Shown here: piece by piece, positions 1 through 64,000 of the stretch
Layout of the letters: each line of letters starts with the position of its first letter
Numbering within the stretch: the first letter of the stretch is position 1
Assembly (NCBI GenBank): GCA_963663225.1
Contig: OY760142.1
Span: 2,432,001 to 2,496,000, forward strand
Reading direction: 5' to 3'
Length of the DNA stretch: 64,000 nucleotides
From: Nitrospirota bacterium
Lineage (GTDB): Bacteria; Nitrospirota; UBA9217
Program-made: the position numbers and the translations under genes
The notes under the pieces: model-generated
Told to the model about the DNA's origin: nothing
The model's input: the letters and a program-made list of their open reading frames with translations, nothing else
Databases searched by the model: none

Positions 1-103
1 ATCGGAAATTAAAAGTTAAAAGCAGAACAAAGGCTATAGCCTTGTTGTCTCAGCAATAAGGCTTGTAAAAACAAGAATTGACGGAAATAAGACTTTTGAT
101 CGA

Positions 104-131
104 TTGACTTTTAATTTCTTATTGCTATTCT
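104..131 (+). promoter_or_regulatory. sigma70-type promoter for the putative ncRNA
   Basis: TTGACT (104-109), 16-nt spacer, extended -10 TGcTATTCT (123-131); predicted start ~138, just before the 142-152 closing-stem arm. Confidence 0.65.
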
Positions 132-141
132 TTAAACATAA

Positions 142-319
142 GCTGTGCTGTTAGGAGGCACGTTACGTGCCGAGGCGGCAATTCATCTGCGGCATATACT
201 CCATCCCCCCCTTAACAAAAGTATAGGCCGTATGTGAGGCCATCAACGGGTGGCGCCGGAGTGCAGTTGCTGTGGACCTATCCACAGCAAGATGAGACTG
301 CATATTGAAACAGCACAGC
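142..319 (+). ncRNA. putative structured non-coding RNA of unknown family (~180 nt)
   Basis: Perfect 11-bp 5'/3' closing stem GCTGTGCTGTT(142-152)/AACAGCACAGC(309-319); hairpins 157-171 and 267-290; long-range pairings 175-188/290-301 and 197-202/258-263; upstream promoter and downstream terminator-like stem. Confidence 0.6.
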
Positions 320-323
320 ATCT

Positions 324-388
324 AAGGCGTCTCGATAATACATCAGGAAAAGATTTAAGAAGCAGCCATCGGGACGCCTTGTCTTTTT
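324..388 (+). terminator. terminator-like stem-loop
   Basis: 13-bp stem AAGGCGTCTCGAT(324-336)/ATCGGGACGCCTT(368-380) with one U-G pair favouring the + strand, followed by GTCTTTTT; the 31-nt loop is unusually large. Confidence 0.5.
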
Positions 389-454
389 CATGGTATTTCC
401 CTGCCAAATTCTATATTTCTTGACGCCTCGTCATAATATCTGTATCATGACCCT

Positions 455-1696
455 ATGATATATATACTCTTTTTGCTTTTTATCGCAGTTGTCGGCACCG
501 GGTACTGGCTAAAGTATCTGAATTTGTCTTATCTTAAAATACACGGTCATACGGTTCCGCCGGAATTTGAAGGCAAAATAGATCCTGATGTTCTTCGCAG
601 AATTTCCGATTATATTGCTGAAAATAACAGAATAGGACTAATCGAGTCACTTGCGGATAATTTTTTGCTCGCGCTTTTTCTCTTTGGCGGATTGCTGGAA
701 ATCTATGACCAATGGATTGCTTCCTGCGCCGGATCATTTATAGGAGCAGGGGTGCTCTTTGTCCTGATTCTTCTGGCTGTCGGTACGGTGTTGGACATAC
801 CGTTCAGTCTTTACAGCAATTTCAAGATTGAAAAACGCTATGGATTCAACACCATGACCATGCGCATCTGGCTGACCGACTTTATCAAATCGGCAATTAT
901 TTCTTTTGTGCTGGGGGCTTTTGTCGTCATGGTCATCCTCAGCATTATTCAAGGGAGTCCGGTTCTGTGGTGGCTTTGGGTCTGGCTTTTTTTGCTGCTG
1001 TTCGGTGTTTTCATGATGTATGTTTCTCCTTACATAATAGAGCCGCTTTTTTTCAAATTTGAACCTATTAAAAAAGAAGGTTTGGAGGAAAAAATACGGA
1101 CTCTCGCGGAACGGGCAGGGATTAAAGTCAGCAAAATCTTTCAGGTGGATGCCTCCCGCAGAAGCAGGCACTCAAACGCATACTTTACCGGTATCGGGCA
1201 GGTCAAACGGATTGTTCTGTTCGACACCCTGATTGAACAGATGACCGAAGAAGAAATCCTTGCAGTTCTGGCGCATGAAATGGGCCACTGGAAAAAACGA
1301 CACGTGATCAAACGCTTAATCCAGACCGAAGCAATTGCCTTTTGCAGTCTGGTGGCGGCATTTTATCTTCTTGCATGGGAGCAGTTGCCGGCGCTGTTCA
1401 ATCTCGCTGATGCTTCATTTTATGTCCGCGTAATTATTGTGGGCTTTCTGGGGTTTTTGGTTATGTTTCCTCTTACTCCGCTGTTTTCTTATTTATCACG
1501 GCGCGACGAGCAGGAGGCGGACCGATTTGCGGCTGAATTGACGGGAAATCCGAAAGCCATGGCCTCGGCGTTGGTTCAACTTTCGAAGGAAAATCTTTCC
1601 AATTTGCACCCACATCCCCTGTATGCACAGTTCTATTACTCTCACCCTCCGGTGGTGGAAAGAATCAGAAAATTGAGGGCGCTGAGCGATAGGTAA
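455..1696 (+). CDS. M48 family (Ste24/CAAX prenyl protease-like) zinc metallopeptidase
   Basis: Multiple TM segments, NAYFTG, HEMGH zinc motif, E-x-EAD, YSHPP. Confidence 0.92.
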   Translation: MIYILFLLFIAVVGTGYWLKYLNLSYLKIHGHTVPPEFEGKIDPDVLRRISDYIAENNRIGLIESLADNFLLALFLFGGLLEIYDQWIASCAGSFIGAGVLFVLILLAVGTVLDIPFSLYSNFKIEKRYGFNTMTMRIWLTDFIKSAIISFVLGAFVVMVILSIIQGSPVLWWLWVWLFLLLFGVFMMYVSPYIIEPLFFKFEPIKKEGLEEKIRTLAERAGIKVSKIFQVDASRRSRHSNAYFTGIGQVKRIVLFDTLIEQMTEEEILAVLAHEMGHWKKRHVIKRLIQTEAIAFCSLVAAFYLLAWEQLPALFNLADASFYVRVIIVGFLGFLVMFPLTPLFSYLSRRDEQEADRFAAELTGNPKAMASALVQLSKENLSNLHPHPLYAQFYYSHPPVVERIRKLRALSDR

Positions 1697-1810
1697 TGCA
1701 CCTGTTCTGCAGCAGATGCGTTGATCAAGACAAATCTCCAGTATACTATGTTGTTCCCCAAAAACAGATTTTCGGGTTGACCGACTCTGGTCTCTGTGCT
1801 ATTTTTACTC

Positions 1811-3097
1811 ATGGTGTTAAACGAGAGCGAAATCAGCCGTCTCAACCAGAAGATCCTGCGCCTCTCCGCGCTTATTGACGTAAACGGAATAATCAGCTCA
1901 TCACTCAATCTGGAGGAAATCCTTGAAAATGTAATGACCATCTCCAAACAGGTGATGAACGCCGATGCGTCGAGTCTCATGCTGATAGACGAAAAAACGA
2001 ACGAACTGGTGTACGAAGTTGCTCTCGGCACTGTGGGGCAGAAACTAAAACAGGAGCACAGGCTCAAGATGGGGCAGGGGATCGCCGGCAGCGTGGCACA
2101 GGAGGGGAAACCGCTTTTATTGGAAGATGTTTATACCCACCCCCAGTTCTACCGCGGACATGATGAAGCAACAGGCTACCGTACCAAATCCATGATTACC
2201 GTTCCTCTCAAGGTCAGGGAGCGCATAACAGGCGTTGCGCAGGTGATCAACCGTCTTGATAATGAACCGTTCGATTCAGATGATCTTGAGCTCTTCATTG
2301 CCTTGTGCAGTTTGGCTTCTATTGCCATTGACAACGCAAAAATGCACATTGCTCTGATGGAAAAACAGCGGCTTATCAAAGACATGGAATTCGCTCGTAC
2401 CGTGCAGGAAAGTTTTCTTCCGCAGCAGCCACCTGAAATTCCCCACTATCAATTCAGCTCCCATTATACGCCTGCTCAGGAAGTAAGCGGCGATTTCTAC
2501 GATTTTATCCAGCTCGATGCGAACCGTATGGGAATCATGATCGGCGATGTCTCCGGAAAGGGTGTGCCTGCCGCACTGTATATGGCAAAGCTGGGAAGTG
2601 ATCTGCGCACGCTTCTTCTCACGGAAAAATCGTCCGCCTCAGCCCTCGAAAAATTAAATGATCTCCTGGTGGAGCGGAGCCGACGCGGTATGTTCGCCAC
2701 ACTTCTCTACCTGGAACTTGATATCGCACAGAAAGCCCTGACAATATTGAACGCCGGGCATCTGCCTCCGGTCATTAAAAGAGCCGAGGGACCGGCTGAG
2801 AAACTTCCGCGCTCAAGCAGCGCTCCTCTCGGTATCCTGCCCGGCATGATACTTTTGCCTGAAACGGTGACGTTGACCTGCGGAGACAGCATCGTTTTGT
2901 ATACAGACGGCATTACCGAAGCGATGAATGCACAAAAAGAGCTGTTCGGATATGAACGATTCATTGCGCTTATTCAGCGCAGCGCTGCTGCTCCGGATGT
3001 ATTGCAGGCTGAGATTACCAGAAAGGTAAAGCAATTTACCGGTCTTAGTCCTCAGCACGATGACATAACTCTGGTTTGCTTCGGAGTGCTTTCATGA
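1811..3097 (+). CDS. GAF + PP2C (SpoIIE/RsbU-type) Ser/Thr phosphatase
   Basis: GAF domain (GQGIAG...TKSMITVPL...QVIN), then GDFYD, GDVSGKG, NAGH, YTDGITE, DDIT; start placed at ATG 1811 (ORF track GTG 1796). Confidence 0.92.
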   Translation: MVLNESEISRLNQKILRLSALIDVNGIISSSLNLEEILENVMTISKQVMNADASSLMLIDEKTNELVYEVALGTVGQKLKQEHRLKMGQGIAGSVAQEGKPLLLEDVYTHPQFYRGHDEATGYRTKSMITVPLKVRERITGVAQVINRLDNEPFDSDDLELFIALCSLASIAIDNAKMHIALMEKQRLIKDMEFARTVQESFLPQQPPEIPHYQFSSHYTPAQEVSGDFYDFIQLDANRMGIMIGDVSGKGVPAALYMAKLGSDLRTLLLTEKSSASALEKLNDLLVERSRRGMFATLLYLELDIAQKALTILNAGHLPPVIKRAEGPAEKLPRSSSAPLGILPGMILLPETVTLTCGDSIVLYTDGITEAMNAQKELFGYERFIALIQRSAAAPDVLQAEITRKVKQFTGLSPQHDDITLVCFGVLS

Positions 3098-3513
3098 CAG
3101 AGATTGTTACCCTGATTGTGCCCAGCCATCCCAAATACCTGCGTATCATACGAAGCGCGCTGCAACCGTTCCTCGAAGACGCCGGTTTCCCTGAAACAGA
3201 AGCCCGGAAAATTATCCTTGCGGTGGATGAGGCCTGTTCCAATATCATAAAATATGCCTATGAAGGTGATTATACAAAAACGATCTCCTTGGTGCTCACC
3301 AACAAGCGGGAAAAGCTTATAATTGAATTGAAAGATTCCGGCAAAAAACCGGATATATCGAAAATTGCACCGCGCAAGCTTGATGACATTCGGCCGGGAG
3401 GACTGGGAACGCATTTTATAGCGTCAGTCTTTGATACCGTCGAATACGATACGGACAAGGAATCGGGAACGGTATTGACGTTGACAAAATTGAATCGGGA
3501 ACGTTGTTCGTGA
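3094..3513 (+). CDS. RsbW/SpoIIAB-like anti-sigma-factor Ser kinase (HATPase_c_2)
   Basis: N-box AVDEACSNIIKYAY, DSG, GGLG; ATGA overlap with the phosphatase stop codon. Confidence 0.9.
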   Translation: MTEIVTLIVPSHPKYLRIIRSALQPFLEDAGFPETEARKIILAVDEACSNIIKYAYEGDYTKTISLVLTNKREKLIIELKDSGKKPDISKIAPRKLDDIRPGGLGTHFIASVFDTVEYDTDKESGTVLTLTKLNRERCS

Positions 3514-3522
3514 GGTCGGCTG

Positions 3523-3870
3523 ATGAACCTGGAGATTACTACCGAAAAAAACGGTCCGTTTTTTCTGCTGCAGCTGAGCGGCGAGGTGGACATGAACACC
3601 TCCACGAAGGTAAGAGCCGTCATGCAGGAGACGTTTCAGCGGATTACTGCCGATATAAAGACGCTGCTCATTGACTTGTCACACGTGCGGTACATGGACA
3701 GCTCCGGCATAGCAACACTCATTGAGATTATGCAAAACTGCCGGAAAAAAAACATACGGCTCAGACTCTGTGCGTTAAGCCCTTCGGTAAAAGACGTGTT
3801 TGAACTCGCGCGGCTTGGAAGCGTGTTTGAAATTTATCAGACGGTTGATGAAGCAATGGCGGGACTCTAA
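3523..3870 (+). CDS. STAS domain protein (RsbV/SpoIIAA-like, possible MlaB analogue)
   Basis: LSGEVD, IDLSHVRYMDSSGIATL with the phosphoacceptor Ser retained, VFELARL. Confidence 0.9.
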   Translation: MNLEITTEKNGPFFLLQLSGEVDMNTSTKVRAVMQETFQRITADIKTLLIDLSHVRYMDSSGIATLIEIMQNCRKKNIRLRLCALSPSVKDVFELARLGSVFEIYQTVDEAMAGL

Positions 3871-3943
3871 TACTATTATAAAAACAGAATTCTGATGCTC
3901 TTCGAAGCTCCCGCGGAGCAATCCAACAAAGGATGCAACGGTT

Positions 3944-4765
3944 TTGCTGACGCACTTTTCTGTTCCGGAGTTATTTGTGAAGCACATATTCGGCTACATC
4001 GGCAGAACATTTATAACTTTTTTGCAGGACCTTTCAGGTTTATGGTATCTGTTTCGCGAGACCATCCTCCAGTCGGTCCTTGTTCTGAAGGACCGGAAAA
4101 AACGGAAACAGGCCAACCTGCTTGCTCAGGTGGACCAGATTGGAACACAGTCGCTGGCGCTTATTCTCATGGTGGCTGTCCTTCTGGGCATTGCGTTGAC
4201 GGTGCTTATTTCATTCCAACTGAAGGAAATTGCCGGTTACAGCTATATCCCGGGTTTTGTGGCGATTGCGGTGTTTCGCGAGGTGGGACCGCTTATGACG
4301 GCGGTAATCATAGCCGGAAAAGTAGGCGCCGCTTTCACCGCACGAATCGGGACCATGAAGGTTTCAGACGAGATATTAGCGCTTGAAACCATGGCGATCA
4401 ATCCCGTCCGCTTTCTCGTTGTTCAGCGGTTCATAGCACTGCTGCTTTCTCTTCCGGCGCTTACGCTCATCGCGAATTTTAGCGCAGTGTTCGGCGGTTT
4501 TCTGTTTGGTTCAATGAGACTGGGCATCAGACCGGATACGTACGTACGGGCGACGCTGGACGTGCTGATTTTCAAGGACCTGTATTCCGGGATGATCAAG
4601 GCCGCGGTTTTTGCCGTGGTCATCGTCATGGTGGGATGCTATCGGGGGCTGGTCGTGGAAGGCGGAGCTGAAGATGTCGGAAAAGCGACAATGCTTTCAG
4701 TAGTGTCTTCCATGCTGATGATTATCATGATCGACACGGTCATGACAACCGCATTTTATGGATAA
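3944..4765 (+). CDS. mlaE: MlaE family MCE-system ABC permease
   Basis: REVGPLMTAVIIAGKVGAAFTARIGTMKVSDEILAL, GGAEDVGKAT. Confidence 0.9.
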   Translation: MLTHFSVPELFVKHIFGYIGRTFITFLQDLSGLWYLFRETILQSVLVLKDRKKRKQANLLAQVDQIGTQSLALILMVAVLLGIALTVLISFQLKEIAGYSYIPGFVAIAVFREVGPLMTAVIIAGKVGAAFTARIGTMKVSDEILALETMAINPVRFLVVQRFIALLLSLPALTLIANFSAVFGGFLFGSMRLGIRPDTYVRATLDVLIFKDLYSGMIKAAVFAVVIVMVGCYRGLVVEGGAEDVGKATMLSVVSSMLMIIMIDTVMTTAFYG

Positions 4766-4777
4766 CGCCGATATATT

Positions 4778-5563
4778 ATGATCAGACTGCACGGCATTCA
4801 GAAACAATTTGCTGCCCGCAAGATACTGAACGATGTCAGTTTCATCGCGGAACAGAGAAGGATAACCTATATATTAGGCACAAGCGGAGGAGGAAAAAGC
4901 ACCCTGCTGAAAATCCTCATCGGAGCGCTGAAGCCGGATGCCGGCGAGGTTTTTTTCAAGGACCAGGACTTAACAAAACTCACGGGAAGAGAGCTCGACC
5001 CGTTTCGAAAGAAAATGGGCATGCTGTTTCAGCATGGCGGGCTGCTGCACTCTCTCACCGTGGGAGAAAACATCGCGCTTCCGATCAAAGAGCACACATC
5101 GCTGGACGAATCAATCATAAAAATTATGGTGAAAATGAAACTGGATCTTGTCGGACTCCGGGATTTCGAAAACCTGCAGCCGTCCCAGTTGTCCGGTGGC
5201 ATGCTGAAGCGGGTCGCACTTGCACGCGCTCTTGCACTGGATCCGGAACTGGTTTTTTTCGATGAACCGACCTCAGGGCTTGACCCGATCGTTACGGCGG
5301 TCATCACCAAGCTGATTGCCGACCTGAACAGGCTTCTCGGCATCACCTGTATCGTGGTCACCCATTCAGTGGAAGAAGCTATGCGGATTGCCGACAAGAT
5401 TATTATCCTGTACATGGGCACCGTGCTCGCGGAAGGGTCGCCGAAGGAAATACGTGCCAGTACAAACCCTCTCGTTCAGCAGTTTATAACCGGGACTCCG
5501 GATGGTCCCATATCTTTTCACGCCTCAAGCCGGGATTTGCGTGAAGATCTGCTGCTGGAATGA
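4778..5563 (+). CDS. mlaF: MlaF family ABC ATPase
   Basis: Walker A GTSGGGKS, LSGGMLKRVALARA, FFDEPTSGLDP, C-terminal VQQFITGTPDGPI. Confidence 0.9.
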   Translation: MIRLHGIQKQFAARKILNDVSFIAEQRRITYILGTSGGGKSTLLKILIGALKPDAGEVFFKDQDLTKLTGRELDPFRKKMGMLFQHGGLLHSLTVGENIALPIKEHTSLDESIIKIMVKMKLDLVGLRDFENLQPSQLSGGMLKRVALARALALDPELVFFDEPTSGLDPIVTAVITKLIADLNRLLGITCIVVTHSVEEAMRIADKIIILYMGTVLAEGSPKEIRASTNPLVQQFITGTPDGPISFHASSRDLREDLLLE

Positions 5564-5605
5564 AAAGAAATCGGGCAAAAAACGTTCAATGGCAGGGAGC
5601 TGATT

Positions 5606-6406
5606 ATGGAATACCGACGAAGTGAAATCCGGGCAGGAATATTTCTCCTGATTTCTTTTACCATCCTGGCCGTCATGGTGTTCGCGATAAGCGATATTCA
5701 GAGCCTTTTCAAAAAAAAGCAGGACGTCAAAGTCCTCTTTCTTTACAGCGATGGCATTGAAAAAGACGCACCAGTCAGATTTTCCGGCGTCAAAGTCGGG
5801 AAAGTTATGAATGTACGCGTCGCTCCGGAACAGGGAGATAAGATTGAACTTACCTTAAGCATATTCAAGGACATGGTGATCAAAACGGACACACGGGCCA
5901 GAATCATGACCCTCGGACTGGTAGGCGGAAAATATGTGGAATTGACGGCAGGTTCGCCGAGTGCTCATCTTCTGGAGCAGGGCCGCCCCCTTATCGGCGA
6001 GGAATCCATGAAACTGGAGGACCTTACAAGAACTGCGCTTGACGTAATCGCGCGGCTCAGGAAAATCGCCATTAATCTTGATACCATGCTGGGCGACCCG
6101 GCCATGGCGAAATCGCTGAAGAGCACGATTCAAAATATGCAGGAGGCAACTGCGAACATCAAAGTCATGACTTCAAGCAGGGAAGAGGTCGCACAAGGGC
6201 TTAAAAACCTCCCGGAAATATTAAAGAAGCTTGATGAAAGTTCAAACAATCTCAAAACAATAACGGAAAAGACCGACAAACTGATCGGGGAAAACAGAAA
6301 GAATATCGGTATCATGATCGAGAATTTCAAAGATCTGTCCACGAACCTGAAAGAAACTTCTGAAGACGTCAAGGTCAATCCGTGGAAGCTTCTCCGTAAA
6401 CCGTGA
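5606..6406 (+). CDS. mlaD: MlaD/MCE domain protein with helical extension
   Basis: N-terminal TM, APVRFSGVKVGKV, TLGLVGGKYVELTAG, helical C-terminus ending NPWKLL. Confidence 0.88.
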   Translation: MEYRRSEIRAGIFLLISFTILAVMVFAISDIQSLFKKKQDVKVLFLYSDGIEKDAPVRFSGVKVGKVMNVRVAPEQGDKIELTLSIFKDMVIKTDTRARIMTLGLVGGKYVELTAGSPSAHLLEQGRPLIGEESMKLEDLTRTALDVIARLRKIAINLDTMLGDPAMAKSLKSTIQNMQEATANIKVMTSSREEVAQGLKNLPEILKKLDESSNNLKTITEKTDKLIGENRKNIGIMIENFKDLSTNLKETSEDVKVNPWKLLRKP

Positions 6407-6489
6407 ACTCGCACCATAGAGCGGCAACGGAAACATATTCTTGATCGAAGACCAGGTATCAGAAATTCGCACTACTAAAAGGAGCATGT

Positions 6490-7755
6490 ATGTCAATTCA
6501 GGCAATTAAAGGCGTAAAAGACATTCTGCCGGGAGATATAGCCGCGTGGCAGCGCATCGAGGAAACGGCCCGCAGGCTGTTTGAGGATTTTGGATTCTCA
6601 GAAATCCGCGTACCGATTTTTGAATATACCGACTTGTTCGCGAGAAGCATAGGGGCGTCAACGGACATTGTGGAAAAAGAAATGTACACCTTCGATGACC
6701 GGGACGGAAAAAAGATAACTCTTCGGCCGGAAGGCACCGCGGGAGTCGTGCGTGCGTTTATCGAGCATAAGATGTACGCGGATATGCCGCTGGCAAAACT
6801 GTACTACATGGGACCCATGTTCCGGCACGAACGTCCTCAAAAAGGCAGATACCGCCAATTTTATCAAATAGGCGTTGAGGCTATCGGAGTCGATCATCCC
6901 CATGTCGACATAGAAATTCTTTCGATGCTCTATACGCTTTTCAGCAGATTGAAAATTGAAGGGTTGACCCTCCAGATAAACTCTTTGGGCGACGGAGCCT
7001 GCAGAGGGGCGTATCGAGATGCGCTTAAGCAGTACTTAAAGACGAAACTTCCGGTATTATGCGGCGATTGTCAGCGCCGTTACGAGACGAACCCTTTGCG
7101 CGTGCTTGACTGCAAGGTTGATGCGGGAAAATTCGAGGACGCGCCGGTAATGCTGGATTATCTTTGTGAACCCTGCAAGAAGCATTTCCACACCGTTGAA
7201 GACGGCCTTAAAAGCCTCAATATCCCTTTCGTGATCAATGCACGCCTGGTTCGCGGACTTGATTATTACACCCGTACGACCTTTGAACTGGTGATGGAGC
7301 ACACGGGAGCCCAGAATACCGTTGCAGCCGGCGGACGCTATGACGGCCTTGTTCAGGAAATCGGCGGCCCTGCAAGCCCGGGGATCGGCTTTGCACTTGG
7401 TGTAGAACGGGCAATTTCGCTTATGGACACGAGGACGATTCCCGTTCCGCGTCCTGCGCTGTTTGTCTGCGCTTTAGGACCGGAGGCAGGGGCAATTGTG
7501 CTGCCGGTTATCTATCAACTAAGGTCGTCGGGCATTATGGTCGAAACGGATTACACAGACGCCAGCCTGAAAAGCAAAATGAAGAAAGCGGACAAATCCG
7601 GCGCCGGCTATACGCTGATTATCGGCGAACAGGAAATGGAAAAAGGAAAAGCCGTTTTGCGGAATATGCAGACCAAAGAGCAAAAGGAGCTTCCCTTGGC
7701 TCATATCGAGCTTGCCCTGCAAGACCTGTTATCAGCACGCAATCAAAAAGAATGA
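6490..7755 (+). CDS. hisS: histidine--tRNA ligase
   Basis: LRPEGTA, FRHERPQKGRYRQF, LVRGLDYY, AGGRYD. Confidence 0.97.
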   Translation: MSIQAIKGVKDILPGDIAAWQRIEETARRLFEDFGFSEIRVPIFEYTDLFARSIGASTDIVEKEMYTFDDRDGKKITLRPEGTAGVVRAFIEHKMYADMPLAKLYYMGPMFRHERPQKGRYRQFYQIGVEAIGVDHPHVDIEILSMLYTLFSRLKIEGLTLQINSLGDGACRGAYRDALKQYLKTKLPVLCGDCQRRYETNPLRVLDCKVDAGKFEDAPVMLDYLCEPCKKHFHTVEDGLKSLNIPFVINARLVRGLDYYTRTTFELVMEHTGAQNTVAAGGRYDGLVQEIGGPASPGIGFALGVERAISLMDTRTIPVPRPALFVCALGPEAGAIVLPVIYQLRSSGIMVETDYTDASLKSKMKKADKSGAGYTLIIGEQEMEKGKAVLRNMQTKEQKELPLAHIELALQDLLSARNQKE

Positions 7756-7870
7756 CCTTGCCTTCGCCGGCATAGATACCCGCTGCTGACCACGCAGGGT
7801 TCGCATGCTGCATAGGTCCGCAGCGTCCTTTTAAGTTGCAAACTGGTTTTGTTTATGATATTTTTTTTAC

Positions 7871-9301
7871 ATGACGGCCGATAAAATTAAATTCGGTGCA
7901 TCCGGATGGCACGGGGTACTAGCCGATGATTTTACCGTTGCCCGAGTCAAAACCGTCACCCAGGCGATTGCAGATCATATAGCTTCACGAGGCATGAAGG
8001 ACAGGGGAGTGGTCGTGGGTTATGACACCCGTTTCATGTCGGATTTTTTTGCCGAAGAGTCCGCGAAAATCCTTGCCGCAAATGGCATCCATGTGTATCT
8101 GTCGAACCGCGACACACCTGCTCCGGTGGTCACCTTTGAACTTTTACGAAAAAAGACTGCCGGAAGCATCATCGTCTCCGCCCCCCACCAACCCCCGTAT
8201 TATCATGGCCTGCAATTTCTACCAGCCTGGGGAGGTCCAGCGCCTTCCGATGTGATAAAAGATATCGAAACAAGAACCAATGTACTTATAGAAAAAAATG
8301 CACAGGGTGCGTTTCCGAGCAGCGAAAGCAGGGAAAAAACCGCAATAGAGACGGTCGACCTGCGCAAAGCGTATCTTGAAGACCTGAAAAGAAAAATCGA
8401 TATTGATCTGCTCAAAAAAGCAAAGCTTAAAGTAGCTCTCGACCTCCACTGCGGCACCGCGAGAGATTATCTTGATGCTTTTTTAACGGATGCCGGATGC
8501 GCGGTCTCGCTTTTCCACGGAAATCGGGACCCTCTGTTCAGCGGGTGTCTTACGGACCTCTCGGGGAAAAACCTTGCCAGCCTGTCAGACCACATGAAGA
8601 GAGGAAAATACGAGATAGGCCTGGCGGTGAATGACGTCGCTGACCAGTTCGCAATTCTTGATGGAGACGGCACCTATATTAACCCGAACCAGATACTGGC
8701 GCTTCTGCTCGATTTCTTATGCAGAACGCGTGGATGGAAAGGCGGCGCAGCGCGGTCGATAGCGACCTCGCACCTTATTGATGCCGTCGCCAAAAAATAT
8801 GGAATTGAAGTGTATGAGACCGGCATCGGTTTTCACTTCATCGGCGACCTGCTTATGCAGGGGAAAATCATATTTGGGGGCGAGGAAAACGCAGGTTTGA
8901 CTATTAAAGATCATCTGCCCGAACGAGACGGTATCCTTGCTTGTTTGCTGGTCGCCGAGATGGTCGCAACAGAAAGGAAATCCATAAAAGAACTGCTCAA
9001 GCGGCTGTATAAAGAAGTGGGCACTGTCCTGGCTGAACGGGTTGTGATTCCTCTTCCGGAAACAACCTGGAAGGCATTTGCGGGAAAACTCAGCCTGCCC
9101 CTTATGGAACTCGGCGGAATGCGGGTCAAGGGCAAAAAAACCACTTCAGACGGCACCAAATATATGCTTGAAGACGACAGCTGGCTGCTCTTGCGTTTTT
9201 CGGATGCAGAAAGGGCCGTCCTGCTTTATGCTGAATCTTCATTGGAAGAAAAAACAAATGAATTGATAAAAGCAGGAAGCAGGTTTGTCTTGGAAGGGTG
9301 A
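7871..9301 (+). CDS. phosphoglucomutase/phosphomannomutase family protein with degenerate active site
   Basis: Family N-terminus IKFGASGWHG and GYDTRF, full four-domain length, but SAPHQP instead of TASHNP and NDVADQ instead of DGDADR. Confidence 0.85.
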   Translation: MTADKIKFGASGWHGVLADDFTVARVKTVTQAIADHIASRGMKDRGVVVGYDTRFMSDFFAEESAKILAANGIHVYLSNRDTPAPVVTFELLRKKTAGSIIVSAPHQPPYYHGLQFLPAWGGPAPSDVIKDIETRTNVLIEKNAQGAFPSSESREKTAIETVDLRKAYLEDLKRKIDIDLLKKAKLKVALDLHCGTARDYLDAFLTDAGCAVSLFHGNRDPLFSGCLTDLSGKNLASLSDHMKRGKYEIGLAVNDVADQFAILDGDGTYINPNQILALLLDFLCRTRGWKGGAARSIATSHLIDAVAKKYGIEVYETGIGFHFIGDLLMQGKIIFGGEENAGLTIKDHLPERDGILACLLVAEMVATERKSIKELLKRLYKEVGTVLAERVVIPLPETTWKAFAGKLSLPLMELGGMRVKGKKTTSDGTKYMLEDDSWLLLRFSDAERAVLLYAESSLEEKTNELIKAGSRFVLEG

Positions 9302-9309
9302 GTATTTAG

Positions 9310-10674
<1,365 letters not shown>

Positions 10675-10778
10675 GAGCAACAAAAGCAAAGAGACGGCAG
10701 AGCCCAAGTCATCAACTCTTATTATCTACTACCTGTCCTGGTTCTTTCCAATGAACCAGGACAGTCTATTTTGCCATC

Positions 10779-11243
10779 ATGAACAAAGCCGCTTTTGAAA
10801 AAATAGTACGGCACGCTCTCCGGCAACTGCCGCCCAGGTTTAAGCACAAGCTCAAAAATATCTCTATTGAGATAGAGGACAGACCCTCGCCGGCGCTTCT
10901 TAAAGACATGCAGATAGAATCCGGCTCGCTTTTCGGTCTATATCAGGGTGTTCCGCTTCCCGATCGTGAATGGAATTACGGCAACGCTCTTCCTGACCGC
11001 ATCGTGATTTATCAGCATCCGATTGAAGCGGCCGCACATTCACCTGAGGAAATAGAACAGATTGTTATTGATACCGTTCGGCATGAGATTGGGCATTATT
11101 TCGGATTTGATGACGATACGTTGTATTTTATAGAATCTAACAAAAAAAGCCTCGAAGATGGGAAAAAGATGCAGTCAGAGAGGAATGATAAGACGGGGAA
11201 ATTGTCAGGTAGTAAGAAGAGAAGAAAATATCCGTACAAATAA
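10779..11243 (+). CDS. Zincin_1 (minimal zincin) metallopeptidase family protein
   Basis: LFGLYQGVPL, PDRIVIYQ, HEIGHYFG. Confidence 0.85.
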   Translation: MNKAAFEKIVRHALRQLPPRFKHKLKNISIEIEDRPSPALLKDMQIESGSLFGLYQGVPLPDREWNYGNALPDRIVIYQHPIEAAAHSPEEIEQIVIDTVRHEIGHYFGFDDDTLYFIESNKKSLEDGKKMQSERNDKTGKLSGSKKRRKYPYK

Positions 11244-11306
11244 ACTTTTCGTACGCTTTCAGAAATTATTCGATTGAAAAATGTCCCGAAGAGACTGCGG
11301 ACAGAA

Positions 11307-11786
11307 TTATTTATATTTCTTCAAAATTTTTTCAATAATCCCTGTTGTCGAGGCGCCTTCGATATATCCGGTGCTGATCACCTTGCCGCCCCGTCCTTCA
11401 ACGATAGTACGTCCGATGATTTTCTCGATCGGCCAGTCCCCCCCCTTTACCAGAACATCAGGCAGGAGTTCGGAAATAATTTTCCCTGGGTCAGGTTCAT
11501 GGAACAGTACGACAAAGTCGACGGATTCGAGCGCGGCAAGAGTCTCCATGCGGTCTTGTTCCGTATTGATCGGCCGCTTGTCTCCCTTGATCATGCGCAC
11601 AGAGGCATCGCTGTTTACTGCAACAACCAGAATGTGCCCAAGCGATTTTGCTTTTGCGAGATAGCGCGTGTGGCCGGTATGGATGAGATCGAAACACCCG
11701 TTTGTAAAAACAATTTTTTGTCCGGCAGCCCGGAGAATATCGAGAACAGGTTTGAGTTCCTGGACGGTTTTAATTTTTTTATGCAT
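11307..11786 (-). CDS. rfaE2: D-glycero-beta-D-manno-heptose 1-phosphate adenylyltransferase
   Basis: VFTNGCFDLIHTGH, NSDASV, KGDKRP, VKGGDW, STTGII; start at ATG 11786. Confidence 0.92.
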   Translation of the reverse strand: MHKKIKTVQELKPVLDILRAAGQKIVFTNGCFDLIHTGHTRYLAKAKSLGHILVVAVNSDASVRMIKGDKRPINTEQDRMETLAALESVDFVVLFHEPDPGKIISELLPDVLVKGGDWPIEKIIGRTIVEGRGGKVISTGYIEGASTTGIIEKILKKYK

Positions 11787-11904
11787 GCAAAAATATAATA
11801 TAAAATGATCAGGAATGCAAGCAGCATTGTCGAAGAGAGAAGAGGCGGACGGGGGTTGGAAAAACAGGAACAACGAGCGCTGCTATGGAAGATGACGGCT
11901 GGCT

Positions 11905-12978
11905 CTACAACTGATGGCTTTTGAATATTTCATCGAACGCAAGAGCAACTTCATTGAATGCTTTGAGAACTTCAGGGCAGAAATGCTCGGGATTTGTCCT
12001 GCCGTCGCCTTTGATAATAATGGTGCACGCTTCTTCATGGCTGAATTCCGGTTTGTAAGGCCTCCTGCTCCTCAGGGCATCATATTGATCGACGAGCATG
12101 ACAATCCTTCCCTCAAGAGGGATATCGTTGCCTTTCAAGCCTCTTGGATATCCGTCGCCGCACCACCGCTCATGATGATTTAATGCCACTGAAGCGGCTA
12201 GTCTGAGTTGAGGAAAAGAAGACCCTGCAAGCATTTTTTCTCCGATAAGAGTGTGCTTTTTTATGATCTCAAATTCTTCAGAAGAGAGGGGGCCTGGTTT
12301 CAGGAGAACATTGTCGGGTATGCCGATTTTCCCCAGGTCGTGCATCGGGCTCGCAAAGGTCAAAGCTTCAACAAAGTCATCCGGAAGTCCCATGGCTTTT
12401 GCAATTTTGTTTGAGTAGAGTCCGATCCTTCCGATATGAGCACCGGTATCTGTGTCGCGATATTCAGCGACAGAGGTCAACCGTCTGATGACTTCATTGC
12501 TCAGATTTTTTACCATCATCAGTGCATCAGCCAGTTCACGAGTCCGTATCTTGACTGTATCCTCCAGCATGTCCTTATAGTTCTTTTCCATTTGAATAAA
12601 CCGGGTGTATTTGACCGCTTTTTCCAGGGAGTGAAGGAGGTAATCCGGATTGTATGGTTTTGTAATAAAATCGAATGCGCCTTTTTTTATGGCATCGACT
12701 GCAACGTCAAGTTCGGCAAAGGCAGTCATCAGGATTACGGGAATCTGTGGATTGTAGTTGTGAATATTCTGAAGAAGGTCAATGCCGGTCACCTGCGGCA
12801 TCTTGATATCGGTCAGAACGAGATCAAATTTGATTTCCTGTACCATTTTTATGGCATCGTGAGCATTTTGACAGGTATAAACCTTATAGCCAAATTCAGT
12901 TAACAATGTTGAAATGGACTCGAGTATGTACGGGTCGTCATCGACGACAAGCAGCATATACTTTTCCTGTTCATTCAT
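11905..12978 (-). CDS. response regulator with HD-GYP cyclic-dinucleotide phosphodiesterase domain (RpfG-like)
   Basis: REC (VVDDD, DIKMP, KP) plus HDLGK, HHERW, GYP; SD AAGGAG ahead of ATG 12978. Confidence 0.92.
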
Positions 12979-13277
12979 AATTGTTGAACTCTCCTTGGCA
13001 CCCATGCGATTCGCTTCTGATGCTGCAGAAAATGGAAAAAGCACTCTGTGTGCAGTATGGCAGCCTGTTCGTGAAAGACGTCGGGCCAAGCCCGTGCGCA
13101 CAGTGTTTGGCGCGGGCAGGGAGCTTTGCACCATCCGACATGGGATAACTATACCACAAATGCCGATGCCGTACGTAAAAAAATGGAAGGAAAACGATGG
13201 TTTTCTGATATAATAACGTGAAAGTTCCATGCTGGACTGCGTTCTTATACAGAGTTCTTCGCTCCAAGGAGTTAACC

Positions 13278-15041
13278 ATGGCCATTCCGGGCATAAAGAA
13301 AAAGATGCTGGGCGAAATGCTGGTTGCCGGTGGGCTGATCAAGGACGATCAGCTGAAGCGCGCGCTGGAAGAACAGAGAAAAAAAGGCGGGAAGATAGGA
13401 GAGATCCTCGTTGATCTGGGATTTATCAACGAACATAACCTTGCCACGTTTCTCGGCAGGCAGTTCCATCTTCCTTTTGTCGAAATCGACAAGCAGCTTA
13501 TGGACCCGGAAACCTTGACGCTGATCCCCGCTGATCTGGCAAGAAGGCTTACTGCCATCCCGTTATACCGGGACAAGGACGCTGTGGTTGTCGCCATGTC
13601 GGATCCCTTGAATATCTTCGGCCTCGATGATATCAAAAAGGCGGCTGGCAGGGAAATCAAACAGGTGGTTGCCACCCGGAGCGACATTCAACGGGCAATT
13701 GACCGTCATTACGGCATGAGCCAGACCATTGAAGCCGCAGCGATGAACTTCGCTGAAGAAATGGGTACTGCAGTCGAAGAAATAACGGAAATCTCCGGTG
13801 CCACGGCAGAAGATGCGCCGGTTGTCAAGCTCGTAAGCATGCTGCTGGCACAGGCAATGATGGATCATGCCAGCGACATCCACATAGATCCGGAGGGGAA
13901 TCAGATCAAAGTCCGGTATCGTATAGACGGCATACTGACGGAAGTGCGGACATTGCCGCGTGAAATGCATTCCCCTATCGTGTCACGCATCAAGATTCTT
14001 GCAAACATGGATATTGCGGAAAAGCGGGTTCCGCAGGACGGACGCTTTCAGGTGCGCATAACGCACGGCGAAGCGGGACCGGTCGTAACGTCGGTATTCA
14101 GCGAACGGAGCACGCTCCGTATGGATGGAGACACAACTGTGGACATCCGTGTTTCTACCCTTCCGGTAATCCAGGGAGAGACCATTGTGATGCGCATCCT
14201 TGACCGGTCCCAGATCATCATGACTCTCGACGGATTGCATTTTTCGCCGGAGATGTTGGAACAATACCGCAAGCTTATCGCAAGGCCATACGGCATGATT
14301 CTGGTGACCGGACCGACCGGCAGCGGCAAGACCACGACACTGTATGCCAGCATTAATACTATTGACCGAAAAGCGAATAATATCGTGACAGTTGAAGACC
14401 CGGTCGAATACCAAATTATGGGGGTCAATCAGCTGCAGGTGAATCCCAAGGCGGGCGTTACCTTTGCAAGCGGTCTTCGCTCCATTCTCCGGCAGGATCC
14501 CGATATCATCATGGTAGGAGAGATACGGGACCGGGAAACAGCGGAAATTGCAATCCATGCGGCTTTGACCGGACATCTGGTTTTCGCAACACTGCACACG
14601 AATGACGCGGCCGGTGCCACAACCAGGCTTATCGACATGGGGATCGAACCGTTTCTTATTTCTTCATCGGTGATCGGGATCCTGGCCCAGCGACTGGCAC
14701 GGAAAATTTGCAGCCACTGCGGAAAGCCGTATGCGTCCACGCCTGATCTGCTCAGGAGCCTTGGTGTTTCCGACAGTAATGCAACATTTTTCCGGGGGGA
14801 AGGGTGCCCAGCCTGCAAGAATACCGGATATCAGGGCAGAGTTGCGGTTTTCGAACTTATGGCTATGAACGAAACAATCCGCAATTGCATTATTGCGAAG
14901 GCTTCAAGTTCTTCCATAAGGGCTGCAGCGGCCCAGTCAGGATTCAAAACCCTGCGCCAGGAAGGGCTGATCAAGGCTGCCGCGGGCATTACTACGGTGG
15001 AAGAAGTACTCAGGGTGACGCAAGAGTCTGAAGGAGTATAA
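13278..15041 (+). CDS. PilB/GspE family secretion or type IV pilus ATPase with MshEN-like N-terminus
   Basis: LGEMLV...LEEQ and IGEILV...LGRQ repeats, [20 protein letters not shown], Cys4 zinc motif; SD AAGGAG ahead of ATG 13278. Confidence 0.92.
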
Positions 15042-15054
15042 TCGCGGATGAAGA

Positions 15055-16773
15055 TCAGCGGATGTATGCTTCCGTTACATAACGCCGCATCATGCGATGG
15101 CTGTTGAAGTAGTATGCGTTTTTGCTCACGGCATTTTTCATCATCCGGATCCAGTTGCCTTTATTCTCGGCATAATATTTCGGAATAATCCGGTTTTCAA
15201 GCTTGTCATAAAGATCAGCCGCATCTTCCGCGTCCGACGCGCCCGGCTTCGTCGTTTCAGTCGGCGCTGCGCCGATGGACCACCCCGTGAACTCTTCGAT
15301 ATGCCCTTCTATCCACCAGCCGTCCAGTACGCTGAAATTCAACACTCCGTTGTGCGCGGCTTTCATGCCGCTGGTGCCTGAGGCTTCGAGCGGACGGAGC
15401 GGCGTATTCAGCCATATGTCGACGCCGGAAACAAGTTTAAGCGCGATATCCATATCGTAACCGGGGAGGAATGAGACGGCGATCTTTCCTTTCAGCCTGT
15501 CCCGGTATCCGTAGATGCCTTGAATCAGCCTCTTGCCGTTTTCATCGTGCGGATGCGCTTTGCCTGCATACACTATTTGAATCCTGCCTTTTTTATTGAT
15601 CGCGAGCAGCCGCTCGATATCCGAGAAGAGCAGATGCGGTCGTTTGTATCCGGTGGCCCGTCGAGCGAAACCGATGGTGAGTACACCGGGATCCATGGTG
15701 ACGCCGGTTGTCTGCTCCACAACGGTAAGCAGCTTTTGCTTTGCCCGCTGGTGCGCATCCCATATTTCAGACTCCGGGATAATCCCCGACCGTACGAACA
15801 ACTCAGGCTCATTCGCCCATCCGGGGATATATTTATCAAAAAGTTTCGCCATCTCGTCGCATGTCCAGGTAAACGAGTGGACGCCGTTCGTAATGGCGTG
15901 GATATGGTACCCGGGAAACATGTGCTGTGAGACTTCGCCATGCTTTTTGGCGACGCCGTTTATATATTTGCTCAGATTGAGCGCCAACAGCGTCATATTC
16001 AGGCTGTCTTTGCCCGCGATGTCCTTCAGGACCTCAAGGGGAATGATGTCGCCGAGCACCTGCCTGACCAGCGGATAGGGGAATTTGTCGTGTCCCGCCT
16101 CTACCGGTGTGTGCGTGGTAAACACGCAAAGATTGCGCACCCGGCCGATGTCCCAGCAGGAGCGCTCGTCCCATACGCTTTCGATATCGCGCTTGCACCT
16201 GAGGAGGATGTCGAGGGCGAGAAAGCTTGCGTGTCCTTCGTTCATATGATATTTCTTGATCTGAAACTCAAGCGCTGTCAGCATGCGCACTCCGCCCATG
16301 CCGAGGACAACCTCTTGTTTGATGCGATAGAGGCTGTCGCCGCCATACAAGATGTCTGTAATCGTCTGGTCCTCCGAGGTATTTTCAGGCAGATGGGTGT
16401 CCAGAAAGAGAATGGGGACCTTGCCGCCGGTGGGGCTGATGACCTGGTAGAGCCATGCCTGGATGAAAACGTCACGACCTTCTATCTGTACTTTGACTTT
16501 TTGCGGCAGCAATGTCATATGGCTTGACGGATCCCAGCTTACCGGGCTCTCTTTTTGCCATCCTGCGGCATCGATGTCCTGTTTGAAGTAGCCTTTGCGG
16601 GTGATCAGCGTGACCGCAACGAGGGGAAGCTGCAGATCCGCAGCGGATTTAATGGTGTCTCCTGCAAGGATGCCGAGACCGCCGCTGTATGTTGGGATAT
16701 CGGTTTTGATCCCGATTTCCATGGAAAAATAGGCAATCATCGGTTCGGCGGTAAATTCATGAAGATGGTTCAT
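15055..16773 (-). CDS. glgP: alpha-glucan (glycogen) phosphorylase, short form
   Basis: YSGGLG, HMNEGH, ARRATGYKR, EASGTSGMK (PLP lysine). Confidence 0.93.
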   Translation of the reverse strand: MNHLHEFTAEPMIAYFSMEIGIKTDIPTYSGGLGILAGDTIKSAADLQLPLVAVTLITRKGYFKQDIDAAGWQKESPVSWDPSSHMTLLPQKVKVQIEGRDVFIQAWLYQVISPTGGKVPILFLDTHLPENTSEDQTITDILYGGDSLYRIKQEVVLGMGGVRMLTALEFQIKKYHMNEGHASFLALDILLRCKRDIESVWDERSCWDIGRVRNLCVFTTHTPVEAGHDKFPYPLVRQVLGDIIPLEVLKDIAGKDSLNMTLLALNLSKYINGVAKKHGEVSQHMFPGYHIHAITNGVHSFTWTCDEMAKLFDKYIPGWANEPELFVRSGIIPESEIWDAHQRAKQKLLTVVEQTTGVTMDPGVLTIGFARRATGYKRPHLLFSDIERLLAINKKGRIQIVYAGKAHPHDENGKRLIQGIYGYRDRLKGKIAVSFLPGYDMDIALKLVSGVDIWLNTPLRPLEASGTSGMKAAHNGVLNFSVLDGWWIEGHIEEFTGWSIGAAPTETTKPGASDAEDAADLYDKLENRIIPKYYAENKGNWIRMMKNAVSKNAYYFNSHRMMRRYVTEAYIR

Positions 16774-17080
16774 AATGCTCCCTGTTCCGGACTTTCGGAG
16801 GATAAATTTAAAAAAACGGTATTCTGCCTTCCCCTGTCTTCAGAAAAAAGAAATATTCCCGCTGTACTGCTTTTTTTAGCCATATTTGGACTATAGCATA
16901 AAGACAGGTGCGGAGCAAGAGGACCGGAAGCGGCTGAAGACCCGGTACGCTGTTAATACGGTGCATTTGCGTTTCGGTTGACTCCAACAGGGCGAGATGA
17001 TAGCCTATATTTGTACTTCGATTTTATATGAATCGATTGATCTGCGTTCTCTTTGCGGATGCAGAAGAGGAAAAATACGG

Positions 17081-18052
17081 GTGAATAAAAGCATTATCAC
17101 AATATTATTTCTGTCTGTTTTTCTTCCTGCGTGTGCCGATCAGAAAACAGTCCAAAAAACAGAATTTATCATGGGTACGGACATCACTATTACGGTCGTC
17201 GCCCGAAACGCTGAACAGGGAGAATCAGCCATAGAACTCGGGATGGCTGAACTGCGCCGGCTTGATGCCATGTTGTCACGCTTTAAGGAGTTGAGTGAAG
17301 TAGCCAGAATAAATAGAAATGCCGGGATAAAGCCGGTCAGAGTCTCACCGGAGTTGCTGGATGTCGTGGAACGGGCAACAGCTGTTTCAAAGCTCTCAGG
17401 CGGCATTTTCGATATTACGATAGGCCCCCTGGTGGTTTTATGGCAGTCCAGGATGCAAGAAGGGAAAATACCGTCAAATAATGAAATCAATTCGATACTC
17501 CCTCTTGTTAACTACCGCAATATAATTATCGACAAAAAAGCGTCCACGATCTTCCTCAAAAAAACAGGTATGATTATCGACCTCGGCGGCATGAAAGGGT
17601 ATGGAGCTGACCGGGTGGCTGATCTCTATAAAAGCCGCGGTATACACAACGCGCTTATTGCCGTTGCAGGCGATATCAGAGCGCTGGGCTTCCGGGAAGA
17701 CGGTAGTCCGTGGAAAATAGGGGTGCAACATCCACGTGACCCGGGGAAAATGCTTACCATACTCAGATTGACCGATAAATGCGTCTCAACATCAGGAGAT
17801 TACGAACGCTTCGTCATTAAGGACAACAAGCGCTATCATCATATTATCGACCCTCGCACGGGAAGGCCTTCGACCGGAGTTACCTCCGTGACCCTTATCG
17901 GAGAGACCGGATCGTTTGTCGATCCTCTTGCAAAAATCCCGTTTATACTCGGTCCTGAAAAGGGATTGGAGCTTATAAAAAAATTCGGCGTAGAAGCCAT
18001 CATTGTTGACGATGCGGGCACCATCACAACAACAGCCGGGATCACGTTGTAG
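17081..18052 (+). CDS. apbE: FAD:protein FMN transferase lipoprotein
   Basis: Lipobox LPAC, MGT, FDITIGP, STSGDYER, HHIIDPRTG; GTG start with GAGG SD. Confidence 0.9.
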   Translation: MNKSIITILFLSVFLPACADQKTVQKTEFIMGTDITITVVARNAEQGESAIELGMAELRRLDAMLSRFKELSEVARINRNAGIKPVRVSPELLDVVERATAVSKLSGGIFDITIGPLVVLWQSRMQEGKIPSNNEINSILPLVNYRNIIIDKKASTIFLKKTGMIIDLGGMKGYGADRVADLYKSRGIHNALIAVAGDIRALGFREDGSPWKIGVQHPRDPGKMLTILRLTDKCVSTSGDYERFVIKDNKRYHHIIDPRTGRPSTGVTSVTLIGETGSFVDPLAKIPFILGPEKGLELIKKFGVEAIIVDDAGTITTTAGITL

Positions 18053-18265
18053 GCAGCCGTATCCTTGAGGAGCTATCCTCTAAAAAAATAGTCGGCCTAC
18101 TTGCTCTGTGCTTTTTCTGCAAACTGCCGGAGCGTGTTGGTGAACAATATATCTCCTTGACCAGGATGGAGGAATGCGTTATGATATGTAAACCAATAAA
18201 ATTATTTTCACGTAAGTTTATTGGTTTAAGCGCGATAACGACACTCGTTTGTTACGACGCGGGGA

Positions 18266-19813
18266 ATGAGCATGCACAGGATTTCAGATCTTCTTGACAT
18301 GTCCATGGTACAGAAGCTCGCTGATTCAAATTTTCGCGCCACCGGCTTGCCCATTTCGATTATTGATACTGTTGATGGCACGGTTCTGGTCAAAGCGGGC
18401 TGGTCGGCTATCTGCACAAATATCCACCGGTTTAATCCGATGTTCCATCAACGCTGCCAGGAGAGCGATCATTATCTCGATGAGCATCTGGGAGAACAAG
18501 AATATTTTCAATATCGATGCAAGAACGGGCTTTGGCATATCGCCATACCCATTATGGTTGCCGGCAATCACCTGGCAACCTTGTTCCTTTCGCAGTTCTG
18601 GTTCGAAGGAGATGTGCCGGACCGTGAATACTTCGCCCGTCAGGCAACGGATTTCGGCTGTGATCTCGAAACCTATCTCAAAGAAATCAGCCGCATCCCT
18701 GTTTTTTCGAAAGAAAAAGTCGCTTATAGTATTGTGTTTTACCGGTCGCTTGCCCGCTTTATAGCCGACCTCGCCGATCGTTCATTGCATCTTCTGGAAG
18801 CAAAACAGTCTATATTTGAAAGTGAAAACAAATACCGCAGTCTTGTAAATAACATACCGGTCGGCATCTACAGCAATACGCCTGCGCGAGGCAGATTTCT
18901 TCATGGAAATCCTGCGATGGTCAGAATTACCGGCTGCGATTCCCTGGAAGAATTGCTGTCGAAGGATATGAGCGATTTCTACCAGAAACCGGAAGACAGA
19001 ATAAAGCTGCTCGAGGAGTTGAAAATCAAGGGCTTTATAAAAGACCGCGAGCTGGCAATGAAAAAAAAGGACGGTACACCCATTTGGTGTTCGACGACCG
19101 TCACCGCGCATTTCAACGAACAGGGCGACATCATTATGACGGAAGGCGTCGTCGAGGACATTACCGTACGCAAGCAGAATCAGGACGAATTGCTTAAGAT
19201 CCACCATGAGCTTGAAATGCGGATCCAGGAACGTACCGCTGATCTTGCAAGGACCAATGAATTGCTCTTGCTGGAGATTGCCGAGCGCAAGCGCGCTGAA
19301 GAAAAATTGCGGGAGTTGTCGGAAATGGACCCGCTGACGATGACGTATAACAGAAGGAAACTCCTTGAACTGTTGATGCTGGAAATAGAAAAAGTAAAAC
19401 GGCACTCGCATCCGCTTTCTCTGATTATGCTGGATATTGATTTTTTTAAAAAAATAAACGATAAGCACGGGCATAATGCGGGAGATGCCGTCCTGAAATC
19501 AACCACGACCATCATCTGCGGTATTATCAGAAAAATAGACATTTTTGCGCGGTACGGGGGAGACGAATTTATTATCCTTTCTCCGGAGACGGACCGGGAA
19601 GGGGCGCTGGTGATTGCGGACAAGATACGGGATGTCATAGCCCGGCACCCCTATCCGGCGATGGAACCCATTACCATCAGCGTTGGAGTGGCAGAGTTGT
19701 CCCCGGAGGATTCCGGAGCCACCTTGATTGAAAAGGCTGACGAAGCACTCTACCTTGCCAAAAAAAGAGGAAGAAACAAGGTTGAGTTATTTATCCCGAA
19801 ACAGCGCCCATGA
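18266..19813 (+). CDS. PocR-PAS-GGDEF diguanylate cyclase
   Basis: PocR sensor (C...H...C..SD...YRCKNGL), PAS/PAC, coiled coil, DPLT, RYGGDEF with RxxD I-site. Confidence 0.92.
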   Translation: MSMHRISDLLDMSMVQKLADSNFRATGLPISIIDTVDGTVLVKAGWSAICTNIHRFNPMFHQRCQESDHYLDEHLGEQEYFQYRCKNGLWHIAIPIMVAGNHLATLFLSQFWFEGDVPDREYFARQATDFGCDLETYLKEISRIPVFSKEKVAYSIVFYRSLARFIADLADRSLHLLEAKQSIFESENKYRSLVNNIPVGIYSNTPARGRFLHGNPAMVRITGCDSLEELLSKDMSDFYQKPEDRIKLLEELKIKGFIKDRELAMKKKDGTPIWCSTTVTAHFNEQGDIIMTEGVVEDITVRKQNQDELLKIHHELEMRIQERTADLARTNELLLLEIAERKRAEEKLRELSEMDPLTMTYNRRKLLELLMLEIEKVKRHSHPLSLIMLDIDFFKKINDKHGHNAGDAVLKSTTTIICGIIRKIDIFARYGGDEFIILSPETDREGALVIADKIRDVIARHPYPAMEPITISVGVAELSPEDSGATLIEKADEALYLAKKRGRNKVELFIPKQRP

Positions 19814-19944
19814 TTTTTTGTTTGTTGGCTTGACGTTTCTTTGAGCTTCTTCCCGCAACTTATTGCTCACCAAAATGCCTATTCTACTTGACAACATTTC
19901 ACTTCTGTATTAGTTTTGTAAAAAAGGTATATTTCGGAGGGCGT

Positions 19945-20364
19945 ATGTCAGAACTCATCCGTTTCGGCGTATCCATAGACAATCAACTTATAAAGAAATT
20001 CGATGACCTTATCGAGAAAAAAGGCTACACAACGCGGTCCGAGGCCATACGCGACATGATCCGGGACACGCTGGTCGAGCAGGAATGGGAGTCCGGCGAT
20101 CAGGAAACGGTCGGCACGATTACGCTGGTCTATAATCACCATACCCGTGAACTTGACCACGCGCTTACGGACATGCAGCACAAGTCTTTCCATCAGATTA
20201 TCTCCGCTCTCCATGTACACCTTGATGCGCACAACTGCCTCGAGGTCCTTGTCGTCAAAGGCAAGAGCAAAGAAATAAAAATGATTGCGGACCGTTTGAT
20301 AGGCACCAAGGGCGTAAAGCACGGTAAACTGACGACGACAACGACGGGCAAGGAATTGACATGA
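19945..20364 (+). CDS. nikR: nickel-responsive transcriptional regulator
   Basis: RFGVSI ribbon-helix-helix, [19 protein letters not shown]; SD GGAGG ahead of ATG 19945. Confidence 0.96.
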
Positions 20365-20511
20365 TGCAGTAAGCAGATTTTAACAAGCTACATGTTAAAA
20401 CAAACTACAAACCGTACCAACTCCTCCTTCACGCAACTATGTGTTGCCTTATTTTGACAACACGATTCCTCCTCTTCTTTCTCGAAGTTTACATCCGCAC
20501 AAAGATAAGAC

Positions 20512-20557
20512 TTGACAGAATTATGAAATAGTGCTACAAAATTAAAAATCGTAGCAT
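20512..20557 (+). promoter_or_regulatory. sigma70 promoter overlapped by a candidate NikR operator
   Basis: TTGACA (20512-17), 17 nt, TACAAA (20535-40); inverted repeat TGCTAC-N13-GTAGCA (20532-20556) covers the -10 element. Confidence 0.72.
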
Positions 20558-20666
20558 TTAGCTCGTTCAAATATTCACAAATGATATAGCCAAGATGCAT
20601 CAATGAACATCCGGAACGTCGGATATGTGCAGATGCGCAAATATCGATTGAAAGGATATATCGATA

Positions 20667-21449
20667 ATGTTTTTTAAAAAAGTCATTGGATCTGTCCTCT
20701 TCTGTTCTTTTTTGTTTGCATCCACTCCGTCGTGGGCCATGCATCCGCTCATTACGGACGACACAGGCACACAGGGAAAGGGAAAATTCCAGCTGGAGAA
20801 AAACGGGCAGTACGATTATGAAAAAGAAACAATTTCCGGTGTACGTGTCGAGGAAAAGTCCGCACTGGGCAATACGATCCTGACATACGGCATTATCGAG
20901 AACGTGGATCTGATTCTGAACGTTCCGTATATGTGGATCAAGGTCCGGGAAAACGGCATTGTAACGACAAACGCAAAAGGATTTTCCGATGCAACGTTTG
21001 AAACGAAGTGGAGGTTTTTCGATAAAGACAATCTGAGCCTTGCATTAAAACCGGGTCTCATCATTCCGATCGGAGACCATGAAAAAGGGCTGGGGGCCGG
21101 GAAGGTCGGGTATACGGCCTTTCTCATAGCAACAAAAGAAATCGAGCCCTGGGCGTTCCACGCAAATCTTGGTTATAAACGGAATGAAAGCACTGAGGAC
21201 CTACGGAGCGACATCTGGCATGCCTCCGTGGCTGTGGTCAGGACGTTGACTAAAAGCCTAAAACTGGTTGCCGACATCGGGATGGAGACAAACCAGGAAA
21301 AAGAGTTGACTACCGACCCGGCTTTTATTCTTGCCGGTGCTGTTTATTCGATCAAGGAACATGTAGATCTTGATCTGGGAGTCAAGTATGGTTTGACAAA
21401 ACCGGAGACCAATTACTCGGTGCTGGCAGGCATTACTGTCAGATTTTGA
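20667..21449 (+). CDS. outer-membrane beta-barrel (Phenol_MetA_deg-like 'transporter' family)
   Basis: Signal peptide ending SWA, HPLITDDTGT, alternating beta strands, C-terminal Phe (ITVRF). Confidence 0.75.
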   Translation: MFFKKVIGSVLFCSFLFASTPSWAMHPLITDDTGTQGKGKFQLEKNGQYDYEKETISGVRVEEKSALGNTILTYGIIENVDLILNVPYMWIKVRENGIVTTNAKGFSDATFETKWRFFDKDNLSLALKPGLIIPIGDHEKGLGAGKVGYTAFLIATKEIEPWAFHANLGYKRNESTEDLRSDIWHASVAVVRTLTKSLKLVADIGMETNQEKELTTDPAFILAGAVYSIKEHVDLDLGVKYGLTKPETNYSVLAGITVRF

Positions 21450-21486
21450 ATTGCCATAGCACAGACATCTCCGAGGAGGAAGCATT

Positions 21487-22155
21487 ATGCACATCCCCGA
21501 TGGCTACTTGGGGCCGGCCACCTATAGCGCCATGTATGTCGCGACCATTCCTTTTTGGGCCGTTGCCTCATGGAAATTGAATAAGACGTTAAAAGCAAAA
21601 CAGGCGCCGTATCTCGCGCTTGGAGCGGCTTTCAGTTTTGTGATCATGATGTTCAATATCCCGGTATTCGGCGGTACAACAGGACACGCGACCGGGGCCA
21701 CACTGATTGCCATTCTGCTTGGTCCCTGGGCTGCCATGATTTCTGTTTCAGTGGCTCTTGTTATTCAGGCGCTGCTGTTCGGAGATGGAGGCATTACCGC
21801 CATTGGCGCAAATTGTTTTAACATGGCGGTTGTCGGCGTGTTCACGGGCTATGGAATCTATCGCCTGATTGCGTGGGGGGCCGATGTGAACAATAGACGC
21901 CGGTTGACCGCTGCTGCGGTTGCCGCATATGTAAGCCTGAATATTTCTGCACTTGTTACCGCAATCCAGTTCGGCGTACAGCCCATACTAGAGAGATCTC
22001 CTGCCGGGCAACCTCTGTATTCGCCTTTTCCGCTGAGCATCGCAGTACCGGCAATGGCCATCGAACATCTGCTGCTTTTTGGCTTTGTGGAAGCTTTAGT
22101 CACGGTATTAGTGCTAAAATATTTTCAGAAACATGACCCCGAAATGCTGAAATGA
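21487..22155 (+). CDS. nikM: ECF Ni/Co transporter S component NikM/CbiM
   Basis: MHIPDG N-terminus, GTTGH, GDGGIT. Confidence 0.9.
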   Translation: MHIPDGYLGPATYSAMYVATIPFWAVASWKLNKTLKAKQAPYLALGAAFSFVIMMFNIPVFGGTTGHATGATLIAILLGPWAAMISVSVALVIQALLFGDGGITAIGANCFNMAVVGVFTGYGIYRLIAWGADVNNRRRLTAAAVAAYVSLNISALVTAIQFGVQPILERSPAGQPLYSPFPLSIAVPAMAIEHLLLFGFVEALVTVLVLKYFQKHDPEMLK

Positions 22156-22195
22156 TAGAAAATAGCATCATCAGGTGAAGAGAAGGTAACGCGCG

Positions 22196-22537
22196 ATGAA
22201 AACGATGAAAAAACACTGGATAGGCATCGGTATTTTGATATTGCTTACTCCGCTCGGATTGATCGTGCCGAAATGGTTCGGTGCAGAAGGAGCCTGGGGT
22301 GAGTGGGGGATGGACGAAATCGAAAAAATCGCCGGTTTTGTTCCCGAAGGCATGAAACTCCTTGCAGAAATATGGAAAGCTCCGTTGCCTGACTACGCAG
22401 TGCCGGGTCAGAGCAAGGGACCAGTTCTGGAGGGTTTCGGATACATTCTTTCCGGGGTCGTCGGGATCGCCTGTACAGCCGGCGTCATGTATGGTATCGC
22501 AAAGCTGTTGAGCAGAAACAGCAAGAGTAAACAATAA
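22196..22537 (+). CDS. nikN: NikN-like PDGLE domain membrane subunit
   Basis: Two TM helices flanking AWGEW...APLPDY. Confidence 0.78.
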   Translation: MKTMKKHWIGIGILILLTPLGLIVPKWFGAEGAWGEWGMDEIEKIAGFVPEGMKLLAEIWKAPLPDYAVPGQSKGPVLEGFGYILSGVVGIACTAGVMYGIAKLLSRNSKSKQ

Positions 22538-22560
22538 CAATATACTGAAGGACGATTTTC

Positions 22561-23439
22561 GTGTCACAAACCCGGTTTCTGGATAAAACGCTTCTGGCGG
22601 TCGCGAACGTAGCGGAGCAGTCTCTGTTTTCCGAGGCCTATGCCCGTAAGCGGGGAATCCTCCAGAGGCTTGATGTCAGGATCAAAGTAGTCAGTTTTCT
22701 CGTCATTCTCGTTCTGATCAGTGTGCTTCACGCACCGCAATCGCTCTGGATTGCATACGGTTTGAGTCTTGTGCTCGCTGTGTGTTCACAGGTTCCGCTG
22801 GGTTTTTTTCAGAAGCGCGTCTGGTTGTTCGTCCCTCTTTTCTCCGCGGCGATTGTTCTGCCTGCTCTTTTGAATGTCATAACACCGGGGGAACCGCTCT
22901 GGATTCTGTTTACGCTGAAACAGTCGTATACGTGGGGGCCTTATGTCATACCCCAGGAAATAGCGGTTACCCGGCAGGGGGCCTGGGGCGCGATCACGTT
23001 TGTTTCTCGAGTTGCTGCGTCGGTTTCCTTTGCCATGCTGTTTGCGCTTACAACCAGATGGTCGCAGGTTTTTACCGGATTTCGGGCGTTGTTTGTCCCC
23101 CGCGTTTTTGTTATGACGCTCAATCTTACGGAACGGTATCTTTTCGTTTTTCTGCGGATGGTCCAGGACATGTACCGGGGACGAAAAAGCAGGACCATCC
23201 GGTCTCTTTCCGCGGCTGCCGACAGAAGCTGGACCGCGTCACGTATCGGTGTCACGTTCAGGAAAACCCTTGCGATGAGCGACGATGTATACAACGCAAT
23301 GCTCTCCCGGGGGTTTCACGGAGAGTTCAGGTCCGTAAACAGGTTTCAGGCCGTTGCTCGTGATTATATCTGGCTGATGACAGTGATTTGCATTGGTGGT
23401 ATATTGCTTTTGTTTGAGAGGGGTTTCTTTCGCTCATGA
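22561..23439 (+). CDS. nikQ: ECF T component NikQ/CbiQ
   Basis: LDVRIK, RYLF, KSRT, AMLSRGF. Confidence 0.88.
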   Translation: MSQTRFLDKTLLAVANVAEQSLFSEAYARKRGILQRLDVRIKVVSFLVILVLISVLHAPQSLWIAYGLSLVLAVCSQVPLGFFQKRVWLFVPLFSAAIVLPALLNVITPGEPLWILFTLKQSYTWGPYVIPQEIAVTRQGAWGAITFVSRVAASVSFAMLFALTTRWSQVFTGFRALFVPRVFVMTLNLTERYLFVFLRMVQDMYRGRKSRTIRSLSAAADRSWTASRIGVTFRKTLAMSDDVYNAMLSRGFHGEFRSVNRFQAVARDYIWLMTVICIGGILLLFERGFFRS

Positions 23440-24545
23440 AGGCTTTTTGTCTGCGCAATGTTGTATATTCCTACACCCATGACGAAACAGTATTGAACGA
23501 TTTGACCATCGATTTCCAACAGGGGGAGCGTACCGTCATTCTCGGCTCAAACGGGACGGGGAAATCCACACTTTTGTCTCTTCTCGATGGCCTTGTCTTT
23601 CCGGTCTCCGGGTCCATTCATGCTTTCGGGAAGCCCCTGACCGAAGAGAGTCTTGAACAGAAGGCATTTTCGATGGATTTCCGGAAGCGGGTGGCGTTTG
23701 TATTTCAAAACCCCGATGTCCAGTTGTTTTCTTCAACGGTCTGGGACGAAGTAGCATTTGGACCGCTTCAGCTCGGATTGCCGCTTTCCGAGATCAGATC
23801 CACGGTGGACTATCTTCTTGAAACGCTTCGCATAGCCGAGCTGCGCGACCGTGCGCCGCACACCCTGTCGGACGGGCAGAAAAAAAAGGTCGCCATCGCA
23901 TCCAGTCTCGCTACCGACCCCGATGTGCTGCTTCTCGATGAACCCACGAACGGTCTGGATCCCAGGACACAGGTTTGGCTCATAGAGGTTCTGAACGAAC
24001 TGCATAGGCGAGGAAAGACCATTATATCCGCCACACACGATCTGTCCATCGCCGGTGATATCGCGGAACGGGCAATTGTTTTTTCCGAAGATCATTCCGT
24101 GGCCGCAGACGGGGCGTTTTTTGATATAATTGCCAATGATGAATTGCTGCTCGCCGTCAACCTGATTCATGAGCATGCGCATCGTCACGGCGATAAAGCC
24201 CATGTGCACCGCCATGGACATTACGGACACTTTCACATGAACGGAGGCTTAAAGGACGACATGCATAAGGGACATTCACACAATCACGGCCATGGACACA
24301 GTCATGAGCATTCTCAGGAGGGGACGGAAACGCTCCGCAAGCTGCTGGCCATGCTGGAGCATTGGATCGACCATGATGACAGCCATGTAGAGCATTATCA
24401 GGAATGGGCGGCAAAGGCGAGTGAAGCCGGCGAGGAAGAAATTGCGAAAGAGATATATCTTGCGGTCAGTGAAAGCGAGCAGGTCAAGGGGCACCTCAAG
24501 CGGGCAAAGGCAATCCTGGCCGCCAAACTGGTGCTGCTGAAGTAA
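23436..24545 (+). CDS. nikO: ECF ATPase NikO/CbiO fused to a His-rich linker and a helical HWxxH domain
   Basis: GSNGTGKS, FQNPDVQ, LLDEPT; 18 His in 48 aa, then LEHWIDHDDSHVEHY helical domain. Confidence 0.88.
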   Translation: MKAFCLRNVVYSYTHDETVLNDLTIDFQQGERTVILGSNGTGKSTLLSLLDGLVFPVSGSIHAFGKPLTEESLEQKAFSMDFRKRVAFVFQNPDVQLFSSTVWDEVAFGPLQLGLPLSEIRSTVDYLLETLRIAELRDRAPHTLSDGQKKKVAIASSLATDPDVLLLDEPTNGLDPRTQVWLIEVLNELHRRGKTIISATHDLSIAGDIAERAIVFSEDHSVAADGAFFDIIANDELLLAVNLIHEHAHRHGDKAHVHRHGHYGHFHMNGGLKDDMHKGHSHNHGHGHSHEHSQEGTETLRKLLAMLEHWIDHDDSHVEHYQEWAAKASEAGEEEIAKEIYLAVSESEQVKGHLKRAKAILAAKLVLLK

Positions 24546-24639
24546 CGTTGCGTATAGCGCATAACCGGCTCATTACTCGCTGAAACCGCATGCAGACTCA
24601 CCTGCTGTCTGGTATGCAACAGCATCGAGGAGTTCTTTT

Positions 24640-25230
24640 ATGAAAGAAAAACACCACGACGATCTGACTGATGTTATACGGTTTCACGGTCATCTCTGTC
24701 CGGGGCTTGCGCTCGGATACCGCGTGGCAAAGGCCGCGCTCAGGGAACTTCGCGCAGAGCGGCCGCAGGATGAGGAACTCGTTGCCGTCGTGGAGAATGA
24801 TTCCTGCGCGGTCGATGCGGTCCAGTTTATTACTGGTTGCACGTTCGGCAAAGGAAATTTTCTTTTTCGGGATTACGGCAAGCATGTCTATACGTTTTAT
24901 AACAGGCAGACCGGAAAAGGCATTCGTATATCCGAGGATTACCGGGGATTTGAGAACGATCCGCGTTTTGCCGAACTTAAAAAACGGCAGGATGCCGGCG
25001 AAGACGTTTCAGCTGAGAGAAAAGCATATCTGCTGGAAAAGGCGGACGCTATTCTCAAGGCAGATGAAGCGGAAATTATGGCCATAACGCCTGAGACATC
25101 GCTTCCTCCCGAAGAGGCGAAAATACACGGTTCTGTACGCTGTGCAGTTTGCGGCGAGAAGCTTATGGTGTCCCGCGGAAAAGAAAAAAACGGTAACATC
25201 GTCTGTATACCCTGTTTTCATGCCGCCTGA
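24640..25230 (+). CDS. FmdE/FwdE family protein with C-terminal zinc ribbon
   Basis: FHGHLCPGLALG, SCAVDAVQ, GCTFGKGN, CAVC...CIPC. Confidence 0.88.
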   Translation: MKEKHHDDLTDVIRFHGHLCPGLALGYRVAKAALRELRAERPQDEELVAVVENDSCAVDAVQFITGCTFGKGNFLFRDYGKHVYTFYNRQTGKGIRISEDYRGFENDPRFAELKKRQDAGEDVSAERKAYLLEKADAILKADEAEIMAITPETSLPPEEAKIHGSVRCAVCGEKLMVSRGKEKNGNIVCIPCFHAA

Positions 25231-25411
25231 ACGCTACTGCCTACCGGAAACCCGTAAACAGTAGCGCTCGCCGCATTTTCCCCCTCAGGAATATTCCAAA
25301 AACGAATAAGTACTTATTTCAACTACAATATTCTTGACAATACACCACGCTGAAGTTATTATAAACCAATTCTGCGACTCATCACAGCACATCATACGCC
25401 AGGAGGAAAAC

Positions 25412-26125
25412 ATGAAAAAGTTGATAATTTTTCCGCTATTTGCTGTATTGCTGTTCTTTGGATGCGCGAAGACGGTCCCTCTTCAGCAGTACGATGCTAA
25501 GGCTAAAGAAGTGGAAGATTTGACGATTCAAACCAGCAACCTTCAGGCACAGGTAAAGAAACTTACCGGCGATGTGGACACGCTGAAGAAAGACAATGAA
25601 ACCCTGCAGGCCAGGGTAAAGGAACTTTCTCCAAAGGCGGAGAAGGCGGAACAGCTGGAAAAGGCAACCCAGACCTATCAGAATCTTGCCAAAAAGCTTG
25701 AAAAGGAAATTCAGGAAGGCCAGGTGCAGATTACGGAAATGAAGAACCGCCTGACCATGACCATGGTGGACAAGATATTGTTTCCTTCCGGCAGCGCACA
25801 AATCAGCAAGGAAGGGAAGGCTGTGCTCGATAAAGTGGTCAGCATCCTGAAGGACGTGCAGGATAAAAGAATACAGATAGAAGGACATACGGACAATGTC
25901 CAGATTGTGAGCGCGCTTAAAAAACGGTTTCCTACGAACTGGGAACTTTCAACAGCCCGCGCCACCGAAGTAGTGCGGTATCTTCAGGAACACGGCAATC
26001 TTGATCCGCGTCTGCTGTCTGCAACCGGCTATGCGGAATATCAGCCTGTTGACTCCAACGATACGGAGAAAGGGAAGTCTAAAAACCGCAGAATCGAGAT
26101 TGTTCTGCTGCCGCTTCTAAAATAA
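25412..26125 (+). CDS. coiled-coil lipoprotein with MotB-type OmpA peptidoglycan-binding domain
   Basis: Lipobox FFGC, coiled coil, EGHTD, NWELSTARA, NRRIEI; SD AGGAGG. Confidence 0.88.
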   Translation: MKKLIIFPLFAVLLFFGCAKTVPLQQYDAKAKEVEDLTIQTSNLQAQVKKLTGDVDTLKKDNETLQARVKELSPKAEKAEQLEKATQTYQNLAKKLEKEIQEGQVQITEMKNRLTMTMVDKILFPSGSAQISKEGKAVLDKVVSILKDVQDKRIQIEGHTDNVQIVSALKKRFPTNWELSTARATEVVRYLQEHGNLDPRLLSATGYAEYQPVDSNDTEKGKSKNRRIEIVLLPLLK

Positions 26126-26233
26126 GATTACGGTGTAGCAGTCGGATCTGCCTCAGGCAGCAATTCGAAGATGCCTTGTGCGGCTGTGCTAGAATATGCT
26201 TAGCTGCTCACTCGTGCGGAGAAAATAGTACAG

Positions 26234-26872
26234 ATGTTTACCGGCATGGTGGAAGAGATGGGTGAAGTAAAAATGTTCAGGCGTGATGCGGGCGGTGTCC
26301 GGCTCACGATTTCAGCTTCCACGGTGCTTGCCGGCACGATGATCGGGGACAGCATTGACGTCAACGGAGTATGCCTCACGGTGGTAGAGAAGGGGAACGC
26401 AGATTTTTCGGCTGATGTAGCACAGGAAACCCTGAACGTGTCGAACCTTGGCAGCCTGCGCGTGGGCCAGAAGGTGAACCTTGAACGGGCGCTTCAGTTG
26501 TCGGGGAGACTAGGCGGACATCTGGTAACGGGCCACGTTGATGCCGTCGGGAGAATCAGGGAGAGGCGTCAGGAAGGACATTCGTGGCGTATTTTTATCG
26601 AATCGCCGCGGGATGCGCTCCGGTATATTATCAAGAAAGGCTCGGTTGCCGTGGACGGCATCAGCCTGACTGTTGCTGATGTGGATGCATCGGGTTTTTC
26701 CGTTGCCATGATTCCGCATACGGCGAAGCTCACGACGCTTGGTTTCAAGGCGGCGGGTGACAGTGTAAATCTGGAAACGGACATAATCGGAAAATATGTG
26801 GAAAAGCTGCTGTCCGGAAAGACTGAAGGAAGCCTGAATCTGGACTCGCTGAAAAAAGCCGGTTTTGCATAG
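26234..26872 (+). CDS. ribE: riboflavin synthase (alpha)
   Basis: MFTG start, [23 protein letters not shown]. Confidence 0.95.
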
Positions 26873-26946
26873 GCGCAGAAAGATACAAAGCACGGCTTCC
26901 GGTGTAGAAACGGCGTGCCTTGTGCACAGCTTTCAGAGGTGAATAC

Positions 26947-28152
26947 ATGAAGTTCAATACTGTTGAAGAAGCTATCGAGGACATCCGAAAAGGAAAAATG
27001 GTGATCCTTGTTGATGACGAAGACCGCGAGAACGAGGGCGATTTGACAATGGCGGCGGAAGCAGTAACCCCGGAAGCCATCAATTTCATGGCTAAACACG
27101 GACGCGGGCTTGTCTGTCTTTCGCTCACCCCCGAGCGTGTAGAGCACCTGCAGCTTCCTCTGATGACCACGGACAACACCTCGTCTTTCGGTACGGCTTT
27201 TACCATTTCCATTGAAGCAAAAAAAGGCGTGACCACCGGCATTTCAGCGGCCGATCGGGCAACGACAATCCGTACGGCCATAAGTCCTAAAGCCAATCCT
27301 GAAGACTTGGCACGGCCCGGTCATGTATTTCCGCTTCGTGCAAAACCGGGAGGGGTGCTGCAGCGTGCAGGCCAGACGGAGGGATCGGTTGATCTCGCTA
27401 GGCTTGCAGGCCTCTATCCGGCAGGTGTAATTTGTGAAATAATGAATGATGACGGAACGATGGCGCGCGTCCCCCAGCTTCTGGACTTTGCAAAAAAATT
27501 CAGCCTCAAAGTTATTACCGTCAAAGACCTCATCGCCTATCGTGTGCGGAAAGAATCTCTTGTCCGCCGGGTTGCGGTTACCAAATTACCTACCAGCTAC
27601 GGGGGGGATTACACAGCCATCCTGTATGCAAATGACATTGATCGTTTGAACCATATTGCTCTGGTGAAAGGTGACATAAAACCCGATGAAGAAGTGCTTG
27701 TCAGGGTCCATTCCGAATGTCTTACCGGAGACGTATTCGGTTCGCTTCGATGCGATTGCGGTGATCAGCTGCATAACGCTATGAAGATAATTGCACAGGA
27801 AGGCAAAGGGGTAATTCTGTACATGCGCCAGGAAGGCCGGGGCATCGGTCTTGAGGGCAAGCTGAAGGCGTATGAACTTCAGGACAAAGGCAAGGATACG
27901 GTCGAAGCAAACCTGGCACTCGGGTTTAAACCGGATCTCAGGGATTACGGTGTCGGGGCCCAGATACTGCGCGACATCGGCCTCAAGAAAATTCGGCTGC
28001 TTACCAATAATCCGAAGAAAATAATCGGTCTTGAAGGGTATGGTCTGGCCGTAGTGGGGCGGGTTCCCATTGAAATCCATCCGCACGAGAAGAATATCCG
28101 CTACCTCAAAGTAAAAAAGAGCAAGCTTGGTCATTTATTGGAAAAAGTATAA
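26947..28152 (+). CDS. ribBA: bifunctional DHBP synthase / GTP cyclohydrolase II
   Basis: [37 protein letters not shown]. Confidence 0.96.
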
Positions 28153-28234
28153 TGTTTGATGAAGTGCCGGGCAGCGGAACGAAGTTCCGTCTGCGGTCGC
28201 AGATTTCTATGTCGCTCATTTCCCGGAGGATACT

Positions 28235-28702
28235 ATGTCAAAATTGATTCAGGGTGATCTGACTGCTCAAGGGTTCAAATTCGGTATCGTTGCCGCCCGT
28301 TTTAATGATTTCATCACGAGCAAACTGCTGGACGGCGCGCTTGACGCTCTCCAGCGGCATGGCGCGTCTGAAGCAGACATCGATATCGTCAAGGTTCCGG
28401 GGGCTTACGAAATACCGCTTGCCGCGAAAGTGCTTGCGCAGTCAAAAAAATATAATGCAGTCATCTGTCTGGGGGCTGTTATTCGCGGCGCGACGCCGCA
28501 TTTCGAGTATGTAAGCGCGGAGGTGACCAAGGGGATCGCAGCAGCTTCTCTGGAAACAAGCCTGCCGGTCATTTTCGGAGTACTTACCACCGATACCATC
28601 GAACAGGCGGTGGAACGGGCAGGCACCAAAAGCGGAAATAAGGGCTGGGATGCCGCACTTTCCGCCATTGAAATGGCAAATGTCATGAAACAGCTGGTAT
28701 AG
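28235..28702 (+). CDS. ribH: 6,7-dimethyl-8-ribityllumazine synthase
   Basis: [21 protein letters not shown]. Confidence 0.97.
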
Positions 28703-28745
28703 AACGCATCGAAATCATGAAACGACAGTCAGCAGACGATACCGT

Positions 28746-29177
28746 ATGAAAAGGCGTAAAGCAAGGGAGCATGCGCTCCAACTACTATTCCAGCTTGACA
28801 TGAGGAAAGACAAACCATCGGCATTCATCCTGAAGAATTACTGGGCTGAATATAATCCCGATGATGAAATTAAGGCATTTGCAGAAGAAATTGTAAAAGG
28901 AACACTCAAACATGTGGCGGCGATCGACAAACTGATCCGCCGGTGTGCAAAAAACTGGAGTCTTGACCGCATGGCTGTTGTGGACCGTAATGTGCTCAGA
29001 ATGGCTGTGTACGAGATCCTCTATCGTCTGGAAATTCCTACCAGTGTTACTATCAATGAAGCCATTGAAATAGCAAAAAAATTCGGGACTGATGAATCAG
29101 GCGCTTTTGTCAACGGGATACTGGACAGAGTGGCCAGGGAAACCGGGAAACTCGAAGAAGGGAAAATCGAACACTAA
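28746..29177 (+). CDS. nusB: transcription antitermination factor NusB
   Basis: RRKAREHALQ, INEAIEIAK, FVNGILD. Confidence 0.96.
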   Translation: MKRRKAREHALQLLFQLDMRKDKPSAFILKNYWAEYNPDDEIKAFAEEIVKGTLKHVAAIDKLIRRCAKNWSLDRMAVVDRNVLRMAVYEILYRLEIPTSVTINEAIEIAKKFGTDESGAFVNGILDRVARETGKLEEGKIEH

Positions 29178-29263
29178 ACAGCGCTGTAGAATTTTTTTGC
29201 GGCGACTGCGGCCGGAAGATTTTTTTGTCATTAAATGTCTGCGCGCGCAGCAGTGACGGAACG

Positions 29264-29743
29264 ATGAAGGTATTATTCCAGGATATAAAGAAACTTGAAA
29301 CAGAAGCCCTCATCGTCGGTTTCTTTGAAGACGTCAGGCCTCTCAAGGGTCTTGCAGGGGAACTTGACTGGTTGCTTTGCGGTTCTCTTTCCAACCTTAT
29401 TATTAGCAGAAAACTGAGCGGTTCGCTCGGAGATATTGCGCTGCTTACCTCACAGGGGAAATTGCCGGTTCAGAAGATTTTTATGCTTGGCCTCGGCCGC
29501 AGAGCGGATTTTTCTGCTTCAATCTTGCACAATGTGGCAATGACTGCGGCAGCCAGCGTGCTGGGGACGGGGGTCACACAAGCCGCACTCGAATTCTTCC
29601 TGCCGGCCAATGTATCCTATGACAGCGTTTTATCCGCCCTGAGCGAGGGATTGACGCAGGGCGCGCAGGGGCGTACCCTTGATGTATCCCTTCTTGCTCC
29701 AACTGCGACTGCGTATGAGAAACTTGCGCAATTGCTCCTGTAA
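29264..29743 (+). CDS. stand-alone peptidase M17 N-terminal-like domain protein
   Basis: FFEDVRPLKGLAGELDWLLCGSLS, IFMLGLG; no M17 catalytic domain. Confidence 0.7.
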   Translation: MKVLFQDIKKLETEALIVGFFEDVRPLKGLAGELDWLLCGSLSNLIISRKLSGSLGDIALLTSQGKLPVQKIFMLGLGRRADFSASILHNVAMTAAASVLGTGVTQAALEFFLPANVSYDSVLSALSEGLTQGAQGRTLDVSLLAPTATAYEKLAQLLL

Positions 29744-29850
29744 GCATTATAGAGCTAAGCCCTTGCTCAATCAGAATGTAGGTTCCCGTACGAAGAAGTC
29801 GCTCCGTGAATGTGACAAAAAAATTATAGATACAAAGACAGGAGACCTTG

Positions 29851-31155
29851 ATGATCCCTCGTTACAGCAGACCCGAAATGGCCGGGCTATGGGAGCCTGT
29901 GAATAGATATCAAGCATGGCTCGATGTGGAAATTCTTGCATGCGAGGCAAATGCCAAGCTGGGATTGATACCCGCAAAGGCCCTGGCGACCATTAAAAAA
30001 AAGGCGGACTTTGATGTAAAGCGGGTTGATGAGCTTGAACAAACGGTAAAGCACGATGTAATAGCCTTCCTTACCGCGGTTGGTGAAAAAGTCGGGCCTG
30101 AGTCCCGCTTTATTCATTTAGGCCTCACGTCTTCTGACGTGCTGGATACATCTCTGGCCGTGCTCATGCGCAGAGCGGCGGATATCATTATTGACGACAT
30201 CCGGATTGTGCTAAAGGCGCTCAAAAAAAAGGCTTTACGATACCGCCATACGGTCATGATCGGACGATCGCACGGTATCCACGCCGAACCGGTCACATTC
30301 GGCCTGAAAATGGCCCTCTGGTATGAAGAAATGGGACGCGCTTTGGAGCGCATGCTGCGTGCCAAAGAGGTTATCAGCGTCGGCAAGGTTTCCGGCGCGG
30401 TGGGAACGTTTGCAAACATTGATCCTTTTGTAGAATCCTATGTCTGCAGGAAGCTCGGGTTGAAGCCGGAACCGGCGGCAACACAGGTGGTGCAACGGGA
30501 CCGTCATGCGGAGTTTCTGTCTGCCCTCGCCCTTATTGCGTCGTCCATCGAGAAATTTTCAGTAGAGCTGCGTCATCTCCAACGGACCGAGGTCCTTGAA
30601 GCCGAAGAGTTTTTTTCAGCGGGGCAAAAGGGTTCGTCAGCCATGCCTCACAAAAGGAACCCGATATCAGCGGAGAATCTTACAGGCCTCGCGCGAGTGA
30701 TCCGTTCCAATGCCTTTGCTGCTCTGGAGAATGTCGCTTTGTGGCACGAGCGGGACATAAGCCATTCGTCAGTTGAACGGATCATTATTCCCGACAGCAC
30801 CATTCTGATTGATTATATGCTGATACGCTTCAGCAATCTGATTGAGCGCCTCTTTGTGTATCCCGAGAACATGCAGCGGAATATGAAAATTTCCAAAGGA
30901 CTTTTTCATTCCGAGACCGTTATGCTGGCTTTGGTAGGCAAGGGTCTTTCCCGCGAAACTGCATACGCATTCGTGCAGAGAAACGCAATGGAAGTATGGA
31001 AGCAGGGCGGAGATTTTAAAGAACGCTTGAAAAGCGACAGCGACATCAGCAGCTATCTGAGCGACCGGGAAATTGACGATTGCTTTGACCTTTCGCATAC
31101 GCTCCGCAAAATTGACTTTATCTTTACGAGAGTTTTTAAAAAAAGCCGGAAATGA
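29851..31155 (+). CDS. purB: adenylosuccinate lyase
   Basis: [27 protein letters not shown]. Confidence 0.97.
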
Positions 31156-31204
31156 ACGTCACAGATTGGTATTCTGGCTGACAAAAAACAACAGAGGAAT
31201 GATT

Positions 31205-32602
31205 ATGTTTGACAAGCTTCATGAAGAATGCGGGGTATTTGGTATTTTCGGCCATCCCGACGCCGCGAATCTCGTGTATCTGGGGCTGTATGCACTCCAG
31301 CACCGGGGGCAGGAATCGGCGGGCATTGTTTCAAGCGATGGCAGCAGGCTTTATAGTGAAAAGGCCATGGGGCTCGTCGCAGATATCTTCAATGAAGACC
31401 GCATCAAAAGGCTGCCGGGACATACCGCGATCGGACACAACCGATATTCAACAACCGGCGAAAGCATCGCCATTAATATTCAGCCCATTCTTGCAAATTT
31501 TGCCCTCGGCAGTCTTGCGATCGCGCACAACGGCAATTTGGTTAATGCCGGCATTCTGAAGGATGAACTTGAAGCATACGGGTCTATTTTCCAGTCTACC
31601 ATGGACAGCGAGGTGATAGTTCACCTCATTGCCCAGTCGCGCATGGCGACTCTGCCTGAGCGCATTGTGGACGCTCTCGGCCCTGTCCAGGGGTCATACA
31701 GCTTGCTGATGCTGACGCCGCATGAGCTGATAGCGGTTCGCGATCCGCACGGGTTCAGGCCCCTTTCGATCGGGGAATTGAACGGTGCCTACGTTGTCGC
31801 ATCGGAAACATGCGCGTTTGATCTGATCGAGGCGAACTATATCCGCGATATCGCACCGGGAGAGATGGTGATAATCAACAGCAAGGGCATCCAGTCCACT
31901 TTTCCGTTTCCGCAGAAGCAGCCTTCACACTGCATATTCGAATTTATCTACTTTGCGCGTCCCGACAGCATGGTGTTCGGTCAAAATGTGTATTCCATCA
32001 GAAAAAAATTCGGACGGCAGCTGGCTCGTGAAACCTCAGTTCCCGCGGATGTTGTGATTCCCGTGCCGGATTCGGGCGTACCGGCCGCTCTCGGCTATGC
32101 CGAAGAGGCGGGGATACCCTTCGATACAGGGCTTATCAGAAATCATTACGTAGGGAGAACATTTATCGAGCCGCGCCAGAGCATCAGACATTTTGGCGTG
32201 AAAATCAAATTGAATCCCGTCAAGGACGCCCTGAAAGGAAAACGCGTGATCGTGGTGGATGACTCCATTGTGCGCGGCACCACAAGCAAAAAAATCATTA
32301 AAATGATCAGGAGCGCAGGTGCTACTGAAGTCCATATGCGCATCAGTTCACCGCCTGTGGGCTATCCGTGTTTTTATGGAATTGATATTCCTACGCGCCA
32401 GGAACTTATCGCCTCCTCGCACAGCATCGAGGAAATCAGAAAATATATCACCGCTGATTCTCTTGGCTATATCAGTCTTGATGGTCTCCAAAAAATTGTT
32501 CCGGAACGAGTAAACTTCTGTGCTGCATGCTTTGATGGAGAATATCCTGTCCCGTTTCCTGGTGAAAAAATTGCCCAAATGGGGTTGTTTGAGAAGGAAT
32601 AA
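31205..32602 (+). CDS. purF: amidophosphoribosyltransferase
   Basis: [23 protein letters not shown], Fe-S cysteines. Confidence 0.97.
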
Positions 32603-32674
32603 AACGCCTACGAAGGCTGCACGAGATGTGGTTCGATAAAAATGAGCGTGAGCTTGGAGCAGGAATGTTCAAAA

Positions 32675-32750
32675 TGGTGCCGAGGCGCAGAATCGAACTG
32701 CGGACACGAGGCTTTTCAGGCCTCTGCTCTACCAACTGAGCTACCTCGGC
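32675..32750 (-). tRNA. tRNA-Phe (GAA)
   Basis: 76-nt cloverleaf GCCGAGGTAGCTCAGTTGGTAGAGC...CTGAAAA...GTTCGATTC...CCA; promoter TTGACA (32807-02) and TGcTATTTT upstream. Confidence 0.97.
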
Positions 32751-32985
32751 ATGATCTCGATGTGTCGGCAGGTCGTTAAAATAGCAGAGTGGAGGGCTGA
32801 TTGTCAAGCTATTTTTCTCCCTGCCGAACCGGATTGCCATATTGGTTTTTTTATTTGCAATATATCCAATGCACATTTTTTTTAGTTCTATTTTTTTTCC
32901 CGGTTGTTTTCTCCTTCTTTTCATGAACATCTTGTATTGTAAGTGTTATTTTCTGCAACTCTTTTCGTCCTCAGAAAGTATTGCC

Positions 32986-33015
32986 TTGACTTTTAACCTG
33001 TAATTTTGGTAAAAT
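32986..33015 (+). promoter_or_regulatory. sigma70 promoter of the TPR-mglC unit
   Basis: TTGACT, 18 nt, TAAAAT with TG extension. Confidence 0.55.
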
Positions 33016-33047
33016 TTTTTGTATCAATTTGATAAGAAAAGAAAAAA

Positions 33048-34640
33048 ATGGCGAAAGAGACTTCCGAAATAGTCAAGCTGACAGAGCGCATCTCGAAGGA
33101 TCCAAAATCAAAGCTTTTTGTACCTCTTGCAGAGGAATATAAAAAAGCAGGCGATCTGGAGATGGCAATTTATGTGCTTACGGAAGGATTGAAAAACAAT
33201 CCCGGCTATATTACGGCACGGTCAATTTTAGGCAGACTTTTGCTTGACCAGGGAGACCTTGCCGGTGCCAAGAAAGAACTGGAAGAAGTCGTCAAGGTAA
33301 TTCCTGACAATCTTCTGGCCCAGCGGAAACTGGGGGACATTTGCGCCCGTCAGAACAATTCAAGCGAAGCACTGAAACATTATAAATCGGTTCTTGCGCT
33401 GAATCCACGCGATACCGAGGTGGCTTCGCTTATTTCAAAACTTGAGGCCGCCTTGAATGCTTCATCTCCGAAACCAGAGCCGGCCACTCCTCCTCCGCAA
33501 GAACGGCAGGAAGTAAAACTGCCGCAAGAAGTTGCATCTGTTTCGATTCCGCTGACGGCGCAAGTACAAACTGAGGCTCCTGTTGAGGCGGCTCCAATAC
33601 CTGTCGCTCCTCCAGCTGCGGCAGCGGAACCGGAACCGACTAATGTGGCCGAGCCGATGCGTCCAGCAGAACCCGTTTCGGAAGAAGTGCTTGCCCCAGT
33701 ATCCGCGGTGGAAAAACAGGAAGAAAAATCTGTGGAAAAAATGCAGGATCTGGAAAAATCCGATCTTGAATTGCTGACCGTAGATTTTGATCTGCCTTCA
33801 GAGCACGTAGAAAATCAGGAACCTTCTTCGGAAAAACTTGCCGAAATTGCCGCAACATCGCACGATCAACCCAACGAAAAAGACGCAACGAATGAACTCT
33901 TTCTTACGGAAGCTGATTTATTTGCTGAATCACTGCAGGAAGATACCTCGTCTTCATCAAAAGAATCAGACAGCTTTGTGTTGGAAGAACCCATTCCGGC
34001 GCAAAACCCACCGGTATCCCAGAAAATTCCAGCGGAGGAATCTTCAGAAAAATCCGATGATTTTACAACTGATACCCTGGCAGAGCTTTATATTGCACAG
34101 GGATTTTATGAAAAGGCAATCGACATCTATGAACGAATGTTGGTGGACAACCCGAACAGCAGCAAACTGAAAGATAAGCTGGATCGGGTAAAGGCCATGG
34201 TCCTCTCTTCTGCCGCTCCTGAACAGGAAGAAACACCAAAAGGCTCGGCGGATATTTTTGCCGAACCACAGGTATACAGTGCGCAGGAAGAACCGCCGAC
34301 CGGTTCTGAGAAAATATCGTTCTCCGCTGAACCATCAGACGAACCACCCGTTTTAGAAACAAAAGATATTCCTTTATCAGGAGAAGCATCGTCTCCAAGT
34401 GCATTTGCTGAACTCCCTGATCAGGAATTCGCCCAGGCGAAACCGGCATACACTGATTTTGAAGCAAGAGAGTACGTGCCGCCTGAACCGCAGCCGGAGT
34501 CACAACCGGAACCGCAGCCGAGTCCGGTAGAAACAAAGTCGGAGTTGGAGCATATTGCGTCCAAGTCGCCGACGACTCTCAGAAATGAAACCATACATCG
34601 TCTCGAAGCTTGGCTTAAGAATATCAAGAAGGAGACATAA
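33048..34640 (+). CDS. TPR protein with long acidic/Pro-rich disordered regions and C-terminal amphipathic helix
   Basis: N-terminal TPRs, E/P/S-rich linker, central TLAELYIAQG TPR, PEPQ repeats, RLEAWLKNI tail. Confidence 0.85.
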   Translation: MAKETSEIVKLTERISKDPKSKLFVPLAEEYKKAGDLEMAIYVLTEGLKNNPGYITARSILGRLLLDQGDLAGAKKELEEVVKVIPDNLLAQRKLGDICARQNNSSEALKHYKSVLALNPRDTEVASLISKLEAALNASSPKPEPATPPPQERQEVKLPQEVASVSIPLTAQVQTEAPVEAAPIPVAPPAAAAEPEPTNVAEPMRPAEPVSEEVLAPVSAVEKQEEKSVEKMQDLEKSDLELLTVDFDLPSEHVENQEPSSEKLAEIAATSHDQPNEKDATNELFLTEADLFAESLQEDTSSSSKESDSFVLEEPIPAQNPPVSQKIPAEESSEKSDDFTTDTLAELYIAQGFYEKAIDIYERMLVDNPNSSKLKDKLDRVKAMVLSSAAPEQEETPKGSADIFAEPQVYSAQEEPPTGSEKISFSAEPSDEPPVLETKDIPLSGEASSPSAFAELPDQEFAQAKPAYTDFEAREYVPPEPQPESQPEPQPSPVETKSELEHIASKSPTTLRNETIHRLEAWLKNIKKET

Positions 34641-34997
34641 ATGTCCTTTTCCGACATTATCAGGCAGGTAGTTAATGGTACGGAAGGGGCGCTTGGCGCT
34701 CTTGTCGTCGGGCTTGACGGCATCCCGGTTGAAGAATATACCGTAAGCTCCGATATGGATTTACGGTCAATGACTATTGAATATTCTTCGCTTTTGAAAG
34801 AAATTGAGAAAGGATCCCAAATATCAGATATGGGGTCCACGAAGGAAGTAACGGTTATTGCGGACAAAGCAATGATTATGCTCCGCAGGCTCAACAGTGA
34901 ATACTTTTTTGTTCTTATTTTGAAACCCGAGGGGAACTTCGGCAAAGGGCGTTTCCTTCTTCGGATGTCCGTTCCGAAACTGCTCAAAGAGTTTTAA
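34641..34997 (+). CDS. mglC: roadblock/LC7 protein, MglC-like
   Basis: MSF...VV...EGA...GLDGI (FDI-surface equivalent), GNFGKGRF; conserved position upstream of efp-accBC. Confidence 0.75.
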
Positions 34998-35026
34998 GCA
35001 GGATTTTTTTCATTCATCTGCGTGCC

Positions 35027-35052
35027 AAACTGCCTTGGGCAGTTTTTATTTT
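35027..35052 (+). terminator. intrinsic terminator after mglC
   Basis: AAACTGCC-TTG-GGCAGTTT hairpin followed by TTATTTT. Confidence 0.6.
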
Positions 35053-35065
35053 CTGTGGGGGTGCC

Positions 35066-35512
35066 ATGAAGATATTAGTGCTTCACGGGCCGAATTTGAA
35101 TCTTCTCGGCAAGCGGGAGCCGGATGTTTACGGCTCTGTAACGCTTGACGATATCAATAAAAGAATTTCTGCACTGGCCGGAGAATTGGGTGTGGACGTG
35201 TCCTTTTTCCAGTCAAACCATGAGGGAGAACTGGTTCAGAAAATCCAGGACGCTATGGGTGTTTTTCAAGCCATCGTAATCAATCCGGCTGCCTATACGC
35301 ATACCAGCGTTGCGATTCGTGATGCCATATCTTCACTGGACATCCCGGTTATCGAGACGCATATTTCCAACATCTATAAGCGTGAAAAATTCCGTCATCA
35401 TTCGTTCATTTCGGGTGTCGCCGTTGGACAGATCGCCGGATTCGGACCGGAGAGCTATCTTCTTGCAGTACGAGCTGCTGCCGGGCTCGCGAAGGACGGC
35501 AGCAAGAAGTGA
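35066..35512 (+). CDS. aroQ: type II 3-dehydroquinate dehydratase
   Basis: [27 protein letters not shown]. Confidence 0.96.
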
Positions 35513-36594
35513 AACAGAGACCGGAACAAGGCCGGACATCCCGGCTCAAACGCGTGCTGAAAAGTTATGACTTCCACGCTTTTCTCGTGACTCGCCGTGA
35601 AGATGTCCGTTATCTTTCAGGGTTCACCGGTTCAGCGGGCAGCCTTCTGATTTCCGCCGACAGGTCTTTTCTGATCACTGATTTTCGCTATAAACTTCAG
35701 GCCCGCCTTGAGACCAGGGGATTTGCAGTTCATATCCAGAAAACGGATTTTTTTACAGCACTTCGGGACATAGCGGACCACGCAGGCTTGATCAAGATCG
35801 GTTTTGATGAGTCAGCCGTTACGGTGGAACAACTGAAGAAGCTCAAAAAACAAGGAGTCTCTTTAAAAGGCTGCCGGGATATCGTTGGACCGCTCAGGAA
35901 GCAAAAAGACGAGCACGAGCTGGCAAATATACGCCTTGCTGTTAAGCGGGCGGAGCAGTCTTTTCGTGAGCTAAAAAAATATATCAAGCCGGGCATTACC
36001 GAGCGTGAAATTGGCCTGAAACTTGAACACATCATGAGAGAGCATGGATCGAGAAAACCGGCATTCGATACGATTGTGGCATCCGCGCGCAATGGCGCCA
36101 TGCCGCACGCGTCGACTACCAACCGGCGTTTGAAAACTGGCGATCTGGTTACGATTGATTTCGGAGCAGAAGCGAACGGGTATTTCAGCGATATAACAAG
36201 AACGTTCTGTCTGGGAAAACCGTCTGCCAGGCAGCAGGAAATCCATTCCCTGGTTTTACATGCACAGGCATCCGCAATCAAGGCGATCCGTCCCGGCGTC
36301 ACTTGCAAATGTATCGATGACGGAGCGCGGGATATTATCGAAAAAGCAGGTTATGGGAAATATTTTGGCCATGGCACCGGTCACGGCGTAGGTCTTATGG
36401 TTCATGAAGAGCCTACCATTTCATTCCGGTCCCAAGACCGAGTTACTCAAAATATGGTTTTTACTGTCGAGCCAGGTGTATACATTCCCGGATGGGGCGG
36501 CGTAAGAATTGAAGATATGGTTCTAGTGACGGATACGGGCATGAATGTCTTAACCACGTTGCCGAGAGAGCTTGATGGGCTTGCACGGTTATAA
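35509..36594 (+). CDS. Xaa-Pro aminopeptidase (M24B)
   Basis: Creatinase_N domain, [25 protein letters not shown]. Confidence 0.93.
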
Positions 36595-36676
36595 TGTTAC
36601 CGGATCAGAATTTGTAAAAAGCTATTTGTGCTAACCCCGCATACGGGGCGGCATTGCCTGCAATGAGGGAAGTATC

Positions 36677-37459
36677 GTGGATTTAGAATCTATTCAAAAA
36701 ATCGTGGATGATTTTTGTCTGCACAGTCCGCTGAACGTAATAGAGGAGCTTGGTTCCCTGAAGATTTTTGAACACCCGCTGGTGTCAGTCGCCTCGGCGG
36801 AAGACGGTCTCTTCGATGAACTGAAAAAAGACGATATTGTAGGACCTCAGCACCTGTCTCCGAAAGAATGGCTGGCAAGCGGCAGGGCAGTGATTGTTTA
36901 TTTTTTGCCTTTTACCGAACGAATTCGCAAAGCAAACCGGGCAGCTAATCTACCGGCCCGTGAATGGCTGTATGGCCGTATTGAAGGCGAGCAATTTAGC
37001 GTCGCATTGCGAAAATATCTTGTTCAATGGTTTTTAGAGCAGAACTATGAAGCCCTGGCACCGACCTTGGACGGACGCTTTACGGTGACGAACCGAAGAA
37101 GCAACTGGTCGGAAAGACATGTTGCGTATGTTGCGGGACTGGGGACACTCAGCCTGAGTTGCTCGCTTATTACCATGCAGGGATCAGCGGGCCGGCTGGG
37201 CAGCATTATTGCCAGCGCCGAGCTTTCTCCGACGAAACGTTTCTACAAGACGAAGGATGAACACTGCACTCAATGCGGCGCGTGCATAGTAAGATGCCCT
37301 CCGCTTGCAATCAATGAACACGGCAAAGACCATGCTGTTTGTTCGGATTACCTTGATCGTGTTCTGGCGCGGTATCGTCCCCGGTACGGCTGCGGAAAAT
37401 GCCAGACCGGGGTGCCTTGTGAGGACCGGATTCCGCTCAGCACAGGGCATCGGCCATGA
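36677..37459 (+). CDS. QueG/epoxyqueuosine reductase-like 4Fe-4S protein
   Basis: WSERHVAYVAGLG, GRLGS, CxxCxxCxxxCP and CGKCQ..VPC. Confidence 0.78.
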   Translation: MDLESIQKIVDDFCLHSPLNVIEELGSLKIFEHPLVSVASAEDGLFDELKKDDIVGPQHLSPKEWLASGRAVIVYFLPFTERIRKANRAANLPAREWLYGRIEGEQFSVALRKYLVQWFLEQNYEALAPTLDGRFTVTNRRSNWSERHVAYVAGLGTLSLSCSLITMQGSAGRLGSIIASAELSPTKRFYKTKDEHCTQCGACIVRCPPLAINEHGKDHAVCSDYLDRVLARYRPRYGCGKCQTGVPCEDRIPLSTGHRP

Positions 37460-37525
37460 GATAAATTAATTCTTATTTACAAGTCAGCATAACTACGGAA
37501 AGAAGGAAAGGAAGGGAACAAGAAC

Positions 37526-38092
37526 GTGCCGGTATCTACTGCAGAATTTAGAAATGGATTAAAAATTGAGATTGACGGGGAACCTTATGTTATTGTGGAG
37601 TTTCAGCATGTGAAACCCGGCAAAGGCGGGGCTTTTGTGAGAACAAAAATAAAAAGCCTCAGAACGGGAAACGTGATCGACCGTACCTATCGTTCGGGTG
37701 AGAAGGTTGATGTCCCCCAGCTGGAAGAAAAAACAATGCAGTATCTTTATGCGGCGGACAAAGACCGCGTCTTCATGGATACAACCTCCTATGAACAGGT
37801 TTCCATGAACGAACAGCAGCTCGGCGACAGCATTAACTACCTTAAAGAAAATATGGAAATTAAAGTTCTGTATTATAAAAATCGCCCTATTAATATTGAT
37901 GTGCCGATGTTTGTGGAACTGGCAATTGCCGAAACAGAACCTGGGGTGCGGGGCGACACGGCATCGGGCGGGTCGAAGCCAGCCACCCTTGAGACAGGTG
38001 CAGTGGTCAAGGTGCCGTTCTATCTGAATGAGGGTGACATCGTAAAAATTGACACCCGCACCGGAACATTTATTGAACGAGTAAAGAAATGA
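37526..38092 (+). CDS. efp: elongation factor P
   Basis: HVKPGKGGAF, PGVRGDT, DTRTG. Confidence 0.97.
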   Translation: MPVSTAEFRNGLKIEIDGEPYVIVEFQHVKPGKGGAFVRTKIKSLRTGNVIDRTYRSGEKVDVPQLEEKTMQYLYAADKDRVFMDTTSYEQVSMNEQQLGDSINYLKENMEIKVLYYKNRPINIDVPMFVELAIAETEPGVRGDTASGGSKPATLETGAVVKVPFYLNEGDIVKIDTRTGTFIERVKK

Positions 38093-38136
38093 GCTCTGCC
38101 CGGCGCCAATCCGACGATGAAAAAAAAGGAGTGGTC

Positions 38137-38607
38137 ATGAACCTGAAAGAAATCAAAGAACTGATAGAAATGCTGAAGGGCACCGACATCTCGGAACTGG
38201 AAGTGGAGCGTTCCGGAGTAAAGGTAAAGCTACGAAAAGGCGGTGAGGTGACATTACATCAACCCGTTCCACGAGCGGAATATCAATATCCCCCGGTTCT
38301 TGTTCCGATGAAACCGGAGACTCCGATGCCGGCGGCAGAAAAACCGGCAGAAACGACCAAAGCAAATCAGACTGTGGTGACAGCGCCCATTGTTGGGACG
38401 TTCTACCGCGCATCAGCACCGGACAAGCCGCCCTACGTGCAAGCCGGCGACATTGTGAAAAAAGGCCAGGTGCTGTGCATCATTGAAGCGATGAAGCTTA
38501 TGAATGAGATCGAATCAGAATCTACCGGAAAGATTGTCCAAATCACCGTAGAAAACGGCCAACCCGTAGAATACGGGCAGACGCTTTTTGTGATTGAACC
38601 GGCGTAA
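38137..38607 (+). CDS. accB: biotin carboxyl carrier protein
   Basis: PIVGTFY, EAMKLMNEI; SD AAGGAG ahead of ATG 38137. Confidence 0.96.
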   Translation: MNLKEIKELIEMLKGTDISELEVERSGVKVKLRKGGEVTLHQPVPRAEYQYPPVLVPMKPETPMPAAEKPAETTKANQTVVTAPIVGTFYRASAPDKPPYVQAGDIVKKGQVLCIIEAMKLMNEIESESTGKIVQITVENGQPVEYGQTLFVIEPA

Positions 38608-38655
38608 AGCAGTACTGTTCTCGAACTGTGAAAATACGATTCAAGGAGTAATTGC

Positions 38656-40002
38656 GTGTTCAAAAAAATTTTAGTCGCCAATCGCGGCGAAATCGCACTC
38701 CGTATTATACGTGCCTGCAAGGATATGGGCATCAGGACGGTTGCAGTGCATTCCACTGCTGATGCAAATTCACTCCATGTTCGGTTTGCCGATGAGAGCG
38801 TGTGCATTGGTCCGCCGAAAAGTGCGGACAGCTACCTTAACGTGCCTGCCATTATTAGTGCGGCCGAAATTACTGACGCAGAAGCAATCCACCCCGGCTA
38901 CGGTTTTCTTGCCGAAAATGCCAGTTTTGCGGAAATCTGCAATTCTACCGGAATTCGGTTTATCGGTCCGAGCCCTGAAAGTATCAAGCTCATGGGGGAC
39001 AAAGCCAAAGCGCGCGAAACGGTAAAAAAGTCGGGAGTCCCCGTGCTTCCGGGCAGCGACGGCATTGTGACGGAGGAAAACAGCGCTGTTGAAATAGCCC
39101 GTGAACTCGGTTTTCCGGTGATCGTCAAGGCAGCGGCAGGCGGAGGCGGCAAAGGGATGCGGGTGGTGATGGAAGAGGCGGAGTTCGGGAATGCCTTTAT
39201 CATGGCCCAGACCGAAGCGCTGGCCGCTTTCAGCAATGCCGATGTGTATATTGAAAAATACATTCTGCAGCCTCGCCATATAGAAATACAGCTGATGGCT
39301 GACGAAAAAGGGAATGCGGTATATCTTGGCGAACGGGAGTGCTCTATTCAGCGCCGGCACCAGAAACTGATAGAAGAAGCGCCATCCGTCATTGTGGATG
39401 AAAACCTGAGAAGAAAGATGGGCGAAATGGCAGTTGCCGTTGCTAAGAGAGTGAAATACCGCAACGCAGGCACCATAGAGTTTCTGATGGATGAGAACAG
39501 AAATTTCTATTTTATGGAAATGAACACGAGGATACAAGTCGAACATCCCGTGACCGAAATGGTGACCGGCATCGACCTCGTCAAGGAGCAGATCCGGGTT
39601 GCCGCCGGCTTGCCTCTTTCTTTCACACAAGATCAAGTCAGCATAAAAGGGCACAGCATCGAGTGCAGAATTAACGCAGAATGTCCGGAAAAGTTTACAC
39701 CGTGCCCGGGAAAAGTGACCGCCTTTAATCCTCCTGGCGGACCGGGTGTGCGGGTCGACACGGCGGCGTACACGCAGTATGTGATTCCGCCGTATTACGA
39801 TTCTCTGATCGCAAAGCTGATTGTGCATGCTGAGACCAGAGAGGATGCTATTGTTAAGATGAACCGGGCACTTGATGAATTCATTGTTGAAGGTGTTAAA
39901 ACAACCATTCCGGTGCACAAGAAGATTCTTGCAGAACAGGATTTTCAACAGGGGAACATTTCCACCAAATTTATGGAGCGGTATAATGTTTCCGCCAAAT
40001 AA
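38656..40002 (+). CDS. accC: biotin carboxylase
   Basis: [32 protein letters not shown]. Confidence 0.97.
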
Positions 40003-40648
40003 ATTATCAGGGCTGTGCCTCATCATCGATCAGGACATGCTTCGCACGGAACCTGAGCAGGCCATGCAACAGGCTCTGTCTGCTGGCGTGACTTTTTTCC
40101 AATACCGGAATAAACAAGGAACGCGAAAAGCGATTTATGAAATATCCTTGCAGCTTGCCCGATTGGCCCGCACGGCAGGCGCCCTGTTCGTCGTAAACGA
40201 CCACACGGACATCGCGGCCGCGGTAGATGCGGATGGCGTCCACTTAGGGCAGGATGATCTTCCCCTCGTCTGTGCGCGGAAGCTGTTGGGGAGTAAAAAA
40301 ATCATCGGGATATCGACCCATACTGTTGAACAGGCGCGGGAAGCTGAGGCGGCAGGAGCCGACTATATTGGATTCGGGGCAGTATTCCCAACGCCGACAA
40401 AGGAAGAGGCTGTTGCGCACGGACTTGAACTGCTGTCTGCCGTGAAAAAGGCCGTTTCAATTCCCGTTGTCGCGATTGGCGGCATTAATCAACAGAATAT
40501 TCAAAAAATTGTGGAAGCAGGTGCTGACGGTGCAGCAGTTATTTCGGCAGTACTGTCCGCTCCCAATATAAAACAGGCGGCTGAAGAACTGATTCATGGC
40601 ATGCATGAAACAGGAACCGGAAGCCGGAAGGTCAGAGGCGTTTCATGA
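39986..40648 (+). CDS. thiE: thiamine-phosphate synthase
   Basis: [27 protein letters not shown]. Confidence 0.93.
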
Positions 40649-41748
40649 AAAAAATCATCTCTCTTATAGTGCTCATTCTTTTTGGCATGATGGCAGGATG
40701 CTCACGCCAAAACGAAAATATTGTCAAAATCGGCGCAGCAGGACCCATGACGGGAAGTGAAAGCAAAATGGGTTTGGACCTTAAAAACGGGGTTGAACTC
40801 GCCATATCTGAATGGAACGCAAAAGGCGGCGTTCTCGGCAAAAAGATCGAACTGGTGGTGGGAGACGATGCTGCGGACCCTAAACAGGCAGTGTCCATAG
40901 CAAACAAATTCGTAAACCAGAAGGTAGATGCCGTTGTTGGCCACTGGAATTCGAACTGTTCCATCAATGCGTCTCCTTTTTATCATACGGCAAAGATCGT
41001 CATGGTCAGTCCGGCGACGACCAACCCTCGCCTGACGCTGCAAGGGTTTAAAACGGTCTTCCGCGTTTGCGGTACTGATGAACAGCAGGGCAGTGTGGCG
41101 GCCCAATTTGTTCTCGGCAAATTGAAGTTGAAGAAAGTTGCGGTTATCCATGATCAGACAACGTACGGACGCGGTTTGGCTGATATTTTTAAAAAGGCCC
41201 TTGGCGATAAAGTGCAAGTCGTTTATTACGGCGGAGTCGCACCGGGAGACCCCGATTATAAAGCGGTGCTTACTTCGATAAAGGAAAATAAACCGGAGCT
41301 GTATTTTTTCGGCGGAGTTTATCCTGAGGCAGGCAGACTCGTGCGACAGGCGAAAGAGATCGGGATGAACATACCAATGCTGACCGGCGACGGTGTTTAT
41401 GATCCGACGTTCCTGCAAATAGCGGGAAAAGCTGCAGAGGGAACGTATGTGACGTTTGGAAAGGAACCCTTGGGGCTTGCTTCGGCCAGGTCATTTTTGC
41501 AGAATTATAAAACAAAATACGGTGAACCCGGTCCCTATTCGATCTATGCGTATGATGCGGCAAACATTCTTCTGCAATCAATTGCGGCGGCGAATACCAC
41601 CGACGGAACCAAAGTCGCCGAGCATATAGCAAAATCGACGTTTCAGGGGGCGTTCGGAACCATATCATTTGATCAGCATGGGGACGTGGCGACAGCTCCC
41701 TATGTCGTATGGCAGGTAAGAAACGGCCAGTTTAAACAGCTCCAGTAA
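40645..41748 (+). CDS. branched-chain amino acid ABC transporter substrate-binding lipoprotein (LivJ/K family)
   Basis: Lipobox MAGC, GPMTG, DDAADP, GHWNS, YAYDA. Confidence 0.9.
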   Translation: MKKIISLIVLILFGMMAGCSRQNENIVKIGAAGPMTGSESKMGLDLKNGVELAISEWNAKGGVLGKKIELVVGDDAADPKQAVSIANKFVNQKVDAVVGHWNSNCSINASPFYHTAKIVMVSPATTNPRLTLQGFKTVFRVCGTDEQQGSVAAQFVLGKLKLKKVAVIHDQTTYGRGLADIFKKALGDKVQVVYYGGVAPGDPDYKAVLTSIKENKPELYFFGGVYPEAGRLVRQAKEIGMNIPMLTGDGVYDPTFLQIAGKAAEGTYVTFGKEPLGLASARSFLQNYKTKYGEPGPYSIYAYDAANILLQSIAAANTTDGTKVAEHIAKSTFQGAFGTISFDQHGDVATAPYVVWQVRNGQFKQLQ

Positions 41749-41767
41749 ACCAAAAGGTATTTGAAGT

Positions 41768-42670
41768 ATGTTTACCCAGCAGCTTATCAACGGGCTCGCT
41801 TTGGGCGCAGTCTATGCTCTCATAGCGCTCGGTTACACCATGGTTTACGGCATTCTCCAGCTCATCAATTTTGCTCATGGTGAAGTATATATGCTCGGTG
41901 CGTACGTGGGCATTATCATGCTGGGTGTGCTGACTGCACTGGGATTGCCCTCCTTTAGTTTGCCGCTTTCGATTGCAATCGCTATCCTTGCCGCCATGTT
42001 TTTTTGCGCTTCCTACGGAGCCGTGATCGAACGGGCTGCATACCGTCCTCTCCGGAATGCAGCCAAACTTGCACCGCTCATCAACGCCGTTGGCGTCTCA
42101 ATAGTTCTTCAGAATGTTGTAATGCTTGCTCAGGGAAAAGAGTATAAAAACCTTCCTCCCATGCTTCCTTCAGAAGGCATGAACATTTTCGGCGCGAACA
42201 TGTCCCCGGTACAAATATTCATTCTGACCGCTTCCGTTCTGATCATGACAGCCCTCCATCTGTTTATTACGAAAACAAGGTTGGGAAAGGCGATGCGGGC
42301 GACATCCCAGGACCGCATTATGGCGGGGCTGGTCGGTATTGATATCAACCGGATCATTTCTGTTACTTTTATGATCGGTTCCGCACTTGCCGCAGTGGGC
42401 GGCGTTATGGTGACGCTGTACTACGGCGTTGTACATTTTTTCATGGGTTATATCGCGGGGGTCAAGGCATTTACTGCCGCCGTGCTGGGGGGGATCGGCA
42501 GCATTCCCGGGGCAATGCTCGGCGGGTTCATGCTGGGACTTATTGAAAATTTTGGCGCAAGTTATTTGTCAAGCGTCTATAAAGACGCTTTTGCATTCAT
42601 TGTTCTTATTATTACCCTGATCATCCGCCCTGCAGGTCTCCTCGGGGAAAAAAATGTTGATAAAGTATGA
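41768..42670 (+). CDS. livH: branched-chain amino acid ABC permease
   Basis: YALIALGYTMVYGIL..INFAHG, GKAMRA, GGIGS. Confidence 0.92.
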   Translation: MFTQQLINGLALGAVYALIALGYTMVYGILQLINFAHGEVYMLGAYVGIIMLGVLTALGLPSFSLPLSIAIAILAAMFFCASYGAVIERAAYRPLRNAAKLAPLINAVGVSIVLQNVVMLAQGKEYKNLPPMLPSEGMNIFGANMSPVQIFILTASVLIMTALHLFITKTRLGKAMRATSQDRIMAGLVGIDINRIISVTFMIGSALAAVGGVMVTLYYGVVHFFMGYIAGVKAFTAAVLGGIGSIPGAMLGGFMLGLIENFGASYLSSVYKDAFAFIVLIITLIIRPAGLLGEKNVDKV

Positions 42671-42713
42671 TCCCGTGCGCTTGGACAGCATTGAGGCGCT
42701 TAGTTCCCGGTTT

Positions 42714-43493
42714 TTAAGTTTCAATCAGGGACTTGATGTCCGATAGTTTTTCCTCCACAGCTTTTTTACCCCGCCGGAGCAGTTCTTTCGGTTTTGAAAG
42801 ATCGTGCAAGGCAATTCCCTTGGCATTGACCTGAATAACGGCGTCCGCCAGTTTTTCTTCTTCCCGTGCGTTTTTGGCTGCCCAAAGAGCCGACAGGTGC
42901 ATGGCAATTGTAAAGATCGTATCATACTGTTCTAATTCCAGGGCTTTATCATTAACATTCACCGCAATGACTTTGTCCACGCCTAATTCCTCGCGCACCG
43001 TTTTGACCGGTACCAGGCTTGCCACGCCTCCGTCGATTAGCATCTTTTTGTTGATTTCCGTGGGAGTAAAGATAATTGGCAGGCTGCAGCTTGCCTGGAC
43101 AGCTTTTGCCAGAGAGCCGCTGGTAATGCTGACTTTCTCTCCGGTGTGAAGATCAGCAGCGACGGCGGCAAAAGGAACAGTCAGGGAAGAAAACTTCTTG
43201 ACCGGCAGTATCCGCTCCATAAAATGAAAAATTCCTTCGCTGGACACTAGCCCTTTTTTGGGAAGAGTAAATTTCAGGAGGTTGTTCCAATTTGTTTTGA
43301 GTGCGATGCGCTTGATTTCAGAAATCGGCATGCCGGCGGCATACAAGGCGCCGACCATGCTGCCGACGCTGGTACCTGCGATCGCGCGAATGGGGATATT
43401 TTGACGTTCTAAAACGTCCAAAACCGCGATATGCGCTATACCGCGTGCGGCCCCACCGGAGAGCGCCAGCCCGAGTCCCGAGTGTTTCCTCAT
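42714..43493 (-). CDS. patatin-like phospholipase (RssA/NTE-type)
   Basis: GGAARG, GTSVG, DGG. Confidence 0.92.
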   Translation of the reverse strand: MRKHSGLGLALSGGAARGIAHIAVLDVLERQNIPIRAIAGTSVGSMVGALYAAGMPISEIKRIALKTNWNNLLKFTLPKKGLVSSEGIFHFMERILPVKKFSSLTVPFAAVAADLHTGEKVSITSGSLAKAVQASCSLPIIFTPTEINKKMLIDGGVASLVPVKTVREELGVDKVIAVNVNDKALELEQYDTIFTIAMHLSALWAAKNAREEEKLADAVIQVNAKGIALHDLSKPKELLRRGKKAVEEKLSDIKSLIET

Positions 43494-43566
43494 TGCCCCG
43501 CAACCCTGTTCCAGCCTCTGCTACTGTTGTTGATATGCGGCACGAGGGATAGAAAATCAGGCATCT

Positions 43567-44169
43567 CTATTTTCCCGGGAACTTTTTCATTGCACTTTTG
43601 AGATGCATGCTCATGTCTTCGAAGGCATGAAGCATATCAAGGTACGTCGAAGATGCCAATGAGCAGCATTTTGCATTTACAAGACGCACTTCATGCAAGG
43701 TTGAAAATTCGATGGTCATACGGGCGATTGCATCGCTTACGGCAATAACGCTTTCTATGATTGCTTTTTCTCCGGTTACCGCTGCATCACCTGCTTTTTT
43801 GAGAGCGTCCTGAACGTTCGCGAACAATTGTTGAGCTTCGGTGATGGCCTTATCGGTAAACAACACGCTTCCCTTAATCCGTTTGCGGATATTTTCAATT
43901 AGGCGCATGGTGCTGGTTGCTATGCATTTGATGTGTGAGGGGACAACCAGCAGAGACCGTGCCTCTTCGTTTGTTGCCGCCATTTTTGCGAGAGACGCAA
44001 TAATCTGCACTTCTTTCGCCTGGATTTCCTGTGCGAGTTCATCTGCCTGGCTTAGGGATGAAAGTTTATTTTTTGAAAATGCATCTTCTGCAAGGCCTAC
44101 GAGTTCCCGTACTTTGTGCAACGTCAGGTACATATCATGCTTGATGTCTTTCAAACTTTGTTCCGCCAT
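43567..44169 (-). CDS. stand-alone PhoU-like helical protein
   Basis: All-helical tandem repeat; LFTDKAITE and HEVRL...C...ASSTYLDML resemble the cytosolic domain of Na/Pi cotransporters; SD AAGGAGG. Confidence 0.65.
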   Translation of the reverse strand: MAEQSLKDIKHDMYLTLHKVRELVGLAEDAFSKNKLSSLSQADELAQEIQAKEVQIIASLAKMAATNEEARSLLVVPSHIKCIATSTMRLIENIRKRIKGSVLFTDKAITEAQQLFANVQDALKKAGDAAVTGEKAIIESVIAVSDAIARMTIEFSTLHEVRLVNAKCCSLASSTYLDMLHAFEDMSMHLKSAMKKFPGK

Positions 44170-44349
44170 GAATACATCCTCCTTCGTTTAACGTATCGGT
44201 AATAGAAATGCTGGTGTGCAAGTATACAGCAGAAAAATCGTCGTCATTTTAACATATTTTGATTATTTTCACAGGTTTTTTCTTGACTTCAGCAAAAGCC
44301 GCTGGTATAACCTGAACTATATCCATATCTCCTGTTTCTGGAGCTGGTC

Positions 44350-45615
44350 ATGCCTTTTTTTGCCGGAGAAATATTCGTTAGTGACGTTCATAAGAAGCCG
44401 GTGCTTGATCAGACCGGAGAGGAAATTGGAAGACTCAAAGACATTATTGTGGGCATTGGCGAACCCTTTCCTGCCGTTACCTTCCTTGTCGTCGCCTCCG
44501 GCACCAACCTGTACCTTCTTCCCTGGGACCGCGTCAATCTTTTCAGCAAACGCGTTATTACGGCCAATCTTCGGGCAAACGACCTTACGGCGACTTCACC
44601 CTCATCAAATGATATTCTGATCTGTCGGGACCTTCTGGACAAGCAGATAGTAGACATCAACGGCGCCAAACTGGTACGGGTCAATGATCTGGAACTCGGA
44701 GATGTAAACGGTAAACTCTGTCTTGTTGCAGCAGACATCGGTCTGAGAGGTCTGCTGCGCAGACTTGGTGTGGAAAAAAAAGGCGAGCAGCTGCTAGCCT
44801 TTTTAAAATATAAACTGCAGCATAAGCTTATTTCCTGGCATTATGTTCAAACCATCGAACCGAAAGTTGCACGGCTTACCTTGACGGTCTCCGGGAAAAA
44901 GGTCTCCAGCATGCATCCCGCTGACCTTGCAGAAATCATCAGCGAAGTGTCCCAGAAGGAGCGGACAGCTATATTCGGCACACTCGATGTCGATACGGCG
45001 GCCGAAGCCCTGCATGAGCTGGAACCGCGCGTTCAGGTGGATATTATCGACGATATGTCCAAGGAACGGGCGTCAGACATTTTGGAACGGATGCCGCCTG
45101 ACGAAGCAGCGGATGTGCTTGGCGATCTCCCCGAAGCCAAAGCACAGGAACTTATTAATCTCATGGAGAAGGAAGAAGCAGAGGACGTGCAGGAGCTTCT
45201 GGAGCATGAAGAAGACACCGCGGGCGGTCTTATGACCACCGAGTATCTTGCGTATCCTCCGGACATGACCGTAGAAGAGGCAATCAAAGAGCTTCGACTT
45301 GAAGCACCGGACGTGGAAACTATTTACTATCTCTACGTTCTGGACAAAGAAGAAAAGATTATAGGAGTGCTATCGCTCAAACATCTGATTCTTGCTTCAT
45401 CGCATACGCTCTTGGGCGATATTATGATTACCCCCCCCAAGACACTCCCCCTTGAAGCAGAGAAAAAAGATGTCGCAGAGTTTATTTCCAAGTATAATCT
45501 TCTTGCTGCTCCGGTGGTTGATGAAAACATGGTCCTAAAAGGGATTGTGACCGTGGATGATGTGCTGGATTTCCTCCTGCCGACGGCCTCCCGCAAGAAA
45601 CGACGAAAAAGGTAA
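44350..45615 (+). CDS. soluble PRC-barrel + MgtE_N + CBS-pair protein (MgtE cytosolic part, no TM domain)
   Basis: DKQIVD..G...RVND, HPADLAEII, TAGGLMT, GIVTVDD; no hydrophobic segment. Confidence 0.88.
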   Translation: MPFFAGEIFVSDVHKKPVLDQTGEEIGRLKDIIVGIGEPFPAVTFLVVASGTNLYLLPWDRVNLFSKRVITANLRANDLTATSPSSNDILICRDLLDKQIVDINGAKLVRVNDLELGDVNGKLCLVAADIGLRGLLRRLGVEKKGEQLLAFLKYKLQHKLISWHYVQTIEPKVARLTLTVSGKKVSSMHPADLAEIISEVSQKERTAIFGTLDVDTAAEALHELEPRVQVDIIDDMSKERASDILERMPPDEAADVLGDLPEAKAQELINLMEKEEAEDVQELLEHEEDTAGGLMTTEYLAYPPDMTVEEAIKELRLEAPDVETIYYLYVLDKEEKIIGVLSLKHLILASSHTLLGDIMITPPKTLPLEAEKKDVAEFISKYNLLAAPVVDENMVLKGIVTVDDVLDFLLPTASRKKRRKR

Positions 45616-45656
45616 TTGTTTGCAATACATTCCTAGAAGCACAAACACCGTATGTC

Positions 45657-46898
45657 TTGAAGAGGAAGAGTTTCGTGTTTGATCGTAAGAAAATACTTGT
45701 TTTTCTCTCCGTTCTGGGCCCTGGTATTATCACTGCCAATGTGGATAACGATGCCGGAGGCATTGCCACATATTCGGTCGCAGGCGCGCATTTCGGTTAT
45801 TCACTTTTGTGGACACTGATACCTATTACGGTTGCGCTGATCGTCGTCCAGGAGATGGTTGCACGCATGGGAGTAGTAACTGGCAAAACGTTAGCGGACC
45901 TCATCCGAGAAAATTTTGGTGTGAAAGCTACCTTTTTTCTCATGCTGAGTCTTCTCATCGCGGATATGGGGAACACCGTTGCCGAATTTGCCGGTTGGGC
46001 CTCAGCCATGGAAATATTTGGTGTGAGTAAGTATATCTCTGTGCCAATAGGTGCTTTTGCGGTCTGGCTCCTTGTCGTTAAAGGTACCTATCGGTTTGTA
46101 GAACGTATCTTTCTCATTGCCTGCACCGTTTTTTTAACGTATGTAGTCTCTGCTTTTTTGATCCGTCCGCCATGGGGCGAGATTCTGGTCAACACGGTAA
46201 AACCATCCTTCGATTTTAACCCGTCCTATCTCATGATGCTTATCGGCGTGGTTGGTACGACCATCGCCCCTTGGATGCAGTTTTATTTGCAGTCTGCCGT
46301 CGTGGAGAAAAATATTAAGGTGGAAAACTATGGTGTATCACGCATGGATGTTATTGTAGGCTGTATTATGACAGACGTGATAGCCTTTTTCATCATTGTT
46401 GCCTGTGCTGCAACTATGTTTGTAAACGGCATCAAAATAACCGATGCAAAAGACGCGGCGGTCGCACTTGCCCCTCTTGCAGGGTCTCACGCCTCGGTTC
46501 TGTTCGCAATCGGTCTTGCAAACGCGTCGCTTTTTGCCGCCTCAATCTTGCCGTTGGCAACAGCCTATTATGTATGTGAAGGCATGGGATGGGAGTCCGG
46601 AATTGATAAGAACTTTAAAACTGCGCCGCAATTTATGTGGCTGTACACCGGGATTATCGCTGTAGGGGCCTTGATTATCCTTATTCCCAATGCGCCATTG
46701 GTGCCTATCATGCTCATCTCGCAGGTGGTAAACGGCGTCATGTTGCCGTTCGTACTAATCTTTATGCTTTTGTTGATCAACAACAGGGATATTATGGGGG
46801 AATATGTTAATTCACGCTTCTTTAACGTCATCGCATGGGCAACTGTTGTAGTTATGGTAACATTGACGCTTGTTTTAGTGGTGACGTCCTTCCTGTGA
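45657..46898 (+). CDS. NRAMP-related Mg2+ transporter (NRMT)
   Basis: GPG...DNDAGG in place of DPGN, GTTIAPW in place of MPH; multi-pass membrane protein. Confidence 0.85.
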   Translation: MKRKSFVFDRKKILVFLSVLGPGIITANVDNDAGGIATYSVAGAHFGYSLLWTLIPITVALIVVQEMVARMGVVTGKTLADLIRENFGVKATFFLMLSLLIADMGNTVAEFAGWASAMEIFGVSKYISVPIGAFAVWLLVVKGTYRFVERIFLIACTVFLTYVVSAFLIRPPWGEILVNTVKPSFDFNPSYLMMLIGVVGTTIAPWMQFYLQSAVVEKNIKVENYGVSRMDVIVGCIMTDVIAFFIIVACAATMFVNGIKITDAKDAAVALAPLAGSHASVLFAIGLANASLFAASILPLATAYYVCEGMGWESGIDKNFKTAPQFMWLYTGIIAVGALIILIPNAPLVPIMLISQVVNGVMLPFVLIFMLLLINNRDIMGEYVNSRFFNVIAWATVVVMVTLTLVLVVTSFL

Positions 46899-46908
46899 TC
46901 CGCATTCC

Positions 46909-47610
46909 CTATGGAGAAACGTTCTCATAAGAAATCACGTCCTTTACTCCTGCTTCCTTAAATCCTTTTAAACGCAACACGCAACTCTCGCATTTCCCAC
47001 ACGCCGTATCGCTGTTTTGGTAACAGCTCCAGGTGAGATGCAGCGGTGCACCCAGCGATGTGCCTGTCGTGACTATTTCCGATTTTTTCATGTGGATGAG
47101 AGGTGTAATGATGTCAATCTTGGTTTCCGGTTTGGTGCCGGTCTCAATGACTTTACTGAATGCCTGATAGAATATCTCCCGGCAATCGGGATATCCAGAA
47201 CTGTCTTCTTCAACAGCGCCGATGAATATTGCAGTGGCACCGATGACCTCCGCCCATGATACCGCGATGGACAGAAGGTGTGCGTTTCGAAAGGGAACAT
47301 ACGTCACCGGGATTGCATTTTTTTGAGTTTGCAGCGCAGCATGCTGAATGGTTGCCTCCGGAACGGAAATATTAGTGTCTGTGAGCGCCGACCCGCCAAT
47401 TACTTTTAAATGCTCAATGCTCACGATGAGCCGTTTTTCAGCCTTGTAAAAATCCGCAATATCGTTAAACGCGCGCAATTCGCGGGCTTCTGTTCTTTGA
47501 CCGTAATTGATATGCAGAAAGGCCGTTCGGTATCGTTCATGCGCAATTGCCGCTGCAACGCAGCTGTCCATGCCGCCGCTGACCAGAATGATGGCAAGAT
47601 CCTTTTTCAT
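46909..47610 (-). CDS. queC: 7-cyano-7-deazaguanine synthase
   Basis: SGGMDS, YGQR, TYVPFRN, YPDCR, TWSCY...CGKCESC. Confidence 0.95.
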   Translation of the reverse strand: MKKDLAIILVSGGMDSCVAAAIAHERYRTAFLHINYGQRTEARELRAFNDIADFYKAEKRLIVSIEHLKVIGGSALTDTNISVPEATIQHAALQTQKNAIPVTYVPFRNAHLLSIAVSWAEVIGATAIFIGAVEEDSSGYPDCREIFYQAFSKVIETGTKPETKIDIITPLIHMKKSEIVTTGTSLGAPLHLTWSCYQNSDTACGKCESCVLRLKGFKEAGVKDVISYENVSP

Positions 47611-47807
47611 GTTCCAAGTGTACCAGTCTAGAGAGCAAAATTCCACTGCTTTTTCCTTCAGATGGAAAATCATTAGACTTTTATCCTTATATAAGATATG
47701 CTTCCTTTGTGGATTGAAGAGAGTGTTTCAGCTCTAATGCGAGTCTTGCATGCTTTTCTGAAAAACTGTTTTTTGCGTTCATCAGAAGAATAAGCGCAAG
47801 AAAGGAC

Positions 47808-48335
47808 GTGATTATGGAAGCAGAATTAAATCGAAAAGTTTTTGAAGATTTGAGTTATGGATTGTATATCGTTTCTTCTTTTAATGCAGATCGTTTGAAT
47901 GGGCAGATTATCAATGCCGCCATTCAGGTTACATCCGATCCGCCAAGAGTAGCAGTGATCATCAATAAAAAAAATCTGACTCATGAATATATTCTCGCAA
48001 GCAAAGCATTTGCCATATCCGTACTGGAGGAGACAGCGCCCTTGACTTTTTTCGGTCCATTTGGTTTTCGATCCGGCAGGGACATTAATAAATTTGCCAA
48101 AGTCCAGTTTAAAAAAGGAACTACCGGTTGCCCTCTGGTCATCGAACATACCCTTTCTGTTCTGGAGGCGAGGGTTATGGAGCAAATTGATTTGGGGACA
48201 CACACGATTTTCATCGGGGACACAGTGAGTTCCGAAGTCTTAAAGGACGGCAATCCGCTTAGTTATCAATACTATCGTGAAATCTTGAAAGGGAAATCGT
48301 CCATTAATAGCCCTACCTATATATCTGGAAACTAA
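47808..48335 (+). CDS. flavin reductase family protein (flavoredoxin-like)
   Basis: LSYGLYIV, FGFRSGRDINKF, GTHTIFIG. Confidence 0.88.
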   Translation: MIMEAELNRKVFEDLSYGLYIVSSFNADRLNGQIINAAIQVTSDPPRVAVIINKKNLTHEYILASKAFAISVLEETAPLTFFGPFGFRSGRDINKFAKVQFKKGTTGCPLVIEHTLSVLEARVMEQIDLGTHTIFIGDTVSSEVLKDGNPLSYQYYREILKGKSSINSPTYISGN

Positions 48336-48562
48336 TAGTGTGGCTTTGGCTGGGAAGATGATTGCTCGGGAAACAAAGTGAGCCGGTTCTTTTGTTTTGT
48401 CCGACCATTGCCGAATGCCTGCTTGCAACCACTATGACATAGAATCTCCGAGATTAATCAGAGAGGAATGCGGTAGATCGTGAGATGTCGCGTTAATCAA
48501 GGAAGGATTTCGCTGCTATCGGTAGAACACCACTGACTTTCGATGGCTCAAAAAAAATACTG

Positions 48563-49234
48563 TTAAGAAGTCAATTCGGCAAGCCGCTCAGCATTTTTTA
48601 TGATAAATTTCCCATCGCTATCGGTTACCAATCCGTCTTTTTTCAATTTGCTGAATGTTCTGATTGAAGTTTCAACAGTCGTACCGACCATATCCGCAAT
48701 GTCCTGCTTGGTCAGCCGCATGTCGATCAACATTCCTTCGGTCGTTTTCACTCCGACCTTGTCTGACAATTTAAGAAGAAGGGACGCTATCCGCGCTTCC
48801 ACTTTTTCAAGGGCGATATTTTTCAAAGAATCATGGGAATTTTTCATCCGGTCGCCAAGCCGAAGTGTGATGGAATACATGAAGTTTGGAAACTGATCAA
48901 TGAGACGGGCCAGATCTTGTCTGGATATTTTGATTACCTCGGTATCTTCCATCGCAACTGCATTGGCGGGGTAGGGAATATTTCGCAAAACAGCCACGCC
49001 GCCGAAAATATCCTGGGGAGAAATGATTTCGAGGATCAGTTCCTTGCCTTCATTCGAAAGTTTGGTAATTTTAACTTTTCCCTTCGCCACAATATAAAAC
49101 CATTCCGGCATGTCTCCTTCCGAAAAGATGTCTTCTTTTTTTCTAAACTCCGTTGTGCTGAGGTGAGGTTGAAGCCCTCTCAGCTCTTTATCGGTCAGAT
49201 TTTTAAAGAGGTCAATTTTTTTTAAATTTATCAT
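48563..49234 (-). CDS. Crp/Fnr family transcriptional regulator (no Fe-S cysteines)
   Basis: cNMP-binding fold, GKVKI, LTKQDIADMVGTTVETSIR HTH. Confidence 0.92.
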   Translation of the reverse strand: MINLKKIDLFKNLTDKELRGLQPHLSTTEFRKKEDIFSEGDMPEWFYIVAKGKVKITKLSNEGKELILEIISPQDIFGGVAVLRNIPYPANAVAMEDTEVIKISRQDLARLIDQFPNFMYSITLRLGDRMKNSHDSLKNIALEKVEARIASLLLKLSDKVGVKTTEGMLIDMRLTKQDIADMVGTTVETSIRTFSKLKKDGLVTDSDGKFIIKNAERLAELTS

Positions 49235-49273
49235 TTGTTGTTTACCGCACGTCCTGCCTATGTGGATTATGTG

Positions 49274-49903
49274 TCAGTAACCTTCTTTATTTCGAATGTT
49301 GATTTCATCCTGCAGCAATCTGTTGTAAATTTGAACCACCTGTTGTTCCGTGGAATCCGGCGTCCCCGTATTGTCGATAACATAATCTGCATATGCCCTT
49401 TTTTGCGCAAGAGGCATTTGGCTGCGTATTCTGGCTATGGCATGCGAGCGGGTAAACCCGTCACGCAGGAGAAGACGTGCTATCTGTTGCTCTTCCTCGG
49501 CATATACGACGACCGTTTTATCCATATTACGGTAATAACCTGTTTCAATAAGCAGGACTGCATCAAAGATGATTATCGCTGCGGGCTGTCGGTCGCGTAT
49601 ATGAGACACTTGGGCATGAAAGGAGTCAAAAACCTTCGGGTGCATACAGCGATTAAGCCATGCCCTTTTTTCAAGATCATTGAATACAATCTCTCCTAGT
49701 TTTCTACGATCAATGCATTTATCAGGGAGAAGAATGGCGGTTCCAAAATAATCTATCACCTCTTGGTTTGCAAGTTGACCGGGTTCTAAAAGTTCGTGTA
49801 CAATCCGGTCGGCATCAATAAGATGTGTGCCGAGTCTTTTGAATATCCTGGCAACGAGGCTTTTCCCGCTCGCAATGCCGCCGGTTAATCCTACTATAAG
49901 CAT
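49274..49903 (-). CDS. coaE: dephospho-CoA kinase
   Basis: GLTGGIASGKS, IDAD, RIRSQM. Confidence 0.95.
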   Translation of the reverse strand: MLIVGLTGGIASGKSLVARIFKRLGTHLIDADRIVHELLEPGQLANQEVIDYFGTAILLPDKCIDRRKLGEIVFNDLEKRAWLNRCMHPKVFDSFHAQVSHIRDRQPAAIIIFDAVLLIETGYYRNMDKTVVVYAEEEQQIARLLLRDGFTRSHAIARIRSQMPLAQKRAYADYVIDNTGTPDSTEQQVVQIYNRLLQDEINIRNKEGY

Positions 49904-49972
49904 CGGCTTTCTCTTTCCTTATGCCCGGACATTAAAAAGGACATTGTACGGATGAATATATCTTCGGCTCAT

Positions 49973-50653
49973 TTATATCATTCGTATTAAGGTGACTACG
50001 GTATTGAATACCCAATAGAGCATCCAGAGACTTTTTATTATACCACCGGTAAGAAAAACGAGGTAGTCCATATTCTCCGCAAGATAAACATAAATAAGGA
50101 GTGCGGAGAAAAAAATATTGAACAAATAAATAAGCGGGTAGGAGAAAAAAACGCCGTATTCATGAATATCTGTTTGGTCAGTTTGGAGGAAGATCAAGGT
50201 TAGCACGAGGTGAAAAGCGAACGTGGAGCCGGACAAAAATACCAGTACAATGATTACTGCGTCTTGAAGATTCGCGCTGCGTGCGAGCCAGTACAGGATG
50301 AGCGCAAGAAAGGTATAAAGCGGAAAGAAGTAGGGAGCGAGGGTGATAATAAAATTCGATTTCGTTATGGTAACGCGTCCGCCTCTGTTGCTTGCATGGA
50401 TAGATTTGACGGATCCGCCGAAAAGTACGGCAAAGAATGCATGGGTAAGCTCATGCCCCACAACATACGTAAGAATTGGTTTCTTAAAAAGTATATGAGC
50501 AACCAGATATGCAAGGCAACCGGCTGAAAAATAATAAGGAGTGCTTAATTTATATTGAACAGTTAGAAGGGTGGATCCAAACTGCCAGGTAAATCCGATA
50601 CAAAACGGAGCAAGTGCAATGCCGAACATAATTTTGAGTATTTTTTTTGTCAT
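49973..50653 (-). CDS. membrane zinc metalloprotease-like protein (M50B-like)
   Basis: TM segments, HELTH, LAPYFFP, QTD. Confidence 0.7.
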   Translation of the reverse strand: MTKKILKIMFGIALAPFCIGFTWQFGSTLLTVQYKLSTPYYFSAGCLAYLVAHILFKKPILTYVVGHELTHAFFAVLFGGSVKSIHASNRGGRVTITKSNFIITLAPYFFPLYTFLALILYWLARSANLQDAVIIVLVFLSGSTFAFHLVLTLIFLQTDQTDIHEYGVFFSYPLIYLFNIFFSALLIYVYLAENMDYLVFLTGGIIKSLWMLYWVFNTVVTLIRMI

Positions 50654-50724
50654 CGTTTACGGTATAGAAAAATGAGACTGAATCTTTCGACGCTTTAGGC
50701 CGGCAATTTTGGTTTAGTGCCTTT

Positions 50725-51084
50725 TTACAGTAGATTTTCAAGAAGAAACCTGGCCAGGAGATCGGTATCGGACAGCTTGTCGAGCAGTTCTTTTTTCTCA
50801 CCTAAAAATCCCGGTTCGACGATATACGCTGTATCCTTATAGATGATTGAGTCCATGTAAATTTCAGCGCGGATGGCCCTGAGGTCCTTTTCCAGTCGGA
50901 TCTGACCGACAAAGTTATTGGGATCGGCGCTGTCGTCCGCTGTTTTCAGAAAACGAAACGCCGGTTCCAATTCAAAGGTAGGATTGTCCTTGGATATAAT
51001 GGTTATTTCATTGCCGATCAGTTTTATTTTCCCTTCACTGATCAAAGCATCAAGAATATTTTGAGAAAAGAAAAGTTTATGCAT
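50725..51084 (-). CDS. conserved hypothetical protein
   Basis: Clean ORF in a minus-strand gene string; C-terminal helix SDTDLLARFLLENLL. Confidence 0.7.
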   Translation of the reverse strand: MHKLFFSQNILDALISEGKIKLIGNEITIISKDNPTFELEPAFRFLKTADDSADPNNFVGQIRLEKDLRAIRAEIYMDSIIYKDTAYIVEPGFLGEKKELLDKLSDTDLLARFLLENLL

Positions 51085-51174
51085 ATCAAAAAAACCTTGA
51101 GGACAGCATCATCTGAACGTAGTGCTGGCATGCAGAATAAATAATTATATCCTGCAAGGCAGCATCCGCATCTG

Positions 51175-52272
51175 TTAAACGGTTCTCTGCATTTTTATGA
51201 GAACAAAAGCTGAGGCAATTGCAAAAAATATATTTGCAAGCCATGCAGCAAGAATCGGCGGCAAGTGTCCTGAATTGCCGAGCGATTGGCCGATGCCCAT
51301 CAGCGTCAGGTACGCAAAGGCAATAAGAACGGCAAAAGCGATTCCTTTTGCCGTGCCGCCGGATCTGACCTTATGAAATGAGAAAGGAATTGAAATCAGG
51401 ATGACCAGTAGACTTGCAAACGGAAACGCAAGCTTGCTGTGCAGCTCAACCTCGTATTTGCCAGCCTCGTATCCGCTTGATTTCAATCGTTTCACATAGT
51501 CCCACATTTCACCGAAGCTCATTTCCTCGGAATCTTTTACGATTATTCCCAGATCGTCAGGATTGTCCACAATATTGAAAATTTCATTGTCTGAATTTCT
51601 GGTGCGGACACTATCGTTTGTAATGGTGGTCGTACGGCTTTTTTTCAGTCGCCATACTCCCTGGTCCCAGATAAGACTTTCCGCGGTTATCCGCTCATGA
51701 ATGGAGAAGTCAGGGTTCAGCTTGTAAATATTCAGTCCGCGCATTTCCGTGCGGTTTGGAGATATCAGATCGATGTTCGCGATGCTGTTGTTCGGACCTC
51801 TGAGCCAGAGCTTTGATTGCTGGAACATGACCTGCTGCTGCTTTTTTTCAATTTCAACGGAGCGTATATACGTGGCCCGCGAGGTGCAAACCGGCATGAT
51901 AAATTCATTGTTAATAAAACCAAAAATTGACACTAAGAGTCCTCCGGCGAGGAGCGGGGATACAATTTTGAACAAACTCACTCCACCCGCCCGCATGGCA
52001 ATGATTTCACTGTGTCCTGAAAGATTACCGAGGGAAAGAAGGGCTCCGATGAGTGTGGCCATGGGAAGCGACATGGAAATCATGACCGGCATGCTGTAAA
52101 GAAAATAGCGTGCGACCTGCAGAAGCGTCGCGTGGTGTTTGATAAGTCTGTCTGCTTTCTGCAGGAATTCGACGCAAAGATATACTACAAGAATGCACAG
52201 TAGCACACCTGCAACCAGTGAAATAAATTCTTTAAAAATGTATTTGCTGATCAACGTCATACCGGTATCCAT
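51175..52272 (-). CDS. lptG: LPS export ABC permease LptG
   Basis: YIFKE, SEIIAMRAGGVS, periplasmic beta domain, LPPILAAW. Confidence 0.88.
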   Translation of the reverse strand: MDTGMTLISKYIFKEFISLVAGVLLCILVVYLCVEFLQKADRLIKHHATLLQVARYFLYSMPVMISMSLPMATLIGALLSLGNLSGHSEIIAMRAGGVSLFKIVSPLLAGGLLVSIFGFINNEFIMPVCTSRATYIRSVEIEKKQQQVMFQQSKLWLRGPNNSIANIDLISPNRTEMRGLNIYKLNPDFSIHERITAESLIWDQGVWRLKKSRTTTITNDSVRTRNSDNEIFNIVDNPDDLGIIVKDSEEMSFGEMWDYVKRLKSSGYEAGKYEVELHSKLAFPFASLLVILISIPFSFHKVRSGGTAKGIAFAVLIAFAYLTLMGIGQSLGNSGHLPPILAAWLANIFFAIASAFVLIKMQRTV

Positions 52273-52313
52273 TTCTAAACAGGAGGCATTTGAAGCGGCT
52301 ATGCCTCGCCTGG

Positions 52314-53507
52314 TTATCCAAGCGGCGACTTGTTGGTTTTTACGATCCGTTTTCGTATATCAAAATACCACATCGCCAAGGTATTCATAATCATGAAATT
52401 GATATCGTGCCCTTTCTTAAGAACGAAGAGAAGAGCAACGAGCACCATGAGGATATTTGGTATTAAAAACGCCAGATAAGGGCGGACAGTGTTTGTTTCT
52501 GCGAGGTTGGTTGCCGAACCAAGAATGATATAATAAACGAGAAAAACCAAAAGAGCGATTGCGACACCGGCGGATTTTCCGGAACGGCTCTTCCGTATCC
52601 CCAGCGGGGCGCCGATCAACCCGAGAATGATGCAGGCGAAGGGAATCGTCACGCGCTTGTACAATTCCGTTTCAGCCGGGTAAGCCTGTTTGTTTTCTTT
52701 TTTTAAACGGCCGATTTCCTGGATGAGTTCTATTGTTCCAAAATCTCGATAATTTCTTTGCGGGGTGCCTTTTTGCAGAAGTGCACTGCTGATATCGAGG
52801 TAGAGATTGCCCCTGTCGAAATTCATGAATGTATAGGTCCGGTCGTCTTTCGGCTGCATATGAATTGAGCCTTCCTGCATGGCCAGCGTGACATTGAGCG
52901 ATTGCGGATCTGCGATGAGCTTTCCGTGACGAGCCACGACAGCAAAGGGCTCCTTGGAGGAACGCTCATCAGAGATGAAAATCCCGTCAAGTCTGTCCTG
53001 TGATTGCATTTTGTCTACATAGATGACCACGCCGTCAAAGGTGTTGTTGAATACGCCGGGTTCTACGCCTACCATTGCCCGGGACTTGACCATATTGAAC
53101 AGGTGTGACTTGAGGGCGGCGTCAGCGCCGGGCACCAGAGCAAGCGAGGTAATCATTGTCACGGTAAAACAGATCAATGCAAAAAAGAACACCGGACGGA
53201 TCATGCTGTACAGGCTGACGCAGGACGCTTTCATCGCTGTTATTTCCGAGTCGGAACTCAGCCGGGCAAACGCAGTGAGTGAGGCAATAACAAGTGACAT
53301 CGGGATGGTGATAACCAAAAAACCGGGGATTACGTATGCAAATACCTGAATAATGGACAGTAAAGACGCTCCTTTGGAGATAACGAGATCCGCAAGCCTG
53401 AAAATTTTATTCAGAAAAAGAACGAGCAGGAGCACCGTCATGCTGAGAAAGAACGGCGGCAGCATTTCCCTGAAGATATAGCGGTCCAGTATTTTAATCG
53501 ATGTCAT
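52314..53507 (-). CDS. lptF: LPS export ABC permease LptF
   Basis: LDRYIFRE, RLSSDSEITAMKAS, PGVFN. Confidence 0.88.
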   Translation of the reverse strand: MTSIKILDRYIFREMLPPFFLSMTVLLLVLFLNKIFRLADLVISKGASLLSIIQVFAYVIPGFLVITIPMSLVIASLTAFARLSSDSEITAMKASCVSLYSMIRPVFFFALICFTVTMITSLALVPGADAALKSHLFNMVKSRAMVGVEPGVFNNTFDGVVIYVDKMQSQDRLDGIFISDERSSKEPFAVVARHGKLIADPQSLNVTLAMQEGSIHMQPKDDRTYTFMNFDRGNLYLDISSALLQKGTPQRNYRDFGTIELIQEIGRLKKENKQAYPAETELYKRVTIPFACIILGLIGAPLGIRKSRSGKSAGVAIALLVFLVYYIILGSATNLAETNTVRPYLAFLIPNILMVLVALLFVLKKGHDINFMIMNTLAMWYFDIRKRIVKTNKSPLG

Positions 53508-53509
53508 GG

Positions 53510-55330
53510 CTATTTTCTGATTTCTTCGAGTATATTTATATCGAGTTTGTTCATGCCAAAATAGTCTTTTTCAAGCTCCTCGACGTAAAACCGATCGAGG
53601 CCGCTGTTTACCAGAAAATCCTCCCGCACGCGATTATCCCGGGAGACAATAATATGAGGAAGCAGATTGTTGAGATAGAATGATTCTTTCCGGATATCAA
53701 GGATAATTTCCTCAAAAACGCTGTGCGGAACCGGCCGCTGGACGATGCCTTTTGCCTGGATTTCCCGGTTCAGGTCCTGAATGAAAATTTCCTGGTCTTC
53801 TTTCGAATTCAACTCCGCGTAAATGCTCTTAAAGCGGTCCTTGATGTAGCGGTGGATAGTAGTATAAAGTCTGTCGTCTTCATTGATTTTGCTGAGCGAT
53901 GAGGAAATATCCCGATAGGTGGTATCGCCGGCTTTGATCTGCAAAAGTCCCTGGAATAAACGCTCTACTTTTTTGCGGCCATAGCGGGTGAGGTATCGGT
54001 TTTCTCGAAGAGGATCGATGAACAGCTCTCGAAACAGATCCGCGTGAATCTCCTCAAATACGGCTTTATTGCCGGAAAGACTGCGGATGTTGTCATCACT
54101 CAGGGTTGCGTTCTCCATAAAAGCAAGGTTGTTGATCGTGCTTGCGGTGCTGTCATAACGGTCGAAGTAGGTGAGTATGGAACTCATTGATTCGAGTACG
54201 GACATGTCATTGGAGTCTCGCGCGTGTTCATCGCAGGCGCGGACGGTGTCGAGAAGAAGTCCCTCGAAGGCCTGATCGCGGTATGTAGTGGATTTTTGTT
54301 TGGCTTTTAACAGCTTAACCAGATCTTCCTGGGAAAGGTGTCCGCGTATTTTGTCATCCCTGAAGAACAATCCTTCCAGAATTGCACGCGTGTCCATTAC
54401 GTATTCAGGCTCTTCAACCTCAATGATTTGCATATCTTTCAGAAGAAGTTCGTCGAGCGTGTCGAACAAGTTATGCGGGATATTGAGTCGCAGGCTCAAG
54501 GTCCGCAGGCGAGACAGCTTTGCCAGTTCGGAAGGATTCACTTCGCCCTTTTCAGATACGGCAATGAGTATGTCTTTGTATTCATCGACAATTTTTTTGT
54601 TTTCCGGAAGCTTATACATGCCGTCGATTTTAATGCGCTCTTGCTGGTAGGGGATGATTTTATATTTGTTCGCAAGGTCATCCAGAATGGCATATGCTTC
54701 CGCTGAAAGTATTTTCTGTTCAGAATACAGTTTGTTAAAAGTATTAAAATATTCCTCGTTGTGTTTGTTCAGCAGACGAAAGAGAAAAACAAGAGCCCGG
54801 GGATCGTCCAGTATGTCAAATATTTCCCGGCACAGTTTCGTATCGTCTGCTGCGCCGACCATTGTGCTTCGCTTGAGCTGTTTGCCGATATTCTTGAGGA
54901 TGTCTCGTTGGATTTCCTTTATCTCGGCTGTTCGGGAGGAATGCACGAAAAAAAAATAGTTTGAAACCGCATGGCCGGTGAGAAAAACGTGATCAAACGA
55001 TTCCTGGCCCGCCGTATCGTTGGTAAAGGTAATGCTGTCGCTTTTGTCGTAGAAGGCGCCATACATGACAAGGCGGTTGGAAACGTCCTTCCGCAGGAGG
55101 TCCTTCAACGGGAGGTCGACGCCGAACATATACTCACACAGGCTGCCGCCTGTGCCTGTAAAACTGATGCCGCCTGTTGATATAATGAATTCGTTTCTGC
55201 CGGAGAAAAAACGGTCTCCGTCTGCAAGGGATTCATAGCAATACCTGCTGCTTAAATCTGCGCCCGTGATGGTGACGAAGTAATCAAGATTTTCAGCAGC
55301 ATTTCCATGCAGTTTTATTTCATGAATCAT
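53510..55330 (-). CDS. uncharacterised 606-aa soluble protein (resembles TIGR04442 family)
   Basis: Long clean ORF, IKLHG start, GGSLCEYMFG, YQQERIKID, NSGLDRFYVEELE; family call from recall only. Confidence 0.7.
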   Translation of the reverse strand: MIHEIKLHGNAAENLDYFVTITGADLSSRYCYESLADGDRFFSGRNEFIISTGGISFTGTGGSLCEYMFGVDLPLKDLLRKDVSNRLVMYGAFYDKSDSITFTNDTAGQESFDHVFLTGHAVSNYFFFVHSSRTAEIKEIQRDILKNIGKQLKRSTMVGAADDTKLCREIFDILDDPRALVFLFRLLNKHNEEYFNTFNKLYSEQKILSAEAYAILDDLANKYKIIPYQQERIKIDGMYKLPENKKIVDEYKDILIAVSEKGEVNPSELAKLSRLRTLSLRLNIPHNLFDTLDELLLKDMQIIEVEEPEYVMDTRAILEGLFFRDDKIRGHLSQEDLVKLLKAKQKSTTYRDQAFEGLLLDTVRACDEHARDSNDMSVLESMSSILTYFDRYDSTASTINNLAFMENATLSDDNIRSLSGNKAVFEEIHADLFRELFIDPLRENRYLTRYGRKKVERLFQGLLQIKAGDTTYRDISSSLSKINEDDRLYTTIHRYIKDRFKSIYAELNSKEDQEIFIQDLNREIQAKGIVQRPVPHSVFEEIILDIRKESFYLNNLLPHIIVSRDNRVREDFLVNSGLDRFYVEELEKDYFGMNKLDINILEEIRK

Positions 55331-55606
55331 AACAAAATATTATATCAGACCACCTTCTTTTTTCAAAATAAAAAATTTTTTTTATAACATGGCAATGTCT
55401 TCCTTTTTTTTAATCGTACTGAGAACAACGTGCGAATACTTATTCCCCTGAAATATCATACTTTGGTTATGAAGATAAACACGGACAAGCTGCATCGGGT
55501 TGTTCAAAGCAACGGGAAGAACCATAATGTTCTTGATAGCAGGAGGCAGAAATCGTATACTATAGCTGCGAAAAAATATCTGAAGGTACGGGCAAAATAA
55601 GCCGCT

Positions 55607-56158
55607 GTGATGCGAAAATCAACAAATTTTAAAAAAAATATTTTTTTGTACGCACTGCTTCTTGGCGCCGCGCTTTTTATTGTCTGTATGATTATGCTGG
55701 ACAAACAAGGCGTCAAAAAAGTAATTGTGGCCGGAGATCAGGCTCCCGAATTTCAGGGGACATTGCTGGACGGTCGCAAGATCGGATTATCTGACTTGCG
55801 GGGGAAGGTGGTGATGGTTCACTTTTGGGCTACCTGGTGTCCACCATGCGTAGAAGAGATGCCTGCTCTTGACAGGATGTACCGTCATTTTCAAAACAAG
55901 GATTTTGAACTGATCGCCGTAAACGTAGACGAAGGTGTGTCTGATGCCGTGCCTGCTTTCCTGAAAAACAATAAAATAACAATCCCTGTACTCCTGGATG
56001 CCCGCAAGAAAATTTCAGGACTCTACGGCACCTATAAACTTCCGGAAACATATATTGTAGACCGCAAAGGCATTGTTCGATACAAAGTCATTGGTCCGCG
56101 AAACTGGGAAAAAAATGAAAATATCAGAATAATTCAGTCTGCTCTCGATGGACAGTGA
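55607..56158 (+). CDS. TlpA/ResA-like thiol-disulfide oxidoreductase
   Basis: N-terminal TM, FWATWCPPC, LPETY. Confidence 0.92.
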   Translation: MMRKSTNFKKNIFLYALLLGAALFIVCMIMLDKQGVKKVIVAGDQAPEFQGTLLDGRKIGLSDLRGKVVMVHFWATWCPPCVEEMPALDRMYRHFQNKDFELIAVNVDEGVSDAVPAFLKNNKITIPVLLDARKKISGLYGTYKLPETYIVDRKGIVRYKVIGPRNWEKNENIRIIQSALDGQ

Positions 56159-56237
56159 ACTGGATGTCGTCTCTCTGCTTATTTTTTTGAAGGAGCTAAA
56201 CTTCTTACTGAACGCGTGAGAAGAGAATAAACACAAC

Positions 56238-57383
56238 ATGAAAAAGATTTTGTTTATTGGGCTGGGAACTTTGGTTCTTGCTGTATCGGCAGTTTTCTTC
56301 TGGGTTATGCACGTGCTTTCCGACCTTCCTGATGTTTCTTCCTTAAAACGATATCGTCCACCTGCTGCCGCCGAAGTGCTTGATAAGGATGGAAATCTTC
56401 TGACCCATTATTATGACGGTAAATTCCGATTGTGGGTACCGATTGCAAATGTGCCGAGCATTCTTATTCAAGCGGTGGTTACTGCCGAGGATGACACGTT
56501 TTTCGCACACAAGGGCGTGAACTATAAAGCAACATGGGATGCACTGCTCCATGATGTCGAAAAGCGGCGGTTTGCACGCGGTGGAAGCACCATTACTCAG
56601 CAGATGATAAAGAACGTTCTCCTGAGCAAAGAAAAAACAATCAGCCGCAAAATCAGGGAGTATGTTCTGGCAACAAAAGCGGAAAAGGTGCTGACGAAAC
56701 GCCAGATACTCGAAATTTATTTGAACGAGGTGGAATGGGGAGAGAATATTTACGGCGTTGAGGCCGCAAGCCGTTTCTATTTCGATAAACACGTCGGTGA
56801 AATTACGTCTGCCGAGGCTGCCCTTCTAGCCGGTATGCTTCCGAATCCCCGTTATTTCAACCCTTACAAGAGGTCGGAAAAAGCCAGAGACCGGCAGGAA
56901 CGCGTGCTGTTCAATATGCAGCAGGCAAAAATACTTACCCAGGAACAGTATACAGCCGCAATGGCTGAGCCTCTCACGCTGAGGAGGGAAGGTGCAAGCA
57001 GATTTTCTATTCCCACCCTGGGATATGGAGGCGGACGGCCCTGCTATGAACGTGCGCTGGAACAGGCGCTTCTAACGGTATTTGGCGACCATGTCGTGTA
57101 TAGAAGCGGGAAAACAGTGAGAACGACGCTGGACAAGGCTCTGCAGGCTGAATTGAACCGGGAAAAGGACGTCAAAGGGAACGGCATGCCGGAGGAAGTA
57201 CTGGTGGTGCGCCAGAATGGTTTCATACGGGCTTTTGTTTGCGGACTGGAAAAAGAGCAGGAAGTACGGGATGCCGCTACTTCCCATTGGTTCACGTTCC
57301 CTGGATATGAAGTGGGGCGCATTGACCTGTCCTCTGTCGAACGGGACGAAATTGTGCCTTCTGATCAGGAAAAGTCAAAATAG
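56238..57383 (+). CDS. GT51 peptidoglycan transglycosylase without transpeptidase domain
   Basis: EDDTFFAHKG, GGSTITQQ, RKIRE, LEIYLN; short C-terminal domain lacking SxxK. Confidence 0.88.
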   Translation: MKKILFIGLGTLVLAVSAVFFWVMHVLSDLPDVSSLKRYRPPAAAEVLDKDGNLLTHYYDGKFRLWVPIANVPSILIQAVVTAEDDTFFAHKGVNYKATWDALLHDVEKRRFARGGSTITQQMIKNVLLSKEKTISRKIREYVLATKAEKVLTKRQILEIYLNEVEWGENIYGVEAASRFYFDKHVGEITSAEAALLAGMLPNPRYFNPYKRSEKARDRQERVLFNMQQAKILTQEQYTAAMAEPLTLRREGASRFSIPTLGYGGGRPCYERALEQALLTVFGDHVVYRSGKTVRTTLDKALQAELNREKDVKGNGMPEEVLVVRQNGFIRAFVCGLEKEQEVRDAATSHWFTFPGYEVGRIDLSSVERDEIVPSDQEKSK

Positions 57384-57427
57384 CAAAAACCCCACCTTGC
57401 CGCGTCCTTTTTTTGCGTTGTGCAAGG

Positions 57428-58426
57428 CTAGAACTCGATATTCGGCCTGATAATGAATTGGAAGTTGTCCTTGCCTGTTGCAAGCGATCCTGTATATTTT
57501 TTTGAGGAATCCCAGACAAAACCGACAGCCAGCGCAAGAGCGATCCGCCAGCTTTCAAACGGCCATTTTTTATCTACCGTAAGATAATGCTGGATGGCGC
57601 TGAATGTACGGCGATCCATGGAGTACGTATATTCAATCCCGCTGTTGTTCAGCAGAAATGATCCCTCAGACTTATAATCAACCCTGCTTCTCCGGAACGA
57701 AAGATACAGCACATCAGTAATGTTCGGGTTGCCATGTTCTTTAGCTCCGATGCGAAAGCTCCAATTCAATTTTTTGACCGGTGATTTTCGGTCTCCTTTT
57801 ATTTTCCACTCAATTTCCCACCAGTCGTCCTGAATCAGACGGTTATCTTTTATATGGAAGTTGCCGTAACTGATAAGATATCCGCTGTAACCGAGTCCCT
57901 TGGTGTCCTGAAGCCCGGGAACGGCAAAGTTAGCAACATTTCCGAAAAGAACTGAAAAGGCATACGGCTCCTCAAATCCAGCGGTAATGGTTTTGATCCA
58001 GTTAAAATTATCGGACACTTGGGCGTCCTGGTAAAATCGTTTCCAGTGGGACCTGATATATGTTCCGAAATATGGCAGCGGATTGACGCTTGCCTCCAGC
58101 ACAATGAATTGCGGAAGAACAGCCGCTCGGGAGAACAGTGCTCCATAAATTTCTGCTTCAGTCTTTTCTCCGAGGTCGGGAATAGGTTTTTGGGTAAGAG
58201 CGATTATAAAGTCAAGGTCGGTGTAATAGGCATCCGGTTCAAAGACGAGTTGAAATCGTTTAAACTCTGTTTGGGGAGGGTCTGTTGCCGGTTTGCTTTC
58301 TCCTGTGCCCGGCTGGTCGCCAAAAGCAGGCACTGATATTGCGGACAGCACAATGGCAAAAGAAAGAACGGCGAACCAGGCAGAACGTGATCGGCGCTTT
58401 CTGGCAAGAGCGATGCGTGCGGGCAT
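57428..58426 (-). CDS. hypothetical exported protein, probable outer-membrane beta-barrel
   Basis: Signal peptide (ISVPAFG), aromatic-rich alternating strands, C-terminal Phe (RPNIEF); start at ATG 58426. Confidence 0.65.
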   Translation of the reverse strand: MPARIALARKRRSRSAWFAVLSFAIVLSAISVPAFGDQPGTGESKPATDPPQTEFKRFQLVFEPDAYYTDLDFIIALTQKPIPDLGEKTEAEIYGALFSRAAVLPQFIVLEASVNPLPYFGTYIRSHWKRFYQDAQVSDNFNWIKTITAGFEEPYAFSVLFGNVANFAVPGLQDTKGLGYSGYLISYGNFHIKDNRLIQDDWWEIEWKIKGDRKSPVKKLNWSFRIGAKEHGNPNITDVLYLSFRRSRVDYKSEGSFLLNNSGIEYTYSMDRRTFSAIQHYLTVDKKWPFESWRIALALAVGFVWDSSKKYTGSLATGKDNFQFIIRPNIEF

Positions 58427-58581
58427 GGACGGAGCATAGCACAGAGAAAAAAAGAAGGGAAGTCCTAAATAATTGGAATCAGCAGCAACAGAAATTAAGC
58501 TGTAATAATCAGCGCGTTCGGGGAAACAGGAGAACCGCTGAAAGAAAACTACATTAAACGAGTTTGCAGCACAACCCGTTG

Positions 58582-61500
58582 TTATACCAGCGCTTCTTCG
58601 CGTAGCTTGACGGAAACCACCCGCGAGCATCCCGGTTCTTCCATCGTAATGCCGTAGAGCGCATCGGCCATTTCCATGGTGCGTTTGTTATGCGTGATGG
58701 TAATGAACTGTGAGCGGTTGCTCATTTCACGGATAAGCCGGGTAAAGCGCGTTACATTGGCTTCGTCAAGCGGTGCATCCACTTCATCAAGCATACAGAA
58801 GGGGCTTGGTTTGACCAGGAAGGCTGCGAAGAGCAGGGCAATCGCCGTGAGGGCGCGTTCGCCGCCGGACAGGAGAGATATGGCCTGAAATTTCTTCCCT
58901 CGCGGCTGCGCGATAATTTCAATACCGGACTCAAGAACATCAGTTTCATCGAGCAGGACGAGTTCCGCCTTGCCTCCTTCAAAGAGGAGCGAGAAGACCT
59001 CTTTGAACTTTTCCTGGATGGCGTTAAACGCCTCGACGAAAAGCTCTTTGGTTTCTCCGTCAAGCTTTGCGATGGTTGCTTTCAGGTTGTTGATGGATTC
59101 GTTGATATCGTTCTGCTGCGCCGAAAGAAGGTCATACCGCTCTTTCAGCTCATTATACTCCTGAAGAGCGTCCACATTGATCGGTCCCATTTGATCAATC
59201 TTATCCCGCAGCTCGGTGAGCCGCAGCGCGGATTCTTCCATGTTGATTTCAAACTGGCCAAGCTCCTGAACAATGGATTCGAGCTCAACGTGATAGGATG
59301 TCCATATCCTGTCCTTCAGATGCTCAATTTTCATGCGGAGTTCAGTGCGTCTGACCTCGCACGCCGTGAGCTGCTTCTGGGCGGTCTCGATATCATTCCT
59401 GCTGTGGCGTGCCTGTTCTTCCGCTGCCTGGAGCGCCTGCGTCTTTACAGTATGAGCCTCTTGTTTGGCATTGTAGACACCGCGTTGTGCTTCAAGCGCT
59501 GTGATATGCTCCTTGATAGCAACTTCTGCTTCGCCGATGGAAGATTCATGTTCAAGGATTTTTGATGCAATGCCTTCAATCTCGGCTTCACGCCTGGCAA
59601 GGCGCTCGGTCATGTCTGATTCGGTGCTTACGAGCGAGGAAAGATTGCGGGCAACGGCAGCGCATTTTTCCTGCAGCGCAGCGAGCCCCATTCTGATGTC
59701 GGTTATTTCGGCGCGTGCGGCCTCGAGATATTCTTTCTGCTGGGCTATTTCCACCTGGACTGCTTCAATGCTGGCCTGAGCGTTCGAGTGCCCAGTCTCG
59801 AGATTTTTAAGCAATTCGCTTGCCTGCTCAACGCCGGCGTTTAAATCACGACGCAGCAGGTCGCGCTCCGCAGATGCGGTTTCGAGTGCAGCGGCGTGGT
59901 TGTTTGTTCTGGTGATCTCATCGCTGACGGCAGAGCAGTCTTTATTTTTGTTCACCCCGTCTATTTCCAGGCTGTGAATCAACTGAGAAAGGTCTGTTTC
60001 CTGAATTTGGTCGGCTTCTATAGCGTCTTCGACGGATTTTAATTCCGATTCGAGACCGATGGTAACGGTTTTGAGCTCCGCGACTTCATGCTCCAGGTCT
60101 TTTATCTCGCGCCGTTTGGTCAGCATCCCGGTACCGCCTGCTTCGACGGTGCCGCCTGTTACAGCGCCCCAGGGGTCTACTATTTCTCCGGCAAGAGTCA
60201 CGATGGTTTTGTGGATGCCGTTTTTGTTCCAAAGGGCAAGGGCCGTGTCCATGGTGTCCACGACCACAACGTCGCCCAGGAGATATTCTGCAACATGGCT
60301 GTAATTGTCGCTATACCGCACGATATTCAGGGCAGTGCCGATGACGCCGGCGTTGCCGTTTTTTACGTACGGTTCGGTTTTTATTTCCCGCGGTGTTTTC
60401 GGCACGAAGGTGCTTCTTCCCCCGCCCTGCGCCTTAAGATAGCTGATTGCCTTGAGCGAATCATTTTGTGAATCCACTACGACGTACTGAAGGCGGTCGC
60501 CGAGCACAGCTTCTATGGCGAGTTCGTACTGGGGATCGGTTTCGATCATGTCGGCAACCAGACCGTGAATCCGCCCGAATCGGTTTTCCGCTGACGCTTC
60601 TTTCTGTGCCGACATGACAGTGCGAACACCTTTTTGATAGCCTTCAAGTTTTTGTTCCAACTCAAGCAATGACCGGAGGCGAGAACTCTGGCCCGCAAGC
60701 GCATTGCGTGCCGCCCCAAGATCGGCTTCAATGGTCTTTTTTCTTCCCATGGACTCCTCAAGACGGGCGCGCAGTGCTGAGCGCTCTTCCTGGGCTGCGT
60801 TCCGGCGGCTTGCGAGGGTGGCAAGTTCCTGCTCTTTCGCAGCGAGGAGCGCAGACAGCTCGGACAGTTTTGCTGCAATCTCCTGTTTTTCCCGGATGTC
60901 CCGTTCGTCTTGCTCGCTGAGCTGGGTCAGGCGGGATTGGAGATTGGCGATTTTTGCCTTTTCCGCCGCTGATTCATTCAGGGCGTTGAGGATGCCAGTC
61001 CTTGTTTCTTCGAGAAGAAGCTCTTTTTCTTTGAGCGCCTGTGTCAGGATTTCAAGAGAGGCTGTTTTTTCATTCAGCAAAGAGCTCTTTTCCTGAATTG
61101 CCGCTTCCAACTCGCGGGTTTCATCCCCGTGCTGCGTTTTTTGCTCGGTTATGCGGGATAGCTCCTGCCGCAGGTACGTTATGTCGGCAAGGTCGCGGTT
61201 GCGCTGTTCGTTCAGGGAGGCAATCTGGCTCTTCGATATTTCGACGCGGTGTTCGGACCGGTTTAGTGCCGACTCGGTTTCGTGAATTTTATGCTGGAGG
61301 GCCGTAAGCTCGTGTTCGGCGGAAAGGGCGTCCGCACGGGATTCTTCCATTGCTGCTTCAATTTTGCTGAGAGCCGTATGCAGTTCCGTAACTTCATCCT
61401 CGAGTTTTTTGAATTCCCGGCTCACTGCGACCCAGTCCTGTCCAAGGTTGGAATACTCGACGGCTGCGAGCCGATGATCCAGATCTTTCATTTCTGCCCG

Positions 61501-62163
61501 AAATTTCTGATAGCGCTCGGCTTTTTTGGCTTGGCGGTCGAGTGAATTGACCTGCCGCTTCACCTCGGTAATAATATCGTTTATCCGGAGTTGGTTCTGC
61601 TGGGTGGACTCCAGTTTTGAGAGTGCTTCCTGCCTCCTGGCCTTGTATTTCATGACGCCTGCTGTCTCCTCGAACAGGAAACGGCGGTCCTGGGGCTTGG
61701 AGGAAAGAATCTGATCAACGCGCCCCTGCTCGATGATTGCATGAATCTTGGCGCCCACTCCGGCGTCCATCATGAGGTCGCGGATATCTTTGAGGCGGCA
61801 GGGAATTTTATTGATAAGATATTCGCTCTCACCGGAGCGAAAAAGTCTGCGGGTGATCTCGATTTCGCTGTACTGCCCGAAACCCGACGGCAATGATCCT
61901 GCGACATCCGTGAGCGTAAGGGTGACCTCAGCCATGCCGAGGGGCTTTCTGCTCTCGCTTCCGTTAAAGATGACATCTTCCATTTTATCGCCGCGGATGT
62001 GTTTTGCGCTTTGTTCTCCCAGCACCCAGCGAATGGCATCGGAAATATTACTTTTCCCGCATCCGTTCGGCCCTACAACCGCGGTAATTCCCGGCTGGAA
62101 CTTTACGGTGGTTTTGTCAGAAAAGGATTTAAAACCGATCATTTCAAGTGTTTTGAGCTGCAT
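58582..62163 (-). CDS. smc: chromosome segregation protein SMC
   Basis: GFKSF, GPNGCGKSN, coiled coils, hinge, LSGGE, LDEVDAPLD; SD AGGAG ahead of ATG 62163. Confidence 0.97.
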   Translation of the reverse strand: MQLKTLEMIGFKSFSDKTTVKFQPGITAVVGPNGCGKSNISDAIRWVLGEQSAKHIRGDKMEDVIFNGSESRKPLGMAEVTLTLTDVAGSLPSGFGQYSEIEITRRLFRSGESEYLINKIPCRLKDIRDLMMDAGVGAKIHAIIEQGRVDQILSSKPQDRRFLFEETAGVMKYKARRQEALSKLESTQQNQLRINDIITEVKRQVNSLDRQAKKAERYQKFRAEMKDLDHRLAAVEYSNLGQDWVAVSREFKKLEDEVTELHTALSKIEAAMEESRADALSAEHELTALQHKIHETESALNRSEHRVEISKSQIASLNEQRNRDLADITYLRQELSRITEQKTQHGDETRELEAAIQEKSSLLNEKTASLEILTQALKEKELLLEETRTGILNALNESAAEKAKIANLQSRLTQLSEQDERDIREKQEIAAKLSELSALLAAKEQELATLASRRNAAQEERSALRARLEESMGRKKTIEADLGAARNALAGQSSRLRSLLELEQKLEGYQKGVRTVMSAQKEASAENRFGRIHGLVADMIETDPQYELAIEAVLGDRLQYVVVDSQNDSLKAISYLKAQGGGRSTFVPKTPREIKTEPYVKNGNAGVIGTALNIVRYSDNYSHVAEYLLGDVVVVDTMDTALALWNKNGIHKTIVTLAGEIVDPWGAVTGGTVEAGGTGMLTKRREIKDLEHEVAELKTVTIGLESELKSVEDAIEADQIQETDLSQLIHSLEIDGVNKNKDCSAVSDEITRTNNHAAALETASAERDLLRRDLNAGVEQASELLKNLETGHSNAQASIEAVQVEIAQQKEYLEAARAEITDIRMGLAALQEKCAAVARNLSSLVSTESDMTERLARREAEIEGIASKILEHESSIGEAEVAIKEHITALEAQRGVYNAKQEAHTVKTQALQAAEEQARHSRNDIETAQKQLTACEVRRTELRMKIEHLKDRIWTSYHVELESIVQELGQFEINMEESALRLTELRDKIDQMGPINVDALQEYNELKERYDLLSAQQNDINESINNLKATIAKLDGETKELFVEAFNAIQEKFKEVFSLLFEGGKAELVLLDETDVLESGIEIIAQPRGKKFQAISLLSGGERALTAIALLFAAFLVKPSPFCMLDEVDAPLDEANVTRFTRLIREMSNRSQFITITHNKRTMEMADALYGITMEEPGCSRVVSVKLREEALV

Positions 62164-62420
62164 AGATCTCCTTGGCAAAACATAGACAAGCGAATTTTCA
62201 CCCGGTCATTCCAGGTTTTTGTGAAAAAAGAGCATTTATAATCTATAAATCCTAATATCCCCCGTAGAAACCCATGGGGAAGGCAAACTATTTTACAAAA
62301 ATCGCAAAGTAGCGCTGGATGGTGAGTGCCGAAGTGATATTGTTAACAGCGTTTATATCATAAGCCGATGGGTTTGTAAAGCGAAAAATAACAAGGTGAA
62401 GTATTTGTTTTTTCAGGGCA

Positions 62421-62436
62421 TACAACATATTGTGGT
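62421..62436 (-). promoter_or_regulatory. candidate NrdR-box upstream of smc
   Basis: Minus strand ACCACAATATGTTGTA fits the consensus acaCwAtATaTwGtg; only one clear box. Confidence 0.45.
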
Positions 62437-62443
62437 TTTGTGG

Positions 62444-64000
62444 CTATATTTCTCGCTGTTTTAGCCTCTTCAGACCGGCTTTTATAGGCAAAAATACGGC
62501 CATACAATTGACAGCCAGAACGGCTGCAAAAGACAGGATGATTGTCACCCATCCGGAAAAAGAAATGTGTCCGCCAAGGGTTTGGGCTGTAAAGATGCGG
62601 TAAACCGGCCAGGATTCCAAGGCAATTACCAGCCCGATAAACAGCATCGTCAGCAGCATATAGACGATTCCTCCAAAGCCGGTGGGAATCTGTGCAACAT
62701 TCTCATGCTTGAATCTGGGGAATACCGCTCCGAGGCCGACCCCGAGAGCAACGATGCCGAATGTCATCATAAAAACAGTCGCGATGCCGAGATACTGCAT
62801 AAATGGCGTAACTTGCAGAAGCGTATTCGAGAGGACGATCAGAATTTCGGCCAGTGCGAGCAGGGGCAGCAGGCTGCTCCAGAACTTTGCCCAGAGAAAA
62901 TCTTCAAGTGCCAGAGGCGCTGAACGGATAATCCAGAATGAATCGCCTTCAAGGCTGACTGCCGGGAATACGAACCGTACTGCGACCGCAGAAGTAACAA
63001 AGCCGACCATTCCCAGGTTCAAAAACGATATCAGATTTTGCAGGAAAAAGCTCGGCATCGCCGCCCGTTCCAGAGGCAGCAGCTTGAAGCTGTAAATATA
63101 TACGATCATGAGTGCGAGCAGGAGAAATATCTGAGACCATTGAGAGGTGTCCCGGAAGAAAAGTTTTATATCCTTCAGCACGATGGCGCGTATTTTTCCT
63201 CGAAACGGGAACGTGATAACGTTAAAAAGAACATCAACGGTGCGTGAGCGGGAAATGGCGGCCTTTTTTCCTTCTTGGGAGCGCGACCAACCGGTATAAT
63301 AGATATTTTCGCAGATCCACTCGCCGATCACGGTTCCGGCAAGGGCGGTGCTCCAGAGCATGAGCAGATAGAATAGTGCTTCTCCGGCTGTCTTCCTCAG
63401 AAGCGGAGAGAGCGTTTCCGTGGCCCAGGTGCTCGGAAGAAGAGGGGAAACCGGTGTTCGCAGGGCGGTCAGATACTGGACCAGCGATGGAAACGTGTCG
63501 GGATCGACGAGTTTTTCCGGTTTAAGAATCCTGAAGAGGATGTACAGTGCCACAAAAAAGAGAAGCCCCAGAAGGACAATAATGTCCTTTGCTCTGCGGG
63601 CCGGAAAAGCATTGACGAGAAGCATGGTTACGATAATACCGATAGCCGCGGGAATCATCAAAAAAGGGACAAGCATCAGGACCAGGCCGAGGTAATATGC
63701 GAGTGAAGCCTTAAACACCGTACCATAAGCGATAAACACCGGCAGGCCGTAAATGAGCGTCATCCATGACGAGTCTATCATTGTTTCAAGGAATTTTGCG
63801 CGATAGATGCTGTCAATGTTGACTGGGCCCGCAAGCAGGATGTTCAACTCCTCCGAAAGGTAATACGTGGAAAGCGAGGCGACGATATTGCTGAAAAGAA
63901 GGATGGAAAAAAATGTCAGGAGAATCATGGAGAGCAGACGGAGGGCGAGCAGGTCTCCGAGGCCCTCGATGGTTCTGAAGTACATGAGCACCTTGTACGA
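62444..64000 (-). CDS. putative ABC exporter permease, 5' end outside the window
   Basis: Multi-pass membrane protein, KDIKLFFRD, RFVFPAVSLEG, SAP...AKF; reading frame appears open to the window edge. Confidence 0.8.
   Translation of the reverse strand, partial: SYKVLMYFRTIEGLGDLLALRLLSMILLTFFSILLFSNIVASLSTYYLSEELNILLAGPVNIDSIYRAKFLETMIDSSWMTLIYGLPVFIAYGTVFKASLAYYLGLVLMLVPFLMIPAAIGIIVTMLLVNAFPARRAKDIIVLLGLLFFVALYILFRILKPEKLVDPDTFPSLVQYLTALRTPVSPLLPSTWATETLSPLLRKTAGEALFYLLMLWSTALAGTVIGEWICENIYYTGWSRSQEGKKAAISRSRTVDVLFNVITFPFRGKIRAIVLKDIKLFFRDTSQWSQIFLLLALMIVYIYSFKLLPLERAAMPSFFLQNLISFLNLGMVGFVTSAVAVRFVFPAVSLEGDSFWIIRSAPLALEDFLWAKFWSSLLPLLALAEILIVLSNTLLQVTPFMQYLGIATVFMMTFGIVALGVGLGAVFPRFKHENVAQIPTGFGGIVYMLLTMLFIGLVIALESWPVYRIFTAQTLGGHISFSGWVTIILSFAAVLAVNCMAVFLPIKAGLKRLKQREI

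Follow-up and report, generated by a model that had tools for sequence, protein, structure and literature searches.

Small RNAs (sRNAs) that carry C-rich motifs are known from several bacterial groups. In Xanthomonas, the three apical C-rich loops of sX13 repress mRNAs having G-rich motifs near their start codons, some of these motifs being placed at the ribosome-binding site, and the action is independent of Hfq; the molecule is described as three simple stem-loops that follow an unstructured 5′ region, with C-rich motifs of the type CCCC/CCCCC (PMC3771888). The 6C sRNA of Actinobacteria binds several mRNAs directly through its C-rich loops, and G-C pairing of single-stranded regions is reported to be sufficient without a chaperone (PMC6486639). 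In Firmicutes, RoxS/RsaE and LhrC are reported to have C-rich single-stranded motifs that are aimed at ribosome-binding sites, and a two-component system mediates the induction of LhrC (PMC5419742, PMC4132741). RepG (HPnc5490) of Helicobacter pylori is also mentioned in the sX13 article (PMC3771888).

The locus described here is located in a window of 64,000 nt from a Nitrospirota genome (the window is the whole stretch of DNA that was analysed, and all positions refer to it). Positions ~138–388 of its forward strand very probably form an independent gene for a structured RNA. The reading that we favour, and hold tentatively at close to even chance, is that of an independent structured sRNA gene of ~250 nt, confined to one Nitrospirota class and probably acting in trans through a C-rich loop. 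In kind it belongs with the bacterial small RNAs that carry a C-rich loop, although its scaffold is unusually large and conserved.

With sX13, which is far shorter, the present RNA shares C-rich motifs in apical loops, trans action being demonstrated for sX13 and proposed here. The two differ in the ~250 nt of the present RNA, in its junction closed by an 11-bp stem and in its one dominant C-tract; they have no sequence or Rfam relationship and come from Gammaproteobacteria and Nitrospirota, respectively. The likeness to 6C lies in the C-rich loop motif, for which mRNA binding is established in 6C and proposed in the present RNA; 6C is small, whereas the present RNA has no Rfam match and belongs to a genome that encodes Hfq. 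RoxS/RsaE and LhrC have no sequence relationship to the present RNA, which is also much larger. The induction of LhrC has a parallel in the LuxR-type regulator gene adjacent to the present RNA, the link between this regulator and the RNA consisting of gene adjacency only. In RepG, the C/U-rich loop of the terminator pairs with an mRNA leader, at a homopolymeric G tract; the present genome likewise has G8–G11 runs at ribosome-binding positions, but the present C-tract is in an internal domain. The Acido-1 and Chlorobi-1 motifs are lineage-specific orphan structured RNAs obtained by comparative genomics. RNAs of this type resemble the present one in being intergenic, in having their own promoter and terminator, in their occurrence in one lineage and in their support by covariation; they differ from it in lineage and fold, and none of the 4227 models of Rfam 15 matches the present RNA.

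The sequence-only reading, made from the letters of the window before any database search, had proposed a non-coding RNA outside the known families, and the comparisons agree with an independent, non-coding RNA gene without an Rfam 15 family. The Rfam 15 scan of positions 1–3000 of the window, with E up to 10, returned five weak matches, none overlapping 104–388, and the scan of 20 homologue loci, with E up to 1, returned two matches, neither of them within the RNA. Rfam 15 includes 6S, 6C, RsaE and sX13. The genes for 6S, SRP RNA, RNase P RNA and tmRNA, to which the RNA could not be matched from its sequence, were each located elsewhere in the genome: 6S at G000:C1:1011616-1011797 (RF00013, 101.1 bits), outside the window and with no match at the RNA locus, and SRP RNA, RNase P RNA and tmRNA above their cut-offs with 68.9, 280.5 and 199.5 bits, respectively. 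A MITE or another repeat had been named as the alternative, with many genomic copies expected; a single match was found in the 3.26-Mb genome, and the RNA is therefore not a MITE. A CsrA sponge of the CsrB/RsmZ type was also excluded, since no CsrA (PF02599) was found in this 99% complete genome; the predicted transcript of 251 nt has five GGA motifs, which is about chance level, and these are not conserved in loops. Among the papers listed, searches of the literature on Nitrospirota small RNAs and on the discovery of RNA motifs surfaced none on the present RNA, nor, in searches not designed as a survey, a characterised regulatory RNA from Nitrospirota; the terms ‘Nitrospir’ and ‘C-rich’ are absent from the main text of a 2026 preprint about the space of prokaryotic non-coding sequences. 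The RNA family is real and well delimited, and neither Rfam nor the literature searched gave a match to it.

The limits of the gene are given by its promoter and terminator. A sigma-70 promoter had been recognised at 104–131, and the consensus scan recovered it as TTGACT-16-TATTCT with a TG extension, that is, a −35 hexamer TTGACT at 104–109 and an extended −10 element (TG, one base and TATTCT) at 123–131. This promoter is retained in all 42 homologous loci having upstream sequence. TTGACN and TAnnnT are both present in 42/42 of them and the TG extension in 40/42, and the spacer is 16 nt long in 39/42 and 17 nt in 3/42. Just upstream of the −35 hexamer, at 83–103, is a conserved A/T-rich block, UP-element-like or a putative binding site for a regulator; in most of the 42 loci, a block of the AAAATAcrACTTT type keeps a constant distance to the hexamer. 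A second genomic site for this element was sought and rejected, the sole other match, with two mismatches, being inside a coding region. Across the 42 loci, the end of the −10 element is 2–6 nt ahead of the start of the covariance model, which sets the predicted transcript start near 138, four bases before the closing stem P1.

At the other end, the stem 324–336/368–380 is followed by GTCTTTTT at 381–388, in which the U-run of the intrinsic terminator, read from the sequence and then counted in the homologues, occupies 382–388. At least six T within the 10 nt after the terminator stem are present in at least 33 of 43 homologues, a minimum count because several of the remaining homologues were mis-parsed by the script. 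The predicted transcript then extends over 138–388 of the forward strand (~251 nt), with its 5′ end placed by the −10 position and its 3′ end by the U-run. A self-contained structured RNA had been correctly recognised, but its length, first put at ~180 nt, is better given as ~250 nt, composed of a 178-nt core and the conserved terminator hairpin. We infer that the RNA gene itself is transcribed. A search of sequencing runs found no RNA run that contains the locus. Three runs labelled RNA-Seq gave contigs that did not distinguish genes from intergenic DNA, and one of them was identical to a DNA run of the same sample; because of this DNA-like behaviour, they carry no information on transcription of the locus. 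A small protein-coding gene was also considered and rejected: the homologues share no conserved ORF, their longest closed ORF varying from 1 to 60 aa and shifting in position, and among 445 indels 90 are multiples of three and 355 are not.

The genes around the RNA separate it from its neighbours. In the present genome, the RNA is preceded by maf and then a LuxR-family HTH regulator, and is followed by an M48 peptidase and then a GAF-SpoIIE phosphatase; the N-terminal half of the regulator gave no hit to a Pfam receiver domain. Upstream, maf and/or the LuxR-type regulator are encoded on the same strand in 42/42 loci having upstream sequence, with the regulator in 38/42 and maf alone in 4/42. 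Only ~45 nt separate the stop codon of the regulator from the −35 hexamer, and this interval contains no terminator, so that read-through from upstream may add to the synthesis of the RNA. Such an arrangement would also suit a 3′-end element of the maf/regulator operon, in which the RNA would arise mainly from read-through and processing and the hairpin would be the operon terminator. We consider this origin improbable, because a complete sigma-70 promoter stands at a fixed distance from P1 in 42/42 loci, which argues for a primary transcript. The 3′-UTR route and a promoter-driven transcript are not mutually exclusive, and both may coexist.

Downstream, the M48 peptidase gene follows on the same strand in 31/43 loci; the other 12/43 have a XerD-like recombinase, a GAF-SpoIIE phosphatase, a RuBisCO-like protein or a gene on the opposite strand. 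The frequent presence of the peptidase, together with a riboswitch-like layout in which P1 closes a junction and the intrinsic terminator comes 4–8 nt on, could be explained by a cis-acting leader, either a riboswitch or an attenuator, with the terminator as its means of controlling the peptidase. Synteny largely refutes this explanation, which is very improbable. In the 12 loci with other downstream genes these are of at least four unrelated kinds, and a variable downstream gene makes the RNA independent of the peptidase rather than its leader. The peptidase, moreover, keeps a conserved promoter of its own between the terminator and its ATG (TTGACG-17-TATGAT, ending 6–7 nt ahead of the ATG; in the present genome TTGACG-17-TATCAT at 420–448), and its mRNA is predicted to be leaderless. 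Some genomes have the regulator and the peptidase adjacent with the RNA missing between them, as in G003, G030, G066 and G036, which keep both genes side by side. In addition, the sole set of competing pairings that was tested, that of the sequence-only reading, is not conserved. The same reading had already doubted a leader of the protease on account of the separate promoter of this gene, and the variation of the downstream gene gives a second reason for it.

The stems, the C7 tract, the promoter and the terminator-like stem recognised by eye were all found in their expected places. For positions 138–392 of the forward strand, the minimum-free-energy fold is the same as the centroid, with −99.87 kcal/mol and a z-score of −5.04 against 200 dinucleotide shuffles, none of which (0/200) is as stable. 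The reverse strand folds equally well (z −5.97), so that the strand is not assignable from folding energy alone. In this fold, the closing stem P1 is a perfect stem of 11 bp, whose 5′ strand at 142–152 (GCTGTGCTGTT) is the exact reverse complement of its 3′ strand at 309–319, and which is supported by covariation as well. P1 encloses a multi-helix junction that displays a near-invariant C-rich apical loop and a second conserved loop, CCAnCA.

Within the junction, P2 is a hairpin of 6 bp at 157–171 whose sequence and length differ between genera and which is missing in some of them. The P3 domain (176–258) is formed by a stem, 176–179/255–258, around the C-loop hairpin and P3d, and many homologues have this nested arrangement in their constrained folds as well. 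Its C-loop hairpin at 188–232, supported by fold and covariation, is composed of P3b (188–193/227–232) and P3c (195–200/220–225) and ends in the apical loop 201–219, in which the C7 tract at 205–211 is the proposed seed. P3d, at 239–254, is a hairpin with a conserved loop of the CCAnCA type; judged from reading the alignments, its stem sequence depends on the clade and its loop motif is retained. P4, at 261–303, is a variable arm that contains the perfect 10-bp hairpin 267–276/281–290 (267–290 as a whole) with the flanks TGCAGT (262–267) and ACTGCA (297–302); its sequence is not conserved, and a hairpin is predicted at its site in most homologues. The terminator hairpin is at 323–381, with the stem GGCGUCYCGAU/AUCGRGRCGCC nearly invariant among the homologues; in the present genome the stem has 13 bp, including one U-G pair, and its loop varies from 4 to ~70 nt across homologues.

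The constrained folds of the 43 homologues were distributed among 14 shape classes, the two commonest with 9/43 each, and present a shared plan: P1 around two to four hairpins, then a variable arm and a separate terminator hairpin. The C-tract is on one hairpin, and many of the sequences have the CCAnCA-type loop on another; GAGA and CCAnCA are the conserved junction nucleotides. A multi-helix scaffold of ~250 nt with a sequence-invariant terminal hairpin exceeds the needs of a simple base-pairing sRNA.

Covariation was evaluated in an alignment of 42 sequences, all 43 homologues except L144, truncated at the end of its contig, with the consensus structure derived from unconstrained pair probabilities. 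The proportion of paired cells was 88.0%, against 81.4% in shuffles (0/500 reach it) and 34–49% with the partners slid; the covariation score was 0.258, against 0.166 in shuffles (0/500 reach it) and 0.06–0.08 with the partners slid. Double-sided changes occur in 21 pairs. In P1, they are present in 12/15 pairs, for example GC:15/AU:14, UA:26/GC:9 and CG:30/UA:9. P3b, which reads GCGGC/GCCGC in the present sequence, has 87% of its cells paired, and one of its pairs appears as GC:28, AU:4 and CG:3. The terminator stem, with 92.6% of cells paired, is almost invariant in sequence: five of its pairs are G-C or C-G in 40–42 of the 42 sequences, and its variation is restricted to U-A, U-G and C-G (UA:27/UG:15; CG:21/UG:13/UA:8). 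P2, P3, P3d and P4 are without a column-wise covariation result because these arms shift register in the MAFFT alignment. Conservation and covariation in the 42 homologues make the structure more than a product of chance.

The same pairs also define the strand. The U-G pairs of the terminator, and of P1 (one pair is CG:31/UG:10), correspond to A-C mismatches on the opposite strand and, together with the promoter and the U-run, assign the RNA to the forward strand, as the sequence-only reading had proposed from the G-U pairs within its competing pairings.

A two-state switch had also been suggested, on the basis of a competing set of pairings, 175–188/290–301, 189–194/268–273 and 197–202/258–263. 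The complementarity of these segments does exist in the present single sequence, but it is not conserved: across the 42 homologues, 42.4% of the cells of this competing set are paired, compared with 43.2% after shuffling (381/500 shuffles reach the observed value) and 33–41% with the partners slid, in an alignment that is unreliable for their 3′ partners, which sit in the variable P4 arm. When the competing fold is enforced, the energy is −85.87 instead of −99.87 kcal/mol, a cost of 14.0 kcal/mol, and the pair probabilities are at most 0.0002 for the competing pairs, compared with 0.88–1.0 for those of P1 and P3b. The competing pairs would, in addition, disrupt the conserved P3b and P3c. As these pairings are neither conserved nor energetically favoured, a switch that operates through them is extremely improbable.

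The distribution of the RNA was examined at increasing distance. A BLAST-level nucleotide search in 61 relatives gave two clear homologues only, with 94% and 76% identity. A first covariance model, built from three sequences, identified full-length matches in many genera, in each case ahead of the M48 peptidase gene, and a second one, built from 20 sequences and run over whole genomes, gave a full-length copy in 41/64 species genomes, 16/19 genera and 23/32 high-quality genomes. Each carrier genome has one full-length match, with the exception of G082, which has two copies and 6% contamination. Searches at order and class level added no genome to the 64 of the family search, since the class consists of a single order with a single family; this family is thus a whole class-level lineage. 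No copy was found in 23/64 genomes of the class; in four non-carriers, G003, G030, G066 and G036, a scan of the syntenic gap with the filters off found no remnant.

A phylum-wide sample of 123 genomes, taken from 21 other families, gave no full-length match, and 4/123 had fragments of 19–22 bits and 56–147 nt, no better than background in G000 and G004. A collection-wide scan for the terminator stem motif found at least 120 stretches in unrelated GC-rich genomes; 80 of these loci were compared with the model and none has a full-length match, the best of the 80 having 35.7 bits over 147 nt. The RNA family is restricted, among the genomes searched, to one Nitrospirota class.

The pyrimidine tract with the C-run is the best-conserved unpaired element of the RNA. 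It reads CUUCUUCCCCCCC in many genera and UCCUCCCCCC in one clade, where it resembles the anti-Shine-Dalgarno sequence. A C-run of at least five is present in 38/43 sequences, of at least six in 35/43 and of at least seven in 26/43, and one column of the tract is C in 42/42. In its six core columns there are 18 non-C residues, namely 15 U, 2 A and 1 G; the substitutions are thus mostly from C to U, with which pairing to G is still possible. In the constrained folds, the C-run is at least 80% unpaired in 22/43 sequences and fully unpaired in 13/43. The RNA is thereby predicted to have what defines the class of C-rich-loop sRNAs, a conserved, largely single-stranded C-rich motif in a hairpin loop, and a conserved C-tract in an apical loop fits the working principle of sX13 and 6C.

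A trans-acting sRNA whose C-rich apical loop pairs with G-rich ribosome-binding sites is thus the most likely mode of action among those considered, although we place it somewhat below even chance. The C-rich loop would act as a mimic of the anti-Shine-Dalgarno sequence and pair with G-rich ribosome-binding regions of mRNAs, and this pairing would lower the translation of the targets. Hfq may assist, held by the terminator hairpin and the U-tail. The genome encodes Hfq (PF17209 at 109.6 bits, plus two further matches), while ProQ and CsrA were not found in it; a conserved intrinsic terminator with a U-run and an Hfq gene in the same genome are the sequence features of an Hfq-dependent sRNA.

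Potential targets with G-run ribosome-binding sites do exist, since G6-N4-9-ATG is 2.5–3.5 times commoner than the control in genomes of the class; in the present genome, G8–G11 runs occupy the ribosome-binding positions of several predicted envelope proteins. The excess of G-run sites does not follow the RNA: the median ratio is 2.47 in the 41 carriers and 2.58 in the 23 non-carriers (Mann-Whitney p 0.55). Signal peptides were predicted, with a crude predictor, in 11/28 genes with G6 sites versus 560/2577 (p 0.036), a weak signal that is gone at G5. A FadL-like gene was tried as a conserved target and rejected, because the G-run ahead of it is limited to genus g1, where it occurs in 4/4 carriers and 0/2 non-carriers; other genera have it in 0/9 carriers and 0/5 non-carriers. 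The G-run comparison of carriers and non-carriers found no conserved mRNA target.

This last result also bears on a different explanation, that of a protein-binding or scaffold RNA, either a component of a ribonucleoprotein (RNP) or a protein sponge, in which the hairpin, the junction and the pyrimidine loops would be recognition sites for proteins. It is possible, although on the unlikely side. Besides the conserved mRNA target that was not found, it would account for a terminator stem near-invariant on both arms in 42 sequences, which is unusual for a mere terminator, for the ~250-nt size and the multi-helix junction with its conserved nucleotides GAGA and CCAnCA, and for the strong invariant promoter with its UP-like element, as in housekeeping RNAs. 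On the other hand, the neighbouring genes (maf, the LuxR-type regulator and variable downstream genes) include no linked candidate for a partner, and the genome, as far as it was searched, has neither CsrA nor ProQ. An RNA not found in 23/64 genomes is no universal housekeeping component, and hairpins with the same stem motif are ordinary GC-rich terminators in unrelated phyla, so that the present one may be simply a good terminator.

A more specific form of this explanation is unlikely in our judgement: the RNA would serve a lineage-specific ribonucleoprotein as subunit or scaffold, or else would be a structured RNA that has its own activity. Three features go beyond what target pairing needs, namely the covariation of the 11-bp P1, the conservation of nucleotides in the junction, and a 12-bp terminal hairpin whose sequence is invariant across 16 genera. 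In such an RNP, the C-tract would be a site of protein contact or of tertiary contact.

With a clear promoter, a terminator, a fold, 43 homologues and a C-tract as its obvious functional element, the locus is a well-delimited RNA gene. The covariance model is directly usable to annotate metagenome-assembled genomes of this Nitrospirota class. If the scaffold explanation is true, the RNA would represent a new bacterial RNP. If the proposed targeting by the C-rich loop is true, a principle known from Xanthomonas, Actinobacteria, Firmicutes and Helicobacter would extend to a deep-branching anaerobic lineage.

The proposed targets of the RNA are mRNAs with G-rich ribosome-binding sites, and in the source genome homopolymeric runs of eight to eleven G occupy the ribosome-binding position of several genes for predicted secreted or outer-membrane proteins, one of them FadL-like (example sites, outside the window, at C1:2231348, C1:631572-632777 and C1:1049122-1049691). 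In each of the class's 64 genomes, the motif G6-N4-9-ATG occurs about 2.5 times as often as its control. In the genus g1, the upstream regions of the FadL-like gene in loci L301 and L302 were compared with those in L298-L300 and L304; the four RNA-carrying genomes present G6-G8 at the ribosome-binding site, whereas the two genomes without the RNA have an ordinary GGAGG-type site. This match between G run and RNA may reflect shared ancestry, with no functional link.

Three Hfq-domain matches were found in the source genome, also outside the window (C1:9438-9820 and C1:67341-67526). One is a canonical Hfq gene (109.6 bits); the other two are adjoining domains separated by 36 nt (66.6 and 56.9 bits), which may represent a tandem or duplicated Hfq. 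Regarding expression, in the comparison of runs X21 and X20, a run labelled as metagenomic RNA-Seq and a DNA run from the same sample gave identical contig tables, so that label is unreliable as evidence of expression.

Upstream of the RNA, a LuxR-type regulator gene (positions 894-1559 of locus L001, ending at window position 59) encodes a C-terminal LuxR/GerE helix-turn-helix domain (E 3.4e-20). Its N-terminal half is receiver-like in appearance, yet Pfam Response_reg does not match it at a threshold of E 0.001, and it may thus be a degenerate (pseudo-)receiver.

On the other side, the RNA is followed in the window by the M48 peptidase gene (455-1696). In one genus a gene for a RuBisCO-like protein stands in its place (L126 of genome G020, 1872-3023; PF00016, E 5e-27); the peptidase gene of G020 is on a different contig. 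Directly downstream of the peptidase gene there is a partner-switching module (window 1796-3870), composed of a GAF-SpoIIE (PP2C) phosphatase assigned by Pfam (1796-3097) and ORFs of 145 aa (3076-3513) and 115 aa (3523-3870), which, judged by eye, resemble an anti-sigma kinase and a STAS anti-anti-sigma factor, respectively; a 273-aa membrane ORF comes next (3944-4765).

The peptidase gene has its own promoter, TTGACG-17-TATCAT, within window 420-457, which ends 6 nt before the ATG, and it lacks a Shine-Dalgarno sequence. The layout (TTGACG, 17 nt, a TATGAT-like hexamer, 6-7 nt and ATG) is common to most loci of other genera, and the M48 peptidase mRNA is therefore predicted to be leaderless.
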